Source of the DNA: Eledone cirrhosa
Taxonomy: Eukaryota
Assembly: GCA_964016885.1 (NCBI GenBank)
Contig: CAXHJY010001154.1
Span: 1-51,612, forward strand
DNA length: 51,612 nucleotides
Reading direction: 5' to 3'
In this document: in pieces, positions 1 to 51,612 of the stretch
How positions within the stretch are numbered: the first letter of the stretch is position 1
How the letters are laid out: each line of letters begins with the position of its first letter
Made by a program: the position numbers and the translations under genes
The notes under the pieces: model-generated
What the model was told of the DNA's origin: nothing
Databases searched by the model: none
What the model saw: the letters and a program-made list of their open reading frames with translations, nothing else

Positions 1-288
1 TAGATTATTAATTACAGTATAACTAAATTAAAGTTAATAACGTTATGGTATCAATATTAGGAAATGAATTTAGTAATAGGGAGAAGAAACCCAAATAAAA
101 GTAAAATAAAGTATTACATCGGTAGTAGCATATAAATTATATGTTAACTAAATTAAAAATTATATATATATTTCAATAGTATATGTTAATTAGTATATGT
201 TAATTAGGTATACAATACATAAAGCAGATATTGTATTTCATCAATAGCATAATATAATTATATGCAAATAGAAATCAAAATTAATACG

Positions 289-331
289 CATACATATACA
301 TATACATACACATACACATATACATACATAT

Positions 332-376
<45 letters not shown>

Positions 377-447
377 TACACATATATACATACATACAGA
401 TACACATACACACACACACATACACATATTCATATACATATACATAT
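289..447. repeat. TA/CA/TACA microsatellite
   Basis: Direct inspection. Confidence 0.95.
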
Positions 448-906
448 CTTTTTCAAAAATTGCACAGAATATATTAACTAGGTATATATCCAAAACACAT
501 CCCATTCTATGATTACATGACATTCTGCAATTCGTCTGTATAAGGATACTAATTTTAAGCAAATTAAAATTAAAATTTTTAGGTTGATTAAAACTAAAAC
601 CAAATAATAAATATATTTCCAAAATGTATATTAATTAGGTCTATAATACTAAAAATTATTTCTGTCATTGGATACACGATATTATTTTGTTATATTTTAT
701 CCGTAAAAGAGTTATAATAAAAGGTTTAAATAAATTAAAATTAATCAATAAATTAAATTACTAAGTATATATTAGTAAAATTTAAAGGTTTTTCACAATT
801 TATGATTACATAATATTTTATATTCTCATCTGTAATAAAATATTAATTAAATTAAAATTATAGGTTAACTAACATTTAAATTAAATTAATTTCTAGAATA
901 ATGTTA

Positions 907-2812
907 TTAATTAGGTTTATAATATTTAAATGTTTTTTTTAGTTTATGATTACACGATATAATTAATTCCTGTCGTTTATTTAATAAGATATCCCTAGAC
1001 TTCATTATTTCAAATAGTTCTTGGGAACATAATCTACATTCCTTTCTATTATTTTGATAAGGGGTGGCTCTTTTGAGCACACTCCAGGTCAAATCATATT
1101 TTATATTCTTATTTTTATAACTATTGATTTTTTCTGCTAGAGATGTTGTATTAGCCAGTGCGGCATTTTTAAAACTATGTTTGTGGGTATTAAACCTTGT
1201 CTTAAAATTGTTAGAGGTAGCTCCTATATATGAGCAAATAGAATCTTTAGTTTTAACATTACATTTATAGACTATGTTGTTAACAAGACAATTCCCTTTT
1301 AATGGGCAGTTTGCTTTGTTTCTACAGTTACATCCTTTCGTTAATTCTGTATTTGAGGAGATATTATGGTTAATTTGATGTACTGGTGGTATACTTATGG
1401 TTTTCTTACATTTATATGCATTATATGCACTTATATTTTGTTTTATGTTATTTGTTGTAGAGTATGAGAATTTAACTGTAGACCTATTTAAGATTTGATG
1501 GTATTTGTGGTTTGGCGGGAAGTTTTTCTCAAGGATATAAAAAAATTTTTTAGCAATATTATCCTTAACTTGTAAATTAAAAGGAGCATTATATCAAGTA
1601 ACTCGTCTATTACGGTTTCTATGTTGTTTATTATTTTTATTATTTTTATAGGTTGTATCGTGATTTTTACTAGGAGGATTAATGTTAATGATCTCACCAC
1701 AACTATTTTTAGTTATATTTGTAGATTTAGGTGTTTTATCTTTTTTATTAGGAGTTTTATTATTAATATTTATTATAGTTGTATGATGAGTAGTTTTTTG
1801 AGGGTTACTATACTTTATATTAGAAGATTTAGTATTTTGGGGTATATTGTGGGTGGCATTTAGGTGTGTACTTTTCATTTGGTGTTTGTTGGTAATATTA
1901 TGCTGTATGCTTTCAGTATTTTTAGTAGAAGGTATATACTCTAATCTATTTTTGTGGCCACTTCTATCTAGAGCTTCATTATAAAAGGTCGCATTTTTAT
2001 CAAATACATCTTGGTTAGAAGAAAGGTTAGAAATTCTAAGTGATATATTATATGCAAGGTTTTTAAGGATAGATTTAGGGTGATTAGATTGTGAGTGTAT
2101 GTAATGTAAGTTTTGGTTAGGTTTATGGTAAGGTTGGTAGATACCCGTAGCTAAATCTAAAGTTATATCTAGGAAATTTACTACTTTACTTGTTTTTTCA
2201 AAAGTAATATTAAGATTATAATAGTCTTTAAGGAAAGTTCTAATATGTTTTTTGTTTTTTTCGATTTCTGAAAGGCTACGGTTGTTAGAAAGAAGAAGAC
2301 AGTCATCACGATATAAACCACCTTTGAGGTGGGGAAAAGAGGCATTTATGTTGAAAAGGAGAAAGAGGCCCACAAGATCAGTAATTTGGGCGGAATCGCT
2401 TGAACCCATAGTAATATCAAAAAGATTACTGTATGTGTTTCTGGTCCAGTATTCATTCTGAAATTCAATAAGTGTTAGTCTAGCATGTGTAATAATGTTA
2501 ATGTCATCCAAAGTTAAGCTAGATCTATTTTTAGCAAATATCAATGCTTTGTTCAGGAGTATAGGTGATATAGAAGAATAGTAATTATCTATATCAAATT
2601 GTAGGAAAGAAGCAGAAGATTTACACCTAATATTTTTAAACCAGTTAATTACCTGGGAGGTGTTTTCCCAGAGTGGTAAAATAACGTGTTTTCTTATTTG
2701 TGGGATGACTCTATCTAAAATTTTTTTGCTAATTATTCCAATATCTGATTTGGAGGGACATATAAGTCTAATAGAAGGATTAGAATTAAAGTTAGATTTG
2801 TGATCTTTCAGG
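907..2812 (-). mobile_element. Penelope-like retroelement ORF (RT plus C-terminal GIY-YIG endonuclease), 5'-truncated, one in-frame stop; resembles Hydra-type PLEs
   Basis: One continuous minus frame: LKDHK..P.IRLICPSKSDIG, FLQFDIDNYYSSI, MGSSDSAQITDLVG, GGLYRDD, VNFLDITLDL, YHKPN, YIHSQSNHP. After the TGA at 1594-1596 the frame continues YNAPFN...CNCRNKANCPLKGNCL..IVYK...YIG...KTRFNTH...WSVL..ATPY...CRLC..E...LLNKRQE..CNH and stops at 907. Confidence 0.93.
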
Positions 2813-2886
2813 TTTTAACCCTTTGTGTTTTCATTGGTCAATTTTGAACTGAAATTTTGAATTGTTGTTATTATCAATAAATATAC

Positions 2887-3041
2887 TTCATTATTTCTGA
2901 AGACGGCGTATATATGTGTTAGGTATGTATATTTAATCTTGATAATTTGTATAATTTTGTATAATTTTGTACACAGATCTGTTGAATATGCATACCAATT
3001 ATAACACATATATACCCTAGAAACGATCGTTAAATAATGAA
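2887..3041 (+). ncRNA. Type I hammerhead ribozyme with long (~115 nt) stem II, in a probable inverted PLE pseudo-LTR
   Basis: Stem I TTCATTATTT (2887-2896) pairs with AAATAATGAA (3032-3041); core CTGAAGA at 2897-2903; long imperfect stem II; GAAA at 3020-3023; palindromic stem III ACGATCGT; cleavage triplet GUU. Confidence 0.8.
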
Positions 3042-3093
3042 CTTTTTTTGTTTAATATAAGGAATTGTTTATTCATTATTTGCTTAATATTTT

Positions 3094-5889
<2,796 letters not shown>

Positions 5890-7804
5890 TACCAGAAGGG
5901 CATCTTTCAGGGTGATAGCTTGTCAGTGCTACTCTTCGTTCTCTCACTGAATCCACTATCTTACCTACTCAGGAAACCAGGTCGACAAAGAAGTGGGACC
6001 AGAAGTATCTCCCATCTTTTCTTTGTTGATGACCTGAAGTTGTATGGGCCAAATATCAATGACATCAAGAAACAATTGGACCTCATTACACAATTTTCAA
6101 CCGACATCAAAATGAAATTTGGTGAGTCCAAGTGTGCATATTTGGCAGTAAAACGTGGAAGAGCTGTGCCCTCCTCTAGAAATCTAGAGATGAACGGCCT
6201 GACAATATAACCTCTGCAGTCAGGTGACAACTACAGATATCTTGGACAGGATGAGAATGTCAGATATGATGGACCCATAAATAAGGAGAGAACCAGAACT
6301 GAATACCTCAGAAGAGTAAAGAAAATATGGACATCAGAACTGTCAGCATACAACAAATACATTGCCCACAATACTTATGCTGTGCCAATTCTAACGCCAA
6401 CATTTGGCCTACTGAACTGGTCATTGCAAGAACTAAGTGAGATGGATGTTAGAACTCGAAAACTTCTCAGTGTTACTGGGAACTTTAACATCAATGGTGA
6501 TGTGGATAGGCTATACTTCTCACGCAAGGAAGGTGGCCGGGGTCTAAAATCAATATTAACAACATATGAGACCCGGATAGTGACACTGAAGCAACACCTT
6601 CAACAGAGGAAAACGGTTGGCAACCATTTTGCCCAGGTTTATGACCATGAAAAAAGAAATATCATTAGAATAGCGACTGATCTGGAGGAGAGATATGGAA
6701 TAAAGCCCGATATAAATCTCTCACCCAGAGAAATCGGAAGATCCTATTCAATGTTCAAAAGAGAAAAAAAATTGACCAATTTACAGAAAAAGTTGTGCAT
6801 GGATACTTGAGGCGTAAAACACAGACCATAGAGGGGATAAACCACTCAAAAAGCCTGGCATGGAGTTCCGACAAGTTTATGACATCACACCTTGAGGGAT
6901 ATCTCTATGCAATACAGGAAAAAGAACTCCCTACCAAATATCTGCTGTACAAAAGAGGAGGGCCAGCAGCTGACAATAAATGTAGGCTATGTAAAACAAA
7001 GATCGAGGATGTAAGCCACATTGTTGCCGGCTGCGAAAGAATGTCATCTCGCTACTACCTCCCCATGAGACACGATGGGATAGCTAGAACCATCTGGAAC
7101 GCACTTCGGAAAACAAAATTAACAACAAACGAGGAAGAATATATTGAGACAGATGGCACTAAGGAATACTGGTGGAACCTGAAAATAAAAACTGCCACCA
7201 AATTAAAGCACACCCATTGAAAACGTGTTCTGTTGTGGAGATCAGCTGCCCCACTTGATGTAAACGTTGTCAGAAAAATACAGGAGAAGGAGGACATCTA
7301 CGGACCATTGATGAGGAGTTTACAAATCCAGTATCCAAGATACACCTTTAGCTTCATACCCATCATTATTGGTGCTACGGGATGGATTGGCAGTATCGGT
7401 AGAGGGTCGGACGCCATGCTTTGCAGCACAGTTACGTCGCTTTACGGTCTGAGTTCAAATCCCGCCGAGGTTGACTTTGCCTTTCATCCTTACGGGGTCG
7501 ATAAAATAAAGTACCAGTAATGCACTGGATAATTGCTGGCCTTGTGCCAAAAGAAGAAACAATTATTGGAGCTACGGGTTATATACCAACCCGCTTGGAC
7601 CAAAGTATGACTGAACTTGGATTTGCGGACAAAAAGCGCAGCTCCCTAATTCATAGTCTACAAATGGCTGCGATAGCTGGCACCTTCAAAATTTGCAAAA
7701 CATTCTTGCGATTCAAGGGATGACAATTTCTTTTCTTTTACAACCTTGCCACCAGGAAGGTGGCCGGTCAAAAAAATATACTCAAAATTAAGAGAAAGAG
7801 AAAA
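5890..7804 (+). mobile_element. R4/Dong-clade non-LTR retrotransposon, 5'-truncated, decayed (RT C-half, CCHC knuckle, restriction-like endonuclease)
   Basis: [101 protein letters not shown]. Stop at 6208-6210, frameshifts near 6790 and 7220, SINE insertion at 7382. Confidence 0.9.
7382..7561 (+). mobile_element. tRNA-derived SINE, family A (Meta-domain-like core), nested in the Dong element
   Basis: A-box-like TGGCAGTATCGG, B box GAGTTCAAATCC, core GCCTTTCATCCTTACGGGGTCGATAAAATAAAGTACCAG; 17-bp TSD ATTATTGGWGCTACGGG at 7365-7381 and 7562-7578. Confidence 0.9.
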
Positions 7805-8024
7805 CATATACATACATACATACATATACAAACATACACATACATACACACATACATACATACACACATACATACATACATACATATACATACATACATA
7901 TACATATATATACATACATACATATATATACATACATACATATATATACATACACATATATATATATATATACATACATACATATACATACATATATATA
8001 CATATATACATACATATATATACA

Positions 8025-8058
<34 letters not shown>

Positions 8059-8143
8059 AATATACATATATATATATATACATATATATATATACATATA
8101 TATATATACATATATATATATATACATACATATATATATATAC

Positions 8144-8196
<53 letters not shown>

Positions 8197-8681
8197 CATA
8201 TATATATATACATATATATATACATATATATATATACATATATATATATACATATATATATACATATATATATATACATATACATACATATATATATATA
8301 CATACATATATATATACATACATATATATATATACATACATATATATATATACATATATATATATACATATATATATATACATATATATATATACATATA
8401 TATATACATATATATATATACATATACATACATATATATATATACATACATATATATATATACATACATATACATACATATATATATATACATACATATA
8501 TATATATACATACATATATATATATACATATATATACATACATATATATATATATACATACATATATATATATATATACATACATATATATATACATACA
8601 TATATATATACATACATATATATATATACATATACATACATATATATATATACATACATATATATATATATAATACATACA

Positions 8682-8715
<34 letters not shown>

Positions 8716-9573
8716 ATACATACATATATACATATATACATAGATATATACATATATATATAATACATACATATATATATATATAATACATACATATAAT
8801 ACATATATACATAGATATATACATATATACATACATATATACATACATATATACATACATATATACATATATACATACATATATACATATATACATACAT
8901 ATATACATATATACATACATATATACATATATACATACATATATACATATATACATACATATATACATATATATATACATATATACATATATATATTACA
9001 TATATACATACATATATACATATATACATACATATATACATATATACATACATATATACATATATACATACATATATACATATATACATACATATATACA
9101 TATATACATACATATATACATATATACATACTATATACATATATACATACATATATACATATATACATACATATATACATATATACATACATACATACAT
9201 ATATACATAACATACATACATATATACATATATACATACATATATACATATATACATACATATATACATATATACATACATATATACATATATATATACA
9301 TATATACATATATATACATATACACATATATATACATATACACATATAATACATATACACATATATACATATATATACATATACACATATATATACATAT
9401 ATATATAATATACACATATATATACATATACACATATATATACATATACACATATATATACATATACACATATATATACTATACACATATATTACAATAC
9501 ACACATATATATACATATACACATATATATACATATACACATATATATATATATACATATATACATATATATA
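7805..9573. repeat. ~1.8 kb TA/TACA microsatellite
   Basis: Direct inspection. Confidence 0.99.
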
Positions 9574-9704
9574 TAAGAGAGATCAAGAATAGCTATGTGT
9601 AGTTTAGAGTATCTCGAGTTGAGAGGGGGAGACGTTAATCTAACACATCTGGAAATCATTGAATGAATATTTCAATGAATAAATATCATTATATTCCGTA
9701 TACC

Positions 9705-10200
9705 TCTATGTGTTTATGTGGTGTGTGTGGCTGCGTGTACGCGTGTGTGTGTGTGTCGCTGTGTGTGTACGTGTATGGGGTTGTGTGTGTATGTGGTTGT
9801 GTGGCTGTGTGAGTGCGTGAGGTGTATGAGGCTGTGTGTGTGTGTATGTGTTTGTGTGGCTGTGTGTATGTATGAGGCTGTGTGTGTGTGTATGTGTTTG
9901 TGTGGCTGTGTGTATGAGTGTGTGTGTGCGTGCACGTGGTTGTGTGTGTGTATGTGGTTGTGTGTGTTTGTGCGATGTAATGTCTTGTAAAGTGTTTCTT
10001 GCGTGTATATTTGTGTGTGTATGTAGTGTATATATATATATATATAATATTATATATATACATACATACATTACATAGATACATATATACATGTCTGTAT
10101 ATATGTTCGTGCATATGTACACACACAGATGTACACACACAGATATATTTATATATATATATATAATGTGTGTATAGATACGTGACTTTATATATATATA
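9705..10200. repeat. (GT)n/(TA)n degenerate microsatellite
   Basis: Direct inspection. Confidence 0.9.
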
Positions 10201-10202
10201 TA

Positions 10203-10283
10203 AAGGGTGTACCCCCCAAAATATATACACACTATAACAACATTATAATCAAAGTGTGTATGCATTTTCTGGGACTCCCTCTG
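10203..10283. mobile_element. Short Tc1/mariner-type MITE remnant
   Basis: Imperfect TIRs of the CAGGGTGTCCCAAAA..TATACACACT type with TA flanks; second copy at 16397-16494. Confidence 0.6.
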
Positions 10284-10293
10284 TATGTATGTG

Positions 10294-10326
<33 letters not shown>

Positions 10327-10441
10327 TCCCATACCCACAAAACGTATATTTTTCTTTTAAAATGTTCTTTAAAGTCTATTTCCTTTTAAACGTTTAAAAC
10401 TTATTCAGCTTCTGTGTCCAAAACATTATTTAGATTATTCT

Positions 10442-10697
10442 TAGTTCAAATCCCGCCGAGGTTCACTTTGACTTTCATCCTTACGGGGTCGATAAATAAA
10501 GCACCAGTAATGCACTGGTGTCGATTTAATCGACTTTCCCTCCCCTCAAATTGCTGGCCTTGTGCCTAAAGTAGAAACATTTATTAGTTCAAATCCCGCC
10601 GAGGTTAACTTTGCCTTTCATTCTTACGGGGTCGATAAAATAAGGTACCAGTAATGCACTGAGATAATTGCTGGCTTTGTGCCAATAGTAGAAACAT
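10442..10697 (+). mobile_element. Two tandem 5'-truncated family A SINEs
   Basis: Both start at AGTTCAAATCCCGCCGAGG (about 10443 and 10586) and end AGTAGAAACAT. Confidence 0.88.
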
Positions 10698-10921
10698 CAT
10701 CATCATCATCATCATCCCACTTGTTGCTGTTGCGGTAGTCGTTGTTGTTTGTCCTTGCTGCTGAAGTTGTTCCTGCTCTTGCTGCTGCTACAGTTATTCT
10801 TGCTGCTGCAGGTGTCCGATGCAGTATTGCAGATCTCTACGGACTGGGTAGCGATGCAACATTAACATTCCCTGCACCAAAGACACTAAACGACTTTGAA
10901 AGAATTTGATAAAAAACGACA

Positions 10922-11400
10922 ATGACGATGGTGGTGGTGGTGTTGGTGGTGGTGGTGGTGGTGGTGGTGGTGACGGTGGTGGTGGTGGTGGTATTGGTGA
11001 CGGTGGTGGTGGTGGTGTTGGTGGTGGTATTGGTGACGGTGGTGGTGGTGGTGACGGTGGTGGTGGTGACGGTGATGGTGGTGGTGGTGGTATTGGTGAC
11101 GGTGGTGGTGGTGGTGACGGTGGTGTTGGTGGGTGGTGGTGGTGACGGTGGTGGTGGTGACGGTGGTGGTGGTGACGGTGGTGACGGTGGTGGTTGTGAC
11201 GGTGGTGGTGGTGGTGACGGTGGTGGTGGTGGTGACGGTGGTGGTGGTGGTGACGGTGGTGGTGGTGACGATGGTGGTGGTGACGGTGGTGGTGGTGACG
11301 GTGGTGGTTGGTGACGGTGGTGGTGGTGACGGTGGTGGTGGTGACGTTGACGGTGGTGGTGGTGGTGGTGGTGGTGGTATTGGTGTCGGTGGACGTGGCA
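10922..11400. repeat. (GGT)n/GAC trinucleotide repeat
   Basis: Direct inspection. Confidence 0.97.
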
Positions 11401-11775
11401 TTGATGTTGACAAATGATGATGATTGATTAAGTTGAAGGATATGATATGGTGGTGGTCATGGTTTCGAGGACGATAATAATGAATAGTAGGAGTAGGAGA
11501 GGTAGGAGGAGAGGTAGGAGTAGGAGGAGAGGTAGGAGGAGAGGGTAGGAGTAGGAGGGGGAGTAGGAGGAGGTGGAGTAGGAGGAGGAGTAGGAGGAGG
11601 AGAAAGGGGGCTCAGCTCACAATCACCATCAAATTTCCTTTTCTTTGGAAAACAATAGCTGTGGTCAGATAACCTGAGGCAGATTTGGCTGCTATTTCCA
11701 CCAAATCGATTGTATATAATATCTATTGACACTGACACATCCTTATAAGGACAAAAAAACAGCAACAACATATAA

Positions 11776-11826
11776 CGAAATACAAACATTTCGGTTTCTA
11801 ACGATTAGAGACCTCTTCCTGTTTCA
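11776..11826 (-). ncRNA. Degenerate hammerhead-like motif
   Basis: Minus strand: gaaaca-GGAAGA-ggtctctaa(tcg)ttagaaacc-GAAA-tgtt-tgtatttc. Stem II is good but the core start is mutated. Confidence 0.4.
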
Positions 11827-11981
11827 CTCACACTAAATATATGTAGAGAGCTGTAACTTGGCCATTTTGAACCCCTGTGAGCCCATCGACTTCTCTAGGC
11901 CTGTTTACACCCGGTTTGTTTCAGGGAAGAAGAGAGAGTGAGAGTAATAGAGAGGAAGCGAGAAAGAGGCATAGAAGAAGA

Positions 11982-13190
11982 ATCAACCCCAGTACTAGAC
12001 TGGTGTTTGTTTTATCAACCCCCAGTACTAGACTGAGTGTTGTGTTATCAACCCCAGTACTAGACTGGTGTTGTGTTATCAACCCCACCCAGTACTAGAC
12101 TGGTAGTTGTGTTATAAACCCCAGTCCAGTACTGGTGTTGTTTTATCAACCCCCAGTACTAGACTGGTGTTGTGTTATCAACCCCCAGTACTGGCCTGGT
12201 GTTGTGTTATCAACCCCAGTACTAGACTGGTGTTGTGTTATCAACCCCAGTACTAGGACTGGTGTTGTGTTATAAACCACCAGTCCAGTACTGGTGTTGT
12301 GTTATAAACCCCAGTCCAGTACTGGTGTTGTGTTATAAACCCCAGTCCAGTACTGGTGTTGTGTTTATCAAACCCCCAGTCCAGTACTGGTGTTGTGTTA
12401 TCAACCCCAGTAACTGGCCTGTGTTGTTGTGTTATCAACCCCAGTACTAGACTGGTGTTGTGTTATCAACCCCAGTACTAGACTGGTGTTGTGTTATCAA
12501 CCCCAGTACTAGACTGGTGTTGTGTTATCAATCCCAGTACTAGACTGGTGTTGTGTTATCAATCCCAGTACTAGACTGGTGTTGTGTTATCAACCCCCAG
12601 TACTGGCCTGGTGTTGTGTTATCAACCCCAGTACTGGACTGGTGTTGTGTTATCAACCCCAGTACTAGACTGGTGTTGTGTTATCAACCCCAGTACTAGA
12701 CTGGTGTTGTGTTATCAACCCCAGTACTAGACTGGTGTTGTGTTATCAACCCCAGTACTAGACTGGTGTTGTGTTATCAATCCCAATACTAGACTGGTGT
12801 TGTGTTATCAACCCCAATACTAGACTGGTGTTGTGTTATCAACCCCAGTACTAGAACTGGTGTTGTGTTATCAACCCCAGTACTAGACTGGTGTTGTGTT
12901 ATCAACCCCAGTACTAGACTGGTGCTGTGTTATCAACCCCAGTACTAGACTGGTGTTGTGTTATCAACCCCAGTACTAGACTGGTGTTGTGTTATCAACC
13001 CCAGTACTAGACTGGTGTTGTGTTATCAACCCCAGTACTGGACTGGTTGTTGTGTTATCAACCCAAGTACTGGACTGGTGTTGTGTTATCAACCCCAGTA
13101 CTGGACTGGTGTTGTGTTATCAACCCCAGTACTGGACTGGTGTTGTGTTATCAACCCCAGTACTGGACTGGTGTTGTGTTATCGACCTTG
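11982..13190. repeat. 31-bp minisatellite (roughly 38 units) derived from a SINE
   Basis: Unit TCAACCCCAGTACTAGACTGGTGTTGTGTTA with no spacers; runs into a minus-strand SINE-like sequence at 13180-13240. Confidence 0.95.
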
Positions 13191-13479
13191 AAAGGATAAA
13201 ATATAAATTTGAACCACCGCGGGGTTTTGAAATGAGAAGGAAAAACCTCGGAAAGGAATATCGTAAAATATTCTTTCTGGCGTTCTAACCACTCTGCCCA
13301 CTTTGCCGCCTTTCACAATGAATAGATTGTTGAATTTAAGATAAACTTCCAACATACATACACACATAGCATACATGTATGCATGTGTGTGTACATACAA
13401 CTCACACATACATACATACAAATATGTACATAGATATATGCATATATAATACATACATACACACAAAGAGGGTGATGTG

Positions 13480-13828
13480 AGGAGAAGGGGAGTGAGAGAA
13501 AGAGGAGAGTGTAAGAGAGATATAGAACTAGAGATAAGACATACGGAGAGAGAGTGTGAGAGAGAGAGGAAGACATACGGAGAGAGAGGAAGACAGACGG
13601 GGAGAGTGTGTGAGAGAGAGAGAAAACCAGTGAGAGGCGGGGCGACACCAGAGAGTAAGAAAGAAAACCAGTGAGAAGGGGAGCGGGAACTAGAGAGAGA
13701 GGACCAGAGAGAACCAGAGAGAGGGGACCAGAGAGGACCAGAGAGAGAGAGAGGAGAGAGAGAGAGAACCAAGAGAGAGAGAGAACCAGAGAGAGAGAGA
13801 GAGAGAACGAGAGAGAGAGAGAGAGAGA

Positions 13829-13866
<38 letters not shown>

Positions 13867-13970
13867 CAGAGAGAGAGAGAGAGAACCAGAGAGAGAGAGA
13901 ACCAGAGAGAGAGAGAACCAGAGAGAGAGAGAACCAGAGAGAGAGTGAGAGAACCAAAGAGAGAGATAGA

Positions 13971-14002
<32 letters not shown>

Positions 14003-14420
14003 ACACCGGGGAAAGAGAAAGAGACATACAGAGAGAGAGAGAACACCGGGGAAAGAGAAAGAGACATACAGAGAGAGATAGAGAGAGGCGGGGAAGTTAG
14101 AAAAAAAACAAGGGTGGGACAAAACTGCAGATAAGGTAGATTATATGAGATAAAAAGTGAGACAAAGATAAACATATTGAGGTAGATAATGAATTAATTT
14201 GCAAGTTTAATATGGACGATGAAAATATGGAAGGTGGGGGTAATAGAGAAATGGCGTCTTACAGCGGCTTCATGTAGACAAGTATTTAGTGAGTTGGTAA
14301 TGATGCAGGTTGGTGTCTTATAGTGAGATATAACTGAGGCTAGTAGAGATGTTATCTTTGACAGTTGAACTGGATGTCATGTAGAATTAGAGAGACGAAG
14401 AGAGGGAGAGAGACAGTGGT

Positions 14421-14485
<65 letters not shown>

Positions 14486-14910
14486 TAAAGAGAGAGAGAG
14501 AGTGTGGAAGAGAGAGAGAGTGGAAAAGAGAGAAAAGGAGAGAGGTGAAGAAAGAGAGTGAAAGAGAAAAAGAGGTGAAGAAAGAGCGAAAGAGTGTGAA
14601 AAAGAGTGGAAGAGAGTGAAAAAGAGTGGAAGAGAGTGAAAAAGAGAGTGGAAGAGAGAGTGGAAGAGAGAGAGAGATTGTCAAGACAGAGAGAGAGAGA
14701 GATTGTCAAGACAGAGAGAGAGAGAGATTATCAAGACAGAGAGAGATGGAGAACGAAAGGGGAGAGAGAGAGATTGTCAAGACAGAGAGAGATGGAGAAC
14801 GAAAGGGGAGAGAGAGAGAGACAGACAGAGAAAGATGGGGAGTGGAGAGAGATGGGGAGAGATAGAGACAGACAGAGAAAGACAGACAAAGTTGGGGAGT
14901 GGGGAGAGGC
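13480..14910. repeat. GA-rich low-complexity / (GA)n tracts
   Basis: Direct inspection. Confidence 0.95.
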
Positions 14911-15970
14911 AAAGAGTCGTCGTTGGTTTAAATTCTAGGAAGAAAATGATTAAAATTGTAGAGAAGAGAATGATTAAGAGTAGAGACGGTGAAAGCTTTA
15001 TAAAGATTAATCTATGTCTCGCTGTTCTCTGGGTTGTAAAAAAGGTGTAAGTTATCAGAAAAAGCACTGTTGCCGGAAGTGACCGAATAAATATTTAATA
15101 ATTCTTACATCAACATCAAAATGAACATCCGGTAATGGTAAGTGGTGCCAGTGAGGTCAGAATTTCGCCGAAATGTATTCGTTTCATGTAATAAATGAAG
15201 ATCTAAAGGGATTTTGAAAGATTTTCGGGTAGAAGAAAGGAGCTGTTTGTGGTAGTGGGTAGTTAACTTCAATATTAGTTAAACCACAGTCGGTTGTTAC
15301 TTCCTGTGATCTTACAACATAGCTTCAGTCGATCGCTAGCAGCTGTTTGTATGAAGAACAATTTGGCTGATTTTCTAAACTTTTAAGAGATCATTTCGTC
15401 ATGAATTACCACCATGTTTGACTGCTGTAATATGTCTATATATGTATATAGACATAAATATGCGTGCATGTGTATATATATATATATGCGTATGTGTGAG
15501 TATATATGTACCACTCACTCTCTTTATATATATGTGTGTGTATGTATATACACACACACACGCACACACACATGTATAAAGAGAGAGTGAGTGCTACATA
15601 TATACTCACACACACGCATATATATATATATATATATGTTTGTATGTATATGTATATAAATATATATATATATATATGTGTGTGTGTGTCTGTGTGTATG
15701 TATATGTATGTATGTATATATATATATATAAATATCTGTACGTATGAAAAGGAAAAGAGTGCGTTCAATCGGAAGAGAGCTGATATACTATATATATATA
15801 TATATATATAAATAAATATACACGGGTGTGTATGATTGTGTATAGAAGATTATATTAATAAAAGAAATTCCAACTTTGTCTGATTTACTCGTTTTATTTA
15901 CAATCCTTTAAAATTTATAATGGTATTAGAATGAAATAGTATGGTAGAATATTAAATGTTAAGTGTTAAT

Positions 15971-16009
15971 TGAACAAGTACTTTCATGCTTTCGCAATCT
16001 TCAGGTTCA
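15971..16009 (-). ncRNA. Minimal type I hammerhead ribozyme
   Basis: Minus strand: TGAAC-CTGAAGA-ttgc(gaaa)gcat-GAAA-gtac-tt-GTTCA; palindromic stem III AAGTACTT; CUU triplet. Confidence 0.8.
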
Positions 16010-16081
16010 TGATATGTGGTGACAGTCGAGTTTGCAATTTTCAACTGTGAAAATTGCAAACTTGACTGTCACCACACAATA

Positions 16082-16120
16082 TGAACCTGAATATTGCGAA
16101 AGCATGAAAGTACTTGTTCA
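16082..16120 (+). ncRNA. Mirror copy of the hammerhead with mutated core (CTGAATA)
   Basis: TGAAC-CTGAATA-ttgcgaaagcat-GAAA-gtac-tt-GTTCA. Confidence 0.65.
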
Positions 16121-16250
16121 ATTAACACTTAACATTTAATATTCTACCATACTATTTCATTCTAATACCATTATAAATTTTAAAGGATTGTAAATAAAAC
16201 GAGTAAATCAGACAAAGTTGGAATTCCTTTTATTAATATATATATATATA

Positions 16251-16340
16251 ATGAAGAGCCTAAAGATTAGGTCACAATTGTAATACGTCTTACATTCTGG
16301 AGATATGGTCAATATTGGGCCTTGAAACCTTAAGTAGCTG
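16251..16340 (+). ncRNA. 5'-truncated hammerhead-like remnant with long stem II
   Basis: (ctg missing)ATGA-agagcctaa...ttgggcctt-GAAA-ccttaag-ta, abutting (TA)n. Confidence 0.35.
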
Positions 16341-16396
16341 TTTTGTTCCGTGTATTACACACACACACATTATATATATATATATATACACACACA

Positions 16397-16494
16397 CAAG
16401 GCATCCAAAAAATGTACACATGCCTCAACATCATTCTAATAGATATTGCCTGCTCAGGTAATCAAAGTGTGTATACATATTTTGGGACACCCTG
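16397..16494. mobile_element. Short Tc1/mariner-type MITE remnant
   Basis: CAAGGCATCCAAAAAATGTACACA ... TGTATACATATTTTGGGACACCCTG imperfect TIRs. Confidence 0.65.
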
Positions 16495-16529
16495 TGTGAA
16501 TGTGAATATATATATATATATATATATAT

Positions 16530-16728
16530 CCAGGGAGTGTAACTTGGAGTTACTGTAGGTTCACCCGGGTGAGTACTCGATGTTTAGGTTCACTTCAGTG
16601 TCGAGGTGTAGCGCTAGACAGAGTGTATTATAGTGAAAAGATAACAAGGACGATTGGTTACTCCTTCATTACATTTATTGGTTGGTGACGCGTGTTTCGC
16701 CACTGATCAGCTCAAGGTTCGATCTGTA
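16530..16728 (-). mobile_element. Dispersed repeat, family P (PLE pLTR-like; carries the 3' half of a hammerhead)
   Basis: Homologous to 22306-22806 and 24878-25050; minus strand GAAAC-acgc-GTC-accaaccAATAAA; (TA)n flanks. Confidence 0.6.
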
Positions 16729-16881
16729 TATATATATATATATATATATATAAGACCCCGAAGGCAGAGCTCAAGCCGTGTCGACGGCTATTTCTGGACT
16801 ATTACCAACTCTAATACCCAAGGTATTGAGTACTCTGGTGCGTTATGGTCCACCTGGTTCCTTACCACACTTCCTTCGTTT

Positions 16882-16941
<60 letters not shown>

Positions 16942-17002
16942 CGTGCGTGCGTGTGTGTGTGCGTGCGTGTGCGTGTGCGTGTGCGTGTGCGTTTGCGTGT
17001 GT

Positions 17003-17577
17003 GTCTCGTCGGCAAATTCAGCATCTGATATCTTTTTCGCCTTAACTCTCCTGCTCTGAGCCGGTGCTACAGTAAAGCCAGAGTCCTGGTGTTTCTCCAG
17101 TGCAAGGCACATACAATAGCCTACTACGATGATAAAATCTGCCTCTTCATTGCTGTAGTGGAGCCTGTGCTGCTGTACGGGTCTGAGACTTGGACACTGA
17201 CCAAGAAACTCACTCGGATGGTGGATGGGTGCTACATAGGAATGCTGAGGATAGCTCTGAACATTAATCAGTATACACTGAGGATGAAAAACTCAGAGCT
17301 GTATGGGAACCTCCCAAAAGTCAGCTCAAAAGTGACACAGAGGAAACTGAGGTTAGCTGGACATGCTCACCGACATCCAGAGTTGACATTGCACTCAGTA
17401 CTCCTGTGGGAGCCCCTACATGGACACACTGGAAGAGGAAGACCAAGGTTAACGTATGTTGATGCCCTAAGGACAGACACTGGTTTGTTGGAGACGCAGG
17501 ACATGGCATCGATAATGAGGGACAGAGACCGCTGGAGAGAACTCGCCCATGGATCTCGGGTATTTTACCCGCCCTAG
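17003..17577 (+). mobile_element. RTE-like LINE 3' fragment with 5' inversion
   Basis: 17134-17577 (+): LFIAVVEPVLLYGSETWTLT..DGCY..MLR..RKLRLAGH..LLWEP..GRGRPRLTYVDAL..DRDRWR. 17003-17132 (-): GFTVAPAQSRR...ISDAEFADE, the RT catalytic-motif region. Confidence 0.85.
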
Positions 17578-18272
17578 AATAGAATATATATATATATAAA
17601 CACACATGCATATACATACACTTATCTTCATATATGTATACAGGTATATATGTTTTTGATTGATTAACAGGTATATAGACAGATCGATTGTTCCATTGGT
17701 TGAATGATTGACTGGCTGACTGATTAAATGATTTATTGACTAAATTATTGATTGATTGAGTGACTGTTTGATTGATCGATTTATTGACTGATCTCATTGA
17801 TTGACTTCCTTATTAATTGGTGATTGACTGATCTGATCGATTATTTCACTGAACAGATGATCGATGTTTTTTCTTGCATATTGATTTACTAAACGCTTGA
17901 TTGATTTTCAGGGCGGGGAGGGGGAAGGTCCTCACAGAAAATACGGAAATTAGTTTTCCAGAGATAAATATGTGATCAGAAGAGAGGGTCGTGTTTAAAG
18001 CTCCAGGGAGCTTTAAAGGTTTAGCGAGGTTCACAGCATCTTCACTGTTTGTCAGACTAGCTTATATCTGGGAAGTTTATCTTAAGTGTTGAGCCGAGGG
18101 ATTTATAAAGGTTTTGTCGATTTATTGAGGTCATAGACGGCCCCCAACCCCTCTGTCTTACCCTGAAAAAAAGGTTTGTGGTTCATATCACTGTGGGATT
18201 TAAGAACAAATATGAATGCGCACGCACACACCCTCATACGCAAGGAAAACACACAAATATGCACACACATAC

Positions 18273-18311
<39 letters not shown>

Positions 18312-18503
18312 AATATATACTTATATATATATTTAATGAATATATACTTATGTATATACTTATATATATATATTTAATGAATATAAAATATGGGTTTATG
18401 TCTCTGACGATGTCACACTGTGGACTAACATATACACTTACAAAGTTAGAAATAAACTCACTAGTGTGTAAATATAAATGTACATACACACACACACACC
18501 ACC

Positions 18504-18559
<56 letters not shown>

Positions 18560-19099
18560 GCAATCATACATACACATGAATATATATATATTTAAGTGTT
18601 GCTTTGGTGGAAATGCATGGAAAGAACTCGTATGTGCCTGTATATTATGTATGTGTGTGAGTGTGCTTCTGTATATAGATAGAGAGAGACAGGGGGAGGC
18701 AGGCTGCACGCTAGTGTGTATATTTACTTATATATGTGTTTATGGCTTGCTTCCTTTGCAAATTATTGAAGTTTTAGGTTAATGTAATTAACATATGAGG
18801 TTAGAATTCCTCTCTGGTTCTTTTCTGTGTTGTTGTGTGTTGTGCTTTTACACAACAACCCCAGGGAGACACTCGCAATATGAAACACTTGCAAGTCACT
18901 CACATACACACATATACACGCTCTCTCTCACACTGTACGCACGTATATATTCATCGTACATACACATAAGCGTGTATGTATGTATATGTATATATATATA
19001 TATATACACACACACATATAAATATATAATTAAATGCATATATACATATATGTACATTTGCTTACTTACACGCATATATATATGTATGAATGTATATAA

Positions 19100-19130
<31 letters not shown>

Positions 19131-19278
19131 CACATACACATACACACATATATATCATATATGCGTGTTTGTAGATATCTATATCTATACATAAATGTTG
19201 TTTTGTTATATAGACATCACTATATATATAATTGTGTGCATGTGCATATTTATACACACAACTTCGTGTATATATGAT

Positions 19279-19380
19279 AGAGTCGGGACCCCGACGGCTG
19301 AGCACTTGCCGTTTCATCTACAGCTTGCTCCGAACTAGCTTTTGAAACGACAAGAGCTCAGCCGTCGGTATCCCAACTCT
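19279..19380. repeat. ~100-bp hairpin from a dispersed repeat family (partial copies near 16752 and 41222)
   Basis: AGAGTCGGGACCCCGACGGCTGAGCACTTGCCGTTTCA ... TGAAACGACAAGAGCTCAGCCGTCGGTATCCCAACTCT. Confidence 0.75.
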
Positions 19381-19436
19381 TTCATATTACTACTCCTACC
19401 GCAATGAACGAGTACTCTAACAGGTTTTACTACGTC

Positions 19437-19471
<35 letters not shown>

Positions 19472-19473
<2 letters not shown>

Positions 19474-19917
19474 TAGACCTGAAAAATGCGCAAGCTCAAA
19501 AGAGCCACACAATGTTATAATAAACCTTCAAAAGTGTGGGACTAGAGTTGTTGCTCAAAAATATTGTAATCGTTATCTATCGTACACTCTGTGGCATCCT
19601 TTTATAAAAAAAGAGACTCATAACGAACTCAAGACGACACGATAATTATTTAAGCTAATGTTCAATATCTCATATTAGATGTTTAGTAATGATTAATACG
19701 AAATGCACTTAAACCGAATTCTATATTATAAATTAACTTAAATAATTATCGTGTCGTCTTGAGTTCGTTATGAGTCTCTTTTTTATAAAAGGATGCCACA
19801 AGTGTACGATACATAATGATTACAATATTTTTGAGCAACAACTCTAGTCCCACACTTTTGAAGGTTTATTATAACATTCTGTGGCTCTTTTGAGCTTGCG
19901 CATTTTTCAGGTCTAGT
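19472..19917. repeat. Long inverted repeat (~183-bp arms, ~80-bp spacer); fold-back element
   Basis: 19472-19654 is the reverse complement of 19737-19917 with few mismatches; the left arm abuts (TA)n. Confidence 0.93.
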
Positions 19918-20699
19918 TTAATATTTTTTAAGGCAACGCTTGTAATAACTCTAGTTAAACATGATATATATATATATTAATAATAAATTATCGTTGTAAT
20001 GTAATTAGATTATATAATTGTTATTTTATAAATGATCTTATAAATATTATTGTAAGATGTATAAAAATATTTTCAGACTTTTAATAGTTAATATAAATTT
20101 AAAAAAATCATATATAAATTAACAATATAACTTACCAAAACGAGAAAAATATTTTGATGATAAACGACGAAATACTGGAGGATGATTCGAAAGCGATACG
20201 ATAAATAAACGTGGAAACAAAGTGGCGGATGCTTTTGAGCAACAATTACTCTCGTTGGTTGATTAGCCAATAATACGATGAAATTAGCTAATAAGACGAT
20301 ACATTACAAAAGATGTTTGGGAGGCATCACCACGGCCAGCGATACCCCTTGAATTTTTTATTCACAAGCTACGCATGTATGTCATCAACATCAGACACGC
20401 AAACTTAAAACAATCTGTTGTTAGTCACTGCGTGTCTAACAGATATTTGGAATCCTTTTGTTAACCTGTTTAGCTTGCTTCGTTTTTTTGGCTCCGGTGG
20501 CTGATAACTTCATGACCGCCGTTTTCAGTTTGTATGGCCTCTATAATGTATGCTAATTGTTCTGGTCTTATTTTAGTCCATAGAGTGCTTGCTGTATTTC
20601 TCGAAAATTGCGTTTTTCTTTGTTTTTGACCACAGCCGAAATACGATCTCGCTGAAATTATATATGTATATATATATATATATATATATACATATATTA

Positions 20700-20830
20700 T
20701 TCCATTTCTCTCTCTTCTCAGGCTCTACCTTTCTATTCTTTTATTTCTCATACTCCTGATGAAGGAATAGTGTCTGAAACGTTAAAACTCTTTTCATAAT
20801 ATATCAATAGTGAAATTAATATATTTCTTC
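20700..20830 (+). mobile_element. Short HHR-bearing repeat, family H (copy 1)
   Basis: CTGATGA-aggaatagtgtct-GAAACGTTA at about 20756-20784; the upstream flank resembles 23058-23270 (-) and 51150-51352 (+). Confidence 0.6.
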
Positions 20831-20998
20831 ATTGTACTATATTGCTTGCTTTGTTGTTTTAGTTTACTTTCCGTATCCATCCATCCATATATATATATAC
20901 TTACATGCACACACACACATTATATATGCTTGGTTGTCACCGATCTGTCCAGTTCGGTCGACCGCCAGCATATCAAAAGAAACCTGTATCTGCTATGC

Positions 20999-21077
20999 AT
21001 TTTGTCTGACGAGAAAGAACATATTTTGGATTATGTTATACATAAGCTTTACATCTTCGAAATATATGTAATAAAAT
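20999..21077 (+). ncRNA. Type I hammerhead ribozyme
   Basis: Stem I ATTTTGT/ATAAAAT; CTGACGA at 21006-21012; stem II base gaaaga/tcttc; GAAA at 21059-21062; tatat; GUA triplet at 21068-21070. Confidence 0.7.
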
Positions 21078-21117
21078 AGAGATGATCTTTGGTTTATTAT
21101 TATTATTATTATGTAAG

Positions 21118-21602
21118 GGCAGTGGATTGGCAGTATTGGTAGAGGGTCAGAGACCATGCTTTGCAGCATAGTTACGTCCCTTTACGGTCTGAGTTCAAAT
21201 CCTGTCGCGATTAACTTTGCCTTTCATCCTTACGGGGTCAATAAAATAAAGTAACACTCACGCACTGGGCTCGATTTAATCGACTTTCCCCTCCCCCAAA
21301 ATGGCTGGCATTGTGCCTATATAAGAAACCATTATTATGGCGGTGGATTGGCAGTATCGGTAGAGGGTCGGACGCCATGCTTTGATGCATAGAGTTACGG
21401 CCCTTGCCATTCTGAATTCAAATTCCGCTGAGGTTAACTTTGCCTTTCATCTTACGGGGTCGATAAAATAAAGTACCAGTAATGCGCTAGTAATTGCTGG
21501 CTTTGTGCCAAAAAGTAGAAACATTTATATATATATATATATATATATTACGTCCCTTTACGGTCTGCGTTCAAATCCCGTCGAGGTTTCACCTCTTTCC
21601 TC
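21118..21602 (+). mobile_element. Cluster of family A SINEs (21118-21337, 21339-21525, partial 21548-21602)
   Basis: tRNA head plus GCCTTTCATCCTTACGGGGTC core plus AGAAAC tail. Confidence 0.88.
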
Positions 21603-21733
21603 CAGGGTCACCAGACAAAAAATATAATGAAAATTCATTAGAAATTAGCTTCACAGTTTATATATATATATATATATATATAAGAGAGTATTGAAGTTTC
21701 CTTGAAGCATTGTGGAATATTAAGGTATATTTC

Positions 21734-22284
21734 TTTAAGTCGTTTTGGAAGCCTCAACAATGCAGATGGGTAACTCTCCGGGTAACAAGATCCGGTGGTG
21801 GAGAGAGAGGTGTAAGTGAATGTAGATTGAAATGTATAGTGTGTAGAAGAACGTAGGAAAGAGCGTAAAAAATAAAAATAAAAATAATAACATGAGATAG
21901 AGTTACCTTGGGAGAGATTTAATTGTCCCTATATATTTCGGATTCACATCCATCAACTGGTGGGGGAGGGGAGTTCCGGGGGGGGGGGGTTTGTCTGCCG
22001 GAAAGGTGCGAAACGTATCCTCGTTTCGCACCTTTCCGACAGACAACCCCCCCGAACCCCCCCCCCGTTGATGGATGTGAATCCGAAATATATAGGGACA
22101 ATTAAATCTCTCCCAAGGTAACCCTATCTCGTGTTATTATTTTTATTTTTTACGCTCTTTCCTACGTTCTTCTACACACTATACATTTCAACCTACATTC
22201 ACTTACATCTCTCTCTCCACCACCGGATCTTGTTACCCGGAGAGTTACCCATCTGCATTGTTGAGGCTTCCAAAACGACCTAAA
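21734..22284. repeat. ~550-bp fold-back palindrome with degenerate hammerhead motifs on both arms
   Basis: Arms of about 270 bp around loop TATCCT (22016-22021). The right arm has CCGTTGA-t-ggat(gtga)atcc-GAAA-tata-ta-ggg. This explains the mirror ORFs at 21919-22101 and 21923-22105. Confidence 0.93.
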
Positions 22285-22305
22285 TAAATAAATATATATA
22301 TATAT

Positions 22306-22806
22306 CCAGGGAGTGTAACGCGGAGCTACTGTAGATTCACCCGGGTGAGTACTCGATGTTTAGGTTCACGTCAGTGGCGAGGTGTAGAGCTAGACAGAGT
22401 GTATTATAACAATACAAGGACAAGTGGTTACTCTTTCATTATGTTTATTGGTTGGTGAATTGGCAGTATCGGTGGAGGGTCGGACCTTTACGATGTGAGT
22501 TCAAATCCCGCCGAGGTTAACTTTGCCTTTTATCCTTACGGGGTCGATAAAATAAAGCACCAGTAATGCACTGGGTAATTGCTGGCCTTGTGCCAAAAGT
22601 AGAAACAATTATGTTTATTGGTTGGTGACGCCCGTTTCTCTATTGATCAGGTCAAGGTACGATCTGTATCGATCTAGCCCGACTCTGTACCAAATGGCTC
22701 GTGGAACCTCTTTGGTGGTAATGACAGAATGAGGTCCGACGAACCATTGATTACAGAGTCGGGCTAGATCGATACAGTTCGAACCTTGAGCTGATCAATA
22801 GCGAAA
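22306..22806 (-). mobile_element. Family P repeat with ~170-nt internal hairpin, interrupted by a SINE
   Basis: Matches 16530-16728; hairpin at about 22635-22806. Confidence 0.7.
22459..22607 (+). mobile_element. Family A SINE (internally deleted) with 21-bp TSD
   Basis: TSD ATTATGTTTATTGGTTGGTGA at 22438-22458 and 22608-22628. Confidence 0.9.
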
Positions 22807-22908
22807 GGTACTCAATAAATTAGTAGTAAGTAAGATACTCAATACATTAGTAGTAAGTAAGGTACTCAATACACTAGTAGTAAGTAAGGTACTCAATACA
22901 CTAGTAGT
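22805..22908. repeat. 27-bp tandem repeat, about 4 units
   Basis: Unit AAGGTACTCAATACACTAGTAGTAAGT. Confidence 0.9.
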
Positions 22909-22918
22909 GTGTAAACAT

Positions 22919-23047
22919 AAAATTTTATATAGAAATGGCTTCTACGTGACTAGAACTGTTTCATTCGAAAGAAATCATCAGGCTTTCTTGATTGTTTTCG
23001 AATGAACCAGTTCTAGTCCTGCAGAAGCCATTTCTATATAAAATTTA
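22919..23047. repeat. ~130-bp fold-back containing a hammerhead core on the minus strand
   Basis: Inverted arms AAATTTTATATAGAAATGGCTTCT..CTAGAACTG.TTCATTCGAAA; minus strand 22953-22981 reads CTGATGA-tttctttcgaat-GAAACAGTT; related copy at 50812. Confidence 0.8.
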
Positions 23048-23057
23048 ATATATATGT

Positions 23058-23265
23058 AAAAGGTAAACAGAAATAACAACACAAACGGTACAGTATATGG
23101 AAGGAATTTAACGCTTGAAATAGCAGGAAGAGAATCGTAACGTTTCGGACGCTACTGCTTCATCAAAAGAAAGAATGAGAAATTAGAAAGATTGAAGGGG
23201 CGGGTGGGGTAGAATGGGCAAAATAGTTTTAGAAAAAAATAACACGTCCATTCAAGTTGCCATCT

Positions 23266-23270
<5 letters not shown>
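23058..23270 (-). mobile_element. Family H HHR-bearing repeat (copy 2)
   Basis: Minus strand tTGATGA-agcagtagcgtcc-GAAACGTTA; about 150 bp of similarity to 51190-51352. Confidence 0.65.
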
Positions 23271-23314
<44 letters not shown>

Positions 23315-23384
23315 GGAGGTGAGTTTTATCGTAGCACAATAAAGCAATGCAAATATATTATATTATTTTATATTATATATATAT

Positions 23385-23456
<72 letters not shown>

Positions 23457-23594
23457 AATACGTTTGTATACAAACAAAATATACGAGTAGCTTGACTGCC
23501 GATAAAAATATTTTTCGCAACGAAACGAAATCAACTAAAATTAGTTTCACTCAACTTAACTATATTGAAGTCATCCATCATGTAGAATTCTTTG

Positions 23595-23601
23595 AAAAAA
23601 A
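23595..23601 (-). terminator. Pol III oligo-T terminator of tRNA-Gln
   Basis: T7 run on the minus strand 5 nt after the tRNA 3' end. Confidence 0.8.
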
Positions 23602-23606
23602 TACTA

Positions 23607-23678
23607 AGGTTCTACCGAGACTCGAACTCGGATCGCTGGATTCAGAGTCCAGAGTGCTAACCATTACACCATAGAACC
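23607..23678 (-). tRNA. tRNA-Gln (anticodon CTG)
   Basis: GGTTCTATGGTGTAATGGTTAGCACTCTGGACTCTGAATCCAGCGATCCGAGTTCGAGTCTCGGTAGAACCT; intact 72-nt cloverleaf with A and B boxes. Confidence 0.97.
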
Positions 23679-24013
23679 TGTATACTCTGACAGGCTGCTT
23701 TTAAACTGCTTATCACGGTTGTAATTGTCTCTTAGCATAGTAGTTTTTACCTGGTTTTATTTTACATTTCTTTTCTTTATTTTTATTTTCTTTTGTTTTG
23801 TTTATCTTCTTACCGAGGAAGCAGACAAATGATTCCTAGACTCATGAGACTAACTGATCAATGTCTTAACTCTAACAATGGCGAGGAAGATACACTACTG
23901 AGAACCATATCTACACGCACGACATTTTTTTTTTTTTACGTATGGCCATTTTTATCCCGATTTAACTTAGTAAGAAGGTGGTATGTGCGCCCAGATCTTC
24001 TGATGTATTTTAT

Positions 24014-24242
24014 CGCTAGAGATTTGAAGATACAACTATCAGAGAGCAGCTTGTAGTTTGTCAAACAACAACCCTCAGCCTGTTGGGTGGTGATGTCAGG
24101 ATCTGGCAACGATCTCATCAGTTACCGCTAGAGATTTGAAAATGCAGCTCTCAGATAGAAGCTTGTAATTTGTCAAAATATAAACACTGAACCTGTCGGG
24201 TGGTGATGCCAGGGTCTGGCGAAAATTTCATCAGTTACCGCT
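24014..24242. repeat. Diverged tandem duplication, ~112-bp unit x2
   Basis: CGCTAGAGATTTGAA...CATCAGTTAC repeated at 24014 and 24126. Confidence 0.85.
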
Positions 24243-24662
24243 GAAGAAAATATCACTGCAGTTTATCCCCACCCTATTAGAGACTTACCATTGCTGACCA
24301 GAAATATGTAACTCTCTAGGTTTTGCTGTCTCTTCGATTTCCCTCCATCGGTTCCAGTTGCAATGAAAACCGGCTATATATAGTTTGAACTATACCGTTG
24401 AAAGCAAGCGACGTGTCGATGGAAGCGATCGATTTAGAGGTGGCATGACGAATAGAGTCTACAAACTTATATTGTATAAACACAGTGGTATTTGGGTTGC
24501 TCTCTTGCCCAAAGAACAGATCTGGGGGAAAGATGAGTTCAAAGACAGGCGTTATATGCTAGGGCTTTCAACCAAACATCGCTATGGTGCTGAGGTGGAG
24601 CTGAGGCATGCCTTTCACAGCCCCTCTTTCTATAACATACACACTAAATATCTATATATAAA

Positions 24663-24853
24663 TATAACTGTTTCTACTTTTGGCACAAGGCCAGGAATTA
24701 TCCCGGTGTATTACTGGTACTTTATTTTATCGACCCCGTAAGGATGAAAGGCAAAGTTAACCTTGGCGGGATTTGAACTCAGAACGTTAAGGAACGTAAC
24801 TCTGCTGTAAAGCATAACGTCCGACCTTCTAACGATACTGCCAATCCACCGCC
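24663..24853 (-). mobile_element. Family A SINE
   Basis: Full-length reverse-complement match to the family. Confidence 0.88.
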
Positions 24854-24877
24854 ATATCTATATATAAATATAATATA

Positions 24878-25049
24878 ATAATACAAGGGCGATTTGTTAA
24901 GCCTTCATTACGTTTATTGATTGATAGGCGCGTTTCACTATTGAACAGTTCAGGATCAGTTCGATCTGGCCCGACTCTGGAATAAAAAGCTCGTCGAACC
25001 TCTGCTGTTGTAATGACAGCCACATTGCAACAGCAGAAGTCTGACAAAC

Positions 25050-25050
<1 letters not shown>
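24878..25050 (-). mobile_element. Diverged family P repeat
   Basis: Similar to 22410-22440 plus 22610-22745; internal hairpin CTGCTGTTGTAATG..CATTGCAACAGCAG. Confidence 0.6.
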
Positions 25051-25111
<61 letters not shown>

Positions 25112-25714
25112 CACACATATATATATATATACATATATATACACACACACATATATATATACACATATACGTACATATACATACATATATATGTATATAT
25201 ATACATATATATGTATATATATACATATATACATATACATATATACAAATATATACGTACATATATACATATATATATATATACGTACATATATACATAT
25301 ACATATATACAAATATATACGTACATATATACATATATATATATATACGTACATATATACATATACATATATACAAATATATACGTACATATATACATAT
25401 ATATATATATACGTACATATATACATATATATATATGTACATATATACATATATATATATGTACATATATACATATATATATATGTACATATATACATAT
25501 ATATATATGTACATATATACATATATATATATGTACATATATACATATATATATATGTACATATATACATATATATATATGTACATATATACATATATAT
25601 ATATGTACATATATACATATATATATATGTACATATATACATATATATATATGTACATATATACATATATATATATATATATAAGTACATATATATATAT
25701 ATATATATAAGTAC

Positions 25715-25745
<31 letters not shown>

Positions 25746-25847
25746 TACATATATATATATATATACATATATACATATATATATATATATACATATATAC
25801 ATATATATATATAAGTACATATATACATATATATATATAAGTACATA

Positions 25848-25881
<34 letters not shown>

Positions 25882-25887
25882 CGTACA

Positions 25888-25921
<34 letters not shown>

Positions 25922-25927
25922 CGTACA

Positions 25928-25961
<34 letters not shown>

Positions 25962-26025
25962 CGTACATATATACATGTACATATATACATATATATATAT
26001 ATACGTACATATATACATATATATA
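25051..26025. repeat. TA/TACA microsatellite with higher-order units
   Basis: Direct inspection. Confidence 0.98.
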
Positions 26026-26626
26026 TGGTGGCTGCCAACTCGTTTTCGAGTACGGCCACTACTTTATATCCATGTAGGAGAACCCCTACCGATGCGCTGA
26101 ACGAGTGACTTTTTAGTCCAGCCAGCGACTTGAAAACTCTGGTACAAACACTACACCTGTGACAATTATTGACACATAGTGCTGGGCCCATGGTACCATG
26201 TGACGACAAGTGCAGAGAGATCTCCAGATATAAAGCAATGCCTGTGCCGTGAAGCTTTTATAGTGAGCAAAGGCACTGCACAAAGCCAGTCCCACTCTCT
26301 TAACCAAGATGATATTTACCAAAAAGAAGTCAACATCATTGGATACCATCAGGGTTGCAGGTATTATATCAGAGTTTTCCTTCTCCTAGAATTCTGCCTT
26401 GACAAAGGCTAAGGGGTCATCTCTCCCGGTGATTTTAGATGGCCATTGACTCTTAAGAGCTCCTTTGCCCTTTGACAGGTTTTGTTTTTAGTCCTGCAGG
26501 ATGTCCAAAGTCACCCTCCTCACCAAGAAACCTTGGTGGGGTTGCCAGTTTAGTCGCCAACGACCCGACCATGAGACAGGTTGTACTGGGATACATGTTA
26601 CCAGTAGCACCACCTGGTGACCTGAC
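26026..26626 (-). mobile_element. ~600-bp non-autonomous bipartite RTE-derived element (copy 1)
   Basis: Near-identical to 42416-43017; RTE 5'UTR-like motif TAGGAGAAGGAAAACTCTG; 3' C2H2 remnant [17 protein letters not shown]; tail shared with 27460-27500. Confidence 0.8.
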
Positions 26627-26659
<33 letters not shown>

Positions 26660-26724
26660 TATATACATATACATATATACATATATACATATACATATAT
26701 ACATATATACATATACATATATAC

Positions 26725-26755
<31 letters not shown>

Positions 26756-26818
26756 CGTATATATAATATAGATATATATATATATACATATATATAATAT
26801 AGATATATATATATATAC

Positions 26819-26850
<32 letters not shown>

Positions 26851-27324
26851 CATATATATAATATAGATATATATATATATACATATATATAATATAGATA
26901 TATATATATACACATATATATAATATAGATATATATATATACACATATATATACACACACATATATACACATATATATATACACATATATATACACACAC
27001 ATATATATACACATATATACACACACACATATATATATACACATATATATATACACACACATATATATATACACATATATATATACACACACATATATAT
27101 ACACATATATATATACACATATATATACACATATATATATACACATATATATACACATATATATACACACATATATATACACATATATATACACATATAT
27201 ATACACATATATATACACATATATATACACATATATATATACACATATATATACACATATATATATATACACATATATATATATACACATATATATATAT
27301 ACACATATATATATATACATACAC

Positions 27325-27355
<31 letters not shown>

Positions 27356-27459
27356 TATATATATATACACATATATATATATACACACATATATATATAT
27401 ATACACACATATATATATATATATATATACACATATATATATATATATACACATATATA
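26627..27459. repeat. TA/CA microsatellite
   Basis: Direct inspection. Confidence 0.98.
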
Positions 27460-30388
<2,929 letters not shown>

Positions 30389-30561
30389 TTTGATTTTGTA
30401 GGAACCAGATCTCTCTTCTTTTCCCTTATCACAGCAATATCTCAACTGGGTTTGCACTGAAATTCCTGCCTACAGCTTTAACACAACGTCATTACCAGAC
30501 CCAAGATTATATGTAAAGATGTTTGAACTTAAAACCTCTGACATAAACCTCTTATACTATA

Positions 30562-30619
<58 letters not shown>

Positions 30620-30874
30620 TCTTGAAATTATGTTAGTTCATAGTAAGCTGCTACGTCGCGAGTTTAATTATAAAATAGTCGAAAGCTTTAGATATGTAAG
30701 CCTCTGTAGACGGTAAAATTACAATAGAAACATCTGCGAGACTCAAACTGCATTACCATTACCATAAAGAGAATCTGACTCTTCGAATCGTTATTTTAAG
30801 GTTTTGTCCATCAACCAGTTGCAATAATTTCTTTGTAAACTTTCTTAATTACATTTATCTGTTTGGGCTGCTGC

Positions 30875-31173
30875 TAGGGTTTTATTTAGACCTTGAGGGG
30901 CCCAGGGTACTCCAGGTTTGGTGGGACCCACATACACAAACAGATTAGAAGACAGCCCCCCCCCCCCCCCCCCATTTTTCATATCAATGTTAGCTTGGCC
31001 CAAGTAATTGAAATTCAAACGTTATACATACAGGTATTAAATTCAAAAAATTCTAACCATCTTAAAACTAAAAAGCCCAGTTAGGGACACAAATTGCTAC
31101 GGCCGTCGCTAGTGGGGCCCTCCACTGCAAGGGGACAGGGGCAATTGTCCCACCTCTATTAAATCCGGCCCTG
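30875..31173. mobile_element. hAT-type MITE
   Basis: Right TIR TAAATCCGGCCCTG, degenerate left TIR TAGGGTTTTATTTA, subterminal GGGGCCC; 8-bp TSD GCTGCTGC (30867-30874) and GCTGCAGC (31174-31181). Confidence 0.7.
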
Positions 31174-31291
31174 GCTGCAGCCATGCTGGGGCCGTATCGA
31201 CATGATTTGTTGTAGAATATTTCCCGCCATTATATTCTCTAAGAATTATTTTTGTCGATCTTGTAAGTTTCGAAATGTAAAGGGTATATTA

Positions 31292-32228
31292 ATATAACTG
31301 TTTTTACTTTCGGCACAAGGCCAGCAATCACCCAGTGCATTACTGGTACTTTATTTTATCGACCCCGTAAGGATGAAAGGCAAAGTCAACCTCGGCGGGA
31401 TTTGAACTCAGATCATAAAGGGACGTAACTATGCTGGAAAGCATGGCGTCCGACCCTCTACTGATACTGCCAATATAACAGAAAAGAACTAGGTGTCATA
31501 CTACTATTAATAGTGCAGGCTATACAGTTTTCTTTTTCGCTCTAAGGTGATATATAGTATAATATAATTGTTTCTACTTTTTGCACAAGGCCAGCAATTA
31601 TCCAGTGCATTACTGGTACTTTATTTTATCGACCCCGTAAGAATGAAAGGCAAAGTTAACCTCGGCGGGATTTGAACTCAGATCGTAAAGGGACGTAACT
31701 CTATGCTTCAAAGCATGGTGTCCGACCCTCCACCGATACTGCCAATCCACCGCCCTTAATATATATAGTATAATATAATATTAGTATCTTCTTCTTGACT
31801 CACCCCTCTATCAATGGTGAAGCATTCCTTTTGCCTTTTCTAATGGCTACGATATATGCGGCTGGCCACACCTCATAGATTTCTCCGCCGCGAGCAGTTG
31901 TCAAATATGACAAATTTGTAGTTAATTTATTTATGATAAAAACTGTATAAACATGATATTATTTACAGTAACAATAACAATAATAATAATGATTTCTAGT
32001 ATAGGCATAAGGCCAGTAATTTGGAGGTTGGGAAAAGTCAATTTAATCGACCCCAGTACATTACTGGGTGCTTTATTTTATCGACCTCATAAGGATGAAA
32101 GGTAAAGTTAACCTCGGATAATAATTGTTTCTACTTTACGCACAAGGCCAGCAATTAACCAGTGCATTACTGGTACTTTATTTTATCGACCCCGTAAGGA
32201 TGAAAGGTGAAGTCAACCTCGGCGGGAT
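31292..32228 (-). mobile_element. Four family A SINEs (31292-31473, 31563-31755, 31985-32118, 32119-32228)
   Basis: Reverse-complement matches to the family consensus. Confidence 0.88.
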
Positions 32229-32299
32229 AACGACGGCAATAATAATGAAAAAAGCAAAACAAAAGGAAAGAAAGAATAGGGAAATATAGAGAAAAAAGA

Positions 32300-33085
32300 G
32301 AAAGAAAGCAGAAAGAAAGCAGGAAGAAAGCAGAAAGAAAGAAGAAAAAGAACAGGAAGGGGAGGGTATGGCAAGAGCTCTGGTGTCACAGAACAGAGGG
32401 GAGGGGTGACGGGGGAGCGTGATTGGGCTTTGGACCTAGGGCAAGAGAGCAGGAGAGCTGTGCTCCGCGGACAAGACGGGAAAAGCATCCACGCGGAAGA
32501 TGGCCAATGACAACCGCTGCAACAGCCACCCAACCTCGTAGGGCTCCCTCCTCAGTGGGCAGCCGATGCTCCGATCTTGTAGAGGAGCTCGGCAGTACGG
32601 GGGTCCAAGTACTCCTGAGATCTCGACAGCAACCGGTGCGAAGAGGAAGCGGCCTGACAAACCCCGGTGTTTCTTTATTTTACGTTCTTCTGTGAGGTGC
32701 GCCGTGATGCCGAGGTTTGTGGCCGAAACGACTAAGCTGGAGGCGGAGAGCATGTCACAGCAAGTGGCGTCCTTCGAATGGAAAGAGGGTGATTCCGTCG
32801 GGGCGCTTGCCATCTCCGTAGTCTAGGCCTGCTGGCTCCAGTTGAGATGGAAAGCCAGCTGCGTCCAGGCTTCTTCTCAATATGTCATTGAGCGCGGCGT
32901 GTCGGGGGAACCGGCCTGCGCTCTGGCGGCAAGACAGTAGGTGCAGGCCGAACTTGTAAACGCAGCAGCATTCATGTGGCTCACAGATACGGAGTCCAAA
33001 GTGTTGGGCTACTCCGATGCGAGTGCATTCATCATCAAGAAGGGTACCGGTTGATTGAGGAGGGCACCGAATTGAACCACGCGCC
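32300..33085 (-). mobile_element. CRE-clade non-LTR retrotransposon 3' fragment (zinc knuckle plus RLE), decayed
   Basis: GTLLDD..RIGVA..GLRICEPHEC..GLHLLSC..GRFPRHAALNDIL, EPAGL..DGKRPDGITLFPF, EERKIKKH..FAPVAVEISG..GP, LLQRLSLAIFR; frameshifted. Confidence 0.8.
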
Positions 33086-33475
33086 GTTGTTGGGCTGAAA
33101 AACGAAGCGGAGGCAGGCGAAGCGGTGTTGGTCCCAGTTAATAGACGATCATCTGAGAAAGCAGTGGTATTCATGACGCCGAGGTCATCTAATTAAACTG
33201 ATGATCGTCACATGAGCTACTGCTTAGTATGAGACAAGCAGGATTTTTATCGAGGGTTACTCCTCTAGATACAACCTGTTCTACTAAAATATGATAGCCA
33301 TATCAGAGGGATCTCGTGTAGGATGTGAGAAAATATAATATAGCGTGCATGCGAGAGAGAGAGAGAGATAGTTAACATACATACAAGCTCAAATGCTTGA
33401 ATTAGTGGATAGTGTTGGTTTAGAGTCACTTCTTTTGCAATTATTTTAGGGCAATTAGCATTCATGGTTTTGCGC

Positions 33476-33518
<43 letters not shown>

Positions 33519-33735
33519 AGAGATATATATCCATATATGTATATAGCCTTCTCATCAGGCATCATGCATGCTTAGCATAACATCCCTAGCCTAAATCCCT
33601 CCAGTCTATCAAAGCCATGAACCTACACGCCCAACCACCTGTAAAAGACTCAGGCATATAAGTAACATATCAATAGTCGACGCTTTAGAAATAGCTGCCA
33701 AATCTCACTTGAAGCAGGCCCTTTCGTTATAAAAG

Positions 33736-33830
33736 ATAATTGTTTCTACTTTAGGCACAATGCCAGCAATTACCCAGTGCATTACTGGTACTTTATTTTA
33801 TCGACCCCGTAAGGATGAAAGGAAAAGTCA
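33736..33830 (-). mobile_element. Family A SINE (3' half)
   Basis: Match to the family. Confidence 0.85.
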
Positions 33831-33970
33831 AAATGCTACTGCGGTTTTGTCCGTAGGGCTCAGCCCTAACAGCACCATGCCCTAGGCCTAAAGCGCATCA
33901 ATCTCCCCGTTCACACCCCCATTCTTCTTTGACCCTAGAGCTCTTGCCTTTCCCTTCCTTTTCCGTTCTA
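33831..33970 (+). mobile_element. Extreme 3' end of a second CRE-like copy
   Basis: NATAVLS.. followed by GCCCTAGGCCTAAAGCGC..AGAGCTCTTGCC..CCCTTCC, similar to the minus strand of 32345-32490. Confidence 0.55.
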
Positions 33971-33994
33971 AATTATTAATAATACTATCCTAAA

Positions 33995-34186
33995 TAATAA
34001 CTGTTTCTACTTTTGGCACAAGGCCATCAATTATCGCAGTGTATTACTGGTACTTTATTTTATCGACGCCGTATGAATGAAAGGCAAAGTTAACCTCGGC
34101 GAGATTTGAACTCAGACCGAAAAGGGACGTAACTATGATACAAAGCATGGCGTCCGACTCTCTACCGATACTGCCAATCCACGGCT
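33995..34186 (-). mobile_element. Family A SINE
   Basis: Match to the family. Confidence 0.88.
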
Positions 34187-34620
34187 CTAAATAATAATGA
34201 TTTCTTTATAAAGGTAAAATAAAAAGCAAATTAAGTTTAAAATATTGAAACCATTAAAAATAAAATCGCAATCAAATACGCCATTTGCTCATAATAATGA
34301 TATGGGGAGATCGGGAGGGACAGAGCCAGTGACAGTGGGAATTTGGTTCCTTTGTGTTCGGACCTGGTGTATATGTATATGTTTCACGACCTCTCCCTTC
34401 ACACAGACAGACACACACAACCACATCATATGTGTTAATATACATCTTTTGTATAAAATTACAGAATCTACAACTGGACATGTTAGGTAATATACTTTTT
34501 TATTTTAACCAATTCAGATGATCAAAGCTGGAACATAATTTTGACCATAGGCCGGCTGGATCAGGACTAAATTAGTTTCCTTTTGTTATTTTTTTTTACA
34601 TAGAAAATAAATAATTCATT

Positions 34621-34747
34621 AATAATTGTTTCTTCTTTTGGCACAAGGCCATCAATTACACCAGTGCATTACTGGTACTTTATTTTATCGATCCCGTAAG
34701 GATGAAAGGCAAAGTTAACCTCGGCGGGACTTGAACTCAGACCGTAA
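34621..34747 (-). mobile_element. Family A SINE (5'-truncated)
   Basis: Match to the family. Confidence 0.85.
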
Positions 34748-34804
34748 ATAAAAAAAAAATCATGAACAAATCTATTTTAAATAACAACAAGACTACAGAT
34801 ATTT

Positions 34805-34915
34805 AAAAAAACGGAAAATGAAGGGAAGGACAAGGGTTCTGGGGTCACGAAAAAAAAAGGGGGGGGGGGGGCTCTAGGTCTAGGGTACGGTGGACAAGAC
34901 CGCAAAAGCACAACG
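34805..34915 (-). mobile_element. Extreme 3' end of a third CRE-like copy
   Basis: Minus strand GCTTTTGCGGTCTTGTCC..CCCTAGACCTAGAGCCC..CAGAACCCTTGTCCTTCCCTTC. Confidence 0.5.
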
Positions 34916-35399
34916 ACAACGACGCCAAAACAACAACATTAGCAGCAATACCAACAACAACTACGACACCAAAACAGCAACAACAACCTTAGTAGCATGA
35001 GCAGCAGCAATAATAACAAAAGATAAACAAAACCAACTATAATGACAACAGCAACAATGACAACAACAACAACAACAACAACAATAACAGCAGCCACAAT
35101 GACAACAACAACAACAACTAGGCTTCAGATATTTTAAGTGCAACATCTAAGCAACATATGTTAAATAAAATGCTACTCAATTAGTCAACAAAGTGTGTGG
35201 CAGAGATAGTCACGTTTGGAATGTCTTTGATCAGAACTGACCTTGGGTTAAACAACAACAACAGCAATAACAATATCATATGATATATCAGTTAAGTGCA
35301 GCATGAGCTAAATGTAACATTACACCAGTTATATGGTAAAGTGTGCAGTAAGGGATGGTTCTCATTAGAATGTCTTTGATGTTGATTGTCTTGGGAGCT

Positions 35400-35900
35400 A
35401 AACAACAACAACAACGACAACAACAACAACAAGAATGGAAACAGTAACCACAACAACAACAATGACAACAACAACCACAACAACAACGATGGCAACGACA
35501 ACCACAACAACAACGATGGCAACGACAACCACAATAACAACCACAACAACAACAACAAGAATGGCAACAGCAACCACAACAATGACAACGACAACAACCA
35601 CAACAACAACCACAACAACGACAACAAAAACAACAACGACAACGATAACAACGACAACAACCACAACAACGATGGCAACGACAACAAAAACAACAACCAC
35701 AACAACAACAACGATGGCAATGACAACAACAATAACAAGAACGATAACAACAACAACGATAACAACGACAACAACAACGACAACAACTACGATGACAACA
35801 ACAACAACGGCAACGACAACAACAACAACCATGGCAACAGCAACCATAACAACAATGACATCAATGACAACAACAACAACGACAACAACAATAGCAACAT
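35400..35900. repeat. Expanded (AAC/GAC)n trinucleotide tract
   Basis: Direct inspection. Confidence 0.95.
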
Positions 35901-36192
35901 CATATCATAATATCATTTAAGTGCAACAGAGTTTCATGGAACATGTGCTAAATGCAACATTACACTGTGGTGATATGTGCAGCAGGGGATGGTTACGAAT
36001 GGAATGTCTTTGATCAGAGCTGCACACAACAATAACACGACAACAATAACACGACCTCAATAACAACATACCATATATGCATTATGTGCAATAGAGCCTA
36101 ATGCAACTGCTGTTAAATAAAATAATACACCATCAGATATATTGCATAATGTGCAGAACTGACCTGGGACTACTAAACAAGCCTCACATTCA

Positions 36193-36539
36193 AAAGTAAA
36201 GACCCCATTCGGTCACGAATGACCATAAGATTTGCACCTGAAAGTACCCCCCCCCCACCCGAGGCACAAATCCGGGCAAGCTTTTTTGTGGAAGACCAGC
36301 AGTCGTCCATGTATACCAACCTCCCCTCTCCACGTCACTGATGTTGTCCAATGGAAAGGTAATGTCCGATACAGCTTGGCACCTGTGACGCCACAGTTCA
36401 TTTCTACAGCTGAGTGAACTGGAGCAACGTTAAATAAAATGTCTTGCTCAAGGACACAACGCATCATCCGGTCCGAGAATCGAACTCATATTCTCCCAAT
36501 TGCATGCCCAATGCTCTAACCACTAAGCCATACGCCTTC
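36193..36539 (-). mobile_element. tRNA-derived SINE, family B (CORE/V-like central domain)
   Basis: Minus strand GGCGTATGGCTTAGTGGTTAGAG..GAGTTCGATTC..GTGTCCTTGAGCAAGACA..GTTGCTCCAG; homologous to 44482-44827. Confidence 0.85.
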
Positions 36540-37639
36540 ATAACCTCACGCCATATATGCATGAAGTGCAATACAGCAACTGGTGCTAAATTTAATTCTA
36601 CACTCGTTATATTGCAGTCGGGATTGTCATGGAAAGAATGTCTTTAATCAGAGCTGACATGGGGCTAAACAACAGCAACAGCTTCACATCATATATGCAT
36701 TAAGTGCAATACAGCTTCATGCAACTGGTGTTAAATTTAATAATACACCACCAGTTATATTGCATAATTGGTAACAGGGACTGTCATGGTGGGAATGTCT
36801 TTAATCAGAACTGATGTTGGGCTAAACAACAGCAACTACAACAACAGCCTCATACCATATCCTCATTAAGTGCAATGCAGCCTCAAGCAATTGATGCTAA
36901 ATAAAATGCCCCATCAGTTATACTGCATAATTGGGAGCAGGGATTGTCATGGCTGGAATATCTTTAATCAGAGATGACCCTAGGCTAAACAACAACAACC
37001 TCACGCCATATATACACTAACTGCTGCAAGGCATCATGCAACTGGGACTAAATTTAATACTACACCACCAATAATTTGCAGCCGGGATTGTCATGGCAAG
37101 AATGTCTTTGATCAGAGCTGACCTGGGGCTAAACAGCAGCAGCAACAACCTTACGCCACATATGCAGTAACTGCTGCAAGACATAATGCAACTGATGCTA
37201 AATTTAATACTACACCACCAATAATTTGCAGCCGGGATTGTCATGGCAAGAATGTCTTTGATCAGAACTGACTTGGGGCTAAACAACAACAGCCTCACAC
37301 CATATATGCACTAACTGCTGCAAGTATCATGCGACTGGTGCTAAATTTAATACTACACCACCAGTTGTATGGTGCTATGTGCAGCAAGGCTCCACAGTAA
37401 ACGGAAACAGGACATATTATCTTACAGGAATTGCTCCTAAACATTTGTATGGCTCAGTAGTAGTACTAGTAGTAGCATTAGTAGTATTAGTATTCGTAGT
37501 ATTAGTAGTAGTAGGCTTCATCGTAGCAGTAGTAGTAGTAGTTGCTATGGTAGAAGATGTAGTAGTAGTAGTAGTTGTTGCTGTTATTGTTATGGTTGTA
37601 GCTATTGTTCTAGTTGTAGCTGAACAAGTTGTTATTGTT

Positions 37640-38320
37640 TTAGTTGTCGTGGCTGTAGTTCTAGTTGTAGTTGTCGTGGCTGTAGTTCTAGTTCTAGTTG
37701 TCGTGGCTGTAGTTCTAGTTCTAGTTGTCGTGGCTGTAGTTCTAGTTCTAGTTGTCGTGGCTGTAGTTCTAGTTCTAGTTGTCGTGGCTGTAGTTCTAGT
37801 TCTAGTTGTCGTGGCTGTAGTTCTAGTTGTCGTGGCTGTAGTTCTAGTTGTCGTGGCTGTAGTTCTAGTTGTCGTGGCTGTAGTTCTAGTTGTCGTGGCT
37901 GTAGTTCTAGTTCTAGTTGTCGTGGCTGTAGTTCTAGTTCTAGTTGTCGTGGCTGTAGTTCTAGTTCTAGTTGTCGTGGCTGTAGTTCTAGTTGTCGTGG
38001 TTCTAGTTCTAGTTGTCGTGGTTCTAGTTCTAGTTGTCGTGGTTCTAGTTCTAGTTGTCGTGGCTGTAGTTCTAGTTCTAGTTGTCGTGGCTGTAGTTCT
38101 AGTTGTCGTGGCTGTAGTTCTAGTTGTCGTGGCTGTAGTTCTAGTTGTCGTGGCTGTAGTTCTAGTTGTCGTGGCTGTAGTTCTAGTTGTCGTGGCTGTA
38201 GTTCTAGTTGTCGTGGCTGTAGTTCTAGTTGTCGTGGCTGTAGTTCTAGTTCTAGTTGTCGTGGCTGTAGTTCTAGTACTAGTTGTCGTGGCTGTAGTTC
38301 TAGTTCTAGTTGTCGTAGTT
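37640..38320. repeat. 21/27-bp minisatellite
   Basis: Unit GTTCTA(GTTCTA)GTTGTCGTGGCTGTA; produces the spurious poly-Val ORF. Confidence 0.95.
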
Positions 38321-38518
38321 GAAGAAGTTGTAGTTGTGATAGTAATTCTATTTATTGGTGTTGAATCAGTTTAAAGAGAACAGAAGTTCTCTCAATGACT
38401 TCTCATAATCTGAATAACTCTAAACGGAGGTTCCATCTTGAAGTTGCGAGATAATCTCGTGTAATTTCCACTCTACATTTCAATATATATATATATATAT
38501 ATATATACACAGTATTTA

Positions 38519-39085
38519 AAAACAAACCGAACATTATAATAAATGTTCGGTAAACCCATACGTACATATATATATGTGCATGTATGTATATATATACATA
38601 CTACTGTACGTCTGTATAGATATATGTATGTACGTATACATACTTACATTTAAGTATCAGCCGAACTAAGAGTGAGAATTGAAATTTCGTTTCATTCTTT
38701 TCCATTTAGCGTTTTCGGTACGTCCGGCCGACTAACTCACTCGATATGCAAATTTGGCTGCTCAGCCGTCAATATGCATAAGGAAAGTATATACTTTCAA
38801 ACGTTCAATCATCTGACAGGAAGGTATACGATGTTGACGATAGCTAATAAGCTTAAAACTAGTACATCGTTCCTGTGTCAGTGTTGAACAAAAAGGCGAC
38901 GATGGTTGCAGAACACTGTACGGCGTAATTCGGGCTGTTTGTTTACAAACAAACCGAGCATTATAATAAATGTTCGGTAAAGCCATACGTACATATATAT
39001 ATATGTGTGCATGTATGTATATATATATACATACGACTGTACGTCTGTATACATTTATGTATGTACGTATACATATTTACATTAC
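38519..39085. repeat. ~130-bp direct repeats (38519-38650, 38947-39085) flanking a ~300-bp unique segment
   Basis: Both begin AAACAAACCGARCATTATAATAAATGTTCGGTAAA.CCATACG. Confidence 0.8.
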
Positions 39086-39184
39086 ATATATATATATAGA
39101 TAGATATACATACACATATACATATTACTGTACGTCTGTATACATATATGTATGTACGTATACATACTTACATTACATACATGC

Positions 39185-39516
39185 TTACATTACATATATA
39201 TATGTCTATCTATATCTATACATATATATACATACATACTTACATTACATATATATATGTCTATCTATATCTATACATATATATATATACATACATACAT
39301 TACATATATATATGTCTATCTATATCTATACATATATATATATACATACATACATTACATATATATATGTCTATCTATATCTATACATATATATATATAC
39401 ATACATACATTACATATATATATGTCTATCTATATCTATACATATATATATATATATATATACATACATTACATATATATATGTCTATCTATACATATAT
39501 ATATATATATATATAC

Positions 39517-39563
<47 letters not shown>

Positions 39564-39670
39564 CGCATACATATATATATATATACGCATACATATATAT
39601 ATATATATATACGCATACATATATATACACATACATATATATATACACATACATATATATATATACATAC
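39185..39670. repeat. ~55-bp higher-order microsatellite units plus TA tract
   Basis: TACATTACATATATATATGTCTATCTATATCTATACA.. about 6 units. Confidence 0.9.
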
Positions 39671-39707
39671 AAAGGAGAGGCACAGAAAACAAAGAAAAGA
39701 ATCCCCA

Positions 39708-39750
39708 GTCACTGAAGAGGTCACATAATGCGTGACGAAAGAACTTTGAC
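39708..39750 (+). ncRNA. Minimal type I hammerhead ribozyme
   Basis: GTCA-CTGAAGA-g-gtcac(ataatgc)gtgac-GAAA-gaac-tt-TGAC; intact core, CUU triplet; lies in a ~230-bp island between TA arrays. Confidence 0.8.
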
Positions 39751-39899
39751 AATATATAAACAACCATCTGGTTGTGGAATAACCAACCAACCGGAAATTT
39801 ATAAATTCCTAAATTTATAAATTTATTATAATAAATTGAAGTGAAAGCAACTGGTGCGTGTGTTTCTTATTGGCAACATGACCCTCCCAAAGTATAACA

Positions 39900-40808
39900 A
39901 TATATATATATATACATACATATATACATACATATATGTATATATACATACATATATATGTACATATACATACATATATACACATATATACATACATATA
40001 TATGTACATATACATACATATATACACATATATACATACATATATATGTACATATGCATACATATATACACATACATACATATATATGTACATATACATA
40101 CATATATACACATATATACATACATATATACACATACATACATACATATATATGTACATATGCATACATATATACACATACATACATACATACATATATA
40201 CACATACATACATACATACATATATATGTATATATAAATATATACATACATATATATGTATATATACATATATACATACATATATACATATATACATACA
40301 TATATATATACATACATATATTTGTATACATACATATATACATACATATACACACACACACACATACATACATACATACATACATACATACATACATACA
40401 TACATACATACATACACATACATATACATATATACACATACATACATATACATACATATACATATATATATACATACATATACATATATATACATACATA
40501 TACATACATACATATATACACATACATATACATATATACACATACATATACACATATACACATACATATACACACATACATATACATATATATACATACA
40601 TATACATACATACATACATATATACACATACATACATACATATATACACATACATATACATATATACACATACATATACATATATACACATACATACATA
40701 TACATACATATACATACATATACATATATATATATACATACATATACATACATATACATACATATACATATACATACATATATATACATATATATATATA
40801 TATACATA
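39900..40808. repeat. TACA/TA microsatellite
   Basis: Direct inspection. Confidence 0.98.
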
Positions 40809-41548
40809 TTACGAGTATTATGAAGCAATTGGTAGCAAAAGGAAGTCGTTTAGAAGTTGTTATGTCTAGAAATTCGAGCAGCAACCACATGGCACTTTTA
40901 TTTTTACATACCTTTTATTATATATTTATTTATATTTATATATTTTAAGGGTTTTTTCACATTTTACTTTATCCTCGTGTCGTTATTTTATAGTCTTTCC
41001 CCTTCATTTATCCTCATTCTAACATAACTGTGTCTCTGTCCTCTCTTTTTTTGCAAATACACACACACACGTGTGTGTGTGTGTGTGTGTGTGCGTGTGT
41101 GTGTATGAGTGTGTGAGTGTTTGTGGATGTATATATACATTATACATATATATATATACACAAGTATTTATATATATATATATATATATGTGTGTATGTG
41201 TTTGTTGATGTTTGTATATATTATAGAAAGTCAGGACCCCGACGGCTGAGCTCCAGCCGTTTCGTGTATTCTGGTGGGTTGTTGTCCACCCGTTTTTTTT
41301 TTACCGCATGCTATTTGGTATATATATACATATATATAAATGAGAGAGAGAGGGGGGAGAGAGAGGGAGAGAGAGGGGGTGGAGGGGTGGATGGAGGGAG
41401 GGATGGAGAGAGGGAGAGAGGGAGAGAGGGAGGGAGGGAGAGAGGGAGAGAGAGAGAGAGGGAGGGAGAGAGGGAGGGAAGAGGGGGGGGGGATAGAGAG
41501 AATGTCTCTTTTTTATAATTGAAGCTCTATGGACTGTTGGGGCATGAT

Positions 41549-41646
41549 AATATAACTGTTTCTACTTTTTGGCACAAGGCCAGCAATTATCCCAGTACAT
41601 TACTGGTACTTTATTTTATCGACCCCTTACGGGGTCGATAAAATAA
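41549..41646 (-). mobile_element. Family A SINE 3' part with a folded-back end
   Basis: TTATTTTATCGACCCC-TTAC-GGGGTCGATAAAATAA palindrome at the truncation point. Confidence 0.8.
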
Positions 41647-41689
41647 TATAACATCAAGACTTAAGTTTCGAAATGCGAACGCCACCACC

Positions 41690-42012
41690 AACACTATCCT
41701 CATCATCTCCACCCACCAGCAGAAACCGCCGCCACCACTATCATCATCTCCACCGGACCACCGCCGCCACCTCTATCATCATCTCCACCGGACCACCGCC
41801 GCCACCTCTATCATCATCTCCACCAGACCACCGCCGCCACCTCTATCATCATCTCCACCAGACCACCGCCGCCACCTCTATCATCATCTCCACCGGACCA
41901 CCGCCGCCACCTCTATCATCATCTCCACCGGACCACCGCCGCCACCTCTATCATCATCTCCACCAGACCACCGCCGCCACCTCTATCATCATCTCCACCA
42001 GACCACCGCCAC
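41690..42012. repeat. 35-bp minisatellite, about 8-9 units
   Basis: Unit CCACCRGACCACCGCCGCCACCTCTATCATCATCT. Confidence 0.95.
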
Positions 42013-42114
42013 TGGATATATTCCTAAAAATATTGTCTGTAGCAAGGTTTTAGATGATCAACATGTAACGTGCAAAGGTTATAGTAGCCTCTCAAACCTG
42101 TCTGTCTTTTCCCT

Positions 42115-42174
<60 letters not shown>

Positions 42175-42184
42175 GACTGACGAT

Positions 42185-42330
42185 ACCTGTACCAGCCCTG
42201 GACTTTGTTTATGAACTCCGAAAAAATGAAAACCAAGGTAAAACTTACGCGGGATTTGAACAGAGTTGGATCTATCGGAACAAATACCACAATACAAGCC
42301 ATCCATCGATCTAACGACTCCCAAATTGAT
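42185..42330 (-). mobile_element. Old, diverged family A-like SINE
   Basis: GCGGGATTTGAAC B-box complement and a degenerate core. Confidence 0.5.
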
Positions 42331-42415
42331 TACCAAATACACCTGCATACATATATCTATACCCATGTACATATATACTTACACTCATATATCCATCTAA
42401 ACATGTATATGTACA

Positions 42416-43017
42416 TGGTGGCTGCCAACTCGTTTTCGAGTACGGCCACTACTTTATATCCATGTAGGAGAACTCCTACCGATGCGCTGAATGAGTGTGA
42501 CTTTTTAGTCCAGCCAGCGACTTGAAAACTCTGGTACAAACACTACACTTGTGACAATTATTGACACATAGTGCTGGGCCCATGGTACCATGTGACGACA
42601 AGTGCAGAGAGATCTCCGGATATAAAGTAATGCCTGTGCCGTGAAGCTTTTATAGTGAGCAAAGGCACTGCACAAAGCCAGTCCCACTCTCTTAACCAAG
42701 ATGATATTTACCAAAAAGAAGTCAACATAATTGGATACCATCAGAGTTGCAGGTGTTATATCAGAGTTTTCCTTCTCCTAGAATTCTGCCTTGACAAAGG
42801 CTAAGGGTCATCTCTCCCGGTGATTTTGGATGGCAATTGACTCTTAAGAGCTCCTTTGCCCTTTGGCAGGTTTTGTTTTTAGTCCTGCAGGATGTCCAAA
42901 GCCACCCTCCTCACCAAGAAACCTTGGTGGGGTTGCCAGTTTAGTCGCCAACGACCCGACCATGAGACAGGTTGTACTGGGATACATGTTACAAGTAGCA
43001 CCAACTGGTGACCTGAC
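42416..43017 (-). mobile_element. Bipartite RTE-derived non-autonomous element (copy 2)
   Basis: Same ends and near identity to 26026-26626. Confidence 0.8.
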
Positions 43018-43704
43018 ATACACACACACATATATATATATATATACATGCTCATATCAATTCATACATACATGCATACATGTATCTCGGTGTATATATA
43101 TATATATATATACAGGCATATATACATACCTACAAATTTCTATGCATACATTCATGCATATCAATGTACATATATACAGGTATATATGCATTCAGACGTC
43201 TATACATACGTACGTACATACATACATATAAACCTCTATACATACATACATATAAACCTCTATACATACATACATACATATAAACCTCTATACATACATA
43301 CATACATACATACATACATACATACATACGAATCTCTATACATACATACATACATACATACAAATCTCTATACATACATACATACAAATCTCTATACATA
43401 CATATATACATATTGATGTATATAGATGAAATGTATTGACAGGCTCATATGTACTAATGAGATATACATCTGTGCTGGTATATAGACATTACATATATAT
43501 GCCACGCATTCACTTATATATATATTAGCTAATCCATAAAACTGTCTCAAAGAACGAAGACATATAACTTAGTTGTGGGTGACGGGTTAGAATTCTGCAT
43601 GGAAAAACGTAAATATATCTGAAAGAAAACATAAAAATGGAAAACGGAAAATTCTATAGCAGATACTATGTCAAATGTTACGTATTTATTATTCAATATA
43701 TACT

Positions 43705-43977
43705 ATTGTTGTTGTTGTTTAACCATAGGTCCTTCCTGCCCAGAAGAAACGATCTAAGATTAAACTTATGACCAAAAGCCATTCAATTTGTGATCTTCCC
43801 CATCTGTTTATAATTATATAAGTTTATATTATCGTGAAAGCACGTGGCTTAGAAGTTAGAGTTGGATTCGCAATCGTGAGGTTGCGAGTTCAATTCTCGG
43901 ACTGGGTTATGACCAAAACCCATGCCATTCGTGATCTTCACCATCTGCTTATAATTATATAAGTTTATACTATCGTG
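43705..43977. repeat. Minus-strand (CAA)-tailed retroposon end plus family B SINE head, with a ~140-bp tandem duplication
   Basis: TTATGACCAAAA..CCATCTG.TTATAATTATATAAGTTTATA.TATCGTG at 43766 and 43907; SINE head at 43837-43906. Confidence 0.7.
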
Positions 43978-44470
43978 GAGCAAAGCCTGAGCGGCGTGCC
44001 ACAGCTTGAGATCGGTGTGGAAGTCGGACCTTCGTAAAGACCTGAAAATCCGCCTCTTCATTGCTGTAGTGGAGTCTGTGCTGCTGTACCGGTCTGAGAC
44101 TTGGACACTGGCCAAGAAACTCACTCAGATGGTGGATGGGTGCTACACGAGAATGCTGAGGATGGCTCTGAACATTTGAAAAACTCAGAGCTGTATGGGA
44201 GCCTCAAAGTCAGCTCAAAAGTGACACAGAAGGGACTAAGGTTAGCTGGACATGCTCACCGACATCCAGAGTTGACATTGCACTCAGTGCTCCTGTGGGG
44301 GCCCCTACATGGACACACTGGAAGAGGAAGACCAAGGTTAACGTATGCTGATGCCCTAAGGACAGACACTGGTCTGTTGGAGACGCAGGACATGGCAGCG
44401 ATAATGAGGCACAGAGACCGCTGGAGAGAACTCGTCCATGGATCTCGGGAATTTTACCCGCCCTAGATAG
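43978..44470 (+). mobile_element. RTE-like LINE 3' fragment with 11-bp TSD
   Basis: Closely matches 17134-17577; TSD ATACTATCGTG at 43967-43977 and 44471-44481. Confidence 0.88.
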
Positions 44471-44481
44471 ATACTATCGTG

Positions 44482-44827
44482 AAGGCACGTGGCTTAGTGG
44501 TTAGAGAGTGGATTCGTAATCGTGAGGTTGTGAGTTCAATTTTCAGACTGGGTGATGCGTTATGTCCTTAAGCAAGACACTTTATTTCATGTTGCTCCAG
44601 TTTTCTCAGTTGCAGAAATGAATTGCGACGTCACTAGTGCCAAGCTGTATCGGTCATTGCCTTTCCCTTGGACAATATCAGTGGCGTGGAGGTGGGAGAC
44701 TGGTATACATGAGCGACTGTTGGTCTTCCACAAATAACCTTGCTCGGACTTGTGCCTCGGAGGGAAACTTTCTAGGTCCAAATCCCATGGTCATTCGTGG
44801 CCGAAGGGGGTCTTTACCCTTTTACCT
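44482..44827 (+). mobile_element. Family B SINE
   Basis: TGGCTTAGTGG A box, GAGTTCAATT B box, GTCCTTAAGCAAGACACTT core. Confidence 0.85.
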
Positions 44828-44879
44828 ATTATATAATGTCATAAATTATTAATGGTCTGGAAGTCACTCTTAAGGAAGT

Positions 44880-45050
44880 GTATTGAGATGCGACTTCTTT
44901 TTAGCAACGGTTGTATATGTCTTGTTATACAGATGCAAGACATGGGCTCTCACAGCAGCAGCCCGAAAATCAGATAGATACAAGACACTCCAACATGTTA
45001 CATATGGTTCTTAAACATTCCTTGGAAGAACCAACCACACCAACAACATC
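44880..45050 (+). mobile_element. Old RTE-like fragment
   Basis: Degenerate translation R..LATVVYVLLYRCKTWALT, the same region as LFIAVVESVLLYGSETWTLT. Confidence 0.5.
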
Positions 45051-45671
45051 GACAAACTTTAGTGGAGCCCATTCTTTTACAAATATAGACACCAGGTCCG
45101 AAATTTGAGGAGACCTTCACCTGAGTCCAAATCCCATCATGGCTCACTTGAATTGTAATATGTCAAACGGTTTAGCACCACAACTTGGATACTGGGAGAC
45201 CATTTTTGTTTTTTACAAATATGGACACTAGATCTCCAATTTAAGAAGATCTTTCCCATTCTTTCCCTCACTCCTACCATTCTCGGAGAAGAGGGCTTCT
45301 TCCGTGAAAAATGGTTATACGTACAGCCCCGCTCTCCTGACTAAACGATAACAATGAGATATACATTTCCCGAACAAGAATAAAATTTAGTTTACAAATA
45401 AATGGTTATATTAGGCCAGAGCAAACCAAGTTCGAATCCCAGGTTTCATTTCTGCTCATAAATATTTCATTACACTTATGTCATTTATGTTCTTCCGATA
45501 GTGAAGAATGTTATCCAACCATTCTCTAAATCCAATACGTTTGTCTGTTGATATAACCCAGCCGGAAGTACGGCGTGGTTTCATCTGTGACGTCAGTATT
45601 TGCTCATCTATATATGCATACATACATTTAGACACACACACATACACGAATATATACAAACACACACATAG

Positions 45672-45677
<6 letters not shown>

Positions 45678-45755
<78 letters not shown>

Positions 45756-45881
45756 GAAAGTAGATAAATGTACATATGTATATATATTTATATATGTATG
45801 TATATATATTTATATATGTATGTATATATATATATAAATGTACATATGTATATATATTTATATATGTATATATATAAATGA

Positions 45882-45919
<38 letters not shown>

Positions 45920-46306
45920 GTGTGTGTATATATATATATATATATACACACACATTTATATATATACACACACATTTATATATATATATACACACACACA
46001 CACGCGCTATCTTATGTCTATCATAAAAAAACAAACAAATGTCTACGTTCATGGAATGACAATGTTTGTAGATGTATGTATGTGTATGTTTGCCTGTCTG
46101 CATGTCTGTTTACTAATATATACATATTGAGCTATATATATATGTGGGTGTGTGATGTGTGTATCAGCATATACTAGTCTCAATATTTCACTATTTTTTT
46201 ATTTAGGTATTTGGTCTTCAACTTGCTTACGTTTGTGTATTTATGTATGGTTTGTGATTGTAGTGATACATGTGTGTGTGTACACATGTATGTCCTTGTA
46301 TTTACG

Positions 46307-46346
<40 letters not shown>

Positions 46347-46605
46347 CGTGCAGACACCCACACATATATGTACATATATACACACATATATATATACACA
46401 TATATATACACATATACACACATACATATATATGTACATATATATACACACGTACATATATATGTACATATATATACACATGTACATACACACACATAAA
46501 CTCACATGTACACATGTACATCTATATACACATATATATACATATACACACATACATATATATGTACATATATATACACACGTATATACGTACACTCACA
46601 CATAT

Positions 46606-46648
<43 letters not shown>

Positions 46649-47348
46649 TACATATATATACACATACATATATATATGTACACGTACATACACATACACA
46701 CACAATATATACACATACATATATATGTACATATATACACATATACACATGCATATATATGTACATATATACACATATACACATGCATATATATGTACAT
46801 ATATACACATATACACACATGCATATATATGTACATATATATATATACACATAAATACACATGCATATATATGTACATATATATATACACATATACACAT
46901 GTATATATATGTACATATATATATACACATATACACATGCATATATATGTACATATATATATACACATATATACACACATATATATATACATATACACAT
47001 ACATATAGATACATATATATACACATATATACACACATACATATAGATACACACACACATATATACATACATTTATATATATATATGTATATATATACAC
47101 ACACACATATATATACACATACACACATACATATATACACACATATATATACACACACACACACATATATATACACACACATACATATATATATACACAC
47201 ACACATATATATACACACACATATATATATATACACACATACATATATATATATACACACACATATACACACACACATATATATACACACACACATATAC
47301 ACACACACACATATACACACACACACATATATATATACACACACACAC

Positions 47349-47395
<47 letters not shown>

Positions 47396-47524
47396 CACAC
47401 ACATATATACACACATATATACACGCACACACATATATACACACACACACACATATATATATATACACACATACATATATATATATACACAGACACATAT
47501 ACACACACACACACACATATATAT

Positions 47525-47591
<67 letters not shown>

Positions 47592-47610
47592 CACACATTT
47601 ATATATATAA

Positions 47611-47642
<32 letters not shown>

Positions 47643-47878
47643 TACTGGAAGTGAAATAATGTGCGATATTTTTCCATGTCTTTGAATTTCTTTTATATTG
47701 TTTTATATATTTTGTTCCGCTTATTTTTGTTGTTGCTGTTTATTTTTCCTTTGCTTCACCCAGAACATTCAGTTGTGGCTGTCTCCATCACCTCCAGTCT
47801 TGTCCACACACACACTCACATACATAAAGCATCATATACACACACACACACAGACCATCACACACACACACACACATA

Positions 47879-47945
<67 letters not shown>
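45678..47945. repeat. (TC)n(GA)n, TA and CA microsatellite blocks
   Basis: Direct inspection. Confidence 0.93.
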
Positions 47946-47948
<3 letters not shown>

Positions 47949-48629
47949 CCCCTCCCCACCAAGCCTATCCCAATATTTCCAAAATAGTACACACCATTCA
48001 CTACAACCACTGCCGCTACCAGTGCCACCACCACTGTCACCACAACCACTGCCGCCGCTACCACTAGCGTCACCATTACAACCACTATCACCATCAATGC
48101 CACCAACACCATCACTACCACCACCACTAACCACCACCACCACCATCAACACCACCAGCACTACCACCCGCACCTCCACCGCCGCCACCATCACAACAAC
48201 GACGACGACAACGCCTCCACCATCCTCGACCAGCAACCGTCTTCCATAGATAGTGCACATACTGCCAAATAGCAACAAAAACAAGGGATTCCTTTGAAGG
48301 AAAAACGAAGAAAAAAAAAGGAAACGGCAAAGTCAAAATCCAAGAAGCCTTCTTATCTTTATGATAAGTCAGTGAGTTAGTGAGTCGAAGTGTAGAAACT
48401 AATATATGTCAGCCATTGGAGACGAAAGAAAGCAAATGCATTCACACTGCAGCACTCAGCGTGTTTCTATAAACAGGAGAGTTACATAAAGAAAAAAAAA
48501 ATGGCGTCAGTGTTCTTTCGGTGGTTTCCTATTGCTCATATAAATATTTAAAGTCAGAGAAATAATAAACTATCAGATACATCTATCTATATATATACGT
48601 GGGGTGGGGGGGGGGGCTGTGTGTGTGTG

Positions 48630-48693
<64 letters not shown>

Positions 48694-48808
48694 TATTGCG
48701 TCAGATGGAAAATTTTACTTTATACATACATATATACACATACACGTAAACCCACACACCTATATATATATATTTATATACAGAGAGAGAGAGAGATAAG
48801 TATGTATG

Positions 48809-48846
<38 letters not shown>

Positions 48847-49304
48847 GAGTGTCAGAAAGGGGGAGAGAATGAAAGAGCCACATATCTTATATATAAATAA
48901 ACGCGTACACTGAAACACACAGACATTGTACCACTCCTTAGACGAACTTCAATACTAACTACATGACACCCTTTAAGCAATCCCCCAATGTATACTATAC
49001 ATTCCAGCAGACAAAACAAGGAATATACGAACTGAAGATCACAACGCACAATAGGTGTTTTTATGAACAGCTTTAGCAAACCTTACATCATAAAAAACTG
49101 AAACAAGAGAACTAGACACTCTGTTAGAAACAGATCCACTTGTCATGTCAACCCCTCCTATATAACTCTTTAGGGCTACATGGCTAACTTCAACATCAAC
49201 ACCAGATATAAGCTAATAAACAATTTTCCAAATGTGAAGTGGGTATGGTTAATAAGCGCTGTTTTGGCCTTATTAATCTAAAAATTATAATAGATAGGAA
49301 ATGA

Positions 49305-49440
49305 AATTGTTTCTGGTTTAGGCACAAGGGCAACAATTTTGGAGTGAGGAGAAAGTCGATTTTATCCACTACGTAAGGATCAAAGGTAAATCTAACCTCG
49401 GTGGGATTTGAACTCAGAACGTAAAGGGCCGTAATGGAAG
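49305..49440 (-). mobile_element. Diverged family A SINE
   Basis: GGCACAAGG..AAGGATCAAAGGTAAA..AACCTCGGTGGGATTTGAACTCAG. Confidence 0.7.
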
Positions 49441-49543
49441 TGAAACTGCTGTAGTGAATCGTTTTGCTTTCGCATTGCCCGCTAATATTACCCAGTGGTA
49501 TCGAAATGGTAAGGAATTATGCCTGCCAACAAAATACCTAGAG

Positions 49544-49719
49544 CAGGGTTTCCAAAACGCGGAATCCTTCTTTGATTTAGAAACTTTTGGGGAAACCTCA
49601 AAGTTTAAAACTGTTATATGGTCGTAATATAAATATAATCCTCTACCTTTTTTCACGGAACTCCAGACATTCCTTTGCAGAACACTTGGCTTCCGTGGAA
49701 CCCACTTTGGGAACCACTA
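49544..49719. mobile_element. hAT/Charlie-type MITE
   Basis: TIRs CAGGGTTTCCAAAA and TTTGGGAACCACTA; 8-bp TSD ACCTAGAG and AACTAGAG, fitting the CTAGA target preference. Confidence 0.75.
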
Positions 49720-49789
49720 AACTAGAGGGACCATTCTCCTCGATACACACACTCACAAACATAACTATATATGTGTATACACGTGTGTG

Positions 49790-50742
<953 letters not shown>

Positions 50743-50755
50743 TAATATAATATAA

Positions 50756-50789
<34 letters not shown>

Positions 50790-50811
50790 CTTTGATTCGT
50801 ATGAAATTATT

Positions 50812-50850
50812 CTGATGATTTCATAAGAATGAAACAGTTCTAGTCCTGTA
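50812..50850 (+). ncRNA. Hammerhead core, same family as 22953-22981
   Basis: CTGATGA-tttc(ataa)gaat-GAAACAGTTCTAGTC; stem I is not evident. Confidence 0.5.
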
Positions 50851-50855
50851 TATAT

Positions 50856-51032
50856 AATAATTGTTTCTACTTTTGGCCCCAATTATCCCAGTGCATTACT
50901 GGTACTTTATTTTATCGACCCCCCGTAAGGATGAATGGCAAAGTTAACCACGGCGTGATTTGAACTCAGATCATAAAGGGATGTAGCTCTATGCTTCAAA
51001 GCATGGCGTCTGACCCTCTACCGATACTGCCA
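50856..51032 (-). mobile_element. Family A SINE
   Basis: Match to the family. Confidence 0.85.
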
Positions 51033-51102
51033 AGTTTTCTATACTTTACTAAAACACTGAGTGCCTTTTTAACTGCGGTAACCCACTGGCACAACACGGG
51101 CA

Positions 51103-51149
<47 letters not shown>

Positions 51150-51152
<3 letters not shown>

Positions 51153-51352
51153 GCCCTGTTATTTTTATCTAAAGACTTTTTTTTCAACCCCCGTCACCTT
51201 CAATCTATCTTATTTCTCACTCTTTCTTCTGAAGAAGGACTGGAGGACTGGCGTCCGAAACATTAACACCCTCTTCATGTTATTTCAAGCGTTAACCTAA
51301 TATATTCCTTCCATATACTGTGCCGATTGTGTTGTTATTTCTGTTTACCTTT
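51150..51352 (+). mobile_element. Family H HHR-bearing repeat (copy 3)
   Basis: CTGAAGA-a-ggac...gtcc-GAAACATTA at 51229-51265; downstream sequence matches the reverse complement of 23058-23140. Confidence 0.65.
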
Positions 51353-51394
51353 ATATATATATATAATCGTCTTTTTCTCCGTTTTCATATATAT

Positions 51395-51426
<32 letters not shown>

Positions 51427-51612
51427 AAATATTGGAAGACAGAATTAAAGGCGATGGTATATATATGGATATGGCTAAGTCACGTAAAAATGTTGAAGAT
51501 TTAAAATATACATGAATTGAATGCGAAATGGTATTATATATGATTGTACTGTCATATAAACTTGGAGATATTGAAACTGATGACTTGAACAATATCACAA
51601 ATGGAAGAAGAA

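What the first reader, a model, noticed from the sequence alone, without database searches (positions are those of the whole stretch)
15851..16240. 390-bp fold-back with opposing hammerheads on each arm
Seen: a near-perfect palindrome with a 4-nt loop. The minus-strand HHR is intact (CTGAAGA) and the plus-strand mirror copy is mutated (CTGAATA). The two ribozymes read outward from the centre. Inference: a head-to-head pLTR pair made by fold-back or template-switch priming during PLE reverse transcription. Transcription from either side gives ~190 bp of dsRNA, a substrate for ADAR or Dicer, and sequesters the ribozyme. The architecture recurs in unrelated families at 21734 and 22919, which suggests a general non-coding element class.
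Basis: partly seen in the sequence, partly recalled or inferred. Interest (0 to 1): 0.75.

Follow-up and report, generated by a model that had tools for sequence, protein, structure and literature searches.

The report
Penelope start-site palindrome, two RNA templates
This 390-base palindrome is two back-to-back copies of the hammerhead-bearing front end of a common Penelope-like jumping gene, a known kind of insertion that recurs at hundreds of places in this genome, and its two arms come from different subfamilies, which points to a likely origin from two separately primed reverse transcripts rather than one strand folding back.

Summary
The palindrome is real (15851-16240, 4-nt loop, 6 arm differences). 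Each arm is the first ~195 nt of the pLTR of a 4.2-kb Penelope-like element (PLE) with RT and C-terminal GIY-YIG. The left arm alone carries the 36-nt PLE 'tail'. Both ends sit in (TA)n. The centre lies at the element's predicted transcription start, and an estimated 830 loci share it. Longer head-to-head pairs also occur, so this is an insertion by-product, not a new element class. The G-to-T core change is private to this copy. Simple fold-back fits poorly: 66 of 75 palindromes have exactly one tail, but either arm can be the longer one (10 vs 11), and 8 of 66 pairs, this one included, have arms from different subfamilies. Likely mechanism: two target-primed cDNAs from two start sites, joined at their 3' ends. 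Inverted pLTRs, tails and opposed hammerheads are published; this scan reached the same reading earlier on other DNA of this genome. Cleavage, transcription, dsRNA and editing are untested. The 21734 palindrome has no canonical hammerhead.

The parts
15790..15814 (-). (TA)n run at the left end: element's internal TA run (inferred start site B) merging with the target microsatellite
   Evidence: in full-length copies a short TA run follows the tail just before the ORF1 ATG
15815..15850 (-). 36-nt PLE 'tail', present on this arm only
   Evidence: continuous with the 5' UTR in full-length copies; one-sided in 66 of 75 palindromes
15851..16045 (-). Left arm: pLTR nt 1-195; inner block (nt 18, 32, 34, 35) of the youngest subfamily on an outer block of another subfamily; private C181T
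15971..16009 (-). Type I minimal-hammerhead motif: helix I 5 bp, CUGAAGA, helix II with U.U plus 3 bp and GAAA loop, GAAA, palindromic AAGUACUU helix III; predicted cleavage between 15976 and 15975
   Evidence: read from sequence; helices I and II appear in the fold; core; activity untested
16044..16048 (.). Junction: 4-nt loop with 1-nt microhomology; the A at 16046 (minus) is the predicted +1 of the element's RNA
   Evidence: TATA-like box 31-33 nt upstream in long copies; this junction type matches 172 places
16048..16240 (+). Right arm: pLTR nt 3-195, no tail, ends at TTAATATA (inferred start site A); haplotype of a different subfamily
16082..16120 (+). Mirror hammerhead motif with private G8-to-U change at 16092
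   Evidence: G47T; family contigs read G at 16092 (374718 of 375250 summed depth in X1)
16241..16250 (+). (TA)n target run at the right end

Best explanation
The palindrome is a head-to-head pair of pLTR front ends from an autonomous Penelope-like retrotransposon, likely made in one insertion by two separately target-primed reverse transcripts that were joined at their 3' ends. Shown: the arms are pLTR nt 1-195 of a 4.2-kb RT/GIY-YIG element; one arm has the tail; ends lie in (TA)n; the centre recurs at one position; the arms of this copy carry different subfamily haplotypes. Inferred: the endonuclease nicks both strands of a (TA)n target; one nick primes at a TA-rich site ~195 nt from the RNA 5' end (no tail), the other ~50 nt further on (tail); both cDNAs run to the RNA's 5' end at the predicted start site and are joined by 0-3 nt microhomology or short filler. 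Priming in the downstream pLTR gives the long asymmetric pairs. Usually both cDNAs come from one RNA or one source locus; in at least about 12% a second RNA is involved, by separate priming or by a template switch. The hammerheads are passengers and the palindrome is a likely dead end that lacks the upstream TATA box.
For: Parent element: RVT_1 E 2e-6 and GIY-YIG E 3e-5; full-length pLTR-ORF-pLTR copies. Abundance: 5362 exact core matches, control 0; 1400 strand matches to the junction pattern, about 830 loci. Centre: 13 of 24 unselected head-to-head pairs within 25 nt of the predicted start, 11 longer. Exactly one tail in 66 of 75 (8 none, 1 two; P = 8e-12 against 50%). No nesting of arms: tail arm longer 10, no-tail arm longer 11, equal 20, of 41 one-tail pairs; natural junction bases on the tail arm 34, on the no-tail arm 31, of 65. 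Arms differ at 2 or more subfamily-diagnostic sites in 8 of 66 pairs, 0.13-1.1 expected from point mutation. The window's mixed haplotype occurs 5 times in the genome; in the 4 loci with two arms (window included) the partner differs at diagnostic sites. In vitro, an anole PLE protein cleaves and extends both strands and starts RT at two internal sites that bound the tail (PMC11167929, parts 1-2 of 4 read).
Against: Arms are mostly concordant: 45 of 66 pairs agree at all 12 diagnostic columns (45 differences vs 319 permuted), as fold-back would also give. Two double variants tested occur only in the two arms of their own locus (2 of 2), which needs one template molecule, later arm-to-arm conversion or polishing. 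Discordant arms could come from later ectopic gene conversion. 41 of 116 junction-selected loci were dropped because one arm was truncated, interrupted or under 90% identical. The start site is inferred from TATA/Inr-like spacing only; the same bases also resemble a 3' splice site. The in vitro data come from another clade.
Confidence: 0.7

Rival explanations
1. Fold-back or self-priming: one cDNA (or an antisense RNA, as proposed in PMC3846280) turns back at the start-site end and copies itself, then jumps to the other target strand at the first TA-rich site.
For: Explains the one-tail rule, the general arm concordance and the locus-unique variants shared by both arms. Published interpretation (PMC3846280 Discussion read).
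Against: A copied arm must be contained in its template arm, yet the no-tail arm reaches further inward in 11 of 21 unequal pairs, by up to kilobases (L149, L152, L061); junction polarity is 34:31; 8 of 66 pairs have arms of different subfamilies. It survives only with added template jumps or later deletions and conversions.
Confidence: 0.18
2. The palindrome is itself a mobile unit (MITE-like or a non-autonomous hammerhead element) copied as a whole.
For: The centre clusters tightly: two junction types dominate the 100 rows listed; about 830 loci.
Against: The same junction occurs on many subfamily haplotypes, with the tail on either side; centres grade into long asymmetric pairs; arms are pieces of a coding PLE. 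By contrast the 19464 family does keep a fixed 88-nt spacer.
Confidence: 0.05
3. A selected regulatory device: a dsRNA source or ribozyme switch kept by the host.
For: Read-through RNA is predicted to form a 193-bp hairpin that masks the ribozyme.
Against: Core positions decay at the background rate in palindromes (13 of 1444 vs 226 of 19853); the locus lies among repeats and no host gene was evident among ORFs of 170 aa or more, read by eye (not scanned against families).
Confidence: 0.04
4. Chimeric-read or assembly artefact.
For: Unplaced 51.6-kb contig; no contig of the four runs laid spans arm and flank (uninformative).
Against: Arms differ at 6 sites, 4 of them subfamily-diagnostic; one-sided tail and distinct flanks; hundreds of like loci on large contigs.
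Confidence: 0.03

Closest known systems
EN+ Penelope-like element insertions with inverted 5'-truncated pLTR and one-sided 30-40-bp tail (PMC8557442 passages and Fig. 2 legend; PMC3846280 passages and Discussion)
   Same: Head-to-head pLTRs, tail at one end, TATA and Inr-like motifs in the pLTR, (TA)n targets, C-terminal GIY-YIG parent.
   Different: Here the minimal form (no ORF, centre at the predicted RNA start) is very frequent, and arm haplotypes and arm lengths argue against the self-priming reading given in PMC3846280.
Minimal hammerheads of metazoan PLE pLTRs (PMC4209133, parts 1-2 of 4 read)
   Same: Type I core in the pLTR, short helix I, extra base after A9, palindromic helix III; that paper already notes dual motifs 100-700 bp apart on opposite strands.
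   Different: No G10.1-C11.1 pair (U.U instead), short helix II (3 bp), CUU triplet; activity unknown.
PAc Poseidon element in vitro (PMC11167929, parts 1-2 of 4 read)
   Same: Two internal RT start sites that bound the tail, both strands cut and extended, AT-rich target, predicted dimer.
   Different: Different clade; start sites lie in the ORF there and in the 5' UTR here; a term count found 'inverted' once in that paper, read as a blocked oligo end, so it does not link its result to inverted pLTRs.
L1 twin priming (recalled, not from a call)
   Same: Two primers from one break copy the RNA and the cDNAs are joined by microhomology.
   Different: L1 primes far apart and gives an inversion of non-overlapping parts; here the sites are about 50 nt apart, so both cDNAs cover the same stretch and give an inverted repeat.
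Non-LTR retrozymes (10.64898/2026.07.22.740005, passages)
   Same: Non-coding, hammerhead-bearing, related to pLTRs.
   Different: Retrozymes are tandem head-to-tail units; this is a head-to-head stub of an autonomous element.

Membership tests
EN+ PLE insertion with inverted pLTR | Arms are the terminal repeat of an element encoding RT and GIY-YIG endonuclease | tested here: met
EN+ PLE insertion with inverted pLTR | Head-to-head orientation of the inverted copy | tested here: met
   window; 24 head-to-head, 0 tail-to-tail, 3 direct among neighbours under 10 kb in 100 listed matches
EN+ PLE insertion with inverted pLTR | 30-40-bp tail at one end only | tested here: met
   36 nt at 15815-15850; 66 of 75 loci
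EN+ PLE insertion with inverted pLTR | Partial-tandem full-length copies with direct pLTRs | tested here: met
   L096-L102, L149, L153
EN+ PLE insertion with inverted pLTR | Target-site duplication | tested here: inconclusive
   both ends merge into (TA)n; no duplication can be read
Neptune/Nematis-type PLE (parent) | C-terminal GIY-YIG with upstream CX2-5CxxC linker and CCHH motif (PMC8557442) | tested here: met
   domain order; CX4CxxC linker and two Cys plus two His read by eye in the translation
Neptune/Nematis-type PLE (parent) | Placement in the RT tree | not tested
   no reference proteins were fetched
Minimal PLE hammerhead (PMC4209133) | CUGANGA / GAAA / UH core with type I helix I | tested here: met
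   minus arm; plus arm has G8U
Minimal PLE hammerhead (PMC4209133) | Palindromic 15.2-16.2 and loop 3; extra base after A9 | tested here: met
   AAGUACUU and U after the core, read from the sequence
Minimal PLE hammerhead (PMC4209133) | G10.1-C11.1 pair | tested here: not met
   U.U closes helix II family-wide; so hammerhead-like variant, membership as an active ribozyme not claimed
Minimal PLE hammerhead (PMC4209133) | Self-cleavage (as dimer or protein-assisted) | not testable with these tools
   no RNA data; indirect only: none of 12 subfamily-diagnostic columns falls in nt 36-86, P about 0.016
MITE-like clonal palindrome | Fixed centre with both arms and polarity co-inherited | tested here: not met
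Non-LTR retrozyme | Tandem head-to-tail non-coding units without an own ORF | tested here: not met
   head-to-head; arms belong to a coding element

The most novel reading that the evidence does not exclude
PLE integration is a two-primer reaction on an RNA dimer: the palindromic helix III of the hammerhead holds two element RNAs together, each target strand primes at its own start site, and cleavage or RT jumping at the hammerhead swaps 5' ends between subfamilies. The window's left arm (youngest-subfamily nt 18-35 on another subfamily's nt 87-195, crossover across the ribozyme) would be a fossil of that event, giving the pLTR hammerhead a role in copackaging and recombination.
Probability: 0.12. 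Interest if true: 0.75.

Novelty: new member of a known kind. Interest (0 to 1): 0.38.

Why it matters
The structure is known; how PLEs make inverted pLTRs is still called an open question (PMC8557442 passage). Hundreds of start-site palindromes with subfamily-marked arms are a natural data set that separates self-priming from two-primer integration, and the counts here favour two primers and sometimes two RNAs. They also predict the element's start site and both RT start sites to within a few bases, which makes an in vitro test direct. As possible dsRNA sources they matter only if transcribed, which is untested.

Tried and rejected
Rfam: no hammerhead family listed; miRNA-family matches are hairpin or microsatellite noise. 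My first strict hammerhead scan missed the motif because it required a paired 10.1-11.1. Isolated hammerhead folding is not better than shuffles (z 0.68, 0.15, 0.26). T181 seemed to differ between arms systematically in query-picked loci; it vanished with the other arm as query and was not a diagnostic column in junction-selected loci: selection bias, rejected. Centre-ward enrichment of variants shared by both arms looked strong in 30 pairs but weakened in 66 (Fisher P 0.15, rank P 0.015); pairs with 2 or more shared rare variants have fewer one-arm differences (1.6 vs 4.0, P 0.02), a hint of arm homogenisation, not established; A-to-G excess among shared variants (5 vs 3 T-to-C) is too small to suggest editing. 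One search miscalled tails (BLAST ran across TA runs) and was replaced. RNA: no RNA holder listed. Contigs of 4 runs did not span the arm-flank junction. tblastn of the parent's two ORFs against the window and 40 loci of the 22917 and 21728 families found nothing at E 1e-3, so no parent was linked to them. ORF1 has no Pfam match above cut-off. No complex or structure jobs were run. Literature: 4 searches; none listed a paper that applies twin priming to PLE pLTRs, but the library lacks most subscription papers; of PMC8557442 supplements only one file, two terms, first places were seen.

Full report
Observation. The best fold-back centre lies between 16045 and 16046, with 192 of 205 positions paired against 80 for the next centre; the arms differ at 6 substitutions and enclose a 4-nt loop. 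The predicted hairpin is -290 kcal/mol, z = -45. CTGAAGA begins at 16004 on the minus strand and CTGAATA at 16087 on the plus strand. Read by eye, the minus motif is a type I hammerhead: 5-bp helix I, core, helix II of U.U plus 3 bp with a GAAA loop, GAAA, and an 8-nt palindrome as helix III, cleaving after CUU. Helices I and II appear in the fold, which is no more stable than shuffles. Rfam lists no hammerhead here.

What the arms are. Searches of the own genome with each arm gave copies at 96-99% identity. Some continue inward into an ORF with RT and GIY-YIG matches. Full-length 4.2-kb elements with direct pLTRs exist. In them the arm is followed by a 36-nt stretch, a short TA run and the ORF1 ATG. 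So the arm is pLTR nt 1-195, and the window's left arm continues through that stretch (15815-15850) into (TA)n, while the right arm stops at TTAATATA and meets (TA)n. This is the published PLE insertion: inverted truncated copy at the 5' end, 30-40-bp tail at one end (PMC8557442 passages; PMC3846280 passages). Opposed hammerheads 100-700 bp apart are noted in PMC4209133. The parent has a C-terminal endonuclease with a CX4CxxC linker, which fits Neptune or Nematis as described in PMC8557442; no tree was built.

Abundance and centre. An exact 38-mer over the hammerhead matches 5362 times, control 0. Among the first 100 listed, neighbours under 10 kb are 24 head-to-head, 3 direct and 0 tail-to-tail; 13 of the 24 are centred within 25 nt of pLTR nt 1 and 11 are longer. 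A junction pattern gives 1400 strand matches; 59 distinct loci per 100 rows (counted by eye) gives about 830 loci; the window's exact junction type matches 172 places. In long copies a TATA-like box lies 31-33 nt upstream of the A in CAGTT at this point, so I infer that the centre is the RNA's 5' end. This is not shown by RNA data, and the same bases resemble a splice acceptor.

Unit or by-product. I examined 116 loci (the window plus 115 picked by junction pattern; all such loci that I fetched, of about 830); 41 were dropped because one arm was under 90% identical over nt 15-195. Of 75, 66 have one tail, 8 none, 1 two. The same junctions occur on many subfamily haplotypes, and the arm that carries the natural junction bases is the tail arm in 34 and the other in 31 of 65. 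The palindrome is therefore remade at each insertion and is not a clonal unit.

Fold-back versus two primers. A fold-back copy must be contained in its template arm. Of 43 other pairs (23 unselected, 20 picked by similarity), 41 had one tail, 1 none, 1 could not be scored; the tail arm reached further inward in 10, the no-tail arm in 11, and 20 were equal (which replaces the faulty). Several no-tail arms are longer by 0.6-3.7 kb. At 12 subfamily-diagnostic columns, 45 of 66 pairs agree fully, 13 differ at one and 8 at two or more; point mutation predicts 0.13-1.1 of the last. The window is one of the 8: its left arm has the youngest subfamily's bases at nt 18, 32, 34 and 35 on another subfamily's outer part, which the right arm shares. 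A 76-mer spanning this mixed haplotype occurs 5 times in the genome; the loci differ in their outer blocks, and in the 4 with two arms the partner differs at diagnostic sites, which suggests independent crossovers rather than a subfamily. Against this: overall concordance is high (45 vs 319 permuted differences), and two double variants occur only in both arms of their own locus. One RNA read twice, later arm-to-arm conversion or polishing could each explain that; pairs with shared rare variants have fewer one-arm differences (P 0.02), which leans to homogenisation.

Mechanism. Shown: anatomy, parent, one-tail rule, non-nested arms, discordant arms. From published work on another clade: both strands cut and extended, two internal RT start sites that bound the tail, ribozyme cleavage not needed for insertion in vitro (PMC11167929). 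Inferred: each nicked strand of a (TA)n target primes at one of two TA-rich sites in the 5' UTR, both cDNAs run off the RNA's 5' end and are joined. Independent choice of sites would give 50% one-tail pairs, against 88% seen, so the two events are likely coordinated.

The ribozyme and dsRNA claims. The G8U change is private: the family reads G at 16092 in contigs of three runs, and 119 of 132 arms keep all 11 core positions. Core positions decay at the background rate in palindromes (0.9% vs 1.1%), while no diagnostic change of the active lineage falls in nt 36-86 (P about 0.016), so constraint seems to act in the element and not in the stubs. G8 changes abolish cleavage in the anole element (G8C). 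Any read-through RNA is predicted to bury the motif; transcription, editing and small RNAs are untested.

Other palindromes. The 22917 family repeats the anatomy: outward hammerhead core, slightly variable centre, one-sided extension, TA flank (20 loci). The 21728 family has a one-sided extension and a variable centre but no canonical core. The 19464 family keeps an 88-nt spacer in most of 20 loci and has no core. No parent ORF was linked to the first two. A shared insertion route is plausible for the first two; a new element class is not needed.

Earlier notes of this scan (unchecked AI notes) reached the start-site and two-primer reading on other pieces of this genome; I had stated my reading before opening them. 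They are not independent support. One of them names the host as an octopus; I did not check that.

Verdict. Real, and a new member of a known kind. The value lies in the haplotype and arm-length counts that bear on how PLEs make inverted pLTRs. Interest 0.38.

Noticed in passing
L096:1823-3169 and 3079-5403 (also L097, L098, L102): The parent PLE has two overlapping ORFs (449 aa, no Pfam match; 775 aa RT plus GIY-YIG) in the -1 frame, with an in-frame T TTT TTA heptamer found in every locus listed; likely a programmed frameshift. PMC8557442 Fig. 1 legend mentions a frameshifted ORF1 in some PLE types; no strong downstream structure was predicted.
   Followed up: partly
window 19464-19924 and on to about 20450: Inverted repeat of about 190 bp with an 88-nt spacer kept in most of 20 loci, its orientation flipped in one; relatives continue into the sequence to the right (19 of 19 loci). 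Looks like a clonal element of another kind; no hammerhead core.
   Followed up: partly
window 21728-22290: Head-to-head family with one-sided extension, poly-C tract and variable centre; has a GGAT-GTGA-ATCC hairpin followed by GAAA and TATATA but no CUGANGA. Possible half-core; parent not found.
   Followed up: partly
window 22917-23049; related copy near 50812: Second hammerhead palindrome family, also with U.U closing helix II; centre lies directly 5' of the core.
   Followed up: partly
window 22635-22806: Further 172-bp fold-back at 82% with CTGATCA plus 5 nt plus GAAA on both strands; related sequence at 16668-16729.
   Followed up: no
window 907-2814 (minus): Two adjacent ORFs with YRDD and a YIG-type motif, read by eye as another PLE with C-terminal endonuclease; a CTGAAGA lies at 2897 on the plus strand.
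   Followed up: no
window 39712 (plus): Canonical-looking hammerhead with paired helix II found by the strict scan.
   Followed up: no
window 23607-23678 (minus): tRNA gene, Rfam RF00005 at 67.7 bits; anticodon read as CUG (Gln).
   Followed up: no
L189, L211: Palindromes with no one-arm differences in the scored range but two variants each that occur nowhere else in the genome, suggesting arm-to-arm homogenisation or one template molecule.
   Followed up: partly
L153: Head-to-head pair of two near-full-length elements, both starting at about pLTR nt 70, which is the predicted hammerhead cleavage site; L104 also begins at nt 69. Possible trace of cleavage in vivo; not counted genome-wide.
   Followed up: no
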